Positions 1 through 64,000 of a stretch of 64,000 nucleotides of DNA are shown here, one piece after another. The notes under the pieces are model-generated. The model worked only from the letters and a program-made list of their open reading frames with translations, had not been told where the DNA came from and did not search any database. Origin of the DNA: Flavobacteriales bacterium (GTDB lineage Bacteria > Bacteroidota > Bacteroidia > Flavobacteriales_C > GCA-002722245); assembly GCA_023251095.1 (NCBI GenBank), contig JAHEZL010000007.1, positions 15,136 through 79,135 of the forward strand. Direction: 5' to 3'. Numbering within the stretch: position 1 is the stretch's first letter; every line of letters starts with the position of its first letter. Made by a program: the position numbers and the translations under genes.

Positions 1-589
1 CCACTTGCGGATTATTTTGCACGAAGTCGTTGAACTCCATTAGTTTTTTAGTGTCGCTATCATTGGCTTTTACTTCCTGCACTACTTTTCCGCTCCACAG
101 CACATTGTCGGCAATGATGTAGCCGCCTTGTTTTACTTTGTCAAAAACGAGATGGAAATATTCCAAATAATTTTCTTTATCGGCATCAATGAATACTATG
201 TCAAATGGCCCTTCCAGCGTTGGGATAATTTTCAATGCATTGCCGATATGGTAATGAATTTGGTTTTTATGTTCCGACTGATCGAAAAAGCCTTGCGCAA
301 AATCTTTCCCTTCTTCGTTGATATCAATGGTAATTAATTCTCCTTTTTCTTTCAATCCTTCTGCGAGACATAAGGCTGAATAACCTGTGTAAGTGCCTAT
401 TTCCAGAATTTTTTCGGGTTGAATCATTTTGCTGATCATGGACAAAACGCGTCCTTGCATGTGCCCGGAGAGCATGCGCGGTTTTAATATTTTTTGATGT
501 GTTTCGCGGTTGAGTCTATACAATAACTCGCTTTCGGAAGTAGTATGTTGTAAGGCGTAGTTTTCTATATCGTGAGGGAGGAAGTCCAT
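1..589 (-). CDS. Class I SAM-dependent O-methyltransferase (caffeoyl-CoA OMT/YrrM-like). The start is at 589; the 3' end runs off the window.
   Basis: A manual minus-strand translation from the ATG at 589..587 gives MDFLPHDIENYALQHTTSE...ILEIGTYTGYSAL...FIDADKENY. The SAM-binding glycine motif and the acidic residues are typical of cation-dependent O-methyltransferases. The ORF is missing from the six-frame track because it is truncated by the window edge. Confidence 0.65.
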   Translation of the reverse strand, partial: MDFLPHDIENYALQHTTSESELLYRLNRETHQKILKPRMLSGHMQGRVLSMISKMIQPEKILEIGTYTGYSALCLAEGLKEKGELITIDINEEGKDFAQGFFDQSEHKNQIHYHIGNALKIIPTLEGPFDIVFIDADKENYLEYFHLVFDKVKQGGYIIADNVLWSGKVVQEVKANDSDTKKLMEFNDFVQNNPQV

Positions 590-746
590 GCCGTAAAGTT
601 ATAAATTGCTTTTGTTTAGATTTAAAAAAAGGAACATCTTTTGTTGACTTCTAAAAAATAAAGACATATATTTATGTAAATAATACACTAAGTAGTTTTG
701 TGTTATCACATAAATAAGCATATTTGTAAAAATTAAACTCTATTCT

Positions 747-1856
747 ATGCAAAGGTTGATAGTTTACTTCGGATTGATATTATTGGGTTTGGTTACTTCG
801 TTATTCGGACAAACTTCTGCAAAGTTTTCTGTTCCAAAAGATAAAATGCTATTGGTGGTGGGTCAGGATTTAAGCGCCATAGGAGGCTTTGAAGCACCCA
901 ACAACAATGGCTATGTAGATAATTTTAACGTGCTTCCGGGAGGAGTTACTTTTTATACCAATCTGCCGTCGTTAATGGGTTTGGAAGATCCTGTGAATTA
1001 TGGTGCCGGTGATGTTTGTGCGCCATGTGTGGTGGATAATCCAACTTTAAAAAACACTGCTTTGTCTATTGGTTTGTATCTGGTAGATGCTTTGGAATCT
1101 ATTGCCAAAGGGACTTACGATGATGAAGTGAATGAGCTGGGAAGATGGATTAAAAAAACCAACCGACCGGTGTTTTTGCGAATAGGATATGAATTCGACG
1201 GGAACTGGAATCACTATGAACCAAAGGCTTATCAGGCCGCTTTCCGACGGATAGTGGATATTTTCAGAAAAATGGGAGTGGACAATTGTGCTTTCGTTTG
1301 GCATTCGGGAACTTCTCCTGTGGATGATAAAATTGAAGGTTTTCATGAAAATATCGGCGACTGGTGGCCGGGTGATGAATATGTGGATTATTGCGGCTAC
1401 TCCTGGTTTGTGGCTTCTGAGGAGCAAGCTAAATTAACAGATGAGCTGGTGAATTTCGCCCGTGCGCACAACAAACCTGCGATGGTTTGCGAGTCGAGTC
1501 CGCAAGGTTATGATGTAGTGCGCTTGACCCGCAGGAATTTTGGAGCGGTGTATGACGGTCCGGCAGGAGAGAATTTACAGGTGAAAACATCAGAACAAAT
1601 ATGGAGCGAATGGTTTGTGCCTTTCTTCGAGTACATTGAAAAAAACAAAGATGTGATCAGGGTAGTGGCATATATTGATTGCAATTGGGATGTTCAGCCG
1701 ATGTGGGGTCCGCCTTATAAAGACGGGTATTGGGGCGATTGCCGCGTGGAAGCCAATAAATACATTAAAGCTAAATGGTTGGAGAAAGTAACTGCAGCAG
1801 ATTGGTTGAATGGTGGTGCGGAGTTGTTTACAACGATGGGGTATACCAAGCATTAA
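747..1856 (+). CDS. Secreted glycoside hydrolase, probably family GH26 (mannanase-like).
   Basis: There is an N-terminal signal peptide. The motifs FLRIGYEFDGNW and WWPGDEYVDYCGYSWF resemble the GH26 catalytic-region signatures. Confidence 0.55.
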   Translation: MQRLIVYFGLILLGLVTSLFGQTSAKFSVPKDKMLLVVGQDLSAIGGFEAPNNNGYVDNFNVLPGGVTFYTNLPSLMGLEDPVNYGAGDVCAPCVVDNPTLKNTALSIGLYLVDALESIAKGTYDDEVNELGRWIKKTNRPVFLRIGYEFDGNWNHYEPKAYQAAFRRIVDIFRKMGVDNCAFVWHSGTSPVDDKIEGFHENIGDWWPGDEYVDYCGYSWFVASEEQAKLTDELVNFARAHNKPAMVCESSPQGYDVVRLTRRNFGAVYDGPAGENLQVKTSEQIWSEWFVPFFEYIEKNKDVIRVVAYIDCNWDVQPMWGPPYKDGYWGDCRVEANKYIKAKWLEKVTAADWLNGGAELFTTMGYTKH

Positions 1857-2033
1857 TTGAAAAATCCTCCTTGCCCTCGCGCATAAACCCTTCGCACTCC
1901 TCCTTTTCTAAAGGAGGAAGTTAGTTAGCTGGCATTTCCTGAAGTGTATTGTGAAAATGGATGAGTACTGAACTTCTCCCTTTGTAAAAGGGAGAGAGCG
2001 GAGGATTGATGTGTGATGGCAAGAGGGATTTCT

Positions 2034-3338
2034 CTACTTCTCCCTAAAAAACAACGTAATCGGTACTCCGCTAAAATCAAAATTCTCACGAATCTGTTTT
2101 TCCAAAAAGCGTTTATAGTTTTCCTGAATGTATTTAGGATGATTACAAAAGAAAGCGAAAGCCGGAGTTTTGGTGGGTAACATGGTGATGTATTTAATTT
2201 TCACCATTTTCCCTTTCAGTGTTGGAGGAGGAAAGCGATCAATAACAGCGCCCAGCACTTCATTGAGTTTAGAAGTTTTAATGGTGCTTGTTCTTTTGTT
2301 GTTTACCTCAATGGCTGTTTCCAGCGCTTTTAATATACGTTGCTTGTCGGGTACCGAAGTGAAGATAATAGGCACATCGGAAAAAGGACGGATGGCTTCC
2401 TGAATTTTTTCAGTGAAAGCATTGATGGTATTGGAATCCTTCGCTACCAAATCCCATTTGTTTACCACAATAACAACGCCTTTTTTAGCTTTTTCAATGA
2501 TATGAAAAATGGTGATGTCCTGCGCTTCAATTCCTTTTTCGGCATCTATCATCAACAAACAAACGTCGGAATTCTCAATGGCATTAAGGGTTCTCAGTGT
2601 TGAGTAAAACTCAATGTCTTCCTCTACTTTACTTTTCTTTCTCAGTCCGGCCGTATCAATTAAAATAAAATCGTGACCGAACGCTTTGTATCGTGTGTGA
2701 ATAGAATCACGCGTAGTACCTGCAGTTGGTGCAACAATATTGCGTTCCTGATTCATGAAGGCATTTACGATGGATGATTTTCCTACGTTAGGTCTTCCCA
2801 CCACTGCAATTTTTGGGAGGTCGCTTAAATCTTCGGGTTTTTCTTCAGAGATATCGGCAGCAATCAAATCCAGTAATTCACCTGTTCCGCTTCCGCTGAT
2901 GGCTGATATTTGTAATACTTCACCGAGTCCGAAATTGTAAAACTCAGAAGCATCAAACTGACGTTCGTAGTTGTCGACTTTATTCGCGACTAAAAATATT
3001 TTCTTGTTGCTTTTTCTTAATAAATCGGCTACACCCTGATCCAGATCGGTAATACCGTCGATCACATCCACTAAAAATATAATGATGCTACATTCCTCAA
3101 TGGCAATTTTAACCTGACGTTTAATGGCCACATCAAAAATATCATTGGAGCTTGGAACATATCCGCCCGTATCAATCACTATAAATTCTTTTGCGTTCCA
3201 TTCCACGCGTCCGTAGTGACGATCACGTGTTACTCCTGCCTGCTCATCAACGATTGCTGTCCTCGATTCCGTTAAGCGGTTGAAGAGGGTTGATTTCCCC
3301 ACATTGGGTCTTCCTACTATTGCTACAATATTTGCCAT
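2034..3338 (-). CDS. der: Ribosome biogenesis GTPase Der (EngA), with two tandem GTP-binding domains.
   Basis: Two G-domains carry GRPNVGKST/GRPNVGKSS P-loops and DTAG/DTGG motifs, with a KH-like C-terminus. Confidence 0.9.
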   Translation of the reverse strand: MANIVAIVGRPNVGKSTLFNRLTESRTAIVDEQAGVTRDRHYGRVEWNAKEFIVIDTGGYVPSSNDIFDVAIKRQVKIAIEECSIIIFLVDVIDGITDLDQGVADLLRKSNKKIFLVANKVDNYERQFDASEFYNFGLGEVLQISAISGSGTGELLDLIAADISEEKPEDLSDLPKIAVVGRPNVGKSSIVNAFMNQERNIVAPTAGTTRDSIHTRYKAFGHDFILIDTAGLRKKSKVEEDIEFYSTLRTLNAIENSDVCLLMIDAEKGIEAQDITIFHIIEKAKKGVVIVVNKWDLVAKDSNTINAFTEKIQEAIRPFSDVPIIFTSVPDKQRILKALETAIEVNNKRTSTIKTSKLNEVLGAVIDRFPPPTLKGKMVKIKYITMLPTKTPAFAFFCNHPKYIQENYKRFLEKQIRENFDFSGVPITLFFREK

Positions 3339-3412
3339 AGCGCGAAAATAGCGAATTTTTACAAAAGCGCCGCGCTTATTCGGTGATGGAGATGAGGATG
3401 GCTTTTATGGGT

Positions 3413-4636
3413 TTAGAAGGTGCGCTGATAAGGGGTGGTTAAGGTAACTTTGGTACCTGAGGCCTGATTGTTATGATCGTACAAATCGGAGATTTGTATT
3501 TTTACACGGTCGTTTTTGTGCAAACTTTTAATGTGGTTTTCAGTAATCTCCATTCCCAGTGATTTTCTGTCTTTAAGTTCACTTGCAGCCTTTCGGCCAA
3601 TGCCATTGTCTTCAATTTCAATATGCAGGTGATCGTTCGGCCGCGGATGGATGCGTATCCATAATTTGGGCTGTTCTTTTTTCTGGAAGGCATGGATCAG
3701 TGCATTTTCCAGGTAGGGTTGAATGATAAAGGCCGGAATCTGAATGTCTTCAATATCCAAATCAGGATGGATGTCCAGTTCAAATGAAAAATTGTGCATC
3801 ATAGAGTGGTGCAATTCCAGGTAATGTTCCAAAAATTCTTTTTCTTCTTCAAGGCTATGGTAGAGTTCATCCGACTTTTCGAGGTTTAAGCGCAGCAGGT
3901 TGGAAAACTGAATGATTTGTGTGTGTGCCTCTTCATTCTTTTTGTCGTGAGTAAGATTGGTGATGGAGGTTAGCGCATTAAAAATAAAATGCGGGTTAAT
4001 CTTGAGTCGCAGATTTTTTTGCAGCAATTCACTGTTTTGCTGCTCGATCTTCAGGGTTTTGAGATAGTTTTTGTAACGGACTCTTATAATAACGTAATGG
4101 GCATAAATACAAATGATAAGCATGGTCACCTGATGGATAATCACAAAAGGAGCATTGCTGGTATTGGCAGTTGCAGGAGAGAAATAGATAACAATGGAAA
4201 GGTAAATGCTGTTCACCAGTAAAAGTGTGGTGATGCCATAGCGACGGGTGGAGGGAAGGAATAAAGTAAAAGCAACTTCCGTATGAATAAGGTTGATGAT
4301 ATAATTGTTGTTTTCCCAACCGTTGCCCATGAGTCCGGCATTGAGGGCATTTGGGATCGTATTGAGTATCACTGCCACGAGATAAATCATCTGGAACCAT
4401 TGCTTGATGAATTTCGGAAAAACATAGGAGCTTGCCAGAGCAAGGGCACAAAAAGAAATGGAAACGTATTTCAGGAAGGTGACAGCCGGCGGAACATTAC
4501 TTCTGAAAAAATCGGGCAATATACTGGAGATAAAAATCAGGATAACACCAACCAATGCCGTGATTCGGAATGAAGGCATTATTTCGGCGGAAAGGTGTGT
4601 CCAGTATTTATTTTTTTGTTTGGCGGATATAAACAT
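3413..4636 (-). CDS. Membrane sensor histidine kinase of the LytS/YehU family (HK1). It has no adjacent response regulator.
   Basis: The N-terminal half has several transmembrane segments. The NPHFIFNAL His_kinase (PF06580-type) motif and a C-terminal HATPase region (IEDNGIG) are present. It is a paralog of the 8662..9897 kinase. Confidence 0.8.
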   Translation of the reverse strand: MFISAKQKNKYWTHLSAEIMPSFRITALVGVILIFISSILPDFFRSNVPPAVTFLKYVSISFCALALASSYVFPKFIKQWFQMIYLVAVILNTIPNALNAGLMGNGWENNNYIINLIHTEVAFTLFLPSTRRYGITTLLLVNSIYLSIVIYFSPATANTSNAPFVIIHQVTMLIICIYAHYVIIRVRYKNYLKTLKIEQQNSELLQKNLRLKINPHFIFNALTSITNLTHDKKNEEAHTQIIQFSNLLRLNLEKSDELYHSLEEEKEFLEHYLELHHSMMHNFSFELDIHPDLDIEDIQIPAFIIQPYLENALIHAFQKKEQPKLWIRIHPRPNDHLHIEIEDNGIGRKAASELKDRKSLGMEITENHIKSLHKNDRVKIQISDLYDHNNQASGTKVTLTTPYQRTF

Positions 4637-4760
4637 TAGTATAAATGGGGGCAGCTATAAAATTGTTCTTACTCTTTCCTTTTTTTGATTTCTCTTCTCT
4701 TCTCGCGGGAGACACAAATATATGTATTCGTAGGAGAGTAGAAAAAATGTTTTTGCTTCT

Positions 4761-4792
4761 TGCCGTTAAAATAGTCGAATCTGCCGTTAAAT
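4761..4792 (+). promoter_or_regulatory. Direct-repeat pair TGCCGTTAAA x2, 22 bp apart, upstream of A1. This is a putative LytTR operator.
   Basis: Exact 10-mers at 4761-4770 and 4783-4792 lie 34 bp upstream of the TAGATTTG box. Confidence 0.45.
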
Positions 4793-4816
4793 AAATGGAT
4801 GTTTGTTTTGTTTTTT

Positions 4817-4824
4817 TATACCCT
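4817..4824 (+). promoter_or_regulatory. Candidate -7 promoter box TAGATTTG for the A1-B1 transcript.
   Basis: It matches the Bacteroidota TAnnTTTG consensus. It sits inside a 16-nt block (TAGATTTGCTGCCGAG) that is identical to the one upstream of A2. Confidence 0.4.
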
Positions 4825-4872
4825 AGATTTGCTGCCGAGGAAACTAAATTTATTAAACTAAAAAAATCTCTT

Positions 4873-6108
4873 ATGAGAAAGATATTGTTATGCTTGTCGG
4901 CAATTGCCTTGAATGTTTCTGTTAATGCACAATGGACCGGAACTAATCCAATAACAACCACCAGTGCCGTTGGTATTGGAACTACAACTCCTGTTGCCGG
5001 TAATATATTGCAATTAGAAGGAGGGCATTTGGCTATGTACGGCGGTTATATTCTTCCTTATGCAGGAAATTCAACAGTTCTGTTCCGCTCTGTGAATAAT
5101 AATTTTCCTAATTATTGGCTCCCTGAAAATTTAAATACTTACCGTCAATTTGAAATCGCACATGTTAGTCCAAATGGAGTAGATGTTGCCAACAGAAGAG
5201 GGTTCTTAAATCTAGCGGCAAATCAATATATTCAAATGAATGTCAATGGTTTTGATAAAATGAAAGTGGAGGAAACGGGGGTGTCGTTTAATGTAGCTCC
5301 AATCAATTCCTGGGCATCCAATGATGCTTTGATATTCCGTTCAATAAATAACAATTTCAATGGTGTTGTAACACCTCAATTTGAAATTAAACATGTTGAT
5401 CCTAATGGAGTAGAGCTTGCCAACAGAAGGGGTTTTTTGAATATAAAGGCAGATGCCGGAGTATTAAATTTAATGAGTAATCAAACGATTGTCATGTTTA
5501 CCAATGGTGCGCAAAGAATGGCTGTTGATGTAAATGGTAATGTGGGAATTGGACAATCAACGCCGGCTGCTAAGTTAGATGTTAATGGAACAGTAAGACT
5601 TGCTATACCGGGAGCGCAAGCGAGTTATGTATTGACATCATCCAATACAAGTGGAGATGCTACATGGCAGCCAATTTCTTCTTCTCAGTGGACAACAAGT
5701 GGTTCAAATATTACTTATTCAACAGGAGGGAATGTAGGAATAGGAACCAATAATTTTAGCACTCAGGCTACTACTCCTACTAATTCAAGTCAAAACAATT
5801 ATTATAAGTTGGCTGTTAATGGTTCTGTTCGTGCCAAAGAAGTTATGGTAGAATTAAATTGGGCTGATTATGTGTTTTCTAAGGAATATCAACTGAAATC
5901 ATTAAAAGAGGTTGAGCAATATATTAATCAGAATGGACATTTGCCGGGTGTTCCATCTGCTAAAGTTGTGGAAAATCAACAAGTGGGTTTGGGGGAATTG
6001 GCAAAAATTCAACAAGAAAAAATAGAAGAATTGACCCTTTATATTATAGCGTTGAGCAAACAATTAGAAACTCAACAAAAACAGATTGAAATTTTATCTA
6101 CAAAATAA
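4873..6108 (+). CDS. Secreted repeat protein with a tail-fibre-like C-terminal domain and a terminal coiled coil (A1).
   Basis: The listed ORF begins at 4795, but the signal peptide MRKILLCLSAIALNVSVNAQ starts at the ATG at 4873. Internal ~90-aa repeats contain ELANRRGFLN. The C-terminus reads AKEVMVELNWADYVF..LKSL.EVEQYINQNGHLPGVPSA, followed by a coiled coil. It is a paralog of 10361..12232. Confidence 0.5.
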   Translation: MRKILLCLSAIALNVSVNAQWTGTNPITTTSAVGIGTTTPVAGNILQLEGGHLAMYGGYILPYAGNSTVLFRSVNNNFPNYWLPENLNTYRQFEIAHVSPNGVDVANRRGFLNLAANQYIQMNVNGFDKMKVEETGVSFNVAPINSWASNDALIFRSINNNFNGVVTPQFEIKHVDPNGVELANRRGFLNIKADAGVLNLMSNQTIVMFTNGAQRMAVDVNGNVGIGQSTPAAKLDVNGTVRLAIPGAQASYVLTSSNTSGDATWQPISSSQWTTSGSNITYSTGGNVGIGTNNFSTQATTPTNSSQNNYYKLAVNGSVRAKEVMVELNWADYVFSKEYQLKSLKEVEQYINQNGHLPGVPSAKVVENQQVGLGELAKIQQEKIEELTLYIIALSKQLETQQKQIEILSTK

Positions 6109-6138
6109 GTATTGTAATAAAATATAAATCGTGATTTT

Positions 6139-7854
6139 ATGAAAAAAAGTACAATAATTTTGTTTGTCTTTTTCCTTATTGGAATAAGCAAAAGCGCATC
6201 GGCGACTTGGACGATAGATTTTAGTATGACAGATGGTCCTTCGTCAATCCAATTAAGCTGGGTCATTGATTATGCCTGGTATAATTTTGCAACTTTAGAA
6301 AACGGAAAACTTGAAAAAAGAGATGTTACAATAAATTCAGAGTGGGAAATGTATTCCATGTTAGTACTTGATAAACATCATTATCCGGCAGCAAGTCAAA
6401 ATTTCACCGATAATAATGTAATTGCGGGCCATGAGTATGAATACAAAGTTATTTATATATGGCAGGGCGATGTGCACGAGGATGTGGAGCATTTTGGGCG
6501 AATACGACATAGTGTTCCTTCTGTTCCAATTTATGATCCAAATTCATGGCAATTAATTTATCAGGAAGATTTTTCAGGAACATCTCTAGATCCTTCAAAA
6601 TGGTATGTAACCAATAATTATGATTTTTGGGGGAATCCAGATAAAGAAGATCATCATAGACCATATGTAAATACTAACAGACCTCAAAATTTTGAAGTTA
6701 GTAACGGTACTATGAAAATAACCGCTCGTCAGGAAGACTACACTTGTCCTAGCAATGATGCTTATTATTGTGGATATAAAGGTTCATCTGAACCTTATCA
6801 TTACACAACTGCACTTATTGAAACAGACTGTGAGAAATATAAATATGTTTATGCTGAGGCATTGATTAAAGTTCCTTTTAATACTGCAGGCGGTAGAGGT
6901 TTATGGCCGTCATTCTGGACTTTTAGAGCGGAAAACCGTGTGCCTGGTCCTAATGATGCGGGTGAAATTGATATTTTTGAAATGGACCAAGTTCCAAATA
7001 ATCCAGGTGATCAGTGGCTACCTACCAATGTGCATTTGGCATATGGAGATAATGCTCCTGAATGGCAGCAAACAGTGAATATAGGTCCGCATACAGGAAA
7101 TATATGGGTAAAATATGGAATAATGTGGGATGAAAATGTTATTAGATGGTATGTAAATGATGTTTTATATAGAGAAATTTCTAATCCAGGGGTTAATGAT
7201 GCTGAAAGATTTATTTTTAATATAGCTATCAGGGAAAATCCCGATAATTACATTTTTCCGGCTACCATGGAAGTGGATTATTTTAAGGTGTATGGAAAAA
7301 AAGTAAGCATGAATAATTACACTGTTCAGGTAGGAGAAATAAAAAATCAGTACTCCAGTTACAGCATTGATGTTGCCGGAAATGCAAATAATTATATTGT
7401 TGATGCCAATACTTCGGCTCATGGCACTTTAGATCTCTATGCAGAAAATAAAATAAAATTAAATCCAGGTTTTCATGCAAAATTGGGTAGTTCTTTTCAT
7501 GCGGAAATTAATGATGGATCAGAAAGTTATTGTAATCATGCCAATGGTAGTAATTCATATAAAAAAGATGATGATAATTCAGTTGCTAAAGAAAATAAAT
7601 CTGATAAAAAGATTTCAGAAACTGTTTATGGCATTTTCCCCAATCCCAGTAATGGATCTTTTCAAATTAATACTTCACCCGATCAGATTGGATCAAGTAT
7701 CAAAATTAATGATGTAACCGGACGGTTGATTTATAGCGGATTACTTAATGACATCTCTCAGAAATTAGAGTTGGATTTTCTTCCTTCAGGAATATATATT
7801 ATCAATCTGCAAAAAGCGGATCAAGTCTATACTCAAAAACTGATGATTAAGTAA
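6139..7854 (+). CDS. T9SS-secreted GH16-family glycoside hydrolase (beta-glucanase/laminarinase-like) with an N-terminal FN3-like domain and a C-terminal Por sorting domain (B1).
   Basis: There is a signal peptide. The GEIDIFEM motif matches the GH16 E-x-D-x-x-E catalytic motif. The C-terminus (FPNPSNGSFQIN...GIYIINLQ...KLMIK) looks like a T9SS CTD. Confidence 0.65.
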   Translation: MKKSTIILFVFFLIGISKSASATWTIDFSMTDGPSSIQLSWVIDYAWYNFATLENGKLEKRDVTINSEWEMYSMLVLDKHHYPAASQNFTDNNVIAGHEYEYKVIYIWQGDVHEDVEHFGRIRHSVPSVPIYDPNSWQLIYQEDFSGTSLDPSKWYVTNNYDFWGNPDKEDHHRPYVNTNRPQNFEVSNGTMKITARQEDYTCPSNDAYYCGYKGSSEPYHYTTALIETDCEKYKYVYAEALIKVPFNTAGGRGLWPSFWTFRAENRVPGPNDAGEIDIFEMDQVPNNPGDQWLPTNVHLAYGDNAPEWQQTVNIGPHTGNIWVKYGIMWDENVIRWYVNDVLYREISNPGVNDAERFIFNIAIRENPDNYIFPATMEVDYFKVYGKKVSMNNYTVQVGEIKNQYSSYSIDVAGNANNYIVDANTSAHGTLDLYAENKIKLNPGFHAKLGSSFHAEINDGSESYCNHANGSNSYKKDDDNSVAKENKSDKKISETVYGIFPNPSNGSFQINTSPDQIGSSIKINDVTGRLIYSGLLNDISQKLELDFLPSGIYIINLQKADQVYTQKLMIK

Positions 7855-7880
7855 AAAGTTTGTTTTTTTTAATATTAAAT

Positions 7881-7900
7881 CTCCGGTTTTTAACCGGGGA
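7881..7900. terminator. Bidirectional intrinsic terminator hairpin between B1 (+) and the LytTR regulator (-).
   Basis: The hairpin CCGGTT-ttt-AACCGG is flanked by an A-tract upstream and T8 downstream. Confidence 0.55.
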
Positions 7901-7906
7901 TTTTTT

Positions 7907-8659
7907 TTATTCTCCAATTGCAAACTGACTCAAAAAATCATCCTTCCTTCTTCTGGCCACGGCGATTTTTGCGCCGTTTTTCATCACCGCAAAACCACTG
8001 TGTTTTTCATACGATTTTACATGATCGAAATTAATCAGATGTGTTTTGTGAACCCTGAAAAATCTGCTGTCCTTTAGTAGCGTTTCGTATTCCTTTATGG
8101 TTTTGCAAACCAATACAGAAGATTCATCCATGAAAATGAATTTAGTGTAGTTGCCATCTGCTTCGCAGCGGGTAATTTCGTTGATGTTTACAAATTTATA
8201 TCCGCTCGAATCAGGCAATGCAATCTGATGTAAAGTATCGGTTTTAATATTTTGAATAAGACTGTTTATTTTTTTGTTTTCCAGTGAAGTATTGTTTTGC
8301 AAAACAATTTTTTCAAGTGCTTTTTCAACCGCAGTTTTTAATTCAGAAGGATCTATCGGTTTTAAAATATAATCAATCGCAGAAAATTTAAAGGCCTTTA
8401 CTGCAAATTCATCAAAGGCTGTAGTGAAGATGAGTTTGAACTGAATGTTTTCCAGTTTTTCAAAAACAGAAAAACTATTTTCATCTTCCAGCTTTACATC
8501 AGAAAAAACAATTTGAGGGTTATGCGTTTGAATGGCTTTAATCGCCTGCTCTACATTGGTTGCGTGCGCCACAATTTTTATTTCGGGAAATAACGCATTT
8601 AATAAAGATTTTAAATAATCATGAGCCGGCATTTGATCTTCAATGATGATTGCATTCAT
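7907..8659 (-). CDS. LytTR-family response regulator (REC domain plus LytTR DNA-binding domain).
   Basis: An N-terminal receiver domain (IIEDQ...FSDVKLED) and a C-terminal LytTR domain (...FFRVHKTHLINFDHV...) are present. It lies immediately downstream of HK2 on the same strand, consistent with one operon. Confidence 0.85.
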   Translation of the reverse strand: MNAIIIEDQMPAHDYLKSLLNALFPEIKIVAHATNVEQAIKAIQTHNPQIVFSDVKLEDENSFSVFEKLENIQFKLIFTTAFDEFAVKAFKFSAIDYILKPIDPSELKTAVEKALEKIVLQNNTSLENKKINSLIQNIKTDTLHQIALPDSSGYKFVNINEITRCEADGNYTKFIFMDESSVLVCKTIKEYETLLKDSRFFRVHKTHLINFDHVKSYEKHSGFAVMKNGAKIAVARRRKDDFLSQFAIGE

Positions 8660-8661
8660 AT

Positions 8662-9897
8662 TTAAAAGGTTTTTTCGTAAGAAGTAATTAAAGATACTTT
8701 GGTCCCCGCCGGCTGTCCGTTTTTGGCAAATAAATCCATAATTCTGATACTGATATTATCATTTTTATGGAGGGTTTTAATTCTGTTTTCAGTGATGTCC
8801 ATACCCATCGATTTTCTTTTGCTTTCTTTTTTTAATGCTGCCGCTGCCTTTCTGCCAATGCCATTGTCTTCAATTTCAATGGCTAAATATTCCTCGGATT
8901 GAGGACGTATGCGGATGCAAAGTTTATGTTCGTCATTGTTTTGAAAGGCATGTATCAGCACATTTTCCACATAAGGCTGAATGATAAAAGCGGGAATTTG
9001 TATGTTTTCGGTTTCCAGTTCCGAATCAATTTCCATAACAAAAGAAAAGTTTTTCGACATGCTGTGTTGCAGGTCGAGATAGGAGGTCAGGAATGTTTTT
9101 TCTTCTTCTACACTATGGTACAGCTCGTCGGATTTTTCAAGGTTGAAGCGCAATAGATTTGAAAACTTTACGATGTGCTCATGAGCCTCCTCGTTTTTTT
9201 TGGCGTAGGTTAAATTGGCAATGGATGAAAGTGCATTAAAAATAAAATGAGGATTGATTTTTAAGCGCAGGTTTTTTTGTAACAATTCATTTTTCTTTTT
9301 TTCAATTTGTAAGGTTTTCGAAAAGTTTTTATAACGAGCTCTTAAAATAGCATGGTGGCCGTAAATACAGATGGTGAGCATGGTCACCTGATGAATTAAA
9401 AGGAAGGGCATATTTTTAGTGGGACTTCCAACCGGACTGAAATAAATGTTATTAAAAAGATAAATGATGTTGATGATGATAAGCGTTGCCAATCCGTAAG
9501 GTCGCGATGAAGGCATAAATACGGTAAAAGCAATTTCAACGTGAATTAAATAGATGACATGGTCATTCGCGCCCCATCCTCCGTCTAAACCCGAATGAAT
9601 GGAGTTGGGCAGCATGATTAATACAACAGCCAGCAGATAAATCAGCTGGAACCATTTTTTGATTATTTCGGGAAAGAGGTAGGAAGTCACAATAGCTACC
9701 ACACAAAAGGCTATGGAAACGTATTTCAAATTGGTGATGGCGGCAGGCACTCCTCCGGTGCGGTAATCGCGCAGCGGCCCTGCTAAAAAAACCAGTACAA
9801 CAGCCGACAATAAAGTGATTCTGAAAGAAGGCAATATTTCTTCTCCGATATATCTCCAGTAGTCTTCCCGTTGTTTAGCAGATATAATCATTTGCAT
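8662..9897 (-). CDS. Membrane sensor histidine kinase of the LytS/YehU family (HK2), a paralog of HK1.
   Basis: It has the same NPHFIFNAL and HATPase blocks as HK1, with a diverged transmembrane sensing half. There is a 2-bp gap to the response regulator. Confidence 0.8.
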   Translation of the reverse strand: MQMIISAKQREDYWRYIGEEILPSFRITLLSAVVLVFLAGPLRDYRTGGVPAAITNLKYVSIAFCVVAIVTSYLFPEIIKKWFQLIYLLAVVLIMLPNSIHSGLDGGWGANDHVIYLIHVEIAFTVFMPSSRPYGLATLIIINIIYLFNNIYFSPVGSPTKNMPFLLIHQVTMLTICIYGHHAILRARYKNFSKTLQIEKKKNELLQKNLRLKINPHFIFNALSSIANLTYAKKNEEAHEHIVKFSNLLRFNLEKSDELYHSVEEEKTFLTSYLDLQHSMSKNFSFVMEIDSELETENIQIPAFIIQPYVENVLIHAFQNNDEHKLCIRIRPQSEEYLAIEIEDNGIGRKAAAALKKESKRKSMGMDITENRIKTLHKNDNISIRIMDLFAKNGQPAGTKVSLITSYEKTF

Positions 9898-9963
9898 AAA
9901 AGATAACTAGGAGATAACTTCTCTTTAGTTGTTTTGATTTTGAATGTTTCTCGACCTGATAAG

Positions 9964-9971
9964 CAAATATA
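9964..9971 (-). promoter_or_regulatory. Candidate Bacteroidota -7 promoter box (TATATTTG on the minus strand) for the HK2 and LytTR-regulator genes.
   Basis: It matches the TAnnTTTG consensus about 65 nt upstream of the HK2 start codon. Confidence 0.3.
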
Positions 9972-10049
9972 TAAATTTTCGTTGCACGCGATAAATTTGT
10001 TTTTTGAGTAAAATATTGGAAGAGTGCCTATTAAGGAAGGGTGGCCGTA

Positions 10050-10146
10050 AAATTAAAAACCCTCCCGTGATACGGGAGGGTTTTTTAAGATAGCTAGGCT
10101 ACAGGCTTCTTATTCAACATCTGATTTTTAAAATCACAATGTTTTC
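10050..10146 (-). ncRNA. Candidate small RNA, copy 1. It contains the conserved box GCCTGTAGCCTAGCT and a palindrome, and ends in an intrinsic terminator.
   Basis: On the minus strand a TAAATTTG -7 box (10160..10153) lies downstream of the direct repeats. The hairpin CCCTCCCG-tgata-CGGGAGGG at 10060..10080 is followed by a T-tract. No CDS is present. A paralogous element lies at 18765..18905. Confidence 0.3.
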
Positions 10147-10202
10147 GATAGTCAAATTTATATTGAAAATCCGGAAACACACAGGAAACGGGCATGCACT
10201 TA

Positions 10203-10231
10203 TTTAACGGTAGGGATTACTGTTTTAACGG
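10203..10231 (-). promoter_or_regulatory. Direct-repeat pair (CCGTTAAA cores 21 bp apart) oriented toward the minus strand. This is a putative LytTR operator.
   Basis: The + strand has tttaacgg at 10203-10210 and again at 10224-10231. It lies 45-70 bp upstream of the minus-strand -7 box of the candidate sRNA. Confidence 0.4.
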
Positions 10232-10247
10232 TAAGTGATTAAAATTA

Positions 10248-10278
10248 TGCCGTTAATTCAGTCGCCGCTGCCGTTTAA
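10248..10278 (+). promoter_or_regulatory. Direct-repeat pair oriented toward A2 (tgccgttaat and tgccgtttaa, 21 bp apart). This is a putative LytTR operator.
   Basis: It has the same core and spacing as the 4761/4783 pair upstream of A1. The LytTR regulators AgrA and AlgR bind 9-10 bp direct repeats with ~12 bp spacers. Confidence 0.45.
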
Positions 10279-10310
10279 TAAATCTCACTTTTATTTTGAT
10301 TTTTATCACC

Positions 10311-10318
10311 TAGATTTG
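10311..10318 (+). promoter_or_regulatory. Candidate -7 promoter box TAGATTTG for the A2-B2 transcript.
   Basis: The box and its flanks are identical to those at 4817-4832. Confidence 0.4.
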
Positions 10319-10360
10319 CTGCCGAGTAACCTAAAAATATTAAACTAAAAAAACACTCAT

Positions 10361-12232
10361 ATGAAAAAAATGTTATTATGCCTTTCGGCAATCGCCCTTA
10401 CCTCTGCTGCGAATGCACAGTGGACAGGAACCAATCCATTAACAACTCCAAGTGCTGTTGGAATTGGTACATCACCTACCCTTAATTATATTCCTTTGCA
10501 GGTTCGTGCCGATGAGAGTTTATTTGGCGGAAGTGGAATTGTTGCTTCTTTTGAAAGATTCTCTCCAAATCCACTAAGTACAGGAAAACTCAATATTACA
10601 GTGAGTGATTTCGGTGATAGTTATAATGCGGGTGATATATTGATGGATGCTCAGGGGAATGCGGATATCGCATTAAGAACCCAAGGAGGATCAGGCGGGA
10701 TTTTGGTATTAAAAAGAAACGGAACAGTTGGTATCGGAACAGGTACTCCAACTACTGATGCGGCTGTGAAATTACATATTAAATCTTATGGAGCGGATCC
10801 ACAAAACGCTCAAATATTAATTGAATCTTCAGAAACACAAGCTGTGAGATTTGCTCGCTCAGGCATCAATACCTGGATCATGGGAAGAAGAGCAAGCGAC
10901 AATGCTTTTTCAATTACAGATTCCTATTTTTTCGACGGTAACACAGAGAAATTTGTTTTAAATGGTTCAGGATTTTTAGGATTGGGTGCGCAAACTCCAT
11001 CTGAGAAATTAGATATATTAAATGGTAACCTTAAATTAACGAACGGTACTTTTTTACCTTACGGAAATGATACAAGAGTTCTTTTCCAATCGCACAATAC
11101 TTCTGCATCAGGTAGTCCGGTTCAATTTGAAATGTTGCATCAGTCTAGCGGTGTTGAGCTAGCCAACAGAAGAGGATATCTTACTATGAGAGCCGATGAT
11201 GGTAATTTGAATTTACTGAGTTCTCAAAAAGTTTTAATGTACACAGGAGGAGTTCAGAGAATGGTGGTTGATCCAACCGGAAGAGTGGGAATTGGTCAAA
11301 CAGCGCCTGCATCAACATTGGATGTGAACGGAACCTTAAGATTGAGTGTTGCGGGAGCACAAGCAGGCTTTGTATTAACAGCCACCAATGCAAATGGAGA
11401 TGCTACATGGCAGGCACTTCCTACACCTGCTACACAGTGGTCAGTAAACGGAGCAGATGTATATCGTTCTACCGGAAATGTTGGTATTGGAACAAATACA
11501 CCTTCTGCCAGATTCCAGATAGTAGATGGTTCTACTCAAATGAGTTTAATGAGTACAGGTGTTAGCTCAGGAATGTACGGCACACAGTATTATGCAGGAA
11601 TTAATTTTGAAGGAGGAGATAAGATTACAGTTGGAAAAACTTTTAATCCAAATACATACGGAAGTCATTTCGCAATTAAAAATGAAACGAGAGCAAATTC
11701 GGCTTTAATTGCCTTGGCCTATGATAAAGTATACATTGGTGGAAGTTCAGCAGGAGTTAATGCGGTAAGTTTCAGCAATGACGGAGTTGTAAATATCGGA
11801 AGCGGAACTATCCCAGCCGGAAAAGGATATATGCTGGGTGTGAGAGGTAAAATTATTTGCGAAGAAGTAAAAGTTGCTTTGCATGCAGACTGGCCTTGGG
11901 CGGATTATGTTTTTGCTGACGATTACAAACTTACGTCTCTTGATTCATTAGAATCATACATCAAAGAAAACAAGCATTTACCAAACATCAGCTCAGCTAA
12001 AGAAATCAAAGAAGAAGGAATTAACCTGGGCCAAATGCAAAACAAGCACATGGAAAAAATCGAGGAGCTGACTTTGTATATTATTGAGTTGAACAAAAAA
12101 TTATCTGAGCAACAACAGTTGAATACTACAGCTAGTAATTTACAGGCTCAACAAGCTAAGCAAATTGAGCAACTTACTTCAGTGTTAATGGAAGTTAGCA
12201 AGAAAGTGGCAGAGCAAGCGCAGTCGAAATAA
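10361..12232 (+). CDS. Secreted repeat protein with a tail-fibre-like C-terminal domain and coiled coil (A2), a paralog of A1.
   Basis: The signal peptide is MKKMLLCLSAIALTSAANAQ. ELANRRGYL repeats are present. The C-terminus reads VKVALHADWPWADYVF..LTSLDSLESYIKENKHLPNISSA, followed by a coiled coil. Confidence 0.5.
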   Translation: MKKMLLCLSAIALTSAANAQWTGTNPLTTPSAVGIGTSPTLNYIPLQVRADESLFGGSGIVASFERFSPNPLSTGKLNITVSDFGDSYNAGDILMDAQGNADIALRTQGGSGGILVLKRNGTVGIGTGTPTTDAAVKLHIKSYGADPQNAQILIESSETQAVRFARSGINTWIMGRRASDNAFSITDSYFFDGNTEKFVLNGSGFLGLGAQTPSEKLDILNGNLKLTNGTFLPYGNDTRVLFQSHNTSASGSPVQFEMLHQSSGVELANRRGYLTMRADDGNLNLLSSQKVLMYTGGVQRMVVDPTGRVGIGQTAPASTLDVNGTLRLSVAGAQAGFVLTATNANGDATWQALPTPATQWSVNGADVYRSTGNVGIGTNTPSARFQIVDGSTQMSLMSTGVSSGMYGTQYYAGINFEGGDKITVGKTFNPNTYGSHFAIKNETRANSALIALAYDKVYIGGSSAGVNAVSFSNDGVVNIGSGTIPAGKGYMLGVRGKIICEEVKVALHADWPWADYVFADDYKLTSLDSLESYIKENKHLPNISSAKEIKEEGINLGQMQNKHMEKIEELTLYIIELNKKLSEQQQLNTTASNLQAQQAKQIEQLTSVLMEVSKKVAEQAQSK

Positions 12233-12263
12233 ATGTTTTTGAAATTAATTTAAAAATGAAATT

Positions 12264-14519
12264 ATGAAAATACATTTTTTAAAAGCAGGGCTCCTTTTAC
12301 TTTGGTTCTTTTCTTTCATTAGCTCGGCTAAAGCAGAGATAGCCGGTGAAGTTAAGTTTGAAGTTATGTCGACTTACATCAAAATAAGTTGGGATGTATT
12401 TCAAGAAAACCGATATGAGGGAATAGAACTCAAAAGGAGACGAGTAGGGGAATCGGCCTGGCAGTCTATTACTCCAAATGGCTTTGGAGAAACAAATGGT
12501 ACAGTGAATGAATACCAGGAGTTTTGGGATTATAATATTCAATATGGAACTAAGTATCAATATTTAGTTGTTTATGATGAAAAAGCTTGGTACGATGGTT
12601 TTCCAACAGGTAATAATTACAGAGAAGAAATTTTACCGGGAAAACCTACAGCCTGGGGTATTCCCTCTGATGTTGCTGCAGATTTAGAAACCTGGCCTGT
12701 GATCACAGTTAATGGTTATGCTGCTACGGTTCAAGTGTTGTATTCTAACAGATCTGATAAAAGGTTAAAAAAGCCCTTAATCATTGTGGATGGTTTCGAT
12801 CCTTTAAATAACAGGGATTTATTTAGTACAAAAGAAAAAAATGCCATAGATTCAAGAGGACTTTTTGCTTTAATGAATGGTGATCTTCCTTCGGGTCCAA
12901 GAGGAATTAATGCAGTGGGACAAATTCGTCAACAGTGTTATGATTTGGTTTTTGTAAACTGGCATGAAGGAGCCGGAGACGTTAGGAAAAATGCTGATTT
13001 ATTTATTCAAGTTGTCAATTTGGTCAATCAAGCAAAAGTAACCGCCGAACAACTGGTAGTGTTTGGTCCCAGTATGGGAGGTCTGATTACACGTTTAGCT
13101 TTAGCTAAAATGGAGATAAGTGGCCAGAATCACCAAACGAGATTATATATTTCTATGGACTCACCACATTTAGGAGGACAGGCTCCGATGGGTGTTCAGA
13201 AGTTAGGTCAAATAGTAGATAATATTAGAGGGACTCATACATTTGCGGATAGATTGGGATCAACGGCTGCAAAGCAAATGTTGAGATATCATCTTTTTGC
13301 TTCACCAGATGGTCATGTTGCTGATCAAGATGCTGAAAGGTATTCTTTTATTAATGATTTAAACAGTATGAGCAATAAAGGGTGGCCAATGAATTTGCGT
13401 AAAATAGCAATTTCTAATGGAAGTGTTTTGTCGGGCACAAACAGTTTAAATGGCGGTACACATATAGCTGATATCATGTGCGGTGCATTGGAATATGATA
13501 TTTATGCTTTTGGAAGAAGTGATAATGTATATATGATCAATCGTTTAACAACCGTTGAGTATAATACATCGCTGCCTCCGATTTTAACGGATAATTCTAG
13601 TGGTGGAACTATAAACTTTACTGAAATGTTAAGGACGATAGTTACCAATAATGGGGATGATTGTATGCATGATGAAGATCCTGGTCTTCAAACGAGCTCT
13701 TGTTTTATACCAATTAATAGTGCGTTTGCCTATAATGAAGCAGCAGCCAGTGATTATTCTAAGTACAATAATGGATTAAGTGCAGATAATATTCATAAAG
13801 TATGGGGATCACAAACACCATCTACTGTGAATACTCCTTTCGATGCATTGTTTGGTCAAACTTACAATCAAACCCATTGTCAGGTTGACCAAGTAACAAT
13901 TGACTGGCTCCTTCAGCAAATGGCCATTCAGGATCAATACGCTTTTGGAGACACCTATTTTCCTGTTCAAGGAAGTAGCGATATAAGTATCTACACCGGA
14001 GGAGGAAGTAATTGGGCTAAAAATATGTACTTCGCTTCTAATCCAAATGATGGGGCGCACATATATGGTACCGACCGAAAATTCATCGCGTCTAAAAGCA
14101 TTACCTTATCACCGGGTACGAAGGTTTTTTCTCTCGGCGGAACAGATCATCCATACACTGCTTTTCAAATTGGAGCCAGACCGGATTGCTATGGTCCTAT
14201 CACCCAGTATTCTAATCCGGCGGGTCCGCCGCCAATGGCAGAGAAAACTGATGAAACAGCCGATGCGGTTTCAGAGCTAAACATTCAAAATGTAAATGTT
14301 TATCCTAACCCGAATAATGGAAATTTCACTCTTCAGTTAAATCCCGATTGGATCAGTGGAACTATCGTTGTGACGGATCTTACCGGTCGCACTATGTATA
14401 CTGACCAAGTCCGCAGTAGCATGGAAAACATTACAGCTGATATAGCAGCGGGAGTTTACTCTGTTACGATAAGCAAAGGAGACAATAAAATAACTCGAAA
14501 ATTTGTGGTTGTAAAATAA
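12264..14519 (+). CDS. T9SS-secreted alpha/beta-hydrolase, a PGAP1-like/DUF676-type lipase or esterase with an N-terminal FN3-like domain (B2).
   Basis: There is a signal peptide. The nucleophile elbow is VVFGPSMGGLITR (GxSxG), followed by DSPHLGG. The C-terminal T9SS CTD reads YPNPNNGNFTLQL...VYSVTI...KFVVVK. Confidence 0.6.
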   Translation: MKIHFLKAGLLLLWFFSFISSAKAEIAGEVKFEVMSTYIKISWDVFQENRYEGIELKRRRVGESAWQSITPNGFGETNGTVNEYQEFWDYNIQYGTKYQYLVVYDEKAWYDGFPTGNNYREEILPGKPTAWGIPSDVAADLETWPVITVNGYAATVQVLYSNRSDKRLKKPLIIVDGFDPLNNRDLFSTKEKNAIDSRGLFALMNGDLPSGPRGINAVGQIRQQCYDLVFVNWHEGAGDVRKNADLFIQVVNLVNQAKVTAEQLVVFGPSMGGLITRLALAKMEISGQNHQTRLYISMDSPHLGGQAPMGVQKLGQIVDNIRGTHTFADRLGSTAAKQMLRYHLFASPDGHVADQDAERYSFINDLNSMSNKGWPMNLRKIAISNGSVLSGTNSLNGGTHIADIMCGALEYDIYAFGRSDNVYMINRLTTVEYNTSLPPILTDNSSGGTINFTEMLRTIVTNNGDDCMHDEDPGLQTSSCFIPINSAFAYNEAAASDYSKYNNGLSADNIHKVWGSQTPSTVNTPFDALFGQTYNQTHCQVDQVTIDWLLQQMAIQDQYAFGDTYFPVQGSSDISIYTGGGSNWAKNMYFASNPNDGAHIYGTDRKFIASKSITLSPGTKVFSLGGTDHPYTAFQIGARPDCYGPITQYSNPAGPPPMAEKTDETADAVSELNIQNVNVYPNPNNGNFTLQLNPDWISGTIVVTDLTGRTMYTDQVRSSMENITADIAAGVYSVTISKGDNKITRKFVVVK

Positions 14520-14540
14520 CAGATTTCTTTTTCTTTGAAA

Positions 14541-14565
14541 ATCCCCGGTAGAAATACCGGGGATT
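14541..14565 (+). terminator. Intrinsic terminator after B2.
   Basis: The hairpin ATCCCCGG-tagaaata-CCGGGGAT is followed by a T-rich tract. Confidence 0.6.
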
Positions 14566-14576
14566 TTTCTTTTTTC

Positions 14577-14606
14577 TACCGTTAAATAAATCAATATAAC
14601 CGTTCA
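14577..14606 (+). promoter_or_regulatory. A third copy of the operator-like motif (CTACCGTTAAATAAAT plus a second CCGTT core 21 bp downstream), upstream of B3.
   Basis: The 13-mer CCGTTAAATAAAT is shared with the A1 site, and CCGTTtAATAAAT with the A2 site. Confidence 0.35.
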
Positions 14607-14775
14607 TCCTTTTTATTTTTTAAAGAGACTTATCTGCTATAATTTGGTGCTATTGATTATGGGAGTAATCAACTTGAGCATAACTAAAACATAAATTGTG
14701 AAAAGAGTGTTGATCTGCCTTTCGTTATGGCCTTGAATTACCATAACGACTTTTAAAATAACTAAACCTGAACTT

Positions 14776-16980
14776 ATGAAATTAAAAAACTATTCTAGAT
14801 ATCTGTTGATAGCATTGTGTGTCATGGCCGGCAATTTATTTGCTACTCCGGTTACCTTCAATTATTTTACTCCAACTACATCCATTGGTGCTCTTTCTGT
14901 TACAAAAAAGATTGCGTCCGAACACAATGGCTCCATTTGTAGCGGTGAGTATATGACCATATTCGCATCCGGACATACTTCAATTGTGAAGCCATATATT
15001 ATTGTAGAAGGAATAGATTTTTTAAACGATCAGGATTTTCAGGCGCATGTGGATTTATACAACAATAATGTGTCTTCAGCTTCAAATTCTTTGTTGTTTA
15101 ACCTTTACAATAATGGCTATGATGTTATCATACTGGATTTTGATTATTCCGGAGATTATATTCAAAACAATGCTTTCCTGTTAGTGGAATTAATAAAACA
15201 CATCAATGCCATTAAAGCCAATACAGGTAATAATATGATCGTACAAGGTTATAGCATGGGTGGTTTAGTTGCGAGATATGCATTGACATGGATGGAAGCT
15301 AATCTGATTGAGCATCAAACCAGGTTGTTTATTACTCATGACACGCCACACAAAGGAGCAAATTTCCCTATAGGCCTGCAGGAATTAGTGAACGATATGA
15401 CAGAACACATGCCTATTGCTTGGGTTGGGTTTCAAACTATTTTGGCTTCATTTGAAAAATCATATCCAGGCGCTACTCAAATGTTAGTATACCATTGGTC
15501 ACATACACATGGTGGAACTGTTAGCGGTGCAGGAAGTAAAGCACTGCCCGCAAATAAAAAAATAAATTTTTTCCAGGAATTGTATAATCTTAATCCCAGT
15601 GATAATGGTTACCCTTCTAAACCGCTGAGAATTGCTGTTTCAAATGGAAATTATTCAGGTCAACTTCAGGCGGGAATTACCCCGGGAGATGCAATGTTAA
15701 GTTTCAATTATACCCGCACTGTAGGAACAAAGCATTACAAATGGCCTTCTCCACTTTGCGGCAGTCTTTTTGACTTTAATGGATGTGACATTAACTGGGG
15801 TGATGATTATTACAGAGGTACCGCTCGTTATGGATTTACAGGTTATACTGCTACTGAAAATTTTGAGTTTTATACTTCCGGAATTGCAGATTTCGGGAAT
15901 TTGGGTACAAGGACTTATTATCCGCTTTCGGGTAGTGGTTCGCAAAATTTTTCTACAGAAAATTACGATTATGATCGTGCACCGGGGTCCTACCTGCCAA
16001 GTTTCTTTTTAACGATAGTCGAAGATGCCATTAAAACGGGACTTACTTCAGATGTATATATTAATCCTAATCCGCCTTGCTTCATTGCCACTACAAGCGC
16101 ATTAGATTTAAATATGCCTATCAATTCAACTTTCGATCCTAATAACTCTCGTTGTTTTACCAATTTTGATTACATCTTTGCTAACAGTTCGGCCAATTTA
16201 CACCATTTTGAATTGGCTCCTTTGGCAAAAAACTTTATAATGACACATGTTTTGGTTAATGAGGTGCCTAATAGGCCAATTGCTTATCAGGGGTATGATT
16301 TAGTTATTCCCAATAATACTATTGTTTATTCCGGACAATCCTATAACAAAACAGTTCAGCATAACATTACTAATGCTGGGAATTTCACGCTCAAAAGCAA
16401 TAGCTCTTCTGGATTGATTGCTGGAAATTCAATTACCTTTTCCCCTGGTTTTAAAGCAGAAACAGGAAGTAATTTCTCTGCGAAAATAAAATCTGCAAGC
16501 TCAATGTGTAGTGGTGGAATAGCGTATTTACCAAATTATGTCCTTGATTATGTAGTGGGAGGTCCCCCGGTTGAAAATGGTCCGTTGCCAGAAGAAAATA
16601 CAACGGAAGACTTTAGTAACTATGTAGCTTATAATTGCTCAAATATGGAAGAAATGCCTAATTATTCTTCTGAACGAACTTACTTTATTTGTGATGTTGA
16701 TACAACCATTAATATTGATTCAACGCTTGCGCAAAACATTAGTATATATCCTAATCCTACCAGCGGGCCTCTGACCATTCAACTAAGCGATCAAATTCCT
16801 TTAAATGATTTGTCAATTAAAGTTTTTGATCCCTATAACAATTTAGTTGCTGAGTTTTTGACAGTAACATCAAGAACGGTGAATTTAGATTTTTCCAATG
16901 GCTATACAGGCTTGTATAATGTTCAGTTTAATTTCTTTTCCGGCGCGTACATTTATAGCCGGAAAGTCATGAAAATGTGA
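14776..16980 (+). CDS. T9SS-secreted alpha/beta-hydrolase (PGAP1-like lipase or esterase), a paralog of B2 (B3).
   Basis: There is a signal peptide. The motifs are IVQGYSMGGLVARYAL and HDTPHKGAN. The C-terminal T9SS CTD reads YPNPTSGPLTIQL...GLYNVQF... Confidence 0.6.
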   Translation: MKLKNYSRYLLIALCVMAGNLFATPVTFNYFTPTTSIGALSVTKKIASEHNGSICSGEYMTIFASGHTSIVKPYIIVEGIDFLNDQDFQAHVDLYNNNVSSASNSLLFNLYNNGYDVIILDFDYSGDYIQNNAFLLVELIKHINAIKANTGNNMIVQGYSMGGLVARYALTWMEANLIEHQTRLFITHDTPHKGANFPIGLQELVNDMTEHMPIAWVGFQTILASFEKSYPGATQMLVYHWSHTHGGTVSGAGSKALPANKKINFFQELYNLNPSDNGYPSKPLRIAVSNGNYSGQLQAGITPGDAMLSFNYTRTVGTKHYKWPSPLCGSLFDFNGCDINWGDDYYRGTARYGFTGYTATENFEFYTSGIADFGNLGTRTYYPLSGSGSQNFSTENYDYDRAPGSYLPSFFLTIVEDAIKTGLTSDVYINPNPPCFIATTSALDLNMPINSTFDPNNSRCFTNFDYIFANSSANLHHFELAPLAKNFIMTHVLVNEVPNRPIAYQGYDLVIPNNTIVYSGQSYNKTVQHNITNAGNFTLKSNSSSGLIAGNSITFSPGFKAETGSNFSAKIKSASSMCSGGIAYLPNYVLDYVVGGPPVENGPLPEENTTEDFSNYVAYNCSNMEEMPNYSSERTYFICDVDTTINIDSTLAQNISIYPNPTSGPLTIQLSDQIPLNDLSIKVFDPYNNLVAEFLTVTSRTVNLDFSNGYTGLYNVQFNFFSGAYIYSRKVMKM

Positions 16981-17014
16981 TTTAGATTAAAGAGGGTAAT
17001 GAAAACAATAAAAA

Positions 17015-17034
17015 CCCCCGGGAAATACCGGGGG
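17015..17034 (+). terminator. Intrinsic terminator after B3.
   Basis: The hairpin CCCCCGG-gaaata-CCGGGGG is followed by T5. Its loop sequence matches that of the B2 terminator. Confidence 0.6.
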
Positions 17035-17068
17035 TTTTTCTTTCCTTAATAAATCCTATTTTTAGGGT

Positions 17069-17989
17069 ATGCAAGGATTGGTCATTAAATCAACAGGGAG
17101 CTGGTACGAAGTGCAATTGGAGAATAAAACTCTTATCTCTGCCCGTATCCGCGGGAAGTTCAGGATGGAAGGTTTTAAAGTAACCAATCCTGTTACCGTT
17201 GGAGATATTGTTGATTTGGAAGAAGACAAAGAGAATTACGTCATTCATAAAATTCATCCGCGAAAAAATTATATCATTCGTAAGTCGGTGAATTTATCCA
17301 AACAGTATCATATTCTGGCAGCCAATCTGGATCAGGCGGTACTGATGGTTTCGGCAACGCATCCTAAAACGTATTCGGAATTTATCGATCGTTTTTTGGT
17401 GACTGCCACTGCTTATCATATTCCGGGTGTGATCATCATCAACAAAACCGATTTGTACGGAGCAGAGGAAATGGAACAGTTGAAACAATGGATGGAAATT
17501 TATACTGCAGCCGGATACAAATGCATTGCCGCAAGTGTGGTCAGCGGAGAAGGAATTAAAGAAGTAGAAGAATTATTGAAACATAAAATATCAGTGGTGT
17601 CGGGACATTCAGGCGTTGGTAAATCTTCGTTGATCAACAAAATTGATCCGCGTTTGAATTTAAAAACAGCCATCGTTTCCGAGATGCACGAGCAGGGAAA
17701 ACATACTACCACTTTTGCAGAAATGCATCCATTGGCTTTTGGCGGATATATTATTGATACGCCGGGAATCAAAGGTTTGGGTTTAGCAGATATGAAAAAA
17801 GAGGAAGTGTGTAAATACTTTCCTGAGTTTTTGCCCTTCGCCGAGCACTGTCGTTTCAACAATTGTGTGCATATCAAAGAGCCCGGTTGCGCGGTGAAAG
17901 AAGCGGTGATCACTAAAAAAATCCGCGAAGAACGTTACAACAGCTACCTCAATATTTACCACGAAGACGAGCAAGAAAATTACAGATAA
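17069..17989 (+). CDS. rsgA: Ribosome small-subunit-dependent GTPase A.
   Basis: It has an OB-fold N-terminus, a circularly permuted GTPase (VVSGHSGVGKSSLIN) and a C-terminal zinc-finger cysteine cluster (CRFNNCVHIKEPGC). Confidence 0.85.
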   Translation: MQGLVIKSTGSWYEVQLENKTLISARIRGKFRMEGFKVTNPVTVGDIVDLEEDKENYVIHKIHPRKNYIIRKSVNLSKQYHILAANLDQAVLMVSATHPKTYSEFIDRFLVTATAYHIPGVIIINKTDLYGAEEMEQLKQWMEIYTAAGYKCIAASVVSGEGIKEVEELLKHKISVVSGHSGVGKSSLINKIDPRLNLKTAIVSEMHEQGKHTTTFAEMHPLAFGGYIIDTPGIKGLGLADMKKEEVCKYFPEFLPFAEHCRFNNCVHIKEPGCAVKEAVITKKIREERYNSYLNIYHEDEQENYR

Positions 17990-18441
17990 TGAAAGCCGTA
18001 GTTCAAAGAGTTTCCCGAGCAAGTGTCACAGTGGATAATTCCATCGTTGGTAAAATTGATCGGGGCTTATTGATTTTACTGGGTGTTCAGGAGGGTGATA
18101 CGCAAGAGGATTTAGAATGGCTCTCCACAAAAATTTCAAAAATGCGCATCTTTTCCGATGCAGGGGGTAAAATGAATTTAGCGGTGCAGGAGGTGAAAGG
18201 AAGAGTTTTGGTAGTGAGTCAATTTACTTTGCTGGCGAGTACTAAAAAAGGAAACCGACCATCGTACGATAATTCAGCAAAGCCCGATATTGCCAAAAAA
18301 ATTTATGAGGATTTCTGCATAAAAATGGAAGAGCTGTTGAACGATAAAATAGAAAGAGGAATCTTCGCTGCCGACATGAAAGTGGAGTTGCTCAACGACG
18401 GTCCGGTTACCATCATCATAGATTCAAAAAACAGAGAATAA
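17989..18441 (+). CDS. dtd: D-aminoacyl-tRNA deacylase.
   Basis: The sequence MKAVVQRVS...GLLILLGV...SQFTL is the canonical Dtd pattern, at about 150 aa. Confidence 0.85.
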   Translation: MKAVVQRVSRASVTVDNSIVGKIDRGLLILLGVQEGDTQEDLEWLSTKISKMRIFSDAGGKMNLAVQEVKGRVLVVSQFTLLASTKKGNRPSYDNSAKPDIAKKIYEDFCIKMEELLNDKIERGIFAADMKVELLNDGPVTIIIDSKNRE

Positions 18442-18767
18442 TGGAAATTTCAGCTTATCAGAAAGAAGTGGATCAGTGGATCAAAGATCACGGCGTTCGC
18501 TATTTTAATGAACTCACCAATACTGCTTTGTTGATGGAAGAAGTGGGGGAGTTGGCACGCATCATGGCGCGGAAATATGGCGAGCAATCTTTTAAAAATG
18601 CCGAAGAAGAAAAAAACTTAGGCGATGAAATGGCCGATGTACTTTTTGTGCTCACTTGTTTGGCCAATCAAACAGGAGTGAATCTGGAAGAAGCGATTAA
18701 ACGAAACATGGAAAAGAAAACTTCGCGCGATAAAAACCGACATAAAGAGAATGATAAATTGAAATAA
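18441..18767 (+). CDS. MazG-like nucleotide pyrophosphohydrolase (YpjD family).
   Basis: The EEVGELARI and DEMADVLFVL motifs are present, at 108 aa. Confidence 0.75.
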   Translation: MEISAYQKEVDQWIKDHGVRYFNELTNTALLMEEVGELARIMARKYGEQSFKNAEEEKNLGDEMADVLFVLTCLANQTGVNLEEAIKRNMEKKTSRDKNRHKENDKLK

Positions 18768-18905
18768 AAAAAACCTCCTGTTTAAGGAGGTTTTTTTTGT
18801 TTAGCTAGGTTACAGGCACTCTTACCAACATGTATATTTTCACATGTTTTTTTATAGTTGTAAGGATCAACTGGGTTAAAAGTATAGTGAAAACAGCAGA
18901 AGCCC
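18765..18905 (-). ncRNA. Candidate small RNA, copy 2. It contains GCCTGTAACCTAGCT and a stem AACATGT/ACATGTT, and ends at the bidirectional terminator.
   Basis: The 3' ~60 nt align with copy 1 (TAGCTAGGYTACAGGC..CTTA..CAACAT..ATTTT..ATGTTTT..ATAGT). Three CGG-core repeats lie upstream at 18928-18981. The -7 box is imperfect (TATCTTTT). Confidence 0.25.
18774..18790. terminator. Bidirectional intrinsic terminator (CCTCCT-gtttaa-GGAGG) flanked by A8 and T8.
   Basis: The hairpin has an A-tract upstream and a T-tract downstream. It terminates the mazG-like gene on the + strand and the candidate sRNA on the - strand. Confidence 0.55.
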
Positions 18906-18927
18906 ACCATAAAAGATAGAGCACTTA

Positions 18928-18981
18928 TTTTGCGGTAAGAAATGCAGTTTTATCGGTTGGATTTATAGATTAACGGCAGGG
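18928..18981 (-). promoter_or_regulatory. Three operator-like repeats (TTTTGCGGTAAGA, TTTTATCGGTTGG, ATTAACGGCAGGG) at ~20-21 bp spacing, oriented toward the minus strand.
   Basis: They resemble TTTAACGGTAGGG and TTTTAACGGTAAG at 10203-10235. The flank CACTTATTT is conserved in both copies. Confidence 0.3.
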
Positions 18982-19017
18982 TAAACTCATAATCCATCTT
19001 GCGAATGCAAAAAAAAA

Positions 19018-19041
19018 TCCCTCCCGATTGCCCGGGAGGGA
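19018..19041 (-). terminator. Intrinsic terminator for the minus-strand small Cys-rich gene.
   Basis: The hairpin TCCCTCCCG-attgc-CCGGGAGGGA has a T9 tract on the minus strand. Confidence 0.55.
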
Positions 19042-19062
19042 TTTATCATTTATAGTCGGCTA

Positions 19063-19356
19063 TTATTCATGCTTGCAGCATCCTTTTTTACCTTCTTTGC
19101 TGTCGCATTTTTTATCAGCAGCACAGCATTTGTTTTTCTCACACAATGCTTTGCATTCTTCAGCAAGTTTTTTACCTGCTTCGCTGTTTTTTTCTGCATC
19201 GGTCATGGCTTTGTACTGAGCACATTTTTCCTTGCATACTTTGTCTTTGCAGTTTTTACAGCAGTCGGCTTTTTTACAACAATCACCATCTCCGGCGTTA
19301 GCGGTAAATGCGAAGGCAAATAAAGCGATGAATAACATTCCTATATACTTTTTCAT
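19063..19356 (-). CDS. Small secreted Cys- and Lys-rich protein (16 Cys in a ~76-aa mature region), possibly metallothionein-like and metal-binding.
   Basis: The signal peptide is MKKYIGMLFIALFAFAFTANA. There are CC, CxxC and CxxxC clusters. A terminator lies downstream. The opposite-strand ORF 19069..19323 is a Phe-rich shadow. Confidence 0.45.
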   Translation of the reverse strand: MKKYIGMLFIALFAFAFTANAGDGDCCKKADCCKNCKDKVCKEKCAQYKAMTDAEKNSEAGKKLAEECKALCEKNKCCAADKKCDSKEGKKGCCKHE

Positions 19357-19410
19357 AATTGTAGAATTAAAATGGTTTGAATAATTAAATTAATTTTTCG
19401 ATTGGATTAT

Positions 19411-19734
19411 TCAAACTTTAGGAGGGTTCCACGCTTCTCCGTTGAAAACAGAAAGTATGTTTTCTGAACGTAAATTCATTTTTTCTTTGGTGACAACAGC
19501 TTTTTTAAAAGAAAGGGTTTGCGATTGTGGAATAAAGCCCATCATGGAGCAGCAGCTTACAAAGGGATTACAGCCTTTTCCGTAGCAATTTTTTTTGTGG
19601 TTTTTTTCAGGAGTTTGTTCGTTTTTTACTTTGCAACAGGAGTGTTCTTTTTTCACTTCATGATTGGCCATCAAAGTATCTGCTGATACCAGTATTAAAA
19701 TATGAAGGGCCAATATGCTTGCTAAAAATTTCAT
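19411..19734 (-). CDS. Small secreted Cys-containing protein of unknown function (CC...C..C...CC pattern).
   Basis: There is a signal peptide (MKFLASILALHILILVSA) and cysteine pairs (SCCKVK..., CYGKGCNPFVSCCS). Confidence 0.4.
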   Translation of the reverse strand: MKFLASILALHILILVSADTLMANHEVKKEHSCCKVKNEQTPEKNHKKNCYGKGCNPFVSCCSMMGFIPQSQTLSFKKAVVTKEKMNLRSENILSVFNGEAWNPPKV

Positions 19735-19798
19735 GTATTGAAGATACTACATTTGTATAGCGGATAGCAAATAAGAAAAGGGAATTACAAAAAATTAA

Positions 19799-20218
19799 CT
19801 ACTTACAGTTGCAGTCTTTTTTCTCATCAAGTAAACCGAAATCAGTCACTACTGTTGAGGAGGTTCGCACATCCACAACAACGAAATACTCCTTGTTGTT
19901 TAAAGGGATTTCAATGTAATAGGTTTTAGGCGCTTTGTGAACGTTGGTGCGATCGTGGTTAAATTCAACGTCGCCATCGTGAATGCCTTTTGTGATTTGA
20001 ATTTTTGAAGTGTTATGGCACGTTGCTATGCATTGAACACTGTCGCTCAAACTGATTTTACTTTCCATGATGGCCGATTTCACTCTGTTGCCCGGCAACC
20101 AGCTTACAGCATTATTATTCAAAGGATCGTCTTCGCGTTTCATTAATGAATAAACAATAACTAAAGAGGTAAGACCTGCGCTGGTAAAGAAAATGATGAA
20201 TCGTCGTTTGCGTGTCAT
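19799..20218 (-). CDS. Hypothetical membrane-anchored protein.
   Basis: It has a single N-terminal transmembrane segment and no recognisable motif. Confidence 0.3.
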   Translation of the reverse strand: MTRKRRFIIFFTSAGLTSLVIVYSLMKREDDPLNNNAVSWLPGNRVKSAIMESKISLSDSVQCIATCHNTSKIQITKGIHDGDVEFNHDRTNVHKAPKTYYIEIPLNNKEYFVVVDVRTSSTVVTDFGLLDEKKDCNCK

Positions 20219-20223
20219 GGAAA

Positions 20224-21447
20224 TTAAAATGCGGCCATTAATAAATCGATGTCTTTGTAAGGCAAGCTGAAAGCTTCTCCTAAAATTTTATTGGTGATGG
20301 TTCCGCGGTACATGTATACACCGTGACGCAAACCTGTGTTTTTCTTAACCATTTTTTCAATGCCGCCGTTCTGACCGATATCCAGAATTAACGGAGTAAA
20401 TACGTTGCTTAAGGCATAAGAGGCAGTACGTGATACACGGGCTGCAATGTTTGGAACGCAATAATGAATAACGCCGTGTTTTTTGTAAACCGGACTCTCA
20501 TGAGAAGTCACTTCTGAAGTTTCGAAACATCCACCGCAATCAATACTCACATCTACTATCACCGAACCTTGTCTCATATCGGCAACCATTTCTTCAGAAA
20601 CAACGCAAGGCGTTTTCCCATCTACGGGACGTAGTGCGCCAATTACTACATCGGCATTTTTCAATGCTTTTCGCAAAACTTTAGGCTGAAGAACCGACGT
20701 GTTTAAACGTTGTCCCACGTGGTTTTGCAATCTTCTTAATTTATAAATGTTGTCATCAAAAACTCTTACGGAAGCTCCTAATCCTAAGGCTGCACGTGTT
20801 GCGAATTCGCCGACTGTGCCTGCTCCAATGATGACTACTTCTGTTGGTTTAACGCCTGAAATTCCGCCTAACATTTGTCCGTAACCACCTCGCATATTAC
20901 TTAAATGCTCAGCGGCAATAAGTATTGACGAGGTTCCTGCAATCTCGCTCATTGCGCGAACGATAGGGTAAATTCCTTCGGCATCTTTAATATAATCGAA
21001 GGCGATGGCTGTCACTTTTTTCGACATCAGCTGCTGCATGAAGTTACGTGGCTGAACCGGTAATTGCAGGGCTGAGAATAGGATTTGTTTGGAAGTAGGA
21101 TTGAGGAATTTTATTTCTTCGAGAGAAGGAGGAGAAACTTTAAGGAGAATATCTGCTTTGTAAACTTCTTCTTTGTTGTGGGCTATTTCGGCACCGGCTT
21201 CGCTGTAATCGCGGTCCTGGAAATTTGCGCCTTCGCCTGCTTTCGATTCAACAATCACGCGGTGACCGTTGCTTACCAGCACTGCTACTGAATCGGGAAC
21301 CAGCGGAACCCTGTTTTCCTGAATGGCACTTTCTTTCGGCATACCAATAAAAAGGGAGCTTTCGCGGCGACTCAATTCAAGGGTTTCCTCCTGCGGTAAG
21401 AACGCCGACTTAGCGAGGGTTCTTAGTAAATCTTCTGATGACCTCAT
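20224..21447 (-). CDS. ald: Alanine dehydrogenase. The true start may be the internal Met at about 21342.
   Basis: The Rossmann motif VVIIGAGTVGEFATRAALGLGASVRVFD is present. The segment MPKESAIQENRVPLVP resembles the canonical Ald N-terminus. The listed ORF has a ~35-aa N-terminal extension. Confidence 0.75.
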   Translation of the reverse strand: MRSSEDLLRTLAKSAFLPQEETLELSRRESSLFIGMPKESAIQENRVPLVPDSVAVLVSNGHRVIVESKAGEGANFQDRDYSEAGAEIAHNKEEVYKADILLKVSPPSLEEIKFLNPTSKQILFSALQLPVQPRNFMQQLMSKKVTAIAFDYIKDAEGIYPIVRAMSEIAGTSSILIAAEHLSNMRGGYGQMLGGISGVKPTEVVIIGAGTVGEFATRAALGLGASVRVFDDNIYKLRRLQNHVGQRLNTSVLQPKVLRKALKNADVVIGALRPVDGKTPCVVSEEMVADMRQGSVIVDVSIDCGGCFETSEVTSHESPVYKKHGVIHYCVPNIAARVSRTASYALSNVFTPLILDIGQNGGIEKMVKKNTGLRHGVYMYRGTITNKILGEAFSLPYKDIDLLMAAF

Positions 21448-21863
21448 CTTGCTTCAGTAACAGTAATTTTTCGAATTAATTTTTCCTCTTCTATCTGAAT
21501 CACAATGTGATTAGAAGGGATTAAGTTAAATATTTTTTCCGGCCATTCAATAAAGCAGTAAAAATTTGAGTCGAGATAATCCTCAATTCCAATGTCTAAA
21601 GCTTCGTTTTCATCCTTTAATCTATAGCAGTCAAAGTGATAAACTTTTTTGTTTGATGGGGAAAAATATTCGTTGACGATCGAAAAAGTCGGACTGCTTG
21701 CTGCGCCTTCACAATTTAAAATTTCACAAAAGCTTTTTGTCAGGGTTGTTTTTCCTGCGCCCATTTCTCCTTCCAGTAAAAATATGCGATGTTGCGGAAA
21801 AGCCTGCAGGATTTGTGCTGCAATGCTTTTTAGTTCATCGGTGGAGGAGCAGGTAAACTTCAT
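21444..21863 (-). CDS. tsaE: tRNA threonylcarbamoyladenosine biosynthesis ATPase TsaE.
   Basis: The P-loop LLEGEMGAGKTTLTK is present. The protein is 139 aa. Confidence 0.8.
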   Translation of the reverse strand: MKFTCSSTDELKSIAAQILQAFPQHRIFLLEGEMGAGKTTLTKSFCEILNCEGAASSPTFSIVNEYFSPSNKKVYHFDCYRLKDENEALDIGIEDYLDSNFYCFIEWPEKIFNLIPSNHIVIQIEEEKLIRKITVTEAR

Positions 21864-21939
21864 GCTTTCAAATATACAAATGCGATTGAAAATCGCTTTA
21901 AATTTTATTTCAGATTAAAAATCTGAAATTACACACTTG

Positions 21940-23484
21940 CTATTTCGTTTGCAAAGTTATACAAGGAACTATCATTTCTTCTAATGAGAGTCCGCCATGC
22001 TGAAAAGTGTTTTTGTAATGTTTCGCGTAATGGTTGAAATTATTTGGATATGCGAAGAAACCTGCGTTTTTCGCGAAAATATAACGCGCGCTGATGTGCG
22101 ATTTCGGCAGTCGGATTTCTTCTGGTTTTATGACTTCAAAAACTTCTTTCGGATTGTATTGCATTCCTTGTCCTTGCTTGTAACGCAGGTTGGTAGTGAG
22201 TTCCTTACTGCCTACAACTTTTACCGCATCTTTCACGCGAATGGTTCCATGATCGGTGCTGATTACTAAAGTTGCTTTTTTCTCACTTATTTTTTTGATG
22301 AAATCCAAAAGCGGAGAATGGTTAATCCACGAGCGAATTAACGAACGATAAGCGCCTTCATTTTCGGCCAGCTCGCGGAGGACTTTGGTGTCGGTTCTTG
22401 CATGAGATAAGGAATCCACGAAGTTGTATACTACTACATTCAAATCATTGGTGTTCATATTGTTCACTGAATCTACTAGTTTTTTGCTTTGATCTAAGTT
22501 GGTGATTTTGGTATAACCCCATTTGATGTTGTGTCCATTTTTCTTTAGCATGGCATCTATAAACTGTTCTTCAGAATTGTTTTTTCCGCCTTCTTCATCT
22601 ACCCACAGTTGCGGAAAGGTTTTTTGTATTTCTGCAGGCATCATTCCTGCAAAAATAGCGTTGCGTGCAAACTGAGTAGCGGTAGGCAATATAGAATAAT
22701 AACAATCTTCTTCTTTCACCATGAAATATTCGCTGAAAGTTTCCTGTAAAACTTTCCATTGATCGTAACGCAAGCAATCAATCAGTAAAAAATAAACCGG
22801 ATTTCCTTTGCCAATGTGGGGTGCTACTTTTTGTTTGAAAAGGTTGTTCGACATTAACGGCGCATCTTGTGGCTTGTTCACCCACGACACGTAATTTCTT
22901 TCCACGTATTTGCAAAACTGCAGATTGGCTTCGGCTTTTTGCGTATCCAGAGTTTCCGTCATGCTGGGCTCCTTGGCTAAATCCATCTGCATGTCCCAGT
23001 ATACCATTTCCTTGTAAAAGCTGATCCATTCGCGCCAGTCCATGTTTTCATTGAGGCGCATGGAGATTTTACGGAATTCTTGTAAATATTCGGAAACCGA
23101 TTTTTGGCTCACCAGTTTTTTCTCGTCGAGATTCTTTTTAATCGACAGTAAAATTTGGTTGGGATTCACAGGTTTGATAAGGTAATCGGAGATTTCCGAA
23201 CCAATGGCATTTTCCATGATCATCTCTTCCTCACTTTTGGTGATCATGATGACAGGGATAGATTTCTTGATTTTCTTGATTTCCTGAAGGGTGTCGATAC
23301 CTGTGAGTCCGGGCATGTTTTCATCTAAAAAAACAATGTCAAAATATTCTGATCTTATTTTTTCCAGGGCTTCGTTGCCGCTTAAAACTGTGCAAACGTC
23401 GTAGCCTTTGGCAGTTAAAAAGAGCACATGCGGTTTCAATAAATCAATTTCGTCGTCGGCCCAGAGTATTTTAATTTTATCCAT
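21940..23484 (-). CDS. porX: PorX-like T9SS response regulator (REC domain plus a C-terminal PglZ/alkaline-phosphatase-superfamily domain).
   Basis: An N-terminal receiver (ILWADDEIDLL...FLDENMPGLTG) is followed by a ~380-aa C-terminal domain. The overall size is ~514 aa. This is the same architecture as PorX. Confidence 0.6.
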   Translation of the reverse strand: MDKIKILWADDEIDLLKPHVLFLTAKGYDVCTVLSGNEALEKIRSEYFDIVFLDENMPGLTGIDTLQEIKKIKKSIPVIMITKSEEEMIMENAIGSEISDYLIKPVNPNQILLSIKKNLDEKKLVSQKSVSEYLQEFRKISMRLNENMDWREWISFYKEMVYWDMQMDLAKEPSMTETLDTQKAEANLQFCKYVERNYVSWVNKPQDAPLMSNNLFKQKVAPHIGKGNPVYFLLIDCLRYDQWKVLQETFSEYFMVKEEDCYYSILPTATQFARNAIFAGMMPAEIQKTFPQLWVDEEGGKNNSEEQFIDAMLKKNGHNIKWGYTKITNLDQSKKLVDSVNNMNTNDLNVVVYNFVDSLSHARTDTKVLRELAENEGAYRSLIRSWINHSPLLDFIKKISEKKATLVISTDHGTIRVKDAVKVVGSKELTTNLRYKQGQGMQYNPKEVFEVIKPEEIRLPKSHISARYIFAKNAGFFAYPNNFNHYAKHYKNTFQHGGLSLEEMIVPCITLQTK

Positions 23485-23543
23485 TCGTTCAATTTGAGTT
23501 TAAAAGTTTTAATTTGGTCACTCGCTGATAAAAATAGAAATAA

Positions 23544-24779
23544 GTGAGCAGCAAGCCATACAATAAGAGAAAGATCATCAACGACCCGGTGTACGGTTTT
23601 ATTACCCTGCCCCATGAAATCATTTACGATTTAATTGAACATCCCTTCTTTCAAAGGCTGCGGAGGATACGCCAGTTGGGCTTAACCACTATGGTTTACC
23701 CGGGGGCTTATCATACCCGTTTTCATCATGCCTTGGGGGCGATGCATTTAGCAACGGAGGCCATTGCGACTTTAAAAACCAAAGGAATTCAAATTACGGA
23801 TGATGAGGCAAGAGGCGTTACTATCGCTATTTTACTGCACGATATCGGTCACGGTCCATTTTCACATGCGTTGGAAAATTCAATCGTGAAAGGAACGGGC
23901 CACGAAACTTTGTCGCTCATGATCATGGAGCAATTGAATGAGCAATTCAATGGTCAATTGACTTTGGGCATCTCTATTTTTAAAGATGAATATCCTAAAC
24001 GCTTTTTACATCAGTTGATCTCAAGTCAATTAGATGTGGACCGATTGGATTATCTCACCCGCGACAGCTTCTACACAGGCGTAAGCGAAGGAGTAGTAGG
24101 GGTGGAGCGCATCATCAAAATGCTTAATGTAAAAGACGATAATATAGTAGTAGAAGCCAAGGGAATTTATTCCATAGAAAAGTTTTTAATCGCCCGTCAC
24201 ATCATGTACTGGCAAGTGTATTTGCATAAGACGGTAATCTCTGCTGAGTTTCTATTGATTAAGGCTTTGAAAAGAGCAAAAGAACTGGCGGGAAAAGGAG
24301 TACAATTATTTTGTACCCCAACCTTGCAAAAGTTTTTATACAACGATTTTTCTACTGCTGATTTTATAAAAGAGCCGTCTTTATTGAAAGATTTCTCAAG
24401 CTTAGATGATTACGATATCCTAACATCCATCAAGGTTTGGCAGCAACACGATGATTTTATTTTATCCAAGTTGTGCAGTGCTTTAATCAATCGTAAATTG
24501 TATAAAGTAGAATTGCAGGTGGAAGAGTTTGATGCGTCTTATTTGGAAAAAGTGAAGCAAGAAGTGAAAGAAAAATTCTCTATCGACAATAAGGATTTAG
24601 ATTATTTCGTTTTTTCCGACACTGTTGAAAATAGAATCTATAACAAGGATAAAGCTCCGATATTGCTGCAATATAAAGATGGGTCAACAAAAGAAATTAG
24701 TGAAACCTTTGATCTTTTTAATGTAGCAAACTTGACTAAACCAGTGAAGAAGAATTTTTTGTGTTTTCTTAATTCGTAA
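23544..24779 (+). CDS. HD-domain phosphohydrolase.
   Basis: The HD motif reads HTRFHHALGAMHLA...LLHDIGHGPFSH. Confidence 0.7.
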   Translation: MSSKPYNKRKIINDPVYGFITLPHEIIYDLIEHPFFQRLRRIRQLGLTTMVYPGAYHTRFHHALGAMHLATEAIATLKTKGIQITDDEARGVTIAILLHDIGHGPFSHALENSIVKGTGHETLSLMIMEQLNEQFNGQLTLGISIFKDEYPKRFLHQLISSQLDVDRLDYLTRDSFYTGVSEGVVGVERIIKMLNVKDDNIVVEAKGIYSIEKFLIARHIMYWQVYLHKTVISAEFLLIKALKRAKELAGKGVQLFCTPTLQKFLYNDFSTADFIKEPSLLKDFSSLDDYDILTSIKVWQQHDDFILSKLCSALINRKLYKVELQVEEFDASYLEKVKQEVKEKFSIDNKDLDYFVFSDTVENRIYNKDKAPILLQYKDGSTKEISETFDLFNVANLTKPVKKNFLCFLNS

Positions 24780-24782
24780 TTC

Positions 24783-25298
24783 ATGAAGTATTCACTTTTA
24801 TTGCTCTTAATTATTACTTTGAGTGGATGTTATTTGTTTCCACCAAAGGAGCATCAAGATTTTCAATCCGCTTGCGAATGTATTGTTTATAAAAACGAGG
24901 TTGAAGTAGACTATATAGATGATTATAGAGTTGAATATATTGATCCAGAAGAATTTTCACCTGGATCGTGCCATCAAATAAAATGTTCAGGAGTAGAATT
25001 ACTATATGATGATACATCATTTGTTGTGGTTGGAGGAAATGCCGAGGAAGAATTGCAGTTAATTGAAATGACTAAAAAAAAGTATAATAATGATTCTTCA
25101 AGAGTGTATAGTTTTAGACATTTTCCTGATGGAGGAATAAGTTTAACACTTTCTAGGTATTTTCGGGGTGCTGCGGGAAGCACGAGTAATGGCAACTATT
25201 GTGAGTGGAAATTTATTTATTTAGGTCAAAAGAATAATGGATGGCAAGAAGATAGTTCTTGTATTACAAAGATGTGGCCGTGGAATGGCAAAGAATAA
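24783..25298 (+). CDS. Hypothetical lipoprotein.
   Basis: It has a lipoprotein-type signal (LLLIITLSGC) and no recognisable domain. Confidence 0.35.
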   Translation: MKYSLLLLLIITLSGCYLFPPKEHQDFQSACECIVYKNEVEVDYIDDYRVEYIDPEEFSPGSCHQIKCSGVELLYDDTSFVVVGGNAEEELQLIEMTKKKYNNDSSRVYSFRHFPDGGISLTLSRYFRGAAGSTSNGNYCEWKFIYLGQKNNGWQEDSSCITKMWPWNGKE

Positions 25299-25300
25299 TT

Positions 25301-25699
25301 TTAAGCTGCATTTTTCTTTTTCCCTTTTAAGTTATAATCCCTATTAAAAGCTTCTTGTCGAAGTTTAAATCGTTCTGCCAGAATTCGAATACTCTCTTTA
25401 GAAAATCCTTTTTTATAATTGAGCATATCCGAAACCAAACCTTCACTTACCTTAAGTAATTCAGCAATATGTAAGGCTTTCATTTTATGATCTTTCATTA
25501 ATGATTTTAGAAGTTGAACAGGATCTGGTTGTTTTAAAGTTGAATTTTCTCGGTCATGGCTTTCAATTAGAAGAGTCAATAAGTCAATTTCATCATTAAT
25601 GGCTTTTGACTTTGGATTATCCAGTAGTTTTTCTAAAATATCGCAATATTGAAAATATTGCTTATCACTAGTAATGACTTTGTATTTTAAAGTTTCCAT
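25301..25699 (-). CDS. higA: HigA-like antitoxin (XRE-family HTH).
   Basis: There is a C-terminal HTH (ALHIAELLKVSEGLVSDMLNYKKGFS). It overlaps the upstream toxin gene by 13 nt. Confidence 0.6.
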   Translation of the reverse strand: METLKYKVITSDKQYFQYCDILEKLLDNPKSKAINDEIDLLTLLIESHDRENSTLKQPDPVQLLKSLMKDHKMKALHIAELLKVSEGLVSDMLNYKKGFSKESIRILAERFKLRQEAFNRDYNLKGKKKNAA

Positions 25700-26022
25700 G
25701 TTATGGTATATTGTTCGTTTTTATTACAAATTTTATCGTATTCATTATGACTACCAATCCAACAGATGTATAGGTGAATTTCCTTTTCGCCAAATTGATA
25801 TTTACATATCATGCGATAATTATTTCCGCCGATATTAAATATTACTCTTTTGCTACCCCGACCTAATAAATCAGCGCTTCCGAAAGTGGTTAAAATATCC
25901 TGAGGGCTTTCCCAGACGGCAGTTTTAATTTTTAATAACCAATCTTCAAAAGCGGCTTTGCTCAGGGCATGATCATGCGCAAAATTTTCTACGGTTTTTT
26001 CTTTAATCAAATGAACTCTCAT
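25687..26022 (-). CDS. higB: HigB-like type II toxin (RelE/ParE superfamily).
   Basis: The protein is 111 aa and has a ...YICWIGSHNEYDKI motif. The toxin-first gene order is typical of HigBA. Confidence 0.6.
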   Translation of the reverse strand: MRVHLIKEKTVENFAHDHALSKAAFEDWLLKIKTAVWESPQDILTTFGSADLLGRGSKRVIFNIGGNNYRMICKYQFGEKEIHLYICWIGSHNEYDKICNKNEQYTITWKL

Positions 26023-26148
26023 GTAAATATACGTTAGAAATAATAAAAGTTCACGAAAAGTGAAGATTTATTTTGTTTAGTTTTTGTTCGGCAACACAAT
26101 AATATAAAAATTTGTTCTTTTACCTATATTTGCCCAAACCCCATTCGG

Positions 26149-27174
26149 ATGGAATTTACAGCACAGCAAATCGCCGCGATGTTGAACGGCACAATAGAAG
26201 GAGATGCGCAGGCAAAGGTGAACACTGTTGCTAAGATTGAAGAAGGTCACGCCGGCGCTTTGTCGTTTTTGGCGAATCCTCTGTATACACCTCATATATA
26301 TGACTGCGGATCATCCGTGGTTTTAGTGAACAACGATTTTGTTGCGGAAAGAAAAGTAAAACCAACTTTGGTTAGAGTGGCCAATGCTTATGAAGCTTTT
26401 GCAGGCTTGCTCGCTCAGTACGATAAAATAAAACGTCAAAGATCAGGAATAGATGGCGTACACCACATCGGTAAAAACTCCACTCACGGAGAAAATATTT
26501 ATTTAGGCGCTTTTGCTGTGATCGGCAACAATGTGAAGATTGGGAAAAATGTGCAGTTGCACGCTCAGTCTAGTATTGGCGACAATTGTACGATTGGCGA
26601 CAACACCGTTATTTTTTCGGGAGTGAAAATTTATGAAGGCTGTGTCATTGGTAACGATTGTATTTTACACGCAGGAGTGGTGATTGGCAGCGATGGTTTT
26701 GGATTTTCCCCAAATGCCGAAAACAATTACAAAAAAGTACCGCAGATAGGGAATGTGATTTTGGAAGATCACGTAGAGATTGGTGCAAACACTACGATTG
26801 ACAGGGCTACCATGGGATCAACCATCATTCGCAAAGGAGTAAAACTGGACAACCTCGTTCAAATTGCGCACAACGTTGAAATTGGTGAGAACACAGTAAT
26901 AGCCGGACAAACGGGCGTTGCCGGATCAACCAAAATCGGTAAAAATTGCATGATAGGCGGACAGGTTGGAATAGTCGGCCATCTCATCATTGCCGATGGC
27001 GTTAAAATTGCCGCGCAATCCGGTGTCGGACAAAGCATCACCAAAGAAGCATCCATCGTTCAGGGATCTCCAGCTTTTGAAATCGGAGATTACCGCAGAT
27101 CATATGTTGTTTTTCGCTCATTACCTGAGTTGAATAAAAGGGTGTCGAATCTTGAAAAAGGTTCATCAGAGTAA
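26149..27174 (+). CDS. lpxD: UDP-3-O-acylglucosamine N-acyltransferase.
   Basis: Left-handed beta-helix hexapeptide repeats follow a typical LpxD N-terminal domain. Confidence 0.85.
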
Positions 27175-27200
27175 CAATAATTAATTAATTTTGCCCGACT

Positions 27201-27614
27201 ATGGCTTTAGTTGTCAAAACTTCCATCTTACCGTCTGCCGGAAAAGGCCTCTTTACTAATAAACTAATATTAAAGGGCCAAAAAATTGTAGAATACCGAG
27301 GGGAAATCATTAACTGGAAAGAGTACGAAAGAAGAGTAAATCAGGATAGGGCCGGATACCTTTTGTATATCAACAAAAAACGCTGTATCGATGCTTTCGA
27401 TGCACACCAGTATAAAGCCCGATATGCTAATGATGCCAAAGGGTTGAGTCGCATAAAAGGTTTAAAAAACAACGCTGTGTATGAAATTCACGGCGACAAA
27501 GGATTTATCGTTGCTACTCGTGATATTCAGGTCGGTGAAGAGATTTTTGTAAGCTACAGCAAAGAGTATTGGGACTGCATTCGCTACAACATCAAAAACA
27601 ACTTGTATAATTAA
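27201..27614 (+). CDS. SET-domain protein (putative protein-lysine methyltransferase).
   Basis: The motifs GKGLFT (GxG), EYRGEII, ARYANDA (RFINHS-like) and EEIFVSYSKEYW (ELxxxY-like) are present. The protein is 137 aa. Confidence 0.6.
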   Translation: MALVVKTSILPSAGKGLFTNKLILKGQKIVEYRGEIINWKEYERRVNQDRAGYLLYINKKRCIDAFDAHQYKARYANDAKGLSRIKGLKNNAVYEIHGDKGFIVATRDIQVGEEIFVSYSKEYWDCIRYNIKNNLYN

Positions 27615-27744
27615 TTGTTTGCTGTTTTCTGACAATTGAATGTTCGCTTCCTCTTGCTATTTCTCGCTTATTTCTAAATCTACCGAATCATAGGTATTTT
27701 TAAGTCATTTACTTACCTTTGCCACTTTGTGTTTACAAGATATT

Positions 27745-29127
27745 ATGGACAAACAAAATACTCTCGATAAAGAAATTTCCCTTGAAGGCGTGGGATTGCA
27801 CACCGGACAGATTGTTAAATTAACTTTCAAACCTGCCGCTGAAGATCACGGAATAGTATTTCAAAGAATTGATATTGAAGGTCAGCCAAAAGTTCAGGCT
27901 GTTGCCGAAAATGTAACGGAAGTTCAAAGGGGAACAACCATTGAAAAAAAGGCTGCAAAAGTAAATACGATTGAACATGTGATGGCTTCTTTAGTGGCTT
28001 TGCAAATCGACAATTGTTTGATTGAGCTCAACGGACAAGAGGTTCCCATCATGGATGGCAGCGCAAAACCTTTTATTGATCTACTTAAAAAAGCAGGTAT
28101 TAAACAACAGGAAAAAGCCCGTAAATACTACGTTGTACAAGAAACTATCGTTTATAAAGATGAGGCCAGAGGCGTTGAGTTGATGATAGTGCCCGATGAT
28201 AAATACAGTCTTACGGCAATGATTGATTTCAATTCTCCGGTTTTAGGAACGCAACATGCGTCATTGGATAAACTTGAAGATTTTGAAGAAAATATCGCTT
28301 CCTCCCGTACTTTTTGTTTTTTACACGAGTTAGAACAATTGCTCAACAACAACCTCATTAAAGGTGGTGATTTAAGCAATGCTATTGTGGTGGTGGATAA
28401 AGTGGTGCAACAAAGCGAACTGGATACACTGGCGAAGTTGTTCAACAGAACACACATTGAAGTAAAACAGGAAGGTATTTTAAATAATGTTGAGCTGCGT
28501 CATCAAAATGAACCGGCCCGCCATAAATTGCTAGATGTTGTTGGTGATTTAGGATTGGTAGGCGCTCCGATAAAAGGAAAAGTTTTTGCCAAAAAACCGG
28601 GTCATGCTGCCAACGTTGAATTTGCTAAACTTATCAGAAAAAAAATGGAAGCAGAAAAAGATGCTGCCCCTCGTTTCGATTTGACCAAAACGGTTTATGA
28701 CATCAACAAAATCATGGAGCTGTTGCCTCACCGTCCGCCTTTCCTCTTTGTTGATCGCATCATTGCCATGGGCAAAGAAACCATCGTTGGTTGTAAAAAT
28801 GTAACGATGAATGAAACGTTTTTTCAAGGGCATTTTCCAGGACAACCAATATTTCCGGGTGTTTTACAATTGGAAGCCATGGCGCAGGCAGGTGGTATTT
28901 TGGCCTTGAGTCAGGTTCCTGATCCGGAAAATTATCTGACTTACTTCATGAAAATCGATAAAGTTAAATTCCGTCATCCGGTTGTTCCGGGTGATACAAT
29001 AATATTTTCTTTACACTTTGTTTCTCCTTTCCGCAGAGGAATTGTGCACATGGGCGGCTATGCTTATGTAGGAGATAAAATAGTGATGGAAGCAGAAATG
29101 ATGGCTCAATTAGCAAAAGTGAAATAA
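27745..29127 (+). CDS. lpxC/fabZ: Bifunctional UDP-3-O-acyl-GlcNAc deacetylase and 3-hydroxyacyl-ACP dehydratase (LpxC-FabZ fusion).
   Basis: The N-terminal LpxC domain (HTGQIVKLTF...) is fused to a C-terminal FabZ hotdog domain (FFQGHFPGQPIFPGVLQLEAMAQ). The listed ORF starts at 27727, but MDKQNTL at 27745 is the likelier start. Confidence 0.85.
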   Translation: MDKQNTLDKEISLEGVGLHTGQIVKLTFKPAAEDHGIVFQRIDIEGQPKVQAVAENVTEVQRGTTIEKKAAKVNTIEHVMASLVALQIDNCLIELNGQEVPIMDGSAKPFIDLLKKAGIKQQEKARKYYVVQETIVYKDEARGVELMIVPDDKYSLTAMIDFNSPVLGTQHASLDKLEDFEENIASSRTFCFLHELEQLLNNNLIKGGDLSNAIVVVDKVVQQSELDTLAKLFNRTHIEVKQEGILNNVELRHQNEPARHKLLDVVGDLGLVGAPIKGKVFAKKPGHAANVEFAKLIRKKMEAEKDAAPRFDLTKTVYDINKIMELLPHRPPFLFVDRIIAMGKETIVGCKNVTMNETFFQGHFPGQPIFPGVLQLEAMAQAGGILALSQVPDPENYLTYFMKIDKVKFRHPVVPGDTIIFSLHFVSPFRRGIVHMGGYAYVGDKIVMEAEMMAQLAKVK

Positions 29128-29128
29128 T

Positions 29129-29932
29129 ATGCATCAACCTTTAGCCTACGTACACCCCCAATCGAAAATCGCTAGAAATGTAGTGATTGAACCCTTTGTT
29201 ACCATCAGTAAAAATGTGGAAATAGGGGAAGGAACCTGGATAGGTTCCAATGTTACTATTATGGAAGGTGCTAAAATCGGCAAGAACTGCAGGATTTTCC
29301 CCGGTGCCGTGATAGCTGCCGTTCCTCAGGATTTGAAATATGAAGGAGAAGATTCTACAGTTGAAATAGGCGATAACGTTACTATTCGCGAATGCGTTAC
29401 TATACACAGAGGAACCAAGGACCGTCACAAAACGGTAGTGGAAGACAATGTGTTGCTGATGGCTTATGCGCACGTAGCGCACGATTGCATCATTCGCCGC
29501 AATGCTATTTTAGCCAACTCGGTGAATCTGGCAGGACACGTTACTGTTGATGAATTTGCCATTTTAGGAGGAGGTACTTTGGTACATCAGTTTGTGCATG
29601 TTGGAAAACACGCCATGGTTTCTGGCGGATCATTGATCAGAAAAGATGTTCCTCCGTTTACAAAAGCAGCAAGAGAGCCACTTTCCTATGTTGGAGTGAA
29701 TTCAGTGGGATTGCGTCGCAGAGGATACACTTCTGAGATGATCAATAAAATTCAGGAAACTTACCGTTACATATTTTTGAAAGGATACAATACGAGTCAG
29801 GCCATTTCAATCATTGAAGCATCACTAGACGCTACTGCCGAAAGGGATGAAATCATTTCCTTCATACAGGAATCAAAACGAGGTATTATGAAAGGATACT
29901 TCCAAAGCAAATCCAATGGATCTGAAGGTTAA
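29129..29932 (+). CDS. lpxA: Acyl-ACP--UDP-GlcNAc O-acyltransferase.
   Basis: Hexapeptide repeats are present at an LpxA-like length. It sits in an lpxD-lpxC-lpxA context. Confidence 0.85.
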   Translation: MHQPLAYVHPQSKIARNVVIEPFVTISKNVEIGEGTWIGSNVTIMEGAKIGKNCRIFPGAVIAAVPQDLKYEGEDSTVEIGDNVTIRECVTIHRGTKDRHKTVVEDNVLLMAYAHVAHDCIIRRNAILANSVNLAGHVTVDEFAILGGGTLVHQFVHVGKHAMVSGGSLIRKDVPPFTKAAREPLSYVGVNSVGLRRRGYTSEMINKIQETYRYIFLKGYNTSQAISIIEASLDATAERDEIISFIQESKRGIMKGYFQSKSNGSEG

Positions 29933-30530
29933 TAACCTCGGCAAAAAGTACGAAGGAAACTGGATATTCAGAAATATCAATCTGTCGGTAATTTCAGGCA
30001 GCAAAGTATTGATTAAGGGCCGCAACGGCTCAGGAAAATCCACCTTCGCAAAAGCAGTTTCAGGATTAATTTTACCATCGGAAGGAACAGTTTCTTACTC
30101 CGTTAACGGAAAGGAAATTGCTGCCGAGCAAGCCTATCAGCAGATACAATTGGTGGGTCCTTATGTGGATCTGATAGAGGATTTCACCTTACAGGAATTT
30201 TTAAGTTTTCATGCCAAGTTCAAACCTTTTATACAAGGAATGAGCATTGCAGATGTTGTAGCAGCAGGTAATTTCACCGGTCAGCAAGAAAAGTATCTGC
30301 GTCATTTTTCATCGGGGATGAAACAACGTGTTAAAATATTACTGGCTTTGTTTACCTCTTGTCCGCTGGTAATTTTGGATGAACCCACTTCCAATCTGGA
30401 TGAATGGGGAGTGGAGTGGTATCTCAGCTTAGTCAATGATAACGCCAAAGACAAAACAATTTTGGTGTGTTCGAACAATGCTCAGCAGGAGGCCGCTTTT
30501 TGCACCGAGAGTATTTCTATGGAAGTTTAA
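29916..30530 (+). CDS. Small ABC-transporter ATP-binding protein with no adjacent permease.
   Basis: Walker A (GRNGSGKST), signature (SSGMKQRV) and Walker B (ILDEPTSNLD) motifs are present. Confidence 0.75.
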   Translation: MDLKVNNLGKKYEGNWIFRNINLSVISGSKVLIKGRNGSGKSTFAKAVSGLILPSEGTVSYSVNGKEIAAEQAYQQIQLVGPYVDLIEDFTLQEFLSFHAKFKPFIQGMSIADVVAAGNFTGQQEKYLRHFSSGMKQRVKILLALFTSCPLVILDEPTSNLDEWGVEWYLSLVNDNAKDKTILVCSNNAQQEAAFCTESISMEV

Positions 30531-30599
30531 AACTAAAGGTGCAACGTTTCTTGTTTCAGGGAGAGGCTTTTTGTACTTTTGCCTAAATTCAAATTTTTT

Positions 30600-31160
30600 A
30601 TGGCAACTACTGCAGATTTTAAAAACGGTATGTGCATTAAGCACAATGGAAAACTTTTCCAGATAGTAGAGTTTCAACATGTTAAACCGGGAAAAGGTCC
30701 GGCTTTCGTAAGAACAAAAATCAGAAATTTAGAAAATGGAAGATTGGTTGATAATACTTTCACAGCAGGTGTAAAGATTGAGTTTGTAAGAATTGAAAGA
30801 CGTCCGTACCAGTTTTTATACAAAGATGAAAGTGGCTACAACATCATGCATCAGCAAACTTTTGAGCAGGTATCCATTCCCGGTGAATTGATTGACCATC
30901 CTCAGTTTTTGAGAGAAGGAATGACGATGGAAGCAATGGTACATGCTGAAACCGAAGAGTTCTTATCGGCTGAAGTTCCAACTTACATTGAAGCGGAAAT
31001 CACATACACTGAACCGGGAATGAAAGGTAATACAGCAACCAATACTTTGAAGCTGGCTACCATTGATACAGGAGCAGAGGTGAGAGTTCCTTTGTTCATC
31101 AACAACGGAGATAGAATCAAAATAAATACCGGTACGGGTGAATACAGTGAAAGAGTATAA
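30600..31160 (+). CDS. efp: Elongation factor P.
   Basis: The sequence [44 protein letters not shown] is EF-P-like. The listed ORF starts 21 nt upstream. Confidence 0.85.
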
Positions 31161-31163
31161 GTA

Positions 31164-32093
31164 ATGAAGTTTCCAAAGTCCCTAACGTTAAGTGAAGTTG
31201 CCGCATTTTTGTCGTGCAGATACGTGGGAGAGGCAAATTTACCGGCTTTGGGAATGAATGAAATACATAAAGTTGAGAAAGGAGATGTTTCTTTTGTTGA
31301 TCATCCGAAGTATTATGACAAATGTTTGAATTCAAATGCTTCGGTAGTAATTATCAATAAAGAAGTAGCTTGTCCGGAAGGAAAAGGCCTGATTATAAGT
31401 GAAGATCCTTTTGCGGATTTCAATCGTTTGGGTAAAAAGTATTCTCCTTTTGTACGTTCTTTAAAAGCAGTGAGCGACTCCGCAGTGATTGGGGAAGGAA
31501 GTATTATTCAACCCAATGTTTTTATCGGGAACAATGTGCGCATCGGAAAAAATTGTTTGATTCATTCCAATGTAAGCATTTACGATAATGTACTGATAGG
31601 TGATAATGTAGTAATTCATGCGAATACGGTACTGGGCAGTGATGCCTTTTATTTTAAAAACAGAGGCACGCACCGCGAGAAATTATGGTCGACGGGCTCC
31701 GTTGAAATTGCAGATGATGTTGAAATAGGCGCCGGATGTACCATTGACAAAGGAGTTTCGGGAGTGACGTATATCGGTCGCGGAACCAAAATCGACAATC
31801 TGGTGCAAGTCGGACACGACACAGAAGTTGGTGAACTTTGTTTATTTGCGTCACAAGTAGCGATTGCAGGTTGTGTTAAAATTGGAAAAAATGTAATTTT
31901 GTGGGGACAGGTTGGGGTGACAAGCGGAATTGAAATAGGTGAAAACGTAGTGGTGTTGGGTCAATCAGGAGTTGGTAAAAGTTTAGAAGCAAATAAAACT
32001 TATGCCGGTACTTTGGCTCAGGAGGCACGAACACATTGGAAAGAAAAGGTATTGTTAAAACAATTGCCTGAACTAATAAAGAAATTAAAGTAA
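31164..32093 (+). CDS. lpxD: Second UDP-3-O-acylglucosamine N-acyltransferase (LpxD paralog).
   Basis: Hexapeptide repeats follow an LpxD-like N-terminal domain. Confidence 0.7.
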   Translation: MKFPKSLTLSEVAAFLSCRYVGEANLPALGMNEIHKVEKGDVSFVDHPKYYDKCLNSNASVVIINKEVACPEGKGLIISEDPFADFNRLGKKYSPFVRSLKAVSDSAVIGEGSIIQPNVFIGNNVRIGKNCLIHSNVSIYDNVLIGDNVVIHANTVLGSDAFYFKNRGTHREKLWSTGSVEIADDVEIGAGCTIDKGVSGVTYIGRGTKIDNLVQVGHDTEVGELCLFASQVAIAGCVKIGKNVILWGQVGVTSGIEIGENVVVLGQSGVGKSLEANKTYAGTLAQEARTHWKEKVLLKQLPELIKKLK

Positions 32094-33323
32094 ATGGCAG
32101 TTAAATCAATAAAACGGGCAGAAGGGAAGATTCGGGTGAAAGACCAGAAGCTTAATGCTTTGCTTGAAATTACCAATGCCATCAATAGTAATCTGAGCAA
32201 AGAAAAACTCTTCGCCATTTATGAATTTGTGCTGAGAGAGCAATTGAACATTGGTAAATTGTGTTTGTATCTGAATGAAGGAGATTGGAATTGTGCATTG
32301 AAATTCGGCTTAGACAGAGAAGAACTGGATGTGGATGTGGAGCGGGATTTACTCACCATTACAGAAATTACGGAAGTGAACTCTCATACTTACGGACCTT
32401 TCCGTGAGTTTGATGTTGTTGTTCCGGTTTACCACAAAACAAAACCCTTAGCTTATTTACTGATAGGTGATTTGATTGAGGAAGCTTTGCAAATCAGTCC
32501 GATCATCAAACATTTACCGTTTATTCAAACGCTTACCAATGTGATAGCGGTGGCGGTGGAAAATAAAAATCTGGTGGAGGAATCTCTCCGACAAGAGGGG
32601 ATGAAGAAGGAGTTGGAGCTGGCCTCTGAAATGCAATCCATGTTGTTGCCAACAGAACTGCCCGATAACAATCAAATGGATATTGCGGTGTTTTACCAAT
32701 CGCATCAGCAGGTGGGAGGAGATTATTACGATTTTATTGAACTCGACGAAAATGAATTTTGTTTTTGCATTGCCGATGTTTCCGGAAAAGGAGTTTCGGC
32801 TGCCATACTGATGTCGAATTTCCAGGCCAATTTACGTGTATTGGTGCACCACACCGAATCTTTATCGGAGCTGATACAAGTGCTGGATAAAAAAGTAATG
32901 GACAATGCCAAGGGCGAAAAATTCATTACCATTTTTGTGGCCAAATACAACATCAAAACAAGAATGCTGAATTATGTAAATGCAGGTCACAATCCGCCGG
33001 TACTCATCACGGGTGAAAACATGTCGCTGCTTAAATCCGGTTGTCCGGGCTTAGGAATGGTAGATGATTTATTGTTCATCAAGGAAGGCAGAATTTCAAT
33101 TCCCGAAGGCTCGTCTTTGTTTTGTTATACCGATGGATTGGTGGAAACTGAAAACGAGCAAAACGTAGAATTTGGCACCGAAGGATTGGAGGAATCATTG
33201 CGCAATAACATCAATGAGAAACCTTCAGTAATGAATAAAAATGTGCTGAATGATTTGAAGAGATACAAAGGAAAAGCAAATTACGCCGATGATATTGCTT
33301 TGTTAAGCCTTAAGTTTTTCTAG
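32094..33323 (+). CDS. PP2C/SpoIIE-family Ser/Thr phosphatase with an N-terminal GAF-like domain.
   Basis: The motif GGDYYDF...CIADVSGKGVSAA is the SpoIIE/RsbU phosphatase signature. Confidence 0.7.
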   Translation: MAVKSIKRAEGKIRVKDQKLNALLEITNAINSNLSKEKLFAIYEFVLREQLNIGKLCLYLNEGDWNCALKFGLDREELDVDVERDLLTITEITEVNSHTYGPFREFDVVVPVYHKTKPLAYLLIGDLIEEALQISPIIKHLPFIQTLTNVIAVAVENKNLVEESLRQEGMKKELELASEMQSMLLPTELPDNNQMDIAVFYQSHQQVGGDYYDFIELDENEFCFCIADVSGKGVSAAILMSNFQANLRVLVHHTESLSELIQVLDKKVMDNAKGEKFITIFVAKYNIKTRMLNYVNAGHNPPVLITGENMSLLKSGCPGLGMVDDLLFIKEGRISIPEGSSLFCYTDGLVETENEQNVEFGTEGLEESLRNNINEKPSVMNKNVLNDLKRYKGKANYADDIALLSLKFF

Positions 33324-34781
33324 CTGTTCCTGAAATTCCTTTTCAGGATATTTTTTCTGATTGTACAAATCCATCACTACCAATATCGCCGTCATTCCAT
33401 AAAAGGGCGCTGTGATTTTATCGGTATCTAAAAAGTTATTTAAAAATCCGTGAATGATGTAGGTGATGATTCCTATCAGGCAGCTCATGGAATAGGTTTT
33501 AAAAAATTGGTTCGTACTTCTTTTGTAAACGCGAACACCCGTGGCGATGATGGTTAGGAAGAGACCGAGCACAATGATCAATCCCGGAAAACCCGATTCG
33601 GAAAGCGGACCCACATATTCGCTATGTGCATTTCCCATATCACCTGCGTTCGTGCTGATGATGGTTTTATCACTTTCTTTTTGAAAACCTGCATAGTTAA
33701 ATGAATAGGTTCCCGGGCCCCAACCGAATAGCGGTCTTTCCTTAAACATGGCGAATCCGGAGTTCCAGCGGTTGATGCGTTCGCGGTTGGAGGCATCGGA
33801 AGAAACGTTGGAAATCGACTTCACATGCTGATTGATATCAGTGGAGGAATTGACTTTGTTTTTTGAAAAATAATCTCGGATATCGTCCTGCATTACTAAA
33901 GCAGTAACGGATAGGCTCAAAACAATTGCGGCCAGTATCTGCCATTTTATTTTAAACTTCAGAATAAGATAAACACCCCAGCCGCCTATCAATCCCACCC
34001 ATGCAGCACGTGTGTAGGAGAGTATTGTTGCTAAGGTGAAATAGGCGAGCAACATAAAAATAAGCGGTTTTAAAATGGCTATCCGGTTGTTTTTCTCAAA
34101 GCTTTTTGCAATCAGGAAGGGGATAAATAACGCAAGAGCAGCGCCATAAGAAGTGTGGTCATTGTAAAAAGGCTTCATCACCCAGTTGCCTGATTTCTGA
34201 TCAAAGCCATGAAAAGAATGATTGACTAAAGTATAGGCGATGATTAAACAAAAAGGAAGGATGTACAACCAAAAGAAATGCTGCATGTTTTTTATTTTCC
34301 GGAAAACCTGCGTGGCCAAAAAATAAAAAGTGGTGATGAACCACAACTGAGCGGTAAAGTATTTAAAAGAAACCAAAGGAATTGAGCTGGTAACTGCAGT
34401 GATGAATACCCACGAGAGCTGTATGATCAGAAAAAGACTAACGGGATGAAAAATAACCTGCCTGTCGAAACCGCCTTCATAAATGGTTTTAATAATGACA
34501 AAAAGCAATAAGCCAAAAAGAACAGGATCGGTTGGTATCGTCATACCAACGCCGATACCAATACTATCCAAATTGACAGATAAAGGCACCAATGCAATCA
34601 ATAAAAGATAGAGGGTGTCCAGTTTAAAAAGCGCCAGATACGCAACGAGCGCTACAAATGGAAGTAGTAATATTTCAAAGTGCTCAAAGTAAATAGAAAT
34701 GGCTGTACACAAGATGAAAATTCCGGTGATACTATATAGCCATACTGATTTTGATGAGCTTTGCATTCTATTTGGAAGCAA
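33303..34781 (-). CDS. O-antigen ligase/polymerase-like polytopic membrane protein.
   Basis: It has ten or more transmembrane segments and a Wzy_C-like segment (YTRAAWVGLIGGWGVYL). Confidence 0.5.
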   Translation of the reverse strand: MLPNRMQSSSKSVWLYSITGIFILCTAISIYFEHFEILLLPFVALVAYLALFKLDTLYLLLIALVPLSVNLDSIGIGVGMTIPTDPVLFGLLLFVIIKTIYEGGFDRQVIFHPVSLFLIIQLSWVFITAVTSSIPLVSFKYFTAQLWFITTFYFLATQVFRKIKNMQHFFWLYILPFCLIIAYTLVNHSFHGFDQKSGNWVMKPFYNDHTSYGAALALFIPFLIAKSFEKNNRIAILKPLIFMLLAYFTLATILSYTRAAWVGLIGGWGVYLILKFKIKWQILAAIVLSLSVTALVMQDDIRDYFSKNKVNSSTDINQHVKSISNVSSDASNRERINRWNSGFAMFKERPLFGWGPGTYSFNYAGFQKESDKTIISTNAGDMGNAHSEYVGPLSESGFPGLIIVLGLFLTIIATGVRVYKRSTNQFFKTYSMSCLIGIITYIIHGFLNNFLDTDKITAPFYGMTAILVVMDLYNQKKYPEKEFQEQLEKLKA

Positions 34782-35691
34782 GGTTTTGTTCGTGTACCGA
34801 CACTACCACCAGAGCCAATACCATACTTGAAATAACCGATATCAATACTATCAGCCAGCGGATAGGGTAAGCTTTTTTATCGGATTTTTCCGGACTCACC
34901 ACCATGAGGGTGTAATCCAGTTTTCGGTTGAGTTCTTTCACTACATTTTCATGTTCGTATTTAATGCCGTTGTATAAAGAACGGGCTTGATCCAATTCAT
35001 TTTGTAAGGAAATATATTTACCTCCGTATTGTTTTAAATTTTGTGCAACAGAAGAACTCTGATCGTCAATTTTTCCATTTTTCGACAAGTATTTTACCTG
35101 ACTGCCATAATCCAGAATTCCGTATTGAATTCTCATGTTTTTTACCACACTATCCAGTTTGTCTACTTCTTGTTTTTTAGAAAGCATTTGAGCGTTAAGG
35201 GTTCTTTCCACTTCTACCATTGACCCTTTTTGAATGTTGTGCATTTTAAGATTGTATAAAGCGATAATATCTTTTGCCATTAACAACGCCGTATCGGGTG
35301 AATAATCCAATACTTCAATTTCCACCGATTCATATTTTGTTTTATTAAAGGTGATGTTTTCAGCGTATTCCAGATTTACGTTAGTAAGGAAATAAGGATC
35401 TTCCAAAGAGTCGATTCCGTAATGTGAAAGCAAATGGTATTTGCTGATGATGGCAGTGCGGATATCGTTGGCTTCCAGCATTTGCAGCATTTGTTCAACG
35501 GGTGTTTCTGTTCCGTAAGGCTTGGCGTTGGTAGGATAAATCACCTCTGTTGATTTGAATTTAGGTTTGATAAACAAAGAGGAAGAGGCGACAGCGGAAA
35601 TTAAAACCGAAGCAAGAAAAACAATTGAAAAATGAATTTTCCACTTTAGGATAAGCGCAATAAACTTAGATAAATCAAAAACTTTTTCCAT
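34768..35691 (-). CDS. Wzz-like polysaccharide chain-length determinant protein.
   Basis: It has N- and C-terminal transmembrane helices flanking a periplasmic coiled-coil region. It is a paralog of the adjacent gene. Confidence 0.5.
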   Translation of the reverse strand: MEKVFDLSKFIALILKWKIHFSIVFLASVLISAVASSSLFIKPKFKSTEVIYPTNAKPYGTETPVEQMLQMLEANDIRTAIISKYHLLSHYGIDSLEDPYFLTNVNLEYAENITFNKTKYESVEIEVLDYSPDTALLMAKDIIALYNLKMHNIQKGSMVEVERTLNAQMLSKKQEVDKLDSVVKNMRIQYGILDYGSQVKYLSKNGKIDDQSSSVAQNLKQYGGKYISLQNELDQARSLYNGIKYEHENVVKELNRKLDYTLMVVSPEKSDKKAYPIRWLIVLISVISSMVLALVVVSVHEQNLASK

Positions 35692-35693
35692 AG

Positions 35694-36707
35694 TTAGTTT
35701 TTAGAGGAACTTTTAATGAGTTTTATTTTTTCATTGATCAGTAAAGCTAACAGGGAAAAAACAAAAGTACAGAGGACAGTTACGGATACAATTAACCAGC
35801 GAACGGGATATGATTTTTTTTCGGCCGCTTTCGCTTCGTTTACCATAAAGAAATTCGGAATTCTTTCGTTGGCGTCGATTTTAGCCTCGTCGTATTTTTC
35901 TTTGAGCAGGCTAAGCTGTATTGCTGTATTCTGTAGTTTTTCCTTGATGTTGTATTGTTGAGCTCCGTATTTGTTGAGGAGGGCCATTTTTTCATTGATG
36001 GATTCCACTGCGGCCTTGTTGCCTTTTCCTATCGCATCGGCGTAAGCGGAAGTAAGAACCTCCGACTGAGCCTCTACATCATGTACACCTTTGCCCATGA
36101 TGAAACTCAGGGTATCCTGCAAACTTTGCTGATAAGCCAGAGAACTGAGGTAGGATTTTTCCACGATTTTGAATCCCGGTAGTGATCTTTCTTTCTGGAT
36201 ATCGTTCATCACATCATCCAAGATTTTGGCAATGCCATTGGCAATGGCTGCGGCTAAGGCAGGGTCTTTGTCTAAAACATTGATTTCAATTGCCATGTAT
36301 TCATTGCGCTTGAAAGTGATATTGCTTTCAAACTGCTGAATAAGCAAGGTGTATTTAGAGGGAGAAGCAGTGTCAATTTCATAGTGCTTCATCAGATCAA
36401 ATTGTTTGATGACAGCATCTTTCACTTTGTCGGAATGAACCACCTGCAGCAATTGCTCTACTTTTTCTTCTTCACCGAATTCCAGAATGTCACCCTTTCC
36501 ATTGCCGCTGTTGATTAATACTTTAGAGATAGAGCTGGTGTTGGAGGGATATAAAATAACGGTTGATTTGTACTTGTCGTCAATCAAAAAAGATACTATA
36601 CTTGCTACTACAGCAGCTGAAAGCGACAATATGAAAAGTGGCTTTAAATGATTGTAAATAAAGGCAATCAATCCAAATTCGCTGTTTTGTTTTTCCTGAT
36701 CTTCCAT
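35694..36707 (-). CDS. Wzz-like polysaccharide chain-length determinant protein (second copy).
   Basis: It has the same topology and a shared C-terminal YP(V/I)RWLIV motif. Confidence 0.5.
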   Translation of the reverse strand: MEDQEKQNSEFGLIAFIYNHLKPLFILSLSAAVVASIVSFLIDDKYKSTVILYPSNTSSISKVLINSGNGKGDILEFGEEEKVEQLLQVVHSDKVKDAVIKQFDLMKHYEIDTASPSKYTLLIQQFESNITFKRNEYMAIEINVLDKDPALAAAIANGIAKILDDVMNDIQKERSLPGFKIVEKSYLSSLAYQQSLQDTLSFIMGKGVHDVEAQSEVLTSAYADAIGKGNKAAVESINEKMALLNKYGAQQYNIKEKLQNTAIQLSLLKEKYDEAKIDANERIPNFFMVNEAKAAEKKSYPVRWLIVSVTVLCTFVFSLLALLINEKIKLIKSSSKN

Positions 36708-36800
36708 TAACGATTTATAAAGGCTACAAACCTAAGCCATTTTTTATAAAAATCACAATTGAATTTTTGCGGAATTATCCTTTAAACTACAGCTTAAGAG

Positions 36801-36873
36801 TGGATGTCATCCTGACGAAGGAAGGACCTACTGTAGTGGGCGATAGGTCCTTCCTTCGTCAGGATGACATCCA
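36801..36873. repeat. Long perfect inverted repeat (29-bp stem, 15-nt loop).
   Basis: The arm TGGATGTCATCCTGACGAAGGAAGGACCT at 36801-36829 pairs perfectly with 36845-36873. Confidence 0.8.
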
Positions 36874-36884
36874 TACTCAAAAAA

Positions 36885-38402
36885 TCAGTTCGTCCGGCTT
36901 TTTATCAGTTTTGATATTCCCGGTAAAGGGAGGGCTTTGGTAGCAATTGCTGCAATAAAACCAAGCGCAATAGAAATAGTGATTTGCAGCGGCCAGCTGA
37001 TAGCGCTTTGTTTTAAGAGATAAAGTGTTCCGCAAAAAACACCCATCGTGATGAGGTATTTAAAAAACAGGTTCAATGTAAAGTGCAGATTAAATTTCTT
37101 TTTAGCATATCCAATTTGAAGTATACAAATGACTATTTGAGTACTTAAGCTAATGACGGCTGATCCCAGCGGACCATAAACAGGAATTAAAAAAAAGTTA
37201 GCTCCAAGATTAATCACGACACCGATGGCAGCAGTGATGTTCAGCCATTTCATTTCTCCGGCAGCTGTGAGTAAAGTGCCATAAACATACAAGGCGCTGA
37301 TGGGAATAAAGTTTAAAATAATGAAGAAGAAAATATCGGCTGATAAAGCAATTTCGGCGGGATTTTGCAGTCCCTGCAGTTCGCCGTGGAACGACAATAA
37401 TATTCTTTGCATCATTCCCATTCCTTCTACTTTTCCATACAAAGCCGAAATGATTTCATGAGAAAAGGCAGCGCAGGAAAACGCAACAAACACAGAACCC
37501 AAAATCAACAATGAACCCGAGAGCTGAATGAGTTCTGTTAGATTTTCTTTTTTGGCTATCATTTTTGAAAACATTGGTAATAGTAGCAAAGAGAAGAGGT
37601 ACGAGAAGTTAATCAGCGCTAAAAGAATTCGAAATGATTGCGCGTAAATCCCCGACGCTTCATCACCATTCGGCAACATTCTTTCCAGCATTACGGCATC
37701 AGAGAAATAGTACAACAACATCAAAATACCTATGAGGGCATAAGGAATGCATTTTTTCAAAAACACAAGGGAGAAGGCGAGATTAAATTTGAATTTGAAT
37801 TTTATTTTGGAGTGAGTAAACAGAAAAACTGCGGCCAGCAATGCGGCAAAAAGATAGCCCGCACTTTGAATGTAAATGAACCATTCTATTTTGAATTCAG
37901 AAACCTGAACGGCATACAACAAATAAAGCACAAGGATGGCCATAATCACTCTGTCGGCAATAGATATCAAACTATCGCTTTTGAAAAAATGGAGTCCTTG
38001 CAAATTGGACCTGAAATACAAAAGAAAGGCCAGCAGAATTTGATTAACACCTAAACTCGCGAGCATAATGATGGCAAAGGAATCATAGTTAAAAAGCCAT
38101 CCTATTACCATAATCATCAAAAGATAAATCACGCCCAATAGTGCTCTTAAAGGAATCAATCGATTGGTGTATTTTTCAATCAAAGCGGGATTCCCGGCGA
38201 TTTCCTTGTTGTTGAAATTTACAATTCCCGCATCCAGTATAATGTTGAGAATTTGGGTGAGATTGAACAGAGCGAAGTAGAGTCCGTAATGTTGTGTTCC
38301 TACTTTGTTCTGCACTTCAATTTCAATAAATACCCAAAGCGGTTTTATCAATAAATTGAGAAAAACCAGAAGGAGGATATTTATGAGGAAGTTTTTTTTC
38401 AT
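36885..38402 (-). CDS. Polysaccharide biosynthesis flippase (Wzx/MOP superfamily).
   Basis: It has about 14 transmembrane segments at a typical flippase length. Confidence 0.55.
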   Translation of the reverse strand: MKKNFLINILLLVFLNLLIKPLWVFIEIEVQNKVGTQHYGLYFALFNLTQILNIILDAGIVNFNNKEIAGNPALIEKYTNRLIPLRALLGVIYLLMIMVIGWLFNYDSFAIIMLASLGVNQILLAFLLYFRSNLQGLHFFKSDSLISIADRVIMAILVLYLLYAVQVSEFKIEWFIYIQSAGYLFAALLAAVFLFTHSKIKFKFKFNLAFSLVFLKKCIPYALIGILMLLYYFSDAVMLERMLPNGDEASGIYAQSFRILLALINFSYLFSLLLLPMFSKMIAKKENLTELIQLSGSLLILGSVFVAFSCAAFSHEIISALYGKVEGMGMMQRILLSFHGELQGLQNPAEIALSADIFFFIILNFIPISALYVYGTLLTAAGEMKWLNITAAIGVVINLGANFFLIPVYGPLGSAVISLSTQIVICILQIGYAKKKFNLHFTLNLFFKYLITMGVFCGTLYLLKQSAISWPLQITISIALGFIAAIATKALPLPGISKLIKSRTN

Positions 38403-38476
38403 TAATTGAAGTAAAGGTAAAGTATCTTTTGTGCTGTTAGAAAATTTATGGAAATTAGTTCAATATTAAAACAATT

Positions 38477-39184
38477 ATGATTGCCGTCATTATTCCAGCC
38501 TACAATGAAGAAGCTAATATTGCGGCAGTGATTGGTGCGGTTCATGAATTGAAAGCTCAATCAGGATTGCCTTTTGTTCCGGTAGTGATAAATGATGGTT
38601 CGTCGGATAAAACGGGACAAATCATACAAAATTTGAATTGTGTTGATTTACATCTTCCGATAAATCAAGGAATAGGAGCAGCGGTGCAAACCGGATTGCT
38701 TTATGCACAAAGAAATAATTTTGATTATGCTGTTCAGGTAGATGGTGACGGGCAACATCCTTTAAACAATGTTTTATTGATGATTAAAGCAATTCAGGAG
38801 CAGGAGGTGGATGTGGTGATTGGTTCTAGATATATTGAAAACGTAGGATACCGTTCTACTTTTTTCAGAAGATTGGGTATTAAATATTTTGAGTATTTAA
38901 ATTATTTGCTGGTGGGAGTGAGGATTACAGATAATACTTCTGGCTTGCGCTTATTCAATCAAAAAGCGATTTCAAAAATTGTGGATATCTACCCTGATGA
39001 TTATCCTGAACCTGAAGCTATTATTTTATTTAAAAAGAAGGGTTTGAAATTTATTGAAATACCTGTAGTGATGCAGGAAAGAACCGGAGGAACATCATCT
39101 ATCACGATGTCGCGTTCAATTTATTATATGGTAAAAGTTTCATTAGCCCTTATATTTGCATCAATCAGTAAAAAAAGTAAATGA
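38477..39184 (+). CDS. Family 2 glycosyltransferase (polyprenyl-phosphate sugar synthase, DPM1/ArnC-like).
   Basis: The motifs IIPAYNEE, a DGSSD-type DxD and VQVDGDGQHP are present. Confidence 0.8.
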   Translation: MIAVIIPAYNEEANIAAVIGAVHELKAQSGLPFVPVVINDGSSDKTGQIIQNLNCVDLHLPINQGIGAAVQTGLLYAQRNNFDYAVQVDGDGQHPLNNVLLMIKAIQEQEVDVVIGSRYIENVGYRSTFFRRLGIKYFEYLNYLLVGVRITDNTSGLRLFNQKAISKIVDIYPDDYPEPEAIILFKKKGLKFIEIPVVMQERTGGTSSITMSRSIYYMVKVSLALIFASISKKSK

Positions 39185-39540
39185 CACGTATTCAGTTCAT
39201 CACCCTGGTAGTTTGTATTGCTTTGTTGGCTTATGTTACCCGTTTAGTGATAAAAGGTAAGCTGCGTGTTGAATATTCTATCTTTTGGATATTGGTTTCC
39301 TTGCTTCTGGTATTGTTTACTTTTTGGAAAACAGGATTTGAGTTGATTGCCAGAAAACTAGAAGTTTACGAAGCTCCGAATTTAATTTTTACTGTTGCCA
39401 TTTTTACTGTTTTTGTATACTTACTTCATTTATCAGTAGTGAATACAAAACTTCAGAAATCAAATAAAAAATTAGCTCAGGAAATCGCAATATTGAATCA
39501 AAAAATTAAATCTGAAAAGAAGAATGAAAAAGTTATTTAA
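39181..39540 (+). CDS. Small membrane protein, DUF2304-like.
   Basis: It has three predicted transmembrane segments at ~119 aa. It follows a GT2 gene, as DUF2304 genes typically do. Confidence 0.4.
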   Translation: MTRIQFITLVVCIALLAYVTRLVIKGKLRVEYSIFWILVSLLLVLFTFWKTGFELIARKLEVYEAPNLIFTVAIFTVFVYLLHLSVVNTKLQKSNKKLAQEIAILNQKIKSEKKNEKVI

Positions 39541-40867
39541 AAGTCCGTCCGCAATTTTTTTAATGTTTGCTTTTTTATTTTCTTCTACTACTTATAATGT
39601 TTGGAAAAACTGGCAGAATGGAAATCCTTTTTATTCTGACGTTGATCAATACTATAGTTATTTGGTTGCCGCTTTTGTAAAGAATGATCTTACTTTTCAT
39701 TTTCCTAATCAATATTGGTTGTCTTCACCTAAAGGTATACCTGTTCCAAAAGTGTCAATGGGTATGGCATACATGTACACGCCCTTTTTTGCGATAAGTC
39801 ATTTTGTTGCCATTAACAGTTCGGAATATCCTCCGGATGGCTATTCTAAGCCATATGCTTATGGAATGCAGTGGGGAAGTATAATTTATGGTTTGCTGGG
39901 CTTGCTTTTTTTACGGAAGCTATTGCTCAATTTTTTTGATGAGTGGCCAACTACGCTTACGCTGATTTCAGTATTTATGGCTACTAATTTATTTCATTAT
40001 TTTCTTGGCTGGCCATTGATGCCACATAGTTATTTATTCTTTTTGTTTGCTTTGCTATTGCATTTGGTTGTTCGTTGGCATCAAAATCCGCAAATGAAAA
40101 CAATGATGCTGATTGGTTTTTTAATTGGTTTGATAGCTGTTATAAGACCTCTTGATGTTTTAGTAGCTCTTATACCTCTTTTGTACGGTGTGTATTCCAA
40201 AGAATCTTTTCACCAGAAAATCCAATTACTAAAAACTAATTTTTTACAGTTAAGGATAGGGTTTGTCTTTTTTTGGATTCCGATAATCCCACAGTTAATT
40301 TATTGGAAATGGGCTACGGGAGAATTCTTGTACTTTTCTTACGGTGATTCTGAGCGTTTCTTTTTTAATGATCCTCAGATTGTGAATTTTCTTTTTAGTT
40401 ACAGAAAAGGATGGTTTGTTTATACGCCTATAATGGTTTTAGCCATCATTGGATTTTTTCAAATGAAAAGATTTAAAGATTTTTCAATCGCCATTCTTGT
40501 CTATACAATTCTTGTTATTTACTTACTTTCTACCTGGTGGTGTTGGTGGTATGGAGGTGGTCAAGGTATGCGTGCTATGGTGCAGAGTTATGCTATATTG
40601 GCCATTCCGCTGGCGGCATTTTACAGCTATGTTTTTACCAATAAATTTTTGAAATTTATTTTTGTTCGTTTACTAGTGGTGTTTGTGTACTTTAATTTCC
40701 TTTTAACCTGGCAGTATAAAACAAATATTCTTCATTGGGATGGGGTAAATAAAGAAGTGTTTTGGGGCGTTTTTGGTGAATGGGACAGATCAAATGTACC
40801 TGAAAGTGTATTTGAAAAAGTTATTTCCCCTGATTATGATAAAGCCAAAAAGGGGGAAAGGGATTAA
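39524..40867 (+). CDS. Polytopic membrane protein, a putative GT-C-fold glycosyltransferase (ArnT/PMT-like).
   Basis: It has many transmembrane segments. An early loop carries a DxD..YY motif (SDVDQYYSYL). It is a paralog of the next gene. Confidence 0.4.
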   Translation: MKKLFKSPSAIFLMFAFLFSSTTYNVWKNWQNGNPFYSDVDQYYSYLVAAFVKNDLTFHFPNQYWLSSPKGIPVPKVSMGMAYMYTPFFAISHFVAINSSEYPPDGYSKPYAYGMQWGSIIYGLLGLLFLRKLLLNFFDEWPTTLTLISVFMATNLFHYFLGWPLMPHSYLFFLFALLLHLVVRWHQNPQMKTMMLIGFLIGLIAVIRPLDVLVALIPLLYGVYSKESFHQKIQLLKTNFLQLRIGFVFFWIPIIPQLIYWKWATGEFLYFSYGDSERFFFNDPQIVNFLFSYRKGWFVYTPIMVLAIIGFFQMKRFKDFSIAILVYTILVIYLLSTWWCWWYGGGQGMRAMVQSYAILAIPLAAFYSYVFTNKFLKFIFVRLLVVFVYFNFLLTWQYKTNILHWDGVNKEVFWGVFGEWDRSNVPESVFEKVISPDYDKAKKGERD

Positions 40868-40895
40868 TTGAAAAAGTAGTTTTATTATTGAAAAC

Positions 40896-42764
40896 ATGGA
40901 ACAAAAAAACAGATATTCCTTATTCGCGGCCTGGTTGATTGTTTTTGCAATTTTAATTGCGCATGTTTTCAATCCCAGAACTACAGGTGATGCTTATAAA
41001 AAGGAGCTTTCATTCGATTGTTTTTCTTACTATCTGTATTTGCCATCCACGTTTATTTATGATATTGAAATGCAGAATCAGGATACTTTGCATCAGCTGT
41101 TCGACAAATATCAGCCATCGCCTACTTTTTATCAGATTTACAAAATTGAAAATGGTAATTGGACTCCCAATTATACCTGTGGATTAGCAATGGTTTGGAT
41201 GCCTGCGTTTGCTGTTGCACATACCTGGGCGAATTTATCGGATGCTTATCCTTCCGACGGCTTATCCTTCCCTTATCAGTTTTGTATTGCCATGTGGATG
41301 ATATTGTTAATCCTCCCCGGCATTTTTGTTTTGCGAAAAGTGCTGCTCAAATTTTTCAGTGATGCTGTTTCGGCGCTTACTATGCTGTTTATGGTGTTCG
41401 GTACCATTTATTTTCACGAAGCTTTTGATGATTATTTACAGCCGCACGCACTTTTGTTTACGGGTTATGCTTTGTTGTTATACAACACTATTGTATGGCA
41501 TGAAACACAGCAAAGAAAAAATGCTATATATCTCGGCTTGCTGATGGGTATCATGATTTTAATCCGTCCGAGTGAAATTTTATGCGTGTTTATTCCTTTG
41601 CTCTGGAATGTTTACGACAAAGCATCTTTTCTCGCGAAAGTTCAATTGGTAAAAAACCATTTGTCTCATTTTCTCCTCCTGGCTTTATCTGCTTTTGTGG
41701 TGGCGATTCCGCAAATGATTTATTGGAAAATTGTTACGGACTCATTTATTTTCTTCAGTTATCAGCACACCGAAGGGTTTGATTTTTCTCATCCGCACAT
41801 CATCGAAAATTTATTCAGCTTCAAAAAAAGTTTATTGGTTTATACACCACTGATAGTCTTTCCGATAGCAGGGTTTTTCTTTTTAAGAAAACATAAAAAG
41901 GAGATCTATTATTCAATAGTGATTTTTGCTCTTTTAAACTTCTTCTTATTGGCTTCATGGGCAGCGTGGTGGAATGGCGGAAGTTATGGGATGAGGTACT
42001 ATACGGAGTCGTTGGCTGTTATGGCTCTTCCTTTTGGATTTTTAATTAATGCCCTATCGCAAAGTAAACTCTGGCTGAAAGTTTTAACTTTTGGCACAAT
42101 GCTGCTCCTGACGGTTTTAAATCTTTTTCAAACCTGGCAATATGTCAATTGGATTATTCCCTCCGATCGTATGAACTGGGAGTATTACAAAAGGATTTGG
42201 CTGAAAACGGAAATTACGGATGAGGATCGTTCGTATATGGAGATTGAACGATCTATTGGAGAAACAGAAGGATTTACCAACCCTCAGGATTATAACGGAA
42301 GAATGGTTGGATTTTACAATTTCGAAACCATTAATTCCGAAACCATTGATCAGGAGCGTTGCGATACCTTTTCACTCAGCAAACCTTATTCTTTCCGCTA
42401 TGGCCCTGATCAGGAATGGGGACCTACTTATTACATTCCTTATGAATATTTAGTGAAAGAAGGTGATGATCATGTATGGCTGCGGGTTTCTTTGGATTAT
42501 TTTGCAGGAACCGACGTCAAAGAAAATCCCGGAAGCATAGTCATCAATATGCCGCATGGAAAGGATTATAAGTTAAAGTACCGCTGTTTTGATTTTGAAA
42601 AATATCCATTCATACCAAATGCTTGGAATCACATTTCTTTTGATTACATGACGCCGCATCCTTATTTGGAAAGTGATAATATGCAAATATTTGTGTGGCA
42701 TCGTGGTAAACAAAATTTTTACATAGATAACTTACACATAGAAGCTTTTCATAAAAAACGATAA
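40896..42764 (+). CDS. Polytopic membrane protein, a putative GT-C-like glycosyltransferase, with a soluble C-terminal beta-rich domain.
   Basis: Its transmembrane segments are paralogous to those of 39524..40867. It has a ~200-aa C-terminal extension ending FYIDNLHIEAF. Confidence 0.4.
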   Translation: MEQKNRYSLFAAWLIVFAILIAHVFNPRTTGDAYKKELSFDCFSYYLYLPSTFIYDIEMQNQDTLHQLFDKYQPSPTFYQIYKIENGNWTPNYTCGLAMVWMPAFAVAHTWANLSDAYPSDGLSFPYQFCIAMWMILLILPGIFVLRKVLLKFFSDAVSALTMLFMVFGTIYFHEAFDDYLQPHALLFTGYALLLYNTIVWHETQQRKNAIYLGLLMGIMILIRPSEILCVFIPLLWNVYDKASFLAKVQLVKNHLSHFLLLALSAFVVAIPQMIYWKIVTDSFIFFSYQHTEGFDFSHPHIIENLFSFKKSLLVYTPLIVFPIAGFFFLRKHKKEIYYSIVIFALLNFFLLASWAAWWNGGSYGMRYYTESLAVMALPFGFLINALSQSKLWLKVLTFGTMLLLTVLNLFQTWQYVNWIIPSDRMNWEYYKRIWLKTEITDEDRSYMEIERSIGETEGFTNPQDYNGRMVGFYNFETINSETIDQERCDTFSLSKPYSFRYGPDQEWGPTYYIPYEYLVKEGDDHVWLRVSLDYFAGTDVKENPGSIVINMPHGKDYKLKYRCFDFEKYPFIPNAWNHISFDYMTPHPYLESDNMQIFVWHRGKQNFYIDNLHIEAFHKKR

Positions 42765-43351
42765 TGAATATGAAGAATAAAGTACTTCAATTTTTTCCAT
42801 ATGCATTGGTTGGAATCATCATCATTTATTTAGCGGTAAAATACGATGCAATTAACAGGGGAGTGGTTGAGTCGGATGTTGAGGTAAAAGCTCTTGAAAT
42901 TGAAACACTCGTTACACATTTTTCCTCTTTTGATACACTTGAAAAAATTAATTTTGTTGCCGATGAAAAAGTGAAGTTTGCCGGAAAAAGTTCGGCCTTA
43001 ATTGCTAAGGATAATTTATACGGTCCAACATTTTCTTATGATTCCATAAGTGTTATAAAGAAGACGAAAAAAGTTGTGGTGAGTTTTATGGTTTTTTCCA
43101 CTATGCCTGTTAAAGATGCAACGGTGGTAATATCCTTCAGTAATGAAAAGGAAAATGTGATTTATAAAAATGCACGCATATCTGAAAATTTTAAGATCAA
43201 CGACTGGAACAAGGTTTTGATTGAGTTCGAAATCGACAATTCTATTCTTGCTAATGAAAGTAAAATTGAATTTAAAGCGTATGTATATAATCCGAAAAAT
43301 GAGGAAGTATACATCGACGATTTTAAGGTGCAATTGTTGAGTTTAAAATAG
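42764..43351 (+). CDS. Hypothetical membrane-anchored protein.
   Basis: It has an N-terminal transmembrane segment. Its C-terminus (VYIDDFKVQL) resembles the end of the preceding protein. Confidence 0.3.
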   Translation: MNMKNKVLQFFPYALVGIIIIYLAVKYDAINRGVVESDVEVKALEIETLVTHFSSFDTLEKINFVADEKVKFAGKSSALIAKDNLYGPTFSYDSISVIKKTKKVVVSFMVFSTMPVKDATVVISFSNEKENVIYKNARISENFKINDWNKVLIEFEIDNSILANESKIEFKAYVYNPKNEEVYIDDFKVQLLSLK

Positions 43352-43379
43352 TGCTAAAGCTACTAAACATTATAAGTGT

Positions 43380-44195
43380 ATGACGGTTCATGAATTTTAT
43401 GATTTACTATTAAAAGAGTTGGAAGAAAATCCTAATTTGAGAGGATATTACCGCTTTTTAAACGATATGACTCCCGCGAAATATGCTTTCCGGAAAAAGT
43501 ATTTTATTCAGCGTTTGGAATATATTAATGATGCTGTTTCAAAAGGGAATTCTGTTATTTGGGATTGTGGCTGCGGTTATGGAACTACTGCCATTTTTCT
43601 CACTTTAAACGGCCACAAAGTTTATGGGAATACGCTGGAATATTATTTTGAACAAATTCCTGCACGACTCCAATACTGGGAGAAATTCGGGGATCTCAAA
43701 AATTTAAAACTCGATTATCTCAATCACTTTGATATGAAGGATCAGGGCATTTATGATTACGTAATTGCTCAGGATACTTTGCATCATTTGGAACCGAATC
43801 ATGAGGCGTTGGACATTATCAGTACGGCTTTGAAATCCGGAGGAAGTTTAATTTCTATTGAAGAAAACGGAAAAAATATTTTCAATCGTGTGAAAAATTA
43901 TTTGCGCCGCGGGAACAAGCGCATCAAAGAAATTTACGATGAGCGCCTGCAAAGAAAAATTTTAATCGGTGATGAAAACACTCGTTCGGTAGAAGAGTGG
44001 GACAAGCTTTTGGCTGCGGTGAATTTAAAGCTGGATCACGATTCATTGAAGTACGTTCGTTTGTTCTTGCCGGCTTTTTATAAAGTATATTCAGAAGAAA
44101 AAATTGATAAAAAGGAAAATGAAATCTGGAAAAAAAACAGCTTTCTGCGAAGGTATTTTTATTTCGGAACAAGCTTCCTTGCAAATAAAAAATAA
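43380..44195 (+). CDS. Class I SAM-dependent methyltransferase.
   Basis: Motif I reads VIWDCGCGYGTTAIFL. Confidence 0.65.
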   Translation: MTVHEFYDLLLKELEENPNLRGYYRFLNDMTPAKYAFRKKYFIQRLEYINDAVSKGNSVIWDCGCGYGTTAIFLTLNGHKVYGNTLEYYFEQIPARLQYWEKFGDLKNLKLDYLNHFDMKDQGIYDYVIAQDTLHHLEPNHEALDIISTALKSGGSLISIEENGKNIFNRVKNYLRRGNKRIKEIYDERLQRKILIGDENTRSVEEWDKLLAAVNLKLDHDSLKYVRLFLPAFYKVYSEEKIDKKENEIWKKNSFLRRYFYFGTSFLANKK

Positions 44196-44797
44196 TGCTC
44201 AAAGCTTATTTTGAAAAAGGAAAAATTGAAGCCGGTTGCGATGAAGCCGGTCGGGGTTGCCTTGCCGGACCAGTGTTTTCCGCTGCTGTAATATTGCCTC
44301 CCAACTACAAAAATAAAATGCTCAACGATTCCAAAAAACTCAATGAAAAGAAAAGATTGATTTTAAGGGAAGAGATTTTAAAAGATGCTTTGGCCTGGCA
44401 AATTGCTTCGGTGAACAACACTGAAATTGACGAGATCAATATTTTAAATGCTTCTTTTCTGGCGATGCACCGTGCTTTGGACGGATTGAAAATGACGCCC
44501 GAATTGTTGCTCATCGACGGTAATCGTTTCAAAAAATACAAAAATATTGCTCATCAATGCGTCATAAAAGGAGACGGAAAATACATGAGTATTGCCGCGG
44601 CTTCTATTCTTGCTAAAACCGAACGGGATGCTTTTATGGAAAACATTGCTTTGCAATTTCCTCAGTATGGATGGAGCATCAACAAAGGCTATCCTACCTT
44701 AAAACATCGTGAAGCCATAAGGCAATATGGCACAACGCTTCATCATCGCCTTACTTTCCGCTTACTTCCGGTGGGAGAACAATTGTCGCTTTTTTGA
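44195..44797 (+). CDS. rnhB: Ribonuclease HII.
   Basis: The active-site motif GCDEAGRGCLAGPV is present. Confidence 0.9.
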   Translation: MLKAYFEKGKIEAGCDEAGRGCLAGPVFSAAVILPPNYKNKMLNDSKKLNEKKRLILREEILKDALAWQIASVNNTEIDEINILNASFLAMHRALDGLKMTPELLLIDGNRFKKYKNIAHQCVIKGDGKYMSIAAASILAKTERDAFMENIALQFPQYGWSINKGYPTLKHREAIRQYGTTLHHRLTFRLLPVGEQLSLF

Positions 44798-44881
44798 AAA
44801 AACACTTGTTTATAAGTATTGATAACACTCGGTAAATTTCAGTTTTATCCTAATATTTTTGTTCTTCGAAATTTACATTAC

Positions 44882-47626
44882 ATGTCTCAACGAACAGGTA
44901 TTATTTTAATTGTTGTTCTCCTTGCTGTAGCTGGAGTTTTTGCGTATTTTTTTTATTCAGAAAGTGAAGATGTTAAAGTTCAGCTGACTTTAAATGCCAT
45001 TCCTGAAAATGCAGGATTGATCCTTCGTGCTTCGGATCCTTTTGCGAAATGGGAAGAAATAAAAAACAAGGGAGAGTACTGGAAAGATTTGTCGTTGTTG
45101 CCGGGAATTGCTGCTTTAGATAGTCAGATCACTTATTTCGCAAAAGCATTTAAGCTGAATGCGAAATTGCAAAATATGCTAACGGGAGGAGAGCCCGCCT
45201 TTCTTTCCTTGCACATGACGGGCGTGCGCGAATGCAGTGTGCTTTTTTCTTTTCAATGTAAAGATGCCTCTACGGTTGAGGTTTTTCAAAAAGTAATCAA
45301 TCAGGGAGATACTGGTGTTAAAGTTTTTTCCAGAACATATGAAGGTGTTGAGATTATTCAAAGTCAGAGCAACAAAACAGGTAAGGGGCATTCCATTGCT
45401 TATTCCGACGGAATTTTAGTGCTCAGTCCGAGCACCATTTTAGTGGAAGATGCCATTCGTTACCTCAAACATGGTTCGCCTTTAGTAGCCAACGCTGCGT
45501 TTATCAAGGTTTTTAAAGCGGCCGATCCCAATGCGTCTGCCAATATTTTTGTGAATTACCGTAAGTTGCCCGACATTATATCGGCTTTGATCAATTCTGA
45601 ATTTGCTCTCGAGTTGCAGGATCTGTCGAGCTTTGGCAGCTGGTCGGAAATCGATATCAATCTTAAACCAGATGGATTGATGCTGAATGGTTTCACTTAC
45701 GAGCCCGACAGCGTGAATACTTATTTGAAATTATTTTCTGGACAAAAAACGCAAAAAATTACCATCACCAATATTCTTCCCGAAAACACTGCTTTCTTTT
45801 TGTATTATGGAATAGAAGATTTCGATGCCTTTAAAAAAGGCTATAAAAATTATTTGTCGGGAACCAAGAGTTTGTATGAGTTTGAAAAAAGCATGGCCGA
45901 TATTGTTACCAAACATGATATCAATGTTGAAGACGATATTTACCCATGGGTAGGCAATGAAGTATGTATGCTGATGGCCCAGTCGCAATCGGAAGATTAC
46001 AAACAATCGGCTTACTTTGTAATACACGTCAATGATGTTGAACTGGCCGATAGTAAATTGAAAGAGATGCAGGCGAAAACCAATCCTGCTGCTGATTTGA
46101 TTGAATTCCAGACGTATAAAATTGAAAATCTCGGACTCACCAATTTCCTTCCTAAAGCATTTGGGAACATTGCCGGAATTATTCAGAATTCTTTTTATAT
46201 CATGATAGATGAGTATGTTGTTTTTGCCAATGATCCAGGGGCATTGAAACATTTTATCAATTCATATATCGGTGGGAAAACGCTGGCTAAAGATGCTCGC
46301 TTCATTCAGTTTATGGAGCAATTTTCCGACAATACCAATCTCATGACTTACTTCAATTTCAAGATGGCGGGTAATTTATGGAAGCCTTTTACATCCAATG
46401 ATTTTTATAAAAACATTGAGCAGAGCCTGGATACCATCAGCAAATTTGAAGCTTTCGCTTATCAGCTGAATTCAAACGGAAATCTTTTTTATTCCAATGC
46501 TTATCTGAAGTACAATCCTAAAGTGGAAAAGAAATCTATTTCACTGCTGGAAATAAAACTGGATACCACTTTTTCCATGCGTCCGCAAGCGATGCTCAAT
46601 CATCTAACGAAAGAGAAAGAGATTATTTTACAGGACGACGCCAATGCTTTATGCCTGATTAGTAAAGGCGGAAAAATATTGTGGGAGAAAAAACTCAATG
46701 AAAAAATACTGGGAGAAATTCACCAGGTGGATCGCTATAAAAATGGCAAGTTGCAGTATTTGTTTAACACTGCAGATAAAATGTACCTCGTCGACAGAAA
46801 CGGAAATGATGTTCCGGGGTTCCCTGTGGTGTTTAAAGTAAAAGCAACGGCACCATTAGCTTTACTGGATTATGACAAGAGTAGAAATTATCGCATTCTG
46901 GTTTCTTTCAGTAATGGTAAAATCATCAATTATGAAATCAACGGAGCTCCGGTGAAAGGCTGGGAATTTGAAGGAATGTCTAAAGAAATTAAAACGGCTC
47001 CTTATTATCTTTCTTTCAATAAAAAGGATTTTATAGTGGTGGTGGATGTTGCGGGCAATGTAAAAGTAATAGGCCGAAAAGGCGAGGAAAAAGCGAAGGT
47101 GAAAGGCAAGATCCCGAAATCAAAAAATAATGATTACGGCATTTTGCCGGGCGCTTCTTTCGAAAGATCGGCAGTGGTGAACACAGATGAAGACGGAACT
47201 TTACATCTGTTGTACCTCGACGGAAGAAAGGAAGAGATTTCTTTCCGTTCGGCAAGCGCCAATCATCAATGGTATTTACAAGATGTAAATGGAGACGGAG
47301 CAAAAGATATTGTTTACGCTGACGACGAAAATATCAGTGCATACAAAATAAGTAAAACCGAAATTTTCTCTGTTGATATAGGGGAATCCGACAATAAAGG
47401 CAAAGTGTATTTTGATGCATTAGCCTCCGGAACGTTTCGTATCGGATATGTGGATTATTTAAAAAATAAAGTATATTTGATGGATAACACGGGTAGTACA
47501 ACAGACGGATTTCCTATTGAAGCATCATCATCGTATCTAATTGAAGACTTAGACAATGATGGTTCTCTTGAGTTTATTGTAGGAGACAACAAAGGGAGTT
47601 TATATTTTTATCCTCTGGCCAAATAG
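44882..47626 (+). CDS. Large hypothetical membrane-anchored protein with C-terminal FG-GAP/VCBS-like repeats.
   Basis: It has an N-terminal transmembrane segment (GIILIVVLLAVAGVFAYFFY). The motifs DVNGDGAKDIVYADD and DLDNDGSLEFIVGD are present. The listed ORF starts at 44819. Confidence 0.35.
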   Translation: MSQRTGIILIVVLLAVAGVFAYFFYSESEDVKVQLTLNAIPENAGLILRASDPFAKWEEIKNKGEYWKDLSLLPGIAALDSQITYFAKAFKLNAKLQNMLTGGEPAFLSLHMTGVRECSVLFSFQCKDASTVEVFQKVINQGDTGVKVFSRTYEGVEIIQSQSNKTGKGHSIAYSDGILVLSPSTILVEDAIRYLKHGSPLVANAAFIKVFKAADPNASANIFVNYRKLPDIISALINSEFALELQDLSSFGSWSEIDINLKPDGLMLNGFTYEPDSVNTYLKLFSGQKTQKITITNILPENTAFFLYYGIEDFDAFKKGYKNYLSGTKSLYEFEKSMADIVTKHDINVEDDIYPWVGNEVCMLMAQSQSEDYKQSAYFVIHVNDVELADSKLKEMQAKTNPAADLIEFQTYKIENLGLTNFLPKAFGNIAGIIQNSFYIMIDEYVVFANDPGALKHFINSYIGGKTLAKDARFIQFMEQFSDNTNLMTYFNFKMAGNLWKPFTSNDFYKNIEQSLDTISKFEAFAYQLNSNGNLFYSNAYLKYNPKVEKKSISLLEIKLDTTFSMRPQAMLNHLTKEKEIILQDDANALCLISKGGKILWEKKLNEKILGEIHQVDRYKNGKLQYLFNTADKMYLVDRNGNDVPGFPVVFKVKATAPLALLDYDKSRNYRILVSFSNGKIINYEINGAPVKGWEFEGMSKEIKTAPYYLSFNKKDFIVVVDVAGNVKVIGRKGEEKAKVKGKIPKSKNNDYGILPGASFERSAVVNTDEDGTLHLLYLDGRKEEISFRSASANHQWYLQDVNGDGAKDIVYADDENISAYKISKTEIFSVDIGESDNKGKVYFDALASGTFRIGYVDYLKNKVYLMDNTGSTTDGFPIEASSSYLIEDLDNDGSLEFIVGDNKGSLYFYPLAK

Positions 47627-47698
47627 CCGGAAATATTGAGATAACCTTCTGAGTAATTTGTCGTAGGAATGATCGTCTGAAGAAATTTTGTTTATATT

Positions 47699-49777
47699 AT
47701 GAAAAGAGTTTTACTGGTTGCCTTTCCGTTAATTTTGTTATCATCTTGCTTCAAAGACAAGTACGATTTTCAAAATTTAGACACCAAGGATTTCAATCCT
47801 TCCGTAGCCGCTCCGCTGGTAAATACGGATCTCGTTTTAGGTGATTTAATAAGCTCTGTAGATACTTCCTTAATTGCTCCCGATCAGGATAATTTATTGC
47901 ATCTGACTTACTCTTCAAATCTTTTTTCATATAAAGTTGCCGATTTAATTACCATTCCGTCTCAATCTATTTCTCAGTCTTTCGGTTTGGCCGGATTTAC
48001 AATTCCTGCCATCAATACAGGTGCTTCCGTTACACTGGGAACTGTTGTTGCAGGAATGAGCAATCCTCAAAAAACAACTTTGCAAAATGCGAATGGTTCA
48101 AGTGCTCCCTTTCCTGCAATCCCCGCACAAGCAGGAGGATCGGTTGCAGTTCCATCTTTAAGTGGATTCAGCTCCGTTACTTTTAGTGCCGGTACTTTAA
48201 CAATGGGCATCACCAACAACTGGCCTACTCAATTGAATAATGTGCAAATTGAAATACGAAATGTAAGCGGTAACGGATTGGTGGCAACGTTTAATTACCC
48301 TGTTATCGCAGCAGGTGCAAGTTCATCGGCCGGCGCAAGTTTAATTGGTGTGACCATGAAAAGTGATATTAAAGTAACTATTGTGTCATTCAGTTCACCG
48401 GGTACTTTCCCCACTTTTGTGCCTATTGATTTAAGTGATGATTTGTCGATGACTATTTCTACTGCCAATTTAGCTATTGCAAGTGCAAGTGCAGTTTTCC
48501 CGTCAGGAGAGGTGTTGAATCAAACTATTGAAACCGATATCACTATGCCAAACGGCGCAGAACTAAAGACCTTAAATCTTAAATCCGGTACAATGTCTTA
48601 TGACATTGATTATGGAGTAAGAGAAAATGCACAAATCGTTATTACACTTCCTTACGTGAAAAAAAACGGAGTGGCTTTCAGTGAAATTATTCCTTTAAAC
48701 TCTGATCATATTAATGCTACCAATGCTACAGGATCATTTGATTTATCAGGTTACTCCTTTGATTTAACAGGCGGAGGTGCTAAAGTAAATTATTTACCGG
48801 CTACCATTGTTGCCAGCGTTATTTCTTCAGGAAATCCGGTACCTATTACCACTACTGATTCGGTAAAGGCGGTGATCACCATTGATCAGCTGGCCTTCTC
48901 TTATATAGAAGGATATCTGGGAACACAATCTTTAAACATTCCTACGGATTCCTTAGATTTCTCTTTCTTTAAAAATCCTTTGGGCGCTAATATTTCTTTG
49001 GCCGATCCTAAACTTACTTTAAAATTAAAGAGTTCGGTAGGTATTCCTATCAATGGAGATTTATCTGCTTTGTCGGTGATCAAAGAAGATGGAAATACTC
49101 TTGCATTCACCGGAATTGCTAATCCTTTGGTGATTAACAGTCCGACTGTTGTTGGCAATACAGCTACCACCAATATTAATATTGATAAAACAACTACCAA
49201 TGTTATTGATGTGTTGAGCAGCAATCCTACCAGTATCATTTATGGAATGACAGGAACTTTAAATCCTGGCGGGCCAACCACCAATTTCATTACCGATTCC
49301 AGTTCAATTTCTGTTTCAATGGATCTGGATGTGCCTCTTTACGGAAAGATTTCAGGTTTTGTGATCAAAGACACTATTTCTTTCCCGGTTGAAGCTTTTG
49401 AAAATGTATTGTCGGCTAACCTGCGTACCAATATTACCAGCGAATATCCTATTGAGGCAGATGTGCAAATGTATTTCTTAGATGCCAATTACCTTGTTCT
49501 GGATTCTATATTCGATGATGGATACCGTGTAGTTGTTCCTTCTTCAACAATAGATTCAGACGGAGAGTTGGTTTCCGCTTCCACAAAACAAACCGATATG
49601 CCTGTGGACGAAGCTAAAGTTGAAATGTTGAAAAGCGCAAAATATATAGTGCTGGCTTCTAAACTGGCCACAGCAAATAATGGAGCTACATCAGCGAAGT
49701 TCTATTCCACCTATAAAATGAATATAAAACTGGGTGTTATAGCCACAGTTAAAATTGATATTAAGCAGAAAAAATGA
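47699..49777 (+). CDS. Hypothetical lipoprotein rich in Thr, Ser and Asn.
   Basis: It has a lipoprotein signal (LLSSCFKD). It overlaps the next gene by 4 nt. Confidence 0.35.
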   Translation: MKRVLLVAFPLILLSSCFKDKYDFQNLDTKDFNPSVAAPLVNTDLVLGDLISSVDTSLIAPDQDNLLHLTYSSNLFSYKVADLITIPSQSISQSFGLAGFTIPAINTGASVTLGTVVAGMSNPQKTTLQNANGSSAPFPAIPAQAGGSVAVPSLSGFSSVTFSAGTLTMGITNNWPTQLNNVQIEIRNVSGNGLVATFNYPVIAAGASSSAGASLIGVTMKSDIKVTIVSFSSPGTFPTFVPIDLSDDLSMTISTANLAIASASAVFPSGEVLNQTIETDITMPNGAELKTLNLKSGTMSYDIDYGVRENAQIVITLPYVKKNGVAFSEIIPLNSDHINATNATGSFDLSGYSFDLTGGGAKVNYLPATIVASVISSGNPVPITTTDSVKAVITIDQLAFSYIEGYLGTQSLNIPTDSLDFSFFKNPLGANISLADPKLTLKLKSSVGIPINGDLSALSVIKEDGNTLAFTGIANPLVINSPTVVGNTATTNINIDKTTTNVIDVLSSNPTSIIYGMTGTLNPGGPTTNFITDSSSISVSMDLDVPLYGKISGFVIKDTISFPVEAFENVLSANLRTNITSEYPIEADVQMYFLDANYLVLDSIFDDGYRVVVPSSTIDSDGELVSASTKQTDMPVDEAKVEMLKSAKYIVLASKLATANNGATSAKFYSTYKMNIKLGVIATVKIDIKQKK

Positions 49778-51723
49778 TCAGGAAAGTAGTCACTTTATTA
49801 TTGTTTTCGGTTCTTGTTAACTCTGCGTTTGCACAAGGATTGACAATGTACAACATGGATATGATTCCGCAATCTACCAGAACCAATCCCGGAATAATGC
49901 CAAAAGCAAAATTCCATTTGGGCTTGCCTGTCCTGTCGTATATAGATCTTGGCTTGGTGAACAATGGTTTTGTGCTTTCCGACTATATCAGCAACAACAC
50001 CATTACTTCCGATAAAATGTTGTCGAAATTAGAAACCGACAATTATATTTCTCTCAATCTAAATCTCGATTTAATCTCCTTCGGATTTAAAGTAGGCAAG
50101 AAAAATTATTTCTCTTTTAATGCCACTGAAAAAATTGCCTTCAACTTCGATTACTCCAAAAACTTTATGACCCTTTTGAATAAGGGTACCGCTCCGTTTA
50201 TTGGTCAAACAGTATCGATGGTTGGTACAGGTTTGAAGTTTACGCATTACAGAGAATTCGGAATAGGTTATACCCGTGAATGGAATGATAAATTAACGGT
50301 GGGACTTAAACTCAAGTTATTGCAAGGCTTAAGCAACTTTACCAGTGAAGAATTGGATATTTCTTTAACTACCAATGAAGAGGATTATGCACTTACAGCT
50401 ACATCTACTATCGGATTAAGAACAGCCGGACTTGCTTTTTTAACCGACTCTAACAGCACTTTTAGTCCTTCGGGATACATGGCCAATTTTGAAAACCTGG
50501 GTGCTGCCATCGACTTAGGTGCGAACTATACAATTAACGACAAAATTTCAGCTTCCTTTTCTGCAACTGACCTTGGTGTCATTCAATGGAAAACCGATGC
50601 ACGTCGTTATTACAATAATAAAGCGGAGTTTACATGGAATGGTTTGGATATCATGAAATACATGAGCGATACCAATAAAACGGCCTACACTAAAAACCTG
50701 AGCGATAGTTTGACCAATATTTTCGGATTGAAGAAACAAAATTATGCTTACTCTACTAATCTTGTAGGTAATATTTATGTGGGTGGGCAATATAAATTCA
50801 ACAAATGGTTCAATCTCGGATTGTTGTTTCACGGTCAGCTTTTTGCCGGAAATTTATATCCGTCGTACACCGCTTTGGGTGGAATGAATTTGAGTCGTTG
50901 GGTACAGGCTTCCGTTAGTTATTCAGTGGTAAACAGAAGCTACAATAACGTGGGAGCTGCATTGGCTTTGAATCTCGGACCGGTTCAGATTTATATGGCA
51001 GGGGATAATGTGTTGGGATTTTCTCAACTGGATTATGCCAAAACACTTAACCTGCGTTTAGGAGTCAACATCATGACGGGGTATTCTGTTAAGTTATCCA
51101 AAGAACAAAAACAACAGGAAAAAATCAAAAGAACTTTATCTAAGAAAGATACCGATAAGGATGGCGTAAATGATTATGAAGACAAATGCATTGATGTTGC
51201 CGGTTTGAAAGAATTTAAAGGATGTACGGATAAAGATGGTGATGGTGTTGCCGATAACGAAGATATCTGTCCGACAGAGCCGGGTACTATTGAAACCGGA
51301 GGCTGTCCTGATACGGACAATGATGGTTTTGCCGACAGAGTGGATGAGTGTCCTGCACAATACGGATTGCTGAAAGGCTGTCCGGATGCGGATAAGGATA
51401 GCATCAAAGACTCTGAAGACCTTTGTCCTAACCTAGTCGGAACAAAAGCAATGAAAGGTTGTCCTGATACTGATAAAGACGGCGTGTCGGATGTTAATGA
51501 TTTGTGTCCGCAATTGAAAGGAAGTCCTGAACATGCCGGTTGTCCTGATACCGACGGTGACGGCATCTACGATAATGAAGATAAATGTCCGAACGAAAAA
51601 GGAACAGCTGAATTACAAGGTTGTACTGATAAAGACAGCGACCATGACTCCATACCGGATGTTCTGGATAAATGTCCTCTTCGTGTAGGTCCGGCTGAAA
51701 ACGGCGGTTGTCCGATAGAGTAA
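49774..51723 (+). CDS. Outer-membrane-type protein with C-terminal thrombospondin type-3 (calcium-binding) repeats.
   Basis: There is a signal peptide. The N-terminal ~430 aa are beta-rich. The C-terminal repeats read DTDKDGVNDYEDKC, DKDGDGVADNEDICP and DTDNDGFADRVDECP. Confidence 0.45.
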   Translation: MIRKVVTLLLFSVLVNSAFAQGLTMYNMDMIPQSTRTNPGIMPKAKFHLGLPVLSYIDLGLVNNGFVLSDYISNNTITSDKMLSKLETDNYISLNLNLDLISFGFKVGKKNYFSFNATEKIAFNFDYSKNFMTLLNKGTAPFIGQTVSMVGTGLKFTHYREFGIGYTREWNDKLTVGLKLKLLQGLSNFTSEELDISLTTNEEDYALTATSTIGLRTAGLAFLTDSNSTFSPSGYMANFENLGAAIDLGANYTINDKISASFSATDLGVIQWKTDARRYYNNKAEFTWNGLDIMKYMSDTNKTAYTKNLSDSLTNIFGLKKQNYAYSTNLVGNIYVGGQYKFNKWFNLGLLFHGQLFAGNLYPSYTALGGMNLSRWVQASVSYSVVNRSYNNVGAALALNLGPVQIYMAGDNVLGFSQLDYAKTLNLRLGVNIMTGYSVKLSKEQKQQEKIKRTLSKKDTDKDGVNDYEDKCIDVAGLKEFKGCTDKDGDGVADNEDICPTEPGTIETGGCPDTDNDGFADRVDECPAQYGLLKGCPDADKDSIKDSEDLCPNLVGTKAMKGCPDTDKDGVSDVNDLCPQLKGSPEHAGCPDTDGDGIYDNEDKCPNEKGTAELQGCTDKDSDHDSIPDVLDKCPLRVGPAENGGCPIE

Positions 51724-51745
51724 AAGATTTTAAAGTAAAAAAATA

Positions 51746-51777
51746 AGGCCTGAAGTTCTTTTTGAAACTTTAGGCCT
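51746..51777 (+). terminator. Intrinsic terminator after the TSP3-repeat gene.
   Basis: The hairpin AGGCCTGAAGTT...AACTTTAGGCCT is followed by TTTT. Confidence 0.5.
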
Positions 51778-51833
51778 TTTACTTTCCACTTTCGCCATTC
51801 TATTTCTTATTTTTACCCTCCCAATCTTTTCAA

Positions 51834-52922
51834 ATGAAGGAAATTAAATCTCAGGATTATTCTGTTTTTATCGGCGATGATGTTTTGTCTTCTCTGCAAA
51901 GCTTTCTGGATAAAGGTCCTGTGCAATATACCAAGTGTTTTATTTTAGTAGATGAACATACATTAAAACACTGCTTACCGAAAGTTGTAACGGAGGTTCC
52001 TTTTTTGAAAGATGCTGAAATCATTGAAATTGAAAGCGGAGAACAGAATAAATGTATTGAAGTGGTTACTCAGGTTTGGATTGCTTTAAGTGAGGCCGAG
52101 GCCGATAGAAAAGCCTTATTTGTGAATTTGGGCGGAGGAGTGATTGGTGATATGGGAGGTTTCATTGCCGCTACTTATAAAAGAGGAATTGATTTTATTA
52201 ATATTCCAACCACCTTGCTTGCTCAGGTAGATGCTTCTGTTGGTGGTAAATTGGGAATTGATCTCAATGGTTTAAAAAATCAAATCGGCGTTTTTTCGTA
52301 TCCTAAAGGAGTGTTCATGTTGCCTTCTTTTTTGGAGACTTTGCCCGACGGGCAAATTCGTTCGGGATTTGCTGAAGTATTGAAACATGCGCTCATTCGC
52401 GATAAAAAACATTGGGATACGGTAAAGAAAATCAATCTTAAAAAATCTGTCGACTGGGAGAAAATCGTTGCGTGGTCGGTGAACATAAAAAATGATATCG
52501 TGCTGCAGGATCCGCGTGAAAAGGGTTTGCGTAAGTTGTTGAACTTCGGTCATACTGTTGGACATGCTGTAGAAACTTTGTCTCTCGAACACATCGCCCT
52601 CACCGATTTAATGCACGGCGAAGCCATAGCTGTTGGAATGATAGTGGAATTGCATTTAAGTAAAGTACTGGCAGGAATGCCTGCCGATGAAGTGGAAGAA
52701 GTGGTGGAGGTCTTGGTAAATTTATATCAGCCGGAAATTCTTCGTGAAGATTTTTTTGATGCCTATCTGCAATTGATGATGCAGGATAAAAAGAATGATA
52801 AGGGAGCAATTAATTTCACTTTGCTGAAATCCATCGGCAATGGAGAAGTGAATTATACGGCCTCTAAAGATCAGATCATCGCAGCTCTTAATTACTATAA
52901 TTCAGTTATTGCCCGTGCGTAG
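51834..52922 (+). CDS. aroB: 3-dehydroquinate synthase.
   Basis: The motif GGGVIGDMGGF...DASVGGK is present. Confidence 0.85.
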   Translation: MKEIKSQDYSVFIGDDVLSSLQSFLDKGPVQYTKCFILVDEHTLKHCLPKVVTEVPFLKDAEIIEIESGEQNKCIEVVTQVWIALSEAEADRKALFVNLGGGVIGDMGGFIAATYKRGIDFINIPTTLLAQVDASVGGKLGIDLNGLKNQIGVFSYPKGVFMLPSFLETLPDGQIRSGFAEVLKHALIRDKKHWDTVKKINLKKSVDWEKIVAWSVNIKNDIVLQDPREKGLRKLLNFGHTVGHAVETLSLEHIALTDLMHGEAIAVGMIVELHLSKVLAGMPADEVEEVVEVLVNLYQPEILREDFFDAYLQLMMQDKKNDKGAINFTLLKSIGNGEVNYTASKDQIIAALNYYNSVIARA

Positions 52923-54129
52923 TATTCCCAAACACAATAGAATTTTAAAAGGAGAAATTGTTTTAACTGCTTCAAAAAGCGAAAGCAACAGAGTATTGTT
53001 GATTCGCGCTTTGTGCGACACTTCTTTTCCCATTCATAATCTGGCTGCGGCTAAGGATACACAAACAATGATTCAGCTTTTAGAAAGTAAAAGCAATACC
53101 TGGGATGTTGGTCCGGCCGGAACTACCATGCGTTTTTTAACTGCATACGCAGCTTTGCAACCCGGCAATAAAATCATGACAGGCAGTGAGCGAATGCGCA
53201 ACCGCCCTATTAAAATTCTGGTAGATGCGTTACGTGCTTTAGGTGCTGATATTAAATACACGGAGAAGGATGGTTGTCCGCCACTGGATATCAAAGGGGG
53301 AAAACTGAAAGGCGGAAAAATTTCTATCGACGGTAGTGTGAGCAGTCAGTATTTATCGGCATTGTTGATGATAGCGCCAAAGTTGAAAGGCGGATTGGAA
53401 ATGCACTTAACAGGAAAAGTAGCTTCTGTTCCTTACTTGACAATGACTTTGCGTTTGATGGAATATTTTGGTGCAAAATCGAGTTGGGATGGAGCAGTGA
53501 TTAAAGTGGAAGAGGGATCCTATGAGCCTAAAGAATTTACGGTAGAAGCCGATTGGAGCGGAGCAAGTTATTGGTATCAAATGGCGGCGTTTGCAACGGA
53601 ATTGGATCTTCGTATTTATGGCTTAAAGGCTACTTTATTTAGTTTGCAAGGAGATTCAGCTATTGTGGAAATGTATGATAGATTAGGAGTGAAATCTACA
53701 TTTTTCCCGGGCGGAGTACATTTGACCAAAAACAATAAATCTCTTTCACCTGAATTCAACGACGATTTTACTCATTGCCCGGATGTAGCACAAACATTAG
53801 CAGTGACAATGGCGGGATTAGGCATAGGAGGTAAGCTCACCGGCTTAGAAAGCTTGCGCATCAAAGAAACCGATCGCATTGCTGCAGTTCAAAATGAGTT
53901 GGCAAAATTCGGTATTGAGGTAGGTGCTGTTGGAGATCATACTATGGTCGTTCATCCCGGCAAATTAAAAGAATCACCAGTTGCTGTTGAAACTTACGAA
54001 GATCACCGCATGGCAATGGCTTTTGCGCCTTTGGCAATGTTAGTCAATGGAATTCAAATTGAAGAACCGGAAGTGGTTGAAAAATCCTATCCGGCGTTTT
54101 GGACCGATCTTGAAAAAGTTGGATTTTAA
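52909..54129 (+). CDS. aroA: 3-phosphoshikimate 1-carboxyvinyltransferase (EPSP synthase).
   Basis: The two-domain EPSP synthase pattern is present (LLESKSNTWDVGPAGTTMRFL...). Confidence 0.85.
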   Translation: MPVRSIPKHNRILKGEIVLTASKSESNRVLLIRALCDTSFPIHNLAAAKDTQTMIQLLESKSNTWDVGPAGTTMRFLTAYAALQPGNKIMTGSERMRNRPIKILVDALRALGADIKYTEKDGCPPLDIKGGKLKGGKISIDGSVSSQYLSALLMIAPKLKGGLEMHLTGKVASVPYLTMTLRLMEYFGAKSSWDGAVIKVEEGSYEPKEFTVEADWSGASYWYQMAAFATELDLRIYGLKATLFSLQGDSAIVEMYDRLGVKSTFFPGGVHLTKNNKSLSPEFNDDFTHCPDVAQTLAVTMAGLGIGGKLTGLESLRIKETDRIAAVQNELAKFGIEVGAVGDHTMVVHPGKLKESPVAVETYEDHRMAMAFAPLAMLVNGIQIEEPEVVEKSYPAFWTDLEKVGF

Positions 54130-54779
54130 ATCTCTACCAGCTTATTTTTCACAGCGTACATCACCAGTTCAGCAACATTTTTCACTTTTACTTTTTGCAT
54201 GATGTTGGTTCTGTGTGTATCCACCGTTCTGTGGCTGATAGAAAGCAATCCTGCTATTTTCTGATTGTTTAATCCTTCCAAGATCAGTTTTACGATTTGT
54301 AATTCACGTTTGGTGAGGATTTCACCTTTGCTGAATTTAGAATCGAGTCCGTCCTGAGTCGCCATGTAGTTCAACGCCATAATGCGTGAAACTTCCTGTG
54401 CGAAATATTTTCCGCCGTTGGCAACTTCCTTAACGGCTATGATTAATTCTTCGTGAGGTGAATTTTTAAGAATGTATCCGTCGGCACCGGCCTGAACACT
54501 TCTTTTGATGTAATCTTCTTTCAAATGCATAGAAAGCATGATCACTCTTGTTCTCGGATTGCTTTGAATGATTTCTTTGGTCAATAATATACCATCGGTT
54601 TCTTCCAGAGAGATGTCCATTAATACAACATCCGGTTTTGTAGCTTCTACCATTTCGAAGCATTGGATTTCATCAGCAGCTTCCCCTACAACTTCGATGT
54701 CATCATTGTTTAGTAACGATGAAATAGCACGACGAATCAATCTGTGATCGTCGACAATTAAAACTTTAATTTTACGCAT
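54126..54779 (-). CDS. NarL/LuxR-family response regulator with no adjacent kinase.
   Basis: A receiver domain (VLIVDDHRL..) is followed by a LuxR HTH (LTKRELQIVKLILEGLNNQKIAGLLSIS..TV). Confidence 0.85.
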   Translation of the reverse strand: MRKIKVLIVDDHRLIRRAISSLLNNDDIEVVGEAADEIQCFEMVEATKPDVVLMDISLEETDGILLTKEIIQSNPRTRVIMLSMHLKEDYIKRSVQAGADGYILKNSPHEELIIAVKEVANGGKYFAQEVSRIMALNYMATQDGLDSKFSKGEILTKRELQIVKLILEGLNNQKIAGLLSISHRTVDTHRTNIMQKVKVKNVAELVMYAVKNKLVEI

Positions 54780-55161
54780 AGAGCCCCTTTTCTAAAAAAC
54801 CTTTTATTATACCCATCAACAATTTAATTATAAATACCGTTCAACGCAAGTTATATGGTATCTATTTATTCCCTGTATACTTAAATATATGTTTTTTGTC
54901 GACATAAAAATGGATGTATTCGACGAACGGTTAAAAATTATCGACTAAAATTTGACATCTCTTCATTCTTATTGTATCTTTGATTTACTAAAAATACTCC
55001 CACAGTATAAACTGTAAGTAGTTTAGTTAAGTTTAGTTAGGTTAGGTTAGAAAATGCTGGATGCCCGTCCGGCATTTTCTTTTTTGTTTTAACTCATTTT
55101 AATTCCCAGTTTCCTCTTAAATCAATACTCTTGTGGCGAGGAACACTAAAAACAAAAAACA

Positions 55162-56247
55162 ATGATCATCCCTTTTGCCCTGGCGCTTTTAATTTTTGCT
55201 GCCTATCAGTTTTTACAACACCCTAAGTTTGGAAAAATAGCTGTTGGTGACCGACTCGAAATCATTAAAAAATCTCCCCATTTTAAAAACGGAAAATTTG
55301 AAAACATCAACCACACTCCCGATATCGTTGAAGGAGTGAGTTATTTTAAAGTGTTTAAAGAATTCTTCTTTAATAAGAGTAAAAGAAACAGACCTTTGGG
55401 AATTCTGCCTTCCCAAAAAACCGATTTGCTGAAATTAAATCCCAATAAAAATGTTTTGGTGTGGTTTGGCCATTCTTCCTATTTCATGCAAATCGACGGC
55501 AAGAAAATTCTGGTGGATCCTGTGTTGAGCGGCAATGCTTCTCCCGTGAAGTTTACCACCAAAAGCTTTAAAGGAAGTGATGTTTATACTGCTGCCGATA
55601 TCCCTGAAATAGATTACCTTTTTATTTCTCATGATCATTGGGATCATCTCGATTATCAAACGATTACCGAACTTCAGCCAAAAATTAAAAAAGTAATTAC
55701 CGGTCTCGGAGTTGCTGCTCACCTGGAACACTGGGGCTACAATAGAAATATCATCATTGAAAAAGACTGGAATGAAGAAATTATTTTAGATCCCGGTTTT
55801 GTAGTCAACACCACTTCAGCCCGCCATTTTTCCGGACGCTTATATAAAAGAGGACAATCCATTTGGTCGGCTTTTGTTTTGAAAACACCTTCCATGAAAA
55901 TTTATCTCGGAGGCGATTCCGGCTACGACACTCATTTTGCTGAAATCGGGAGAAAACACGGACCTTTTGATCTCGCTATTTTAGAATGCGGACAATATCA
56001 TCCTTATTGGGGCTATATTCATATGCTGCCCCAACAGGTGATTCAGGCTGCGGAAGATTTGCAGGCCAAAAAGTTATTGCCGGTGCATTGGGCCAAATTT
56101 TCATTGTCGCTGCACGCCTGGGATGAACCTATCACCGAAGTGATAAAAGCCAATCATAAAAATATTCCTTTAATGCATCCTATGATAGGAGAGGAAGTAG
56201 ATTTAAAAAATCATACTTCCTCCGTTGCCTGGTGGGAAAATTTGTAA
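55162..56247 (+). CDS. MBL-fold metallo-hydrolase (NAPE-PLD/beta-lactamase-like).
   Basis: The motif FISHDHWDHLD is present. Confidence 0.7.
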   Translation: MIIPFALALLIFAAYQFLQHPKFGKIAVGDRLEIIKKSPHFKNGKFENINHTPDIVEGVSYFKVFKEFFFNKSKRNRPLGILPSQKTDLLKLNPNKNVLVWFGHSSYFMQIDGKKILVDPVLSGNASPVKFTTKSFKGSDVYTAADIPEIDYLFISHDHWDHLDYQTITELQPKIKKVITGLGVAAHLEHWGYNRNIIIEKDWNEEIILDPGFVVNTTSARHFSGRLYKRGQSIWSAFVLKTPSMKIYLGGDSGYDTHFAEIGRKHGPFDLAILECGQYHPYWGYIHMLPQQVIQAAEDLQAKKLLPVHWAKFSLSLHAWDEPITEVIKANHKNIPLMHPMIGEEVDLKNHTSSVAWWENL

Positions 56248-56918
56248 GCACTTGTAAAACGATTGGCTTCCATCATCAATTTAAAGTTGAGGACATCTTC
56301 ACGGATAATGCGCTCAAATAAATTGTTGAATAGTCGGGCAGCTACTGTTCCTATTTTTCCTGCAGGAGGCATGTAAACTATTTTCACATGAATTTCAGTT
56401 CCCCGCCCTATAGGTGCATCAAAGAAACTTACTCTTCCTGCATTGTGGATGGAGGCATCTTTATCGGATTGCCATGTGAGGAGTTTGCCTTCTATTTCGT
56501 CAACTATTGTCGCTTTCCATTCAAGATTTGGAAGTCCTTTGAAATTCGCTTTCCAGATAGAATGCCTGCTGTCCAGTTCTTTTACTTCTTCCAAGTGTTT
56601 CATAAAAAGAGGAAGGTTTTCTAACTTGCGCCATACCTGGTATACTTCATCCCGCGGACTATCAATATAAATTGATTCCTGGATTTGAACGGGCTTGTAT
56701 TTCAAATGCAGGGCTTCTGTGGCGTGACAATGACCACTGATTCCACGATACAATAAATAGGAGCCCGCCAAAGTGCTCAAAACAGAGCCTGTGGAGAGTT
56801 TGTTGAGGTTGTTCACGCCTGAGGCAAGCAAAGCTGTGCCAAAAATTCCGGACACCAAACGTTGTAATTCGCCAATGTTTACATTGGAGCTTTCGTTTTT
56901 TTCTTGAGTATTTTCCAT
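56211..56918 (-). CDS. SRPBCC (cyclase/dehydrase, START-like) domain protein with an N-terminal membrane segment.
   Basis: A DUF2892-like N-terminus (GIFGTALLASGV) is followed by a polyketide-cyclase-like fold. Confidence 0.4.
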   Translation of the reverse strand: MENTQEKNESSNVNIGELQRLVSGIFGTALLASGVNNLNKLSTGSVLSTLAGSYLLYRGISGHCHATEALHLKYKPVQIQESIYIDSPRDEVYQVWRKLENLPLFMKHLEEVKELDSRHSIWKANFKGLPNLEWKATIVDEIEGKLLTWQSDKDASIHNAGRVSFFDAPIGRGTEIHVKIVYMPPAGKIGTVAARLFNNLFERIIREDVLNFKLMMEANRFTSAYKFSHQATEEV

Positions 56919-57223
56919 GATAGTTTTTTCATTACTCAGCTAAAAAATCATGCTAGGGGGAAAAGAGGAAAAAATAACACAGCTTGAGGTTGATTATGAA
57001 AACTTGAGGTCGTAAATTGTGATACCCAAAAGGATTGCTTCATCCGTTGGCTGACGGATATCGCAATGACGGCCCCTGCTGTATATTTGATAAGGTTTTT
57101 ACCCTAATCATACCAATTAAGATTAACCCCCTCCAAACCGAATCTTATAACATTTTCACCTTAAACTATAACAACATGCCTTTTCAAAGCCCGTTAATTT
57201 GACATAACATTAAACCTACATAT

Positions 57224-57478
57224 ATGAACATAAAGAAAAATATAGCCCTCAGCGATTCAGGATTCGTTTTTGATCCGTCCAGCGGAGATTCATTTTCCAC
57301 CAATCCCATTGGTTTGGAAATTATTAAACTGTTGAAAAACGGGAAGTCGGCAGATGAAATTAAAAAGCACGTTACTTCGGCGTATATGATAGATGAAAAT
57401 TCTTTTGAAAAAGATTTTTATGATTTCGTAAACATGCTTCAGAAGTTGAAAATTGCTGAAGGAGAAGATAAGAAGTAG
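57224..57478 (+). CDS. PqqD-family (RiPP-recognition-element-like) small protein.
   Basis: The protein is 84 aa. The segment FSTNPIGLEIIKLLKNGKSADEIKKHVTSAYMIDE..FEKDFYDFVNMLQKLKI follows the PqqD pattern. Confidence 0.5.
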   Translation: MNIKKNIALSDSGFVFDPSSGDSFSTNPIGLEIIKLLKNGKSADEIKKHVTSAYMIDENSFEKDFYDFVNMLQKLKIAEGEDKK

Positions 57479-57499
57479 TCTGTTGCTAAATCCACTTAA

Positions 57500-58549
57500 A
57501 TGAAAAAGAAAAAATTAACCATTGCTGTCACAGGTTTGAACGCCATTGACAGTCCGGGACCGGGAGTTCCGGTAATTCGCGCCCTGCGTGAGAGCAAGTA
57601 CTTTGATGTGCGCATCATCGGACTTTCCTATGAAGCGCTGGAGCCGGGTATATATATGCACGACTTGGTAGATAAAACTTATCAGATTCCTTTTCCATCT
57701 ACAGGAATTGATAGTTTGCTCACGCGTTTGCAATACATCAATGATCAGGAAAACATTGATTTGATCATTCCGAATTTTGATGCTGAGTTGTTCAGCTTTA
57801 TTAAACTGGTGGATCATCTGGAAAAGAAAATGAACATTAAAGTTTTCGTTCCTACGGTTGAACAGTTTGAAGAGCGTCACAAAGTCAACTTAGATGAGTT
57901 TGGAAAAAAACACAAAATAAAAGTTCCTTACAGCAAAATGATTTTCAGTACGGTTGAAATTCCTGCGCTGAAAGATCAGTTCACTTATCCGCTGGTGGTG
58001 AAAGGAAAATTCTATGATGCTTCGGTGGCTTATACACCTGAACAAGCGGCCAGTTATTTCAATAAAATCAGTGCGAAATGGGGCTTGCCGATTATCATTC
58101 AGCAATTTGTTCACGGACAGGAAGTAAATGTTACCGCCCTCGGTGATGGTAAAGGCAATACGATAGGTGCAGTGCCAATGCGTAAAACTTACATCACAGA
58201 TAAAGGAAAGGCCTGGGCCGGAATTTCTATCTCTGATGAGAAGCTGATGAGCATGACTAAAAAAATGATCAAGTCGAGTAAATGGCGTGGAGGTTTAGAA
58301 TTGGAAATTATTAAAACCGCCAACGACGACTATTATCTTTTAGAAATCAATCCGCGTTTTCCTGCCTGGGTTTATTTCGCGGTTGGTTGCGGACAAAATC
58401 ATCCGGAAGCCCTGGTGCGGATAGCTATGGGAGAAGACGTTAAGCCTTTCAAGAAATACGATGTCGGAAAAATGTTCGTCCGTTATTCTTTCGACATGAT
58501 AGTGGATTTAAAAGAATTTGAAAAAATATCAACCCTTGGGGAACTCTAG
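57500..58549 (+). CDS. ATP-grasp domain ligase.
   Basis: The segment YYLLEINPRFPAWV is ATP-grasp-like. The fold is typical at 349 aa. Confidence 0.65.
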   Translation: MKKKKLTIAVTGLNAIDSPGPGVPVIRALRESKYFDVRIIGLSYEALEPGIYMHDLVDKTYQIPFPSTGIDSLLTRLQYINDQENIDLIIPNFDAELFSFIKLVDHLEKKMNIKVFVPTVEQFEERHKVNLDEFGKKHKIKVPYSKMIFSTVEIPALKDQFTYPLVVKGKFYDASVAYTPEQAASYFNKISAKWGLPIIIQQFVHGQEVNVTALGDGKGNTIGAVPMRKTYITDKGKAWAGISISDEKLMSMTKKMIKSSKWRGGLELEIIKTANDDYYLLEINPRFPAWVYFAVGCGQNHPEALVRIAMGEDVKPFKKYDVGKMFVRYSFDMIVDLKEFEKISTLGEL

Positions 58550-58592
58550 CCCGAGTCGGGCAGGCAATTAAGAACTTTTAAAAAAATAAAAA

Positions 58593-59951
58593 ATGAAAAA
58601 GCTACAATATGAACGTCCGGTCATCACCCGCTTAAATACGGGAGTTACCAATAAATTCGGAACAAAAACAGCATTTACTCCGGTTACGCATGTAGATGGA
58701 AATGCAGTAAAAACTTTGATTGCAAATTATGGATCACCACTGTTTGTGATATCGGAACAAACCATTCGCAAAACTTTTAAAGATGCGAACAGAGCCTTCA
58801 CCACGCGTTATCCTAAGGTGCAATTTGCGTGGTCGTATAAAACAAATTACATCAACGCAGTGTGTAATGTATTTCATCAGGAAGGCTCATGGGCCGAGGT
58901 GGTATCGGGTTTTGAATATCACAAAGCATTGAACAACGATGTGCCTGGAAGTAAAATTATTTTCAACGGTCCGGATAAAACCGAAGCCGATTTACGCCTG
59001 GCGATTGAAAACAATTCATTGATTCACATCGATCATTTGGATGAGTTGTATCTCATTAAAGAACTGGCGGTGGAGATGAATAAAAAACCAAGAGTGGCCA
59101 TTCGTGTGAATATGGATACGGGCGTTTATCCTATCTGGGATCGTTTTGGATTCAACTATGAAAACGGACAAGCCTGGGATGCGATCAACAAAATTATGCT
59201 GAACGATAAAATGGAACTGGTGGGCTTACATGCACACATCGGAACTTTCATGTTGTCGCCAAATGCTTATGGAATCGCAGCTTCAAAGCTTTCTGAATTG
59301 GCTTTGAGTATCAAGAAAAAATATAAAAAGAACATTCAGTATTTAGATTTAGGCGGAGGTTTCGCATCAAAAAATACCTTGAAAGGCTCGTATTTACAGG
59401 GTGTTGATACATCACCAACTTTTGATCAATATGCTGAAGCCATTTCAACTGCGATATTGAATGCCGGATTTATAGAAGATGAATTGCCTTTGTTGATTTT
59501 GGAATCGGGCAGATCACTGATAGATGAAGCAGGAACATTATTAGGAACTGTGATTTCCAACAAACGCTTATCCGACGGGCGACGCGCAACGATCATGGAT
59601 TTTGGTGTAAACATTTTATTCACTTCTTTCTGGTACGATCACAAGATCAGTCCGGCGCAGGATTTCAGTCAGTACACTGAAGATGCGGTATTGTACGGTC
59701 CCTTGTGTATGAACATCGACGTCATCAGAGAAAATTGCACGCTGCCTCCGTTAAAGCGCGATGACCACGTGGTGGTGCACACTGTAGGGGCTTACAACAT
59801 GACGCAATGGATGCAATTTATTGCGATGCGTCCGGCGGTGATCATGATTGATATGGATGAAAAACCACACATCATCAGAAGAAGAGAAACATTGAGCACT
59901 ATAGAAAGTGTGGAGATGATGCCTGAATATTTGAAAAAATTTAAATTGTAA
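58593..59951 (+). CDS. PLP-dependent decarboxylase of the Orn/DAP/Arg family (alanine-racemase fold type III).
   Basis: The PLP-lysine region reads FAWSYKTNY. The motifs YLDLGGGF and the EPGR-like ESGRSL are present. Confidence 0.7.
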   Translation: MKKLQYERPVITRLNTGVTNKFGTKTAFTPVTHVDGNAVKTLIANYGSPLFVISEQTIRKTFKDANRAFTTRYPKVQFAWSYKTNYINAVCNVFHQEGSWAEVVSGFEYHKALNNDVPGSKIIFNGPDKTEADLRLAIENNSLIHIDHLDELYLIKELAVEMNKKPRVAIRVNMDTGVYPIWDRFGFNYENGQAWDAINKIMLNDKMELVGLHAHIGTFMLSPNAYGIAASKLSELALSIKKKYKKNIQYLDLGGGFASKNTLKGSYLQGVDTSPTFDQYAEAISTAILNAGFIEDELPLLILESGRSLIDEAGTLLGTVISNKRLSDGRRATIMDFGVNILFTSFWYDHKISPAQDFSQYTEDAVLYGPLCMNIDVIRENCTLPPLKRDDHVVVHTVGAYNMTQWMQFIAMRPAVIMIDMDEKPHIIRRRETLSTIESVEMMPEYLKKFKL

Positions 59952-59959
59952 TTTTAACT

Positions 59960-60032
59960 CTCGTCATTGCGAGGTACTCCGAAGCAATCTCATAAAGGTT
60001 GATAAGATTGCTTCGTTCCTCGCAATGACGAG
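59960..60032. repeat. Long imperfect hairpin of about 73 nt, between the decarboxylase gene and the UT-M23 gene.
   Basis: The outer stem CTCGTCATTGCGAGG pairs with CCTCGCAATGACGAG. The inner stem GAAGCAATCT pairs with AGATTGCTTC. Confidence 0.7.
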
Positions 60033-60058
60033 CTTGATTAATCTATGAATTCAGAACT

Positions 60059-62236
60059 ATGAAATTCTACCGGGACAGTATCGTCAATAGCTATGCGCAA
60101 ATATTTTTCTCTAACCATAAATGGTTTGCGTATTTATTGCTGATCGCCAGTTTTATTGATCCTTATTTAGGTTTGAGCGGATTGATCGCTGCCACTGCTT
60201 CCGTGTTTTTTGCGAAGTGGATGGGCTTCAATAAAGAAACTATTCGCACAGGAATGTATTCTTATAATTCCATTCTGGTAGGATTTACGATCGCTGTTTT
60301 TTATAAAATGTCCTTGCCTTTTTTCGGATTGTTATTGCTGGCTTCTTTATTAACGATGTTGCTTACCGTGTGCTTGTCGGCTTTTGTTTCATCCTATAAA
60401 ATTCCTTTTTTGAGTTTGCCTTTCATGTTTTCGGTGTGGGCGATATTGAAAAGTGTAGGAGGTCATGGGTTTAAAGCGGTAGAGTGGAGTGAACGGGGAA
60501 TATATAGTATCAACGAATACTATAGTTTCTGGGGGCCTGAAATGGGCGAATTCATGAAGAATTTAGCCGAAGTGAAATTCCCATTATTGATTGATGTTTA
60601 TCTGAAATCACTGGGCGCTATTTTCTTTCAATACAATTTGCTCACGGGAATTTTAATTGCGGTGGGCTTGTTGATTTATTCGCGGATTGCTTTCTCTTTG
60701 TCGGTGCTTGGATTTTTAACCGGATACTTTTTTGTTCAGTATTTCCATGGAAATATGGATGAGTTGGAATACAGTTATATCGGTTTCAATTACATTTTAA
60801 CTTCCATTGCTTTGGGCGGATTTTTCATGGTGCCGTCTTGGAGATCCTACGTGTTGGTGATGGTGTGCGCGGCTTTAATTGCCTTAAGCATAAGTTCATT
60901 GGGTAAATTCTTTTCGGTTTTTGGCTTACCGATTTATTCGCTTCCTTTTTCTTTGATAGTGATGCTGGTGATTTATGCACTCAACAATCGTTATTCATTA
61001 AACGGTTTGAATATGGTGCAGTACCAGCTTTATTCTCCCGAGAAAAATTTATACACTTTCCGTAACCGCTTGGAACGATTTAAAAACGATACTTACTTCC
61101 ATATTCATTTGCCTTATTTCGGAGAATGGTTTGTATCGCAGGCCCACGAAGGAAAAATAACACATAAAGAAGACTGGCGTTTTGCTTTCGATTTTGTGAT
61201 TGCCGATGAAACACAAAAAACTTTTAAATCGCCGGGCGAACAACTCACCGATTTTTATTGTTACAATTTACCTGTGTTGTCGCCTGCTGCAGGCTATGTA
61301 GTCACATTGGTAGATGGTATTGAAGACAATAATATCGGCGATGTGAATTTGGGAGAAAACTGGGGAAATACGATTGTGATTAAGCACGCCGATTTTTTAT
61401 ACAGCAAAATCTCGCACATCAAACAAGGATCATTTAAAGTGAAGTTGGGCGATTATGTAAAAAAAGGAGAAGTGCTGGCAAGCTGTGGTAATTCAGGAAG
61501 ATCTCCCGAACCGCACATCCATTTTCAAATGCAGTCGACACCTTTTGTGGGGGCCAAAACCTTAAAATATCCTATTGCTTATTACGTATCAAAACTGAAC
61601 GGTCAGTATAAATTTCATTCGTTTGATTATCCGCTGGAAGGTCAAACAGTTTTCAGAATAAACACTACTGCCTTACTCAAAAACAATTTTGATTTTGTAC
61701 CCGGTATGACCATGGATTTTGCAGTGGATACCAACGGTGAAAAAACCAATGTGAAGTGGGAAGTATTTGTGGATGCGGCCAATCAGGCGTACATCTATTG
61801 TCACGAAACTGAATCGGTGGCCTATTTTGTGAACAATGAAACGCTGCATTATTTCACCGATTTTAAAGGCGATAAAACATCATTGCTCTACTATTTTTAT
61901 TTAGGAGCACATAAAATTTTACTGGGTTACTATGATCAGTTAGAGGTGAAGGATATTTTACCTATTGATGGCTTCTTCACCGGATTTGCTAAAGTAATAC
62001 AAGATTTTGTGGCGCCTTTCGGTATTTATTTGAAAACGCAATACACCGCAAAATTTATGGAGATCGACGATTTGCTGAGTCCCACCAAAATAAAAATATC
62101 TTCTTCCGCACAAGTTAAAATCGGTAGCAGCGTGCGAAGAAAAATTGATTTTGATTTTGTAATAAATCACAGTAAGAATTTCACAATGACTATTAACGAA
62201 GGAAAAGTATGCAAGCACGTTATTCGTATAGCTTAA
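60059..62236 (+). CDS. Fusion of a urea-transporter-family (UT) membrane domain to a C-terminal M23 (LytM-type) metallopeptidase domain.
   Basis: The N-terminus (YAQIFFSN...YSYNSILVGFTI...IPFLSLPFMFSVW) aligns with bacterial UT signatures. The C-terminus (GNTIVIKHADFLYSKISHIK...GNSGRSPEPHIHFQMQ) carries the M23 motifs. Confidence 0.6.
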   Translation: MKFYRDSIVNSYAQIFFSNHKWFAYLLLIASFIDPYLGLSGLIAATASVFFAKWMGFNKETIRTGMYSYNSILVGFTIAVFYKMSLPFFGLLLLASLLTMLLTVCLSAFVSSYKIPFLSLPFMFSVWAILKSVGGHGFKAVEWSERGIYSINEYYSFWGPEMGEFMKNLAEVKFPLLIDVYLKSLGAIFFQYNLLTGILIAVGLLIYSRIAFSLSVLGFLTGYFFVQYFHGNMDELEYSYIGFNYILTSIALGGFFMVPSWRSYVLVMVCAALIALSISSLGKFFSVFGLPIYSLPFSLIVMLVIYALNNRYSLNGLNMVQYQLYSPEKNLYTFRNRLERFKNDTYFHIHLPYFGEWFVSQAHEGKITHKEDWRFAFDFVIADETQKTFKSPGEQLTDFYCYNLPVLSPAAGYVVTLVDGIEDNNIGDVNLGENWGNTIVIKHADFLYSKISHIKQGSFKVKLGDYVKKGEVLASCGNSGRSPEPHIHFQMQSTPFVGAKTLKYPIAYYVSKLNGQYKFHSFDYPLEGQTVFRINTTALLKNNFDFVPGMTMDFAVDTNGEKTNVKWEVFVDAANQAYIYCHETESVAYFVNNETLHYFTDFKGDKTSLLYYFYLGAHKILLGYYDQLEVKDILPIDGFFTGFAKVIQDFVAPFGIYLKTQYTAKFMEIDDLLSPTKIKISSSAQVKIGSSVRRKIDFDFVINHSKNFTMTINEGKVCKHVIRIA

Positions 62237-63423
62237 TATTTTCTTTTTTGCTTTTGTGCGCTGTGAATAGCTATTCGCAGCAAACATTAAACACGCAGGT
62301 GGTAGCAAAAAGATCATATGGAATGTATCTCAAGCAGCAATGGCCCGAGCTGATTGCCTATGGTGATTCGGTTTTGAAATTGGGATATGATTATTATTAC
62401 ATCCGCATGCGCATGGGCATTGCCTATTTTGAATTAAAAAAATATCGTTTGGCTGAGCCTCATTTTAAAAAGGCGATTGAGTTCAATGCTCAGGAAGATT
62501 TGGCGTATGAATATTTGTATTACATCTACGTTTATACCGACAGGTTTGAGGAAAGCAGAAAACTTACTAAAAAATTCAGTGCAACTTTAAAACAAAAATT
62601 ACAAAGCGACAGTTTGCCCAAAGTAGAGTATAGATTTGCTGAAGCAGGGGAAAAAATAAGTAATAATACGGAAACGCCCAATGCTACTTATGTTCAGCTC
62701 GGATTGGGTCATAATATTGCAAATAACTTTTCGCTTTTACACGCTTACACTTATTACGGACAAGGAAATAATGAGTGGAAAATAAATCAAAATCAGTATT
62801 ACATCAGAGCGAATTTTCCCATGAAAAATAATTTTATGTTGTCGGGAGCTTTTCATTTTGTAGAAAGAAGTACGGCTCTGTTTTCTAATACAGGCAATTT
62901 TACGGGCTCGACAAAACCAAGCTCTGTGCTCTTTACTTACAATTATGTAGAATCAATTTTACTCAGAAAAAGTTTTGAGAGATTTGATGCTTCACTGGGA
63001 TCAACGGTTTTATGGCTGGATAGTGTTTTTCAATTTCAACACAATGCAATGATTAATTACTTTCCGCTTGGAAATAATAAATTAGGGATAGGTGCAAATG
63101 TTTATTTGTATACAAGGGATGCGTATTCCAGTGTGAATTTTGTTTTCGTGCCCTTTGTTTCGTTTAAACCTCTTCAGAAACTTTCGTTGTTTGGAAGTTA
63201 TTTACTGAATTCAGGTTACAACAACATAGCAGAATGGAATGGATATGTAGTCAATAATTCCCCTGATTTAACAACAGGAAAGTTAACCCTTAATGCCGAT
63301 TGGACCATCAATAAAAAATGGGATTTATACGCCACTTATCAATACGAAAACAAACAATTATTTGCCACAACAACAGAATATCAATTCAATTCAATTTTTG
63401 TAGGAATAAAATTTAAACCTTAA
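62209..63423 (+). CDS. Hypothetical secreted protein, possibly an outer-membrane protein.
   Basis: It has a signal peptide, a TPR-like N-terminal segment and a beta-rich remainder. Confidence 0.3.
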   Translation: MQARYSYSLIFSFLLLCAVNSYSQQTLNTQVVAKRSYGMYLKQQWPELIAYGDSVLKLGYDYYYIRMRMGIAYFELKKYRLAEPHFKKAIEFNAQEDLAYEYLYYIYVYTDRFEESRKLTKKFSATLKQKLQSDSLPKVEYRFAEAGEKISNNTETPNATYVQLGLGHNIANNFSLLHAYTYYGQGNNEWKINQNQYYIRANFPMKNNFMLSGAFHFVERSTALFSNTGNFTGSTKPSSVLFTYNYVESILLRKSFERFDASLGSTVLWLDSVFQFQHNAMINYFPLGNNKLGIGANVYLYTRDAYSSVNFVFVPFVSFKPLQKLSLFGSYLLNSGYNNIAEWNGYVVNNSPDLTTGKLTLNADWTINKKWDLYATYQYENKQLFATTTEYQFNSIFVGIKFKP

Positions 63424-63443
63424 CACACCTAAATACCAGTTAT

Positions 63444-64000
63444 ATGAAAATCGTATATAAATTATTATTGAGTGCAATGTTTATCGGAGGGATGAATACT
63501 GTGCGTGCGCAAGATAACTCTTTACAAGATGTTTTTACGCAAAGTTATTATTCGGAAAAGCAGGCAAATTACACCTTGGCGATTTCGGCAATGAAAAAAG
63601 TTTATGATGCTCAATCCTATGAAATTAATTTGCGTTTGGGATGGTTGAGTTATGAGGCGGGAATGTACAAGGAGTCGCTCAATTATTATCAGATTGCAGT
63701 TGCGTTGATGCCTTATTCCATTGAAGCAAAATTAGGATTGGTGTATCCTGCAGCGGCATTGGGAAATATGACGCAGGTGACCGATGCCTATAAAAAAATA
63801 TTGGAAATTGATCCACAAAACACCACTGCCAATTACCGCATGGGATATATTTTTTACGACAAAAAAGATTACCAGTCGGCTTTCCCTTATTTTGAAAAAG
63901 TAGTGAATTTATATCCTTTTAGTTATGACGGATTGTTGATGTTTGCGTGGACCAATTATCAATTGGGAAAAACGCGTGAAGCACATGTGTTGTTCAATAA
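63444..64000 (+). CDS. Secreted TPR-repeat protein. The 3' end runs off the window.
   Basis: It has a signal peptide and TPR-like repeats. Confidence 0.45.
   Translation, partial: MKIVYKLLLSAMFIGGMNTVRAQDNSLQDVFTQSYYSEKQANYTLAISAMKKVYDAQSYEINLRLGWLSYEAGMYKESLNYYQIAVALMPYSIEAKLGLVYPAAALGNMTQVTDAYKKILEIDPQNTTANYRMGYIFYDKKDYQSAFPYFEKVVNLYPFSYDGLLMFAWTNYQLGKTREAHVLFN

What the first reader, a model, noticed from the sequence alone, without database searches (positions are those of the whole stretch)
57224..62236. PqqD-like protein, ATP-grasp ligase, PLP decarboxylase and a UT-domain/M23 peptidase fusion: a candidate novel modification or biosynthetic cluster
Four co-directional genes sit with short intergenic gaps. 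The first (84 aa) matches the PqqD/RRE pattern, which in RiPP pathways presents a precursor peptide to a modifying enzyme. Next come an ATP-grasp ligase and a fold-III PLP decarboxylase of the ornithine/DAP/arginine type. The last is a polytopic membrane protein whose N-terminus aligns with urea-transporter-family signatures and whose C-terminus is an M23 (lysostaphin/LytM-type) endopeptidase. The ATP-grasp plus decarboxylase pairing is reminiscent of the butirosin enzymes BtrJ and BtrK, which act on a small carrier protein. The combination with an RRE-like protein and an M23 peptidase anchored on a channel-like domain is not, to my knowledge, a described system. It could make or process a peptide or amino-acid-derived molecule. 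It could also remodel peptidoglycan stem peptides using a DAP-type substrate.
Basis: partly seen in the sequence, partly recalled or inferred. Interest (0 to 1): 0.75.

Follow-up and report, generated by a model that had tools for sequence, protein, structure and literature searches.

The report
Conserved PqqD–ligase–decarboxylase–channel envelope operon
A six-gene operon found in hundreds of uncultured Bacteroidota (its core also occurs in other bacteria) links a peptide-binding chaperone, an ATP-dependent ligase and a decarboxylase to a urea-channel-like membrane protein that carries a cytoplasmic peptidase, plus periplasmic and outer-membrane partners; no searchable paper or curated family model describes it, and its product is unknown.

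Summary
All four ORFs exist at the given coordinates and pass Pfam thresholds: PqqD, ATP-grasp, fold-III PLP decarboxylase and UT+M23. Two more genes belong to the unit. One is a TPR + 14-strand outer-membrane barrel (62209-63423). The other is a secreted TPR protein (63444 to the window end). In 80 Bacteroidota loci the order is kept. Where contigs are long enough, the decarboxylase is present in 69/69, UT in 63/65, M23 in 61/63, gene 5 in 58/61 and gene 6 in 46/54.

Distant relatives contain PqqD-ATP-grasp and ATP-grasp-decarboxylase fusion proteins. They keep a UT protein but replace M23 with SIR2, SIR2+GNAT or a separate hydrolase. This places the post-UT domain in the cytoplasm. The decarboxylase is FigC/BtrK-like, not a DAP decarboxylase.

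No precursor peptide gene, acyl carrier protein, riboswitch or defence signature was found. The peptidoglycan-remodelling idea is not supported, and canonical RiPP membership is unproven.

Best model (confidence about 0.4): ligate, decarboxylate and cleave an amide-linked amino-acid conjugate at a UT channel that feeds an envelope-spanning route. It appears undescribed.

The parts
57224..57478 (+). PqqD-like / RRE-type peptide-binding protein (84 aa). Best read as a binding module, not a covalent carrier.
   Evidence: Pfam PF05402 E 4.3e-8, above cutoff. All NCBIfam PqqD subfamilies score below their cutoffs. It is present in 80/80 loci. The beta-sheet face N.A.S..GF.F.P..G.SF..NPIG is invariant and the C-terminal tail is variable. 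Across distant systems only G21, N27 and D64 are invariant. It is fused to the ATP-grasp in P0437.
57500..58549 (+). CPS-like ATP-grasp amide ligase (349 aa).
   Evidence: Pfam ATPgrasp_Ter and ATP-grasp_3. NCBIfam PRK12767-type match at 3.6e-28, below cutoff. The family profile against the PDB gives 2pn1 at 1.9e-20 and CPS at 1e-18, PylC only at 0.0037, and no graspetide, RimK or LysX affinity. Orthologues are 68-97% identical. The family has 225 representatives at E<1e-30, including tandem forms and fusions.
58593..59951 (+). Fold-III PLP decarboxylase of the FigC/BtrK clade (452 aa), with an N-terminal extension of about 30 aa.
   Evidence: PDB matches: 7kh2 FigC 2.6e-59, DAPDC 8.4e-37, BtrK 1.8e-22. 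NCBIfam FslC scores 238 bits (cutoff 500) and lysA 210.7 (cutoff 297.9). K83, H215, E304, R307, C372, Y401 and the specificity residues T344, W347, Y348, M373, I375, Q405 are invariant in 70 orthologues (W406 in 69 of 70). The N-terminal Y-E/Q-x-P motif is conserved in distant versions.
60059..60988 (+). UT (urea-transporter family) channel domain, residues 1-310 of the 725-aa protein.
61121..61558 (+). M23 (LytM/lysostaphin-type) metallopeptidase domain, about residues 355-500, predicted to be cytoplasmic.
61691..62236 (+). C-terminal beta-rich domain of the UT-M23 protein (about residues 545-725), with a LolA-like curved sheet. Function unknown.
62209..63423 (+). Gene 5: signal peptide + TPR domain (residues 29-131) + 14-strand outer-membrane beta-barrel (residues 139-402). 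It overlaps gene 4 by 28 nt.
63444..64000 (+). Gene 6 (truncated by the window end; 205 aa in full): secreted TPR protein.
   Evidence: Pfam TPR_2, TPR_1 and TPR_19. The full sequence has a signal peptide in L081:5116-5733. It is present in 46/54 loci with room. It shares LGW..Y..G.Y repeats with the signal-peptide TPR proteins encoded next to PqqD in L085, L086, L093 and L092.

Best explanation
This is an envelope-spanning pathway that builds, trims and hands over an amide-linked amino-acid conjugate.

Inferred sequence of steps:
1. The PqqD/RRE protein presents a peptide or protein segment to the ATP-grasp. That segment is still unidentified and is not encoded in the operon.
2. The ATP-grasp forms an amide between a carboxylate and an amine. 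This leaves one amino acid attached through its side chain, with its alpha-amino-acid head free. Either N-omega-acyl-Orn/Lys or a gamma-Glu/beta-Asp amide would fit.
3. The FigC/BtrK-type PLP decarboxylase removes that alpha-carboxylate. The result is an amine-terminated amide that resembles an acyl-lysine side chain.
4. The cytoplasmic M23 domain tethered under the UT channel cleaves an amide bond, either releasing or processing the product. In other lineages a sirtuin or another hydrolase takes this place.
5. A small, slender, amide-bearing product passes through the UT pore.
6. The secreted TPR protein and the TPR-barrel protein take the product across the periplasm and the outer membrane.

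What is shown: gene content, conservation, gene fusions, protein folds, intact catalytic residues, and the FigC-like neutral pocket of the decarboxylase.

What is inferred: substrate identity, the polarity of the amide, the direction of transport, and the role of the M23 domain.
For: Conservation:
- The six genes are colinear in 76/80 loci. Co-occurrence where contigs allow is 69/69, 63/65, 61/63, 58/61 and 46/54.

Gene fusions:
- PqqD+ATP-grasp (P0437) and ATP-grasp+decarboxylase (P0394). The latter was read on 7 contigs.

Core kept in distant lineages (PqqD, one or two ATP-grasps, decarboxylase, UT protein):
- L085, L086, L087, L090 and L092.

Non-orthologous displacement of the domain fused to UT:
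- M23 (window, L087, L092), canonical sirtuin (L086), sirtuin+GNAT (L085), or UT alone followed by an alpha/beta-hydrolase (L090).
- All of these act on acyl-amine or ester bonds. SIR2 and GNAT need cytoplasmic cofactors.

Decarboxylase:
- It is closest to FigC (2.6e-59) and shares T327, Y331 and M355 with it, but not the citrate-binding H357 and R387 (PMC7857480).
- That clade decarboxylates side-chain-conjugated amino acids.

Other folds and components:
- The UT fold and most pore motifs are intact.
- The M23 catalytic His and Asp residues are invariant.
- Gene 5 is a TPR + 14-strand channel-like barrel, and gene 6 is secreted.
- Homologous secreted TPR proteins are coupled to PqqD in L085, L086 and L093.
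Against: - No precursor or carrier gene was found, so the PqqD ligand is unknown.
- The UT pore is narrow, and nothing shows that it carries anything other than urea-like solutes.
- The direction could be import or salvage rather than export.
- The L090 hydrolase has a signal peptide or membrane anchor, so it may not be equivalent to the cytoplasmic M23/SIR2 domains.
- L082-84 and L093 lack a recognisable UT protein.
- The cytoplasmic location of M23 rests on UT topology from the literature, the charge bias of the loops and the SIR2/GNAT analogy. There is no experiment.
- The M23 metal motif has unusual spacing (H-x8-D).
- All evidence is comparative.
Confidence: 0.4

Rival explanations
1. Canonical RiPP gene cluster. 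A ribosomal precursor encoded elsewhere in the genome is bound by the PqqD RRE and modified by the ATP-grasp, for example by adding a diamino acid to a C-terminus or an acidic side chain. The decarboxylase then yields a peptide with a terminal amine. M23 removes the leader at a Gly-rich site, and the product is secreted as a bioactive peptide.
For: - An RRE-type PqqD is the deepest partner of the ATP-grasp and is fused to it in P0437.
- M23 enzymes typically cut Gly-Gly-type bonds (family knowledge). M23 peptidases, including the Gly-Gly endopeptidases LytM and lysostaphin, are the structural neighbours.
- TPR partners are classical peptide binders.
- A peptidase fused to a membrane translocator recalls PCAT exporters.
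Against: - No conserved small ORF was found in 80+ loci or in the 400 nt upstream of PqqD.
- The enzymes are 68-98% identical across orders, which is unusually conservative for antimicrobial RiPPs.
- M23 is replaced by a sirtuin in other lineages. A sirtuin is not a leader peptidase.
- A UT pore is too narrow for a normal peptide.
- The ATP-grasp is CPS-like, not graspetide-like.
Confidence: 0.17
2. Carrier-free small-molecule pathway. The ATP-grasp joins two small metabolites and the decarboxylase trims the conjugate, as in the rhizoferrin and staphyloferrin B logic. This would give an acyl-diamine-type metabolite such as a siderophore, osmolyte or signal, which leaves through UT and the outer-membrane barrel. 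PqqD would only be a protein-protein adaptor, possibly docking the conserved N-terminal extension of the decarboxylase.
For: - FigC, SbnH and AcsE are all small-molecule decarboxylases in the same clade.
- The ATP-grasp is closest to small-molecule ligases.
- No precursor was found.
- The decarboxylase N-terminal motif Y-E/Q-x-P is conserved.
- High enzyme conservation suits a fixed small substrate.
Against: - PqqD-family domains are known only as peptide binders.
- The ATP-grasp-decarboxylase fusion P0394 still keeps a separate PqqD.
- This model does not explain why an amide hydrolase or deacylase is always attached to the channel.
- There is no TonB-dependent receptor or uptake system as expected for a siderophore.
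Confidence: 0.22
3. Peptidoglycan or cell-envelope remodelling. The M23 domain cleaves stem-peptide cross-links, and the ATP-grasp and decarboxylase alter a DAP-containing precursor.
For: - M23 structural neighbours are peptidoglycan hydrolases.
- The decarboxylase is homologous to DAPDC.
- Envelope-located partners are present.
- A related outgroup ATP-grasp sits in an MBOAT/polysaccharide locus.
Against: - DAPDC R343 is Thr344 here, and the acidic residue next to the catalytic Cys is Met.
- lysA scores below its cutoff.
- The M23 domain is predicted to be cytoplasmic and is exchangeable with SIR2/GNAT.
- There are no Mur-ligase or PBP neighbours.
Confidence: 0.04
4. Urea or small-amide uptake and nitrogen metabolism. 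UT imports urea or a related amide, and the attached and neighbouring enzymes process or sense it.
For: - The UT fold is genuine and most pore residues are retained.
- Channels are bidirectional.
- The outer-membrane barrel resembles uptake channels such as CymA, OmpG and FadL.
Against: - No urease, urea carboxylase or allophanate hydrolase is in the operon.
- The yut equivalog cutoff is not met.
- An RRE plus an anabolic ATP-grasp and a decarboxylase have no role in urea use.
- The filter is altered (T to S twice, E to A).
Confidence: 0.05

Closest known systems
Butirosin AHBA side-chain enzymes BtrI/BtrJ/BtrK (carrier protein, ATP-grasp, fold-III PLP decarboxylase)
   Same: - An ATP-grasp ligase is paired with a decarboxylase of the same clade (BtrK 2j66/7ru7, E about 1.8e-22).
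- That decarboxylase acts on an amino acid held through its side chain.
- Tandem or duplicated ATP-grasps in distant versions recall BtrJ acting twice.
   Different: - There is no acyl carrier protein. A PqqD/RRE protein is present instead.
- The decarboxylase is much closer to FigC than to BtrK.
- The system is coupled to a UT-hydrolase membrane protein and to TPR/outer-membrane components.
- It has no aminoglycoside context.
FigC/FslC N-citrylornithine decarboxylase with the NIS synthetase FigA/FslA (rhizoferrin); SbnH and AcsE analogues
   Same: - FigC is the closest solved relative (7kh2, 2.6e-59).
- The specificity-helix Thr and Tyr, and the Met next to the catalytic Cys, are shared.
- The logic is the same: ligate first, then decarboxylate the conjugate (PMC7857480).
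   Different: - The ligase is an ATP-grasp, not an IucA/IucC NIS synthetase.
- The citrate-binding H357 and R387 are Ile375 and Gln405 here, with Trp347 and Trp406 adding a neutral, aromatic pocket.
- The NCBIfam FslC score is 238, below its cutoff of 500.
- There is no MFS exporter or siderophore receptor.
RRE/PqqD-dependent pathways that make small molecules on a ribosomal scaffold (PQQ, mycofactocin, PEARL/3-thiaglutamate, fosfazinomycin)
   Same: - A PqqD-type recognition protein accompanies highly conserved tailoring enzymes and a hydrolase that could release the product.
- Fosfazinomycin shows RiPP machinery being reused for a small molecule (PMC13622209).
   Different: - No scaffold or precursor gene was found.
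- There is no radical-SAM, PEARL or Asn-synthetase-like enzyme.
- The pathway is attached to a membrane channel and to outer-membrane components.
LysW / amino-group carrier protein pathways (LysX ATP-grasp, LysK release peptidase)
   Same: The conceptual cycle is the same: an ATP-grasp attaches an amino acid to a carrier, enzymes modify it, and a metallopeptidase releases it.
   Different: - The PqqD protein has no conserved acidic C-terminal tail.
- The ATP-grasp shows no LysX/RimK affinity.
- The release enzyme belongs to a different family.
UT-family urea channels (dvUT, UT-A/UT-B) and the UT + M23 domain combination listed in PMC12998343
   Same: - The UT-M23 architecture itself has been catalogued.
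   Different: - That paper assigns no function or genomic context.
- Here the UT protein is embedded in a conserved biosynthetic operon.
- Its C-terminal partner varies (M23, SIR2, SIR2+GNAT).
- The filter has Thr to Ser and Glu to Ala changes.
TPR + beta-barrel outer-membrane exporters of synthase-dependent polymer secretion (PgaA, BcsC, PelB, AlgK/AlgE)
   Same: - An N-terminal periplasmic TPR domain is fused to an outer-membrane barrel.
- It is encoded next to an inner-membrane component and cytoplasmic synthesis enzymes.
   Different: - There is no glycosyltransferase synthase.
- The TPR domain is far shorter.

Membership tests
RiPP biosynthetic gene cluster | A gene for a ribosomal precursor peptide | tested here: not met
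   Clustering of small ORFs (18 aa or longer) in 81 loci found only PqqD and its shadow frames. ATG ORFs of 10 aa or longer within 400 nt upstream of PqqD in 23 loci share nothing. A precursor encoded elsewhere in the genome cannot be excluded.
RiPP biosynthetic gene cluster | An RRE / PqqD-like recognition domain | tested here: met
   PF05402 at 33.8 bits, above the cutoff of 23.4. It is fused to the ATP-grasp in P0437.
RiPP biosynthetic gene cluster | A tailoring enzyme shown to act on the peptide, and a leader peptidase | not testable with these tools
   Requires biochemistry. M23 is a candidate peptidase, but a sirtuin replaces it in L085 and L086.
Graspetide (microviridin-type) ATP-grasp | Membership of the MvdC/MdnC-type ATP-grasp family | tested here: not met
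   TIGR04185 E 0.033, 13.3 bits against a cutoff of 425. The family profile hits CPS-like enzymes, not graspetide ligases.
BtrI/J/K-type carrier pathway | An acyl carrier protein encoded with the ligase and the decarboxylase | tested here: not met
   No ACP or PP-binding ORF occurs among the conserved gene families of 81 loci.
BtrI/J/K-type carrier pathway | A fold-III decarboxylase of the BtrK clade | tested here: met
   BtrK (2j66/7ru7) E about 1.8e-22, although FigC is far closer. The clade is defined in PMC7857480.
N-citrylornithine decarboxylase FslC/FigC | NCBIfam NF041039 score above its cutoff, and citrate-binding residues | tested here: not met
   238 bits against a cutoff of 500. FigC H357 and R387 are Ile375 and Gln405 here. 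No NIS synthetase neighbour is present.
Diaminopimelate decarboxylase LysA | TIGR01048 score above its cutoff, a distal-carboxylate Arg, and an acidic residue next to the catalytic Cys | tested here: not met
   210.7 bits against a cutoff of 297.9. DAPDC R343 aligns with Thr344, and the Cys-Glu/Asp pair is Cys372-Met373. Both are invariant in 70 orthologues.
Urea transporter (UT, PF03253) | The UT fold and family profile | tested here: met
   [not shown]
Urea transporter (UT, PF03253) | Urea-specific equivalog (TIGR03441) and an unaltered selectivity filter; urea flux | tested here: not met
   126.7 bits against a cutoff of 274.6. Thr becomes Ser at 119 and 294, and dvUT Glu187 becomes Ala. 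Flux itself cannot be tested here.
M23 peptidoglycan endopeptidase | The M23 fold with an HxH motif and a catalytic His | tested here: met
   [not shown]
M23 peptidoglycan endopeptidase | The canonical HxxxD metal motif | tested here: not met
   The invariant pair is H369...D378 (H-x8-D). D372 is not conserved; it is Ile in L087. The geometry could not be inspected.
M23 peptidoglycan endopeptidase | An extracytoplasmic location with access to the sacculus | tested here: inconclusive
   No signal peptide or extra TM helix follows the UT domain, and the linker is basic. SIR2 and GNAT, which need NAD and acyl-CoA, occupy the same position in homologues. This is an inference, not an experiment.
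LysW-type amino-group carrier protein | A small protein with a conserved C-terminal acidic attachment residue | tested here: not met
   The PqqD C-terminus varies in length and sequence, and L087 has no tail.
Anti-phage defence system | A match to known defence protein models | tested here: not met
   PADLOC gave no hits for the five window proteins. It gave only sub-threshold SIR2 hits for L086. The SIR2 domains carry canonical sirtuin deacylase motifs.
Synthase-dependent polymer secretion (PgaA/BcsC-type exporter) | A TPR + outer-membrane barrel exporter together with a membrane polymer synthase | tested here: inconclusive
   The TPR + barrel architecture is present. However, the barrel has 14 strands and is CymA/OmpG-like, and no glycosyltransferase synthase occurs in the conserved set.

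The most novel reading that the evidence does not exclude
A urea-channel fold has been repurposed as the inner-membrane conduit of a new kind of trans-envelope pathway. Cytoplasmic ATP-grasp and decarboxylase enzymes, guided by an RRE, would build a slender, side-chain-free amide product. This could be an acyl-diamine. With iterative ligate-decarboxylate cycles it could be an oligo(4-aminobutyrate) or oligo(beta-alanine)-type polyamide on a peptide primer. A channel-tethered amidase (M23, or a sirtuin in other phyla) would cut this product free. It would then thread through the UT slot and leave the cell through a dedicated TPR/14-strand barrel route.
Probability: 0.1. Interest if true: 0.9.

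Novelty: categorically new. Interest (0 to 1): 0.72.

Why it matters
If the model holds, it would be the first case of several things at once:
- A UT-family channel working as part of a biosynthetic or secretion apparatus rather than in urea handling.
- A cytoplasmic, channel-tethered M23 peptidase that is interchangeable with a sirtuin.
- An RRE/PqqD protein working with a CPS-like ATP-grasp and a FigC-type decarboxylase.

The system is abundant. About 456 species-level genomes have close relatives of the ATP-grasp, and thousands of metagenomic proteins match. Its hosts are uncultured freshwater and soil Bacteroidota, and a recognisable core occurs in other phyla. Its product could therefore be an ecologically important metabolite, signal or envelope component.

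The work also gives testable handles. There are fusion proteins to express, a defined decarboxylase pocket to probe, and a PqqD bait for finding the missing ligand.

If instead it proves to be an ordinary metabolite pathway, it still corrects the routine annotations "urea transporter", "carbamoyl-phosphate synthase large subunit" and "diaminopimelate decarboxylase" given to these genes.

Tried and rejected
1. Precursor peptide search. I clustered small ORFs (18-95 aa, outside long ORFs) from 81 loci. I also listed ATG ORFs of 10 aa or longer in the 400 nt upstream of PqqD in 23 loci. Nothing was conserved except PqqD shadow frames and the C-termini of upstream AraC regulators.
2. PqqD as a LysW-like covalent carrier. 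Rejected, because the tail is variable and there is no invariant Lys, Glu or Cys outside the fold core.
3. Riboswitch or attenuator upstream. Rfam at E up to 1 gave only spurious hits, and there are no convincing internal terminators.
4. Defence system. PADLOC was negative.
5. PylC-like lysine-acylating ligase. The family profile hits PylC only at E 0.0037, so no assignment is possible.
6. DAP decarboxylase and peptidoglycan remodelling. Rejected on active-site residues and topology.
7. Literature. Seven full-text searches found no description of the operon, and two RRE genome-mining papers read afterwards do not mention it. Only the UT+M23 domain combination is listed in PMC12998343.
8. [quoted passage not shown] Only weak resemblance to LolA-like or small-barrel folds was found.
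9. Source organism and cultured hosts. All close hits are MAGs with uninformative names.

Full report
**Observation**

All are on the + strand, separated by 21, 43 and 107 nt. Each domain assignment passes Pfam's own threshold:
- PqqD at 33.8 bits (cutoff 23.4).
- ATPgrasp_Ter and ATP-grasp_3.
- Orn_Arg_deC_N at 9e-30 plus Orn_DAP_Arg_deC at 3.7e-13.
- UT at 1.4e-61 over residues 6-307.
- Peptidase_M23 at 1.5e-13 over residues 403-492.

No NCBIfam equivalog reaches its cutoff for any of the four. FslC scores 238 against 500, lysA 210.7 against 297.9, urea_trans_yut 126.7 against 274.6, and every PqqD subfamily falls far below its cutoff. The June 2026 curated models therefore do not name this system.

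**Extent and conservation**

I scanned one genome per GTDB species with the ATP-grasp. It returned 456 relatives, and I kept the best 80 loci. All are Bacteroidota MAGs, variously labelled Flavobacteriales, Chitinophagales, Cyclobacteriaceae, Sphingobacteriaceae and Bacteroidales.

tblastn and ORF clustering show that the conserved unit is six genes, not four:
- PqqD.
- ATP-grasp.
- Decarboxylase.
- UT-M23.
- A 404-aa protein at 62209-63423, which overlaps gene 4 by 28 nt.
- A TPR protein of about 205 aa that starts at 63444 and runs off the window end.

Counting only contigs long enough to hold each gene, co-occurrence with the ATP-grasp is 69/69 for the decarboxylase, 63/65 for UT, 61/63 for M23, 58/61 for gene 5 and 46/54 for gene 6. 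Gene order is colinear in 76/80 loci. The median PqqD-to-ATP-grasp gap is 2 nt.

The window's upstream genes are not conserved with the operon. These are aroB, aroA, a response regulator, an MBL-fold protein and an SRPBCC protein. The two loci that lack UT-M23 (L067, L077) look rearranged or decayed, and in L077 the decarboxylase is split in two.

Median identities are 72% for the ATP-grasp, 79% for the decarboxylase, 60% for PqqD, 46% for UT, 56% for the M23 and C-terminal part, 30% for gene 5 and 54% for gene 6. The two soluble enzymes are under much stronger constraint than the envelope parts.

**Anatomy of the envelope parts**

The AlphaFold model of the 725-aa protein has a mean pLDDT of 85.8 and shows four regions:
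- A helical UT domain, residues 1-310.
- A conserved basic linker helix, residues 327-345.
- An M23 domain, about residues 355-500.
- A further beta-rich domain, about residues 545-725.

Most pore hallmarks of UT channels are kept: Q14, Y69 (equivalent to dvUT F80), L73, F243, L247 and both LPxx(T/S)xPF motifs. Both mid-pore Thr residues are Ser here, and the dvUT Glu187 position is Ala.

In the M23 domain, H369, D378, H443, H453, H486 and H488 are invariant in 39 homologues. The first metal motif is H-x8-D rather than HxxxD.

**The enzymes**

The decarboxylase's nearest solved relative is FigC/FslC, the N-citrylornithine decarboxylase (7kh2, 2.6e-59). This is far ahead of DAPDC (8.4e-37) and BtrK (1.8e-22). 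PMC7857480 places FigC, SbnH, AcsE, MccE, BtrK and DAPDC in one clade. The characterised members other than DAPDC act on amino acids whose side chain is already conjugated.

Residue by residue:
- FigC's specificity-helix T327 and Y331 correspond to T344 and Y348 here.
- The DAPDC Arg that binds the distal carboxylate aligns with T344.
- The Asp/Glu next to the catalytic Cys in basic-amino-acid decarboxylases is Met373, as in FigC.
- FigC's citrate-binding H357 and R387 are Ile375 and Gln405 here, flanked by Trp347 and Trp406.

These positions and the catalytic set (K83, H215, E304, R307, C372, Y401) are invariant in 70 orthologues, except W406, which is kept in 69 of 70. The enzyme therefore has one fixed substrate with a neutral, probably amide-linked side chain. 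It is not DAP, Orn, Lys or Arg, and it is not a citryl conjugate.

The ATP-grasp is CPS-like. Its family profile hits 2pn1 at 1.9e-20 and CPS at 1e-18, followed by biotin carboxylases and PurD. It has no affinity for graspetide, RimK or LysX enzymes, and PylC appears only at 0.0037.

**Distant relatives**

An exhaustive search of 1.84 billion representatives with the ATP-grasp found 225 proteins at E<1e-30. Among them are three informative types:
- A PqqD+ATP-grasp fusion (P0437, 477 aa).
- An ATP-grasp+decarboxylase fusion (P0394, 871 aa). It was read on 7 contigs, and a split form exists in the same cluster.
- Many tandem double ATP-grasps of about 710 aa.

Their genomic contexts are as follows:
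- L086: secreted TPR, PqqD, tandem ATP-grasp, decarboxylase, UT+SIR2.
- L085: secreted TPR, PqqD-ATP-grasp fusion, degenerate second ATP-grasp, decarboxylase, UT+SIR2+GNAT.
- L087: PqqD, ATP-grasp, decarboxylase, UT-M23, without TPR genes. Its neighbours include cytochrome bd oxidase and an Hda-like gene.
- L090/L091: PqqD, tandem ATP-grasp, decarboxylase, UT alone, then an alpha/beta-hydrolase.
- L092: the Bacteroidota six-gene pattern, but with the TPR and the barrel as separate genes.
- Deeper branches keep PqqD plus two ATP-grasp genes, again next to a secreted TPR protein in L093.
- L088/L089: an outgroup ATP-grasp at 40% identity sits in an MBOAT/polysaccharide locus without these partners.

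The SIR2 domains carry the canonical sirtuin motifs GAGVSTExGIPDxRS and TQNVDGLH. This marks them as CobB-type N-acyl-lysine deacylases. PADLOC finds no defence signature.

**What follows from this**

1. PqqD, the ATP-grasp and the decarboxylase act together. The fusions and their invariable adjacency show this.
2. A UT-family membrane protein is a constant fourth partner in most lineages.
3. The domain fused behind UT is replaceable by non-homologous enzymes that all handle acyl-amine bonds: M23, a sirtuin, or a sirtuin plus GNAT. The step at the channel is therefore probably cleavage or editing of an amide that resembles an acyl-lysine side chain.
4. Sirtuins need NAD and GNATs need acyl-CoA. 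No TM helix follows the UT domain, the linker is Arg/Lys-rich, and the central UT loop is acidic. The M23 domain is therefore very probably cytoplasmic (inference).
5. Secreted TPR proteins, and in Bacteroidota an outer-membrane barrel, complete an envelope-spanning arrangement.

**Mechanism proposed (confidence about 0.4)**

1. The RRE presents a peptide or protein segment to the ATP-grasp.
2. The ligase makes an amide that leaves an amino acid held by its side chain.
3. The FigC/BtrK-type enzyme decarboxylates the free alpha-centre.
4. The channel-tethered hydrolase cuts an amide.
5. A slender amide or amine product passes through the UT pore and then along the TPR/barrel route.

The following remain inferences: the polarity of the amide (N-omega-acyl-Orn/Lys versus a gamma-Glu/beta-Asp amide), the identity of the acyl or peptide partner, and the direction of transport.

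**What argues against a simple filing**

*RiPP.* The RRE is present but no precursor was found. The enzymes are unusually conserved, and a sirtuin cannot serve as a leader peptidase.

*BtrIJK or LysW.* There is no ACP, and PqqD has no conserved attachment tail.

*Rhizoferrin-type.* There is no NIS synthetase, and the citrate-binding residues are lost.

*Peptidoglycan remodelling.* The active site and the topology both speak against it.

*Urea uptake.* No urea-metabolising genes are present, and the filter is altered.

*Literature.* Seven full-text searches found only a listing of the UT+M23 domain combination, without context or function (PMC12998343). Two RRE genome-mining papers were also read and do not mention the system. 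A conceptual precedent exists for small molecules built on ribosomal scaffolds (PMC13622209). Nothing describes the operon.

**Unexplained**

- The decarboxylases of this system share an N-terminal extension of about 30 aa with a Y-E/Q-x-P-x-I/L motif. FigC and DAPDC lack it. It could be a docking peptide for PqqD, but the ATP-grasp-decarboxylase fusion still keeps a separate PqqD.
- The role of the LolA-like C-terminal domain is open.
- The unusual M23 metal motif is unexplained.
- It is unclear what a UT pore could carry in this context.

**Verdict**

The feature is real, strongly conserved and apparently undescribed. The peptidoglycan alternative is not supported, and the RiPP reading is unproven. 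The cluster is larger and more unusual than stated.

Noticed in passing
L088:7442-14474 and L089 (same coordinates): A related ATP-grasp (P0367, 40% identical to the window's) sits in a different conserved context. The gene order is MBOAT, LB_356 (PF27429), ATP-grasp, Peptidase_M1, followed by glycosyltransferase and sugar-modification genes. PqqD, decarboxylase and UT are all absent. This may be a separate system that aminoacylates a surface polymer.
   Followed up: no
L093:6673-19053: A deep-branching version of the system has a secreted 668-aa TPR protein, PqqD (87 aa), an ATP-grasp (350 aa), a 343-aa ATP-grasp-like protein without Pfam hits, and then a giant secreted protein of more than 2587 aa. 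No decarboxylase or UT gene is in view.
   Followed up: partly
L082:4972-14583 (also L083, L084): The lineage with the ATP-grasp-decarboxylase fusion has a different set of partners: a giant TPR protein, a TonB_C-like protein, a secreted 879-aa HEAT-repeat protein and a 637-aa protein without confident Pfam hits. No recognisable UT protein is present. A PAS histidine kinase follows.
   Followed up: partly
L008:459-1899; L035:110-1747; L077:5832-7525: Subsets of the Bacteroidota loci carry regulators directly next to the operon. Some have an AraC-family regulator and/or a LytTR response regulator upstream (about 21-24 loci each). Some have an ECF sigma factor with a Spy/LTXXQ-like periplasmic protein (about 12 loci). 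L077 has a LytTR two-component pair downstream. This hints at envelope-stress or signal-dependent control.
   Followed up: partly
window:58593-58700 and homologues: The decarboxylases of this system carry a conserved N-terminal extension (YERP.I.....G..NKFG; Y-E/Q-x-P in distant versions). FigC and DAPDC lack it.
   Followed up: partly
window:39524-43351: Three consecutive co-directional ORFs (447, 622 and 195 aa) have no Pfam match at E 1e-4 or better. A methyltransferase and RNase HII follow.
   Followed up: no
window:44819-51723: A run of three large proteins lies here. The first is a 935-aa DUF3352/FG-GAP protein. The second is a 692-aa protein with no Pfam hit. The third is a 649-aa DUF5723 protein with thrombospondin type-3 repeats. 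The second and third overlap by 4 nt.
   Followed up: no
window:55162-56918: A convergent gene pair lies just upstream of the operon. One is an MBL-fold hydrolase (361 aa, + strand). The other is a YgaP-like TM + SRPBCC/polyketide-cyclase protein (235 aa, - strand). Their 3' ends overlap by 37 nt. Neither is conserved with the operon in other loci.
   Followed up: partly
window:6139-7854, 12264-16980, 27727-29127: Host markers are present: several proteins with T9SS C-terminal sorting domains (Por_Secre_tail), including a GH16 protein, and an LpxC-FabA/FabZ-like fusion. These are consistent with a Bacteroidota chromosome.
   Followed up: partly
L081:6192-9319: In a contig that encodes this same UT-M23 protein and extends past the window end, gene 6 is followed by a 556-aa DUF7483 protein and, on the opposite strand, a GH18 protein with a T9SS sorting tail. 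These genes were not examined in the other loci.
   Followed up: no

What the first reader, a model, noticed from the sequence alone, without database searches (positions are those of the whole stretch)
60059..62236. Urea-transporter-family domain fused to an M23 metallopeptidase
The first ~330 aa align closely with bacterial UT proteins (compare YGFNGTLVGIAL and LPALTAPFVLVTW in Desulfovibrio UT with YSYNSILVGFTI and IPFLSLPFMFSVW here). The C-terminal ~130 aa carry the M23 zinc-ligand motifs (H..D...HIHFQ). A channel-like domain fused to a peptidoglycan endopeptidase is unusual. The membrane domain may serve as an anchor or regulator, or it may couple small-molecule passage to cell-wall cleavage.
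Basis: seen in the sequence. Interest (0 to 1): 0.6.

Follow-up and report, generated by a model that had tools for sequence, protein, structure and literature searches.

The report
Inward-facing peptidase fused to urea-type channel
This gene encodes a membrane channel of the urea-transporter type fused to a zinc peptidase that almost certainly faces the cell interior rather than the cell wall, and it belongs to a conserved six-gene Bacteroidota operon that probably makes and handles an unknown small amide or amine compound.

Summary
The fusion is real. ORF 60059-62236 (725 aa) has a full urea-transporter (UT) fold at aa 6-309 and an M23 module at about aa 350-500.

The fusion is not rare. It is a fixed architecture in hundreds of Bacteroidota lineages and was listed as a domain combination in a 2026 paper, with no function assigned.

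The peptidoglycan-hydrolase reading is not supported:
- UT topology, a strong positive-inside bias (65 of 65 sequences) and the lack of any further membrane helix place the M23 and C-terminal domains in the cytoplasm.
- The channel lining is conserved, but with family-specific changes (both central Thr to Ser, outer Glu/Gln to Ala).
- The M23 site keeps HxH and the catalytic His, but has H-x8-D in place of HxxxD.

The gene is the fourth in a near-invariant operon: PqqD-like chaperone, ATP-grasp ligase, FslC/LysA-like PLP decarboxylase, UT-M23, secreted TPR/beta-rich protein, secreted TPR protein. Two variant loci swap in unrelated ATP-grasp and decarboxylase enzymes.

Best reading (inferred): this is a make, trim and pass-through pathway for a small amide or amine product. 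The product is unknown.

The parts
57138..57175 (+). Conserved upstream DNA motif (CCGAATCTTATAACATTTTCACCTTAAACTATAACAAC) with an internal direct repeat. It is followed by a TAATTTG box about 35 nt before the first gene. Candidate regulator-binding site and promoter of the operon.
   Evidence: The alignment of regions upstream of the pqqD-like gene in the window and related loci shows this block conserved while flanking DNA is not. It occurs once in the window, with 0 expected by chance. The function is inferred.
57224..57478 (+). Gene 1: 84-aa PqqD-family protein (peptide-binding RRE-type chaperone).
   Evidence: Pfam PqqD E 4.3e-8, 33.8 bits against a cut-off of 23.4. The best NCBIfam match is the lasso-peptide PqqD chaperone, below its cut-off. 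It is present upstream of the ATP-grasp gene in 68 of 69 metagenome loci. Its C-terminus is not conserved.
57500..58549 (+). Gene 2: 349-aa ATP-grasp ligase (carbamoyl-phosphate-synthase-like / ATPgrasp_Ter type).
   Evidence: Pfam ATPgrasp_Ter and ATP-grasp_3. NCBIfam PRK12767-type match, E 3.6e-28, below cut-off. It is 57-97% identical across loci. The E282-x-N284 metal motif is invariant.
58593..59951 (+). Gene 3: 452-aa PLP-dependent decarboxylase of the Orn/DAP/Arg family. Its closest solved relative is N-citrylornithine decarboxylase FslC.
   Evidence: Pfam Orn_Arg_deC_N and Orn_DAP_Arg_deC. NCBIfam FslC E 1.6e-70 and LysA E 2.6e-62, both below cut-off. PDB 7kh2 (FslC) E 2.6e-59, diaminopimelate decarboxylases 1e-37 or weaker, BtrK 1.8e-22.
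60059..60988 (+). Gene 4, domain 1 (aa 1-310): UT-fold channel domain with N- and C-termini in the cytoplasm. The pore lining is kept but changed: S119 and S294 replace the two central Thr, A187 replaces the outer Glu/Gln, and Y293 replaces Leu.
   Evidence: sequence; fold; pore mapping using the residue list of PMC4357013; positive-inside bias; pore positions more conserved than the rest of the domain.
60989..61108 (+). Gene 4, linker (aa 311-350): K/R-rich stretch with an amphipathic helix (aa 327-345). It contains no membrane helix.
   Evidence: Hydropathy and sequence. Helix in the model. Charge counts.
61109..61558 (+). Gene 4, domain 2 (aa 351-500): M23/LytM-fold metallopeptidase module, predicted cytoplasmic. 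Invariant residues are H369, D378, C401, H443, H453, C476, H486 and H488.
   Evidence: Pfam M23. Profile alignment to solved M23 enzymes covers the H443/H453/HxH half. Fold match to whole M23 domains. Invariant residues in 65 family members and also in distant Bacillota relatives. hhalign to lysostaphin does not find a canonical HxxxD.
61559..62236 (+). Gene 4, domain 3 (aa 501-725 plus stop codon): undescribed beta-rich C-terminal domain specific to this family.
   Evidence: Confident model (pLDDT 87). Only weak LolA/lipocalin-like Foldseek matches, E >= 1.2e-3 and TM about 0.3. No Pfam or PDB sequence match. 461 clusters in 1.84 billion representatives; in the best 150 the full-length members are about 690-750 aa, and shorter entries mostly start inside the domain, so they look like fragments.
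62209..63423 (+). Gene 5: 404-aa secreted protein with a signal peptide, N-terminal TPR repeats and a C-terminal beta-rich, porin-like part. It overlaps the end of gene 4 by 28 nt.
   Evidence: TPR_1 and a weak DUF2490 match. TPR matches in the PDB. Signal peptide, alternating-hydrophobic strands and N/Y/F/G-rich composition. It lies downstream of the fusion in 51 loci, including loci that lack genes 1-3. The outer-membrane barrel assignment is inferred.
63444..64000 (+). Gene 6: secreted TPR protein (about 205 aa in relatives), cut off by the end of the window.
   Evidence: Translation and comparison with L001. TPR_2/TPR_1 E 1e-13. A conserved family in 48 loci.

Best explanation
The ORF encodes a three-domain inner-membrane protein: a UT-fold channel, then a cytoplasm-facing M23 zinc peptidase, then a cytoplasmic beta-rich domain of unknown fold family. 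By homology to solved UTs it is probably a trimer.

It is the membrane component of a conserved six-gene operon.
- Genes 1-3 are cytoplasmic. An ATP-grasp ligase, guided by a PqqD-type peptide-binding chaperone, joins an amino acid through an amide bond to a peptide or acid partner. The FslC/LysA-like PLP decarboxylase then removes the alpha-carboxylate of the attached amino acid. This leaves an amine-ended amide compound. Every characterised relative that works with a ligase acts in this order (FslC, BtrK, CtaF).
- The M23 module, held at the cytoplasmic mouth of the channel, then cuts an amide bond. This releases or trims the product from its peptide or protecting partner.
- The small amide-bearing product leaves through the UT pore, whose filter is altered relative to urea channels.
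- The product crosses the periplasm and outer membrane with the two secreted TPR proteins.

Shown here: the domain identities, the operon and its conservation, the altered but conserved pore, and the conserved metal and catalytic residues.
Strongly inferred: the cytoplasmic location of the M23 module.
Inferred by analogy only: ligation before decarboxylation, what M23 cuts, the direction of transport, and the nature of the product.

Confidence by step: about 0.85 that M23 is cytoplasmic, about 0.75 that the protein works with the neighbouring enzymes rather than on peptidoglycan, and about 0.35 for the release-and-export scheme itself.

Topology:
- The UT C-terminus is intracellular in solved UTs, and UT-A1 joins its two UT domains by an intracellular loop.
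- K+R is 4.5 in loops that are cytoplasmic by homology and 0.4 in periplasmic short loops, in 65 of 65 sequences. There are 6 K/R in the aa 310-346 linker.
- No membrane helix follows aa 310.
- Distant Bacillota relatives of the M23 module (701 hits) show the same inside-inside charge pattern: 3.2 K+R before and 2.6 after the hydrophobic anchor.

Operon:
- PqqD, ATP-grasp and decarboxylase lie directly upstream in 42 of 46 genome loci that have enough upstream DNA.
- Starting from the ATP-grasp gene, UT-M23 follows in 41 of 44 metagenome loci. The 3 exceptions are interrupted by restriction-modification or Uma2-like genes.
- The most divergent family members keep the same six genes.
- Genes overlap or abut.

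Functional link:
- Two variant loci (L039, L044) replace the ligase and the decarboxylase with unrelated enzymes of the same two activity classes. These are a PRK06524-type ATP-grasp (724 bits, above its cut-off of 684) and a fold-I Orn/Lys/Arg decarboxylase.

Channel in use:
- Pore positions have top-residue frequency 0.85, against 0.63 for the domain (p 1.5e-4). Family-wide changes are S/S/A/Y.

Peptidase likely active:
- H369, D378, H453, H486 and H488 are invariant across both the Bacteroidota and Bacillota clades.

Precedents:
- The decarboxylase is closest to FslC, which acts on an already ligated ornithine.
- Closthioamide CtaD/CtaF/CtaG and butirosin BtrJ/BtrK pair an ATP-grasp with an Orn/DAP/Arg-family decarboxylase that accepts only the tethered amino acid, and add a protease-family enzyme for transfer (PMC7183216).
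Against: - No substrate is known.
- No conserved precursor-peptide ORF of 25 aa or more was found within 8 kb of the operon in 57 loci. The region upstream of gene 1 looks like a promoter, not a gene.
- No carrier protein (PCP/ACP) is present. The PqqD C-terminus is not conserved, so LysW-type tethering is unlikely.
- A UT pore is very narrow, so only a small or thread-like product could pass. The effect of the S/S/A/Y changes on pore size is unknown.
- The canonical HxxxD is absent, and I could not read model coordinates to check that H369 and D378 sit at the metal site. Two invariant cysteines (C401, C476) could instead form a disulfide, which would fit a periplasmic location better.
- The two TPR genes stay with the fusion even where genes 1-3 are absent (L017, L040). 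The tightest link is therefore to envelope proteins.
- The direction of transport is not determined. A passive channel can equally serve uptake.
Confidence: 0.45

Rival explanations
1. Uptake and trapping. The two TPR proteins and the UT pore admit a small external amide compound. The cytoplasmic M23 module hydrolyses it at the channel exit, which keeps the gradient inward. This would be a fused version of the urea channel plus urease principle. The ATP-grasp ligase and the decarboxylase then convert the products.
For: UT channels are passive and bidirectional, and urea channels are classically paired with a cytoplasmic hydrolase (established knowledge of UreI/Yut with urease). The M23 module is cytoplasmic and tethered next to the pore. 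The pore lining is conserved. The envelope TPR genes are the most faithful partners of the fusion.
Against: Ligase plus decarboxylase plus peptide chaperone is a biosynthetic signature, not a catabolic one. No further catabolic genes or a binding protein are conserved nearby. The non-orthologous replacement keeps exactly the ligase and decarboxylase pair.
Confidence: 0.17
2. Sensor protease. The UT domain senses or admits a small ligand, and the cytoplasmic M23 module then cleaves a cytoplasmic protein or peptide, such as a regulator or a PqqD-bound peptide. This would resemble membrane sensor-proteases such as BlaR1, or ImmA-type anti-repressor proteases.
For: In 3 of 5 Bacillota relatives examined, the membrane-tethered M23 gene directly follows a small XRE-type HTH_3 gene and a gene of about 100 aa of unknown function. 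Those relatives also appear to face the cytoplasm. Different regulators sit next to the Bacteroidota operon: LytTR, AraC and a hybrid kinase.
Against: No HTH gene lies inside the Bacteroidota operon. 2 of 5 Bacillota contexts lack the HTH gene. This reading does not explain the ligase, the decarboxylase, the TPR proteins or the conserved pore.
Confidence: 0.1
3. Regulated urea or ammonia channel. The UT domain is an ordinary urea, ammonia or water channel. The M23 and C-terminal domains are non-catalytic cytoplasmic gating or docking modules, as proposed for the ankyrin and EF-hand fusions of other UTs.
For: UT signature motifs and most pore residues are retained. Ser keeps the hydroxyl of the central Thr residues. 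C-terminal regulatory-type domains are common in UT fusions (PMC12998343). LytM domains are often non-catalytic (established knowledge: EnvC, NlpD).
Against: The protein fails the Yut urea-transporter equivalog cut-off, 126.7 bits against 274.6. The outer-site Glu/Gln is Ala throughout the family. No urease or urea-metabolism gene is among the conserved neighbours. The catalytic-type His and Asp residues are invariant, which is not expected for a degenerate LytM domain.
Confidence: 0.12
4. A periplasmic M23 peptidoglycan endopeptidase is anchored or regulated by a channel-like membrane domain, so that solute passage is coupled to cell-wall cleavage.
For: The M23 family is overwhelmingly made of peptidoglycan endopeptidases. 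The best NCBIfam and PDB matches are Pgp3, MepM, DipM, ShyA and lysostaphin. Two invariant cysteines could form a disulfide. The partner TPR proteins are in the envelope.
Against: Topology places the domain in the cytoplasm. All peptidoglycan-hydrolase equivalog scores are far below their cut-offs, 17-45 bits against 250-900. The canonical HxxxD is absent. There is no signal peptide or extra membrane helix to carry the domain across the membrane. The operon partners are cytoplasmic enzymes.
Confidence: 0.06

Closest known systems
Urea channels of the UT/SLC14 family (Desulfovibrio dvUT 3K3F, bacterial Yut, mammalian UT-A and UT-B)
   Same: The whole fold matches: two inverted halves with re-entrant P helices. 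Both NxxLxG and LPxx(T/S)xPF signature pairs are present. The inner-site Gln and most hydrophobic pore residues are kept.
   Different: Both central Thr are Ser, the outer Glu/Gln is Ala and the outer Leu is Tyr throughout the family. The score is below the Yut equivalog cut-off. The domain is fused to about 415 aa of cytoplasmic domains. It sits in a biosynthetic-type operon with no urease.
M23/LytM metallopeptidases (LytM, lysostaphin, MepM, ShyA, DipM, Pgp3)
   Same: The fold matches. The HxH motif and the catalytic His of the Y-x-H-L position are present, as is the GNSG(R)xxxPHxHF block.
   Different: The module is predicted to face the cytoplasm. It has H-x8-D (x11-12 in Bacillota relatives) in place of HxxxD, plus two invariant Cys. 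There is no signal peptide or cell-wall-binding domain. From memory, not tested here: the M23A enzyme LasA also has a long His-to-Asp spacing.
Closthioamide CtaD/CtaE/CtaF/CtaG and butirosin BtrI/BtrJ/BtrK pathways
   Same: An ATP-grasp ligase is paired with an Orn/DAP/Arg-family PLP decarboxylase that acts on the already attached amino acid. A small partner protein and a protease-family enzyme are also part of the pathway (PMC7183216).
   Different: No phosphopantetheinyl carrier protein is present; a PqqD-type chaperone takes that place. The protease-family member is M23, not papain-like. The decarboxylase is closer to FslC and LysA than to BtrK. The system belongs to Bacteroidota rather than to Firmicutes or Actinobacteria.
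Rhizoferrin pathway decarboxylase FslC (7KH2)
   Same: It is the closest solved relative of gene 3, E 2.6e-59. It decarboxylates ornithine only after its side-chain amine has been acylated.
   Different: The score is below the FslC NCBIfam cut-off, 238 bits against 500. No NIS synthetase, MFS exporter or siderophore receptor lies in the operon.
Peptidase-containing transporters (PCAT ABC exporters) and lasso-peptide B1/B2/C/D sets
   Same: The logic is similar: a peptide chaperone (PqqD/RRE), an ATP-dependent amide-forming enzyme, a peptidase, and a membrane exit physically joined to the peptidase.
   Different: None of the parts is homologous apart from PqqD. The membrane part is a passive narrow channel, not an ABC pump. 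No precursor gene was found.
TPR plus beta-barrel outer-membrane exporters of synthase-dependent polymer secretion (PgaA, BcsC, PelB, AlgK/AlgE)
   Same: A secreted TPR domain joined to a beta-rich, porin-like C-terminal part, plus a second TPR protein, is encoded next to the inner-membrane component.
   Different: This is a resemblance of architecture only (my own knowledge). There is no sequence match, the protein is much smaller, and the barrel has not been shown.

Membership tests
UT / urea transporter family (Pfam PF03253, SLC14) | Sequence match above the curated family threshold over the whole domain | tested here: met
   208.7 bits against a cut-off of 25, covering aa 6-307 of the protein and positions 2-290 of a 292-position profile.
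UT / urea transporter family (Pfam PF03253, SLC14) | UT fold (two inverted five-helix halves plus two re-entrant helices) | tested here: met
   The AlphaFold model superposes on 3k3f/3k3g/3me1 with TM-score 0.85-0.87 normalised to the target. This is a model, not an experimental structure.
UT / urea transporter family (Pfam PF03253, SLC14) | Two central (Sm) threonines that are required for urea, water and ammonia flux | tested here: not met
   dvUT T130 corresponds to S119 (S 53, A 6, G 4, T 2 of 65 sequences). dvUT T294 corresponds to S294 (S 62, T 3). The role of the Thr residues is taken from PMC12171576. Ser keeps the hydroxyl, so function may persist.
UT / urea transporter family (Pfam PF03253, SLC14) | Polar Glu/Gln at both ends of the filter (dvUT Q24 and E187) | tested here: not met
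   The inner Gln is kept (Q14, 64 of 65). The outer position is Ala (A187, 62 of 65).
Bacterial Yut urea transporter (NCBIfam TIGR03441, equivalog) | Score above the equivalog cut-off | tested here: not met
   126.7 bits against a cut-off of 274.6.
UT / urea transporter family (Pfam PF03253, SLC14) | Conducts urea | not testable with these tools
   This needs flux assays. No urease gene is among the conserved neighbours.
Peptidase family M23 (Pfam PF01551) | Sequence match above the family threshold and the LytM fold | tested here: met
   51.2 bits against a cut-off of 28.7. Foldseek matches whole M23 domains with TM-score 0.6-0.7 normalised to the target.
Peptidase family M23 (Pfam PF01551) | HxH motif and the catalytic His upstream of it | tested here: met
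   H486-I-H488 and H453 are invariant in 65 family members and in Bacillota relatives. They align with the HLHF and Y-x-H-L positions of solved enzymes.
Peptidase family M23 (Pfam PF01551) | HxxxD zinc-ligand motif | tested here: not met
   There is no HxxxD. hhalign places the canonical Asp at D398 with no His four residues before it, and D398 is N or D in relatives. The invariant pair is H369-x8-D378, with x11-12 spacing in Bacillota. Whether these residues bind the metal could not be checked because model coordinates were not readable.
Peptidoglycan endopeptidases of family M23 (MepM, ShyA, DipM, Pgp3 and similar) | Extracytoplasmic location (signal peptide or an outward-facing anchor) | tested here: not met
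   The module follows the cytoplasmic C-terminus of the UT fold with no further membrane helix. The charge bias agrees in 65 of 65 sequences.
Peptidoglycan endopeptidases of family M23 (MepM, ShyA, DipM, Pgp3 and similar) | Score above any curated equivalog cut-off | tested here: not met
   The best match is Pgp3, 45.3 bits against 300. The others score 17-34 bits against cut-offs of 250-900.
RRE-dependent RiPP pathway | PqqD/RRE protein next to a modifying enzyme | tested here: met
   Pfam PqqD is above its cut-off. The gene is adjacent to, or overlaps, the ATP-grasp gene in 68 of 69 loci.
RRE-dependent RiPP pathway | Precursor peptide gene in the cluster | tested here: not met
   No conserved ORF of 25 aa or more lies outside known genes within 8 kb in 57 loci. 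The upstream region is promoter-like. Shorter or distant precursor genes are not excluded.
Carrier-templated ATP-grasp/decarboxylase pathways (butirosin, closthioamide) | ATP-grasp ligase adjacent to an Orn/DAP/Arg-family PLP decarboxylase | tested here: met
   The precedent is in PMC7183216.
Carrier-templated ATP-grasp/decarboxylase pathways (butirosin, closthioamide) | Phosphopantetheinyl carrier protein (PCP/ACP) | tested here: not met
   None of the six operon proteins matches a carrier-protein family.

The most novel reading that the evidence does not exclude
The operon may build a thin, linear amide-chain product: an oligomer or polymer of decarboxylated amino-acid units. Repeated ATP-grasp ligation and decarboxylation on a PqqD-held primer would build it, as CtaD/CtaF do for beta-alanine in closthioamide. 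The chain would thread through a urea-type pore adapted to bind amide groups in single file, and then through the TPR and beta-rich envelope proteins, as PgaA/BcsC-type exporters do for polysaccharides. The cytoplasmic M23 module would prime, measure or cut the chain.

This would be a new kind of secretion machine. It would also be the first cytoplasmic role for an M23 peptidase and the first non-urea role for a UT channel.
Probability: 0.08. Interest if true: 0.95.

Novelty: new variant of a known kind. Interest (0 to 1): 0.6.

Why it matters
M23 peptidases are treated as cell-wall enzymes, and UT proteins as urea channels. Automatic annotation therefore calls this family either 'urea transporter' or 'murein DD-endopeptidase'. 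The evidence here suggests that neither label describes its job.

If the cytoplasmic placement holds, this is a clade of M23 enzymes with intracellular substrates. It extends to about 700 Bacillota proteins found here.

It would also mean that a UT channel has been recruited into a ligase-decarboxylase pathway found across Bacteroidota from lakes, groundwater, soils and wastewater. That points to an unrecognised and probably abundant small metabolite or surface product.

The operon is present in cultured Chryseobacterium hispalense DSM 25574 and C. salviniae, so these ideas can be tested directly.

Tried and rejected
- **Precursor peptide.** All ORFs of 25 aa or more in 57 loci were clustered. 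No conserved small ORF lies outside known genes. The alignment of the region upstream of gene 1 shows a promoter-like motif, not a coding pattern.
- **LysW-type carrier idea.** The C-terminus of the PqqD protein is not conserved, so this was rejected.
- **Riboswitch or other RNA upstream.** There was no Rfam match at gathering thresholds in the whole window, and only chance-level matches (E 0.9-2.3) in 56800-57300.
- **Anti-phage defence system.** There were no PADLOC matches for five operon proteins.
- **Canonical HxxxD.** I rejected D398 as the key ligand because it varies in the Bacillota relatives, whereas H369 and D378 do not.
- **Swapped export modules.** I looked for cases where the ligase-decarboxylase trio is followed by a different transporter. 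None was found; the 3 exceptions are insertions of mobile or restriction genes.
- **Promoter and terminator scan.** The result was no better than shuffled sequence.
- **Literature.** Searches for UT plus M23 plus ATP-grasp plus PqqD, for cytoplasmic M23 and for PRK06524 found no functional study. There was only a listing of the domain combination.

Full report
**1. The observation**

The window holds an uninterrupted ORF at 60059..62236 on the + strand, 725 aa.
- Pfam places a full-length urea-transporter domain at aa 6-307 (E 1.4e-61) and an M23 peptidase domain at aa 403-492 (E 1.5e-13). Both are well above their curated thresholds.
- The protein aligns end to end with the Desulfovibrio urea channel and with human UT-A and UT-B.
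- An AlphaFold model built from 65 family members (pLDDT 85, pTM 0.72) superposes on the solved bacterial urea channel (TM-score 0.85). Its middle domain superposes on whole LytM/M23 domains (TM-score 0.6-0.7).

The fusion is therefore real and far beyond chance. Three details need correction.
- The M23 module lies at about aa 350-500, not in the last 130 aa.
- A third domain (aa ~500-725) follows it. It is beta-rich and confidently modelled (pLDDT 87). It has no Pfam match, no PDB sequence match, and only weak LolA/lipocalin-like fold matches (E >= 1.2e-3, TM about 0.3).
- The canonical HxxxD motif is absent (section 4).

**2. How common it is, and what is known**

The 120 best database homologues all carry both Pfam domains. 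Apart from a few fragments they are about 710-750 aa long. Where sources name them, they call them 'urea transporter' or 'urea transporter/murein DD-endopeptidase MepM'.

A profile of the C-terminal domain finds 461 clusters (50% identity level) among 1.84 billion representatives. Among the best 150, the full-length members are about 690-750 aa with the domain at the C-terminal end, and many shorter entries start inside the domain, so they look like gene fragments.

Genome loci are almost all Bacteroidota metagenome-assembled genomes. They include cultured Chryseobacterium hispalense DSM 25574 and C. salviniae.

A 2026 survey of UT evolution lists 'M23 peptidase domains (bacteria)' among C-terminal partners of UT domains and shows one model, without proposing a function (PMC12998343). 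Other literature searches found no functional work.

**3. Which side of the membrane?**

- In solved UTs the inner site Si is intracellular and is built by the first re-entrant helix. The outer site So is built by the second. The loop between the two halves is external. UT-A1 joins its two UT domains by an intracellular loop. Both ends of a UT domain are therefore inside the cell (PMC4357013; PMC12171576).
- I mapped the loops of the family onto this topology. Loops that should be cytoplasmic carry on average 4.5 K+R in 31 residues. The short periplasmic loops carry 0.4 in 26 residues. The ordering holds in 65 of 65 sequences.
- The stretch after the last membrane helix (aa 310-346) has 6 K/R and forms an amphipathic helix. 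No hydrophobic segment follows it.

The M23 and C-terminal domains are therefore on the cytoplasmic face. This is an inference from homology and charge bias, not an experiment. I put it at about 0.85.

One caveat remains. Two cysteines (C401, C476) are invariant. They could be metal ligands, or they could form a disulfide, which would be unusual in the cytoplasm.

**4. The peptidase site**

Within the family, H369, D378, H443, H453, H486 and H488 are invariant.
- A profile of the module aligns its second half with solved M23 enzymes. H453 falls on the catalytic His of the Y-x-H-L position. H486-x-H488 falls on the HxH motif.
- The first half did not align by HMMER.
It would make D398 the canonical Asp, with no His four residues before it.

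A chance hit in the genome scan (L057) then led to a family of about 280-aa Bacillota proteins (701 hits; Moorella, Clostridium, Desulfosporosinus and others). They carry the same module behind a short hydrophobic anchor.
- Across both clades H369, W373, A376, D378, F379, C401, H443, H453, C476-G-N-S-G and E-P-H-x-H are invariant.
- D398 varies (N or D).
- The His-to-Asp spacing is 8 residues in the fusions and 11-12 in the Bacillota proteins.

I conclude that the metal site is probably intact, but is built with a displaced His/Asp pair. I recall a long spacing in the M23A enzyme LasA, but I did not test that here. I could not read the model coordinates to confirm the geometry.

The Bacillota proteins show the same inside-inside charge pattern: 3.2 K+R before the anchor, 2.6 after it and less than 0.7 between. 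The whole clade may therefore be cytoplasm-facing. In 3 of 5 contexts the gene follows a small XRE-type HTH gene.

**5. The channel**

I used the published filter residues of dvUT and the pairwise alignment.
- The inner site is kept: Q24 to Q14, L129 to L118, F80 to Y/F.
- The central leucines are kept.
- Both central Thr are Ser: S119 (S 53, A 6, G 4, T 2) and S294 (S 62, T 3).
- The outer Glu (Gln in mammals) is Ala (62 of 65), and the outer Leu is Tyr (62 of 65).

The Thr residues are needed for urea, water and ammonia flux, and Thr-to-Val substitution blocks it. Ser keeps the hydroxyl and is smaller.

The pore positions are much more conserved than the rest of the membrane domain (0.85 against 0.63, permutation p 1.5e-4). 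This argues that the pore is used and that the domain is not a mere anchor.

The protein fails the curated threshold for bacterial Yut urea transporters, 126.7 bits against 274.6. No urease gene is among the conserved neighbours. It is a UT-family member by fold and sequence, with a filter that differs in a family-wide way. Its solute is unknown.

**6. The neighbourhood**

The gene is fourth in a six-gene, same-strand, tightly packed set:

| Gene | Window coordinates | Product |
|---|---|---|
| 1 | 57224-57478 | PqqD-family peptide chaperone |
| 2 | 57500-58549 | ATP-grasp ligase |
| 3 | 58593-59951 | Orn/DAP/Arg-family PLP decarboxylase |
| 4 | 60059-62236 | UT-M23 fusion |
| 5 | 62209-63423 | Secreted TPR plus beta-rich protein, overlapping the fusion by 28 nt |
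| 6 | 63444 to window end | Secreted TPR protein |

Evidence for conservation:
- In 42 of 46 genome loci with enough upstream DNA, all three enzymes precede the fusion. They are more conserved than the fusion itself. In Chryseobacterium they are 54-66% identical, against 40% for the fusion.
- Starting instead from the ATP-grasp protein in metagenomes, the fusion follows in 41 of 44 loci, and PqqD precedes in 68 of 69.
- The three exceptions are cut by Uma2-like or restriction-modification genes.
- The most divergent family members sampled keep the same six genes.

Two variant loci (L039, L044; fusion 40% identical) lack genes 1-3. They carry, divergently upstream, an unrelated ATP-grasp enzyme (NCBIfam PRK06524 type, 724 bits, above its cut-off of 684) and an unrelated fold-I Orn/Lys/Arg decarboxylase of about 920 aa, plus a 145-aa protein. 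Replacement of both enzymes by non-homologous enzymes of the same two activity classes is good evidence that ligase plus amino-acid decarboxylase is the functional partner of the fusion.

Two other loci (L017, L040) keep only the fusion and the two TPR genes.

**7. What the partner enzymes suggest**

The decarboxylase is closest to FslC (PDB 7kh2, E 2.6e-59). Ordinary diaminopimelate decarboxylases score 1e-37 or weaker, and BtrK scores 1.8e-22. It is below the curated cut-offs for both FslC and LysA.
- FslC decarboxylates ornithine only after its side-chain amine has been acylated.
- In butirosin (BtrJ/BtrK) and closthioamide (CtaD/CtaF) an ATP-grasp enzyme first attaches Glu or Asp to a carrier. 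The Orn/DAP/Arg-family decarboxylase accepts only the attached form. The ATP-grasp enzyme can then add the next unit.
- In closthioamide a protease-family enzyme (CtaG) transfers the chain (PMC7183216).

The present operon has the same pair. It has a small partner protein (PqqD instead of a phosphopantetheinyl carrier) and a protease-family module (M23).

The PqqD protein looks like a standard peptide-binding RRE. However, no precursor gene was found nearby, and the upstream region holds a conserved direct-repeat motif and a promoter-like box rather than a gene.

**8. Most likely mechanism**

I propose a make, trim and pass-through pathway.
1. Ligation by the PqqD-assisted ATP-grasp enzyme.
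2. Decarboxylation of the attached amino acid.
3. Cleavage of an amide bond by the M23 module held at the cytoplasmic mouth of the channel.
4. Exit of the small amide or amine product through the modified UT pore.
5. Passage across the envelope with the two TPR proteins.

Only the parts list, the conservation and the residue patterns are shown. The order of steps, the M23 substrate, the direction of transport and the product are inferred by analogy.

Rivals:
- An uptake-and-trap arrangement, like a urea channel with urease.
- A sensor-protease, suggested by the Bacillota HTH neighbours.
- An ordinary urea or ammonia channel with a non-catalytic regulatory tail.

The boldest reading that the data do not exclude is repeated ligation and decarboxylation producing a thread-like amide chain. 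The chain would be fed through an amide-binding pore and a TPR/beta-rich exporter. The dedicated TPR envelope proteins recall polymer exporters such as PgaA and BcsC (my own knowledge), but there is no sequence evidence for that link.

**9. Novelty and verdict**

The bare domain combination is already in databases and in one paper, so the observation itself is not new. Three things are new here.
- The evidence that the M23 module faces the cytoplasm.
- The evidence that it belongs to a wider cytoplasm-facing M23 clade with a non-canonical His/Asp pair.
- The evidence that the fusion is locked into a six-gene operon whose ligase-decarboxylase pair can be replaced by analogues.

I rate it a new variant of known kinds (UT channel, M23 peptidase, ATP-grasp/decarboxylase pathway). 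It is of moderate to high interest and is testable in cultured Chryseobacterium.

**10. Dead ends**

Noticed in passing
window 57138-57175 (+): A 38-nt block (CCGAATCTTATAACATTTTCACCTTAAACTATAACAAC) with an internal direct repeat is conserved upstream of the pqqD-like gene in several related loci, while the flanking DNA is not. A TAATTTG box follows about 35 nt before the start codon. It is a candidate regulator site plus a Bacteroidota-type promoter element.
   Followed up: partly
L057 5604-6437 (+); P0121-P0240; L058-L063: There is a family of about 280-aa Bacillota proteins (701 hits) in which the same unusual M23 module sits behind a short hydrophobic anchor. The module has the invariant H...D pair, two Cys and HxH. 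The charge bias suggests that it faces the cytoplasm. In 3 of 5 genomes the gene directly follows a small XRE-type HTH gene and a gene of about 100 aa of unknown function, which hints at a regulator-cleaving protease.
   Followed up: partly
L039 1763-6579 (-) and L044 3108-7804 (-): In two variant loci the usual PqqD, ATP-grasp and fold-III decarboxylase genes are absent. A PRK06524-type ATP-grasp enzyme, a fold-I Orn/Lys/Arg decarboxylase of about 920 aa and a 145-aa VOC-like protein lie divergently next to the fusion gene. In L039 the order of the two TPR genes is also swapped.
   Followed up: partly
L074 3465-4061 (-); L141 5896-8748 (+): In three metagenome loci the operon stops after the decarboxylase gene. 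It is followed by an Uma2-like endonuclease gene (L074/L075) or a 950-aa fused restriction-methylase-like gene (L141). This suggests insertion of mobile or defence genes into the operon. These identifications rest on reading the translations only.
   Followed up: no
window 55162-56247 (+) and 56211-56918 (-): A metallo-beta-lactamase-fold hydrolase gene and a convergent gene overlap at their 3' ends by 37 nt. The convergent gene encodes a YgaP-like membrane domain fused to an SRPBCC/polyketide-cyclase-like domain. Neither gene is conserved next to the operon in related loci.
   Followed up: no
window 61259-61261 (C401) and 61484-61486 (C476): Two cysteines in the M23 module are invariant in both the Bacteroidota fusions and the Bacillota relatives. 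They are not part of the classical M23 motifs. They could be extra metal ligands, a redox switch or a disulfide.
   Followed up: no
L006, L020, L021, L022, L036 (record titles): Some loci that carry close homologues of the whole operon are labelled Glaciecola, Bifidobacteriaceae or Ignavibacteria in their MAG records. Given 43-63% identity to Bacteroidota proteins and identical gene order, these labels may be binning errors. Alternatively the operon may extend to Ignavibacteria.
   Followed up: no
L008 459-1899 (+), L144 4384-5130 (+), contig: The regulators encoded just upstream of the operon differ between lineages. They include an AraC-type regulator plus a LytTR response regulator, a LytTR regulator alone, and a hybrid histidine kinase. 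This suggests that the operon is under signal-dependent control.
   Followed up: no
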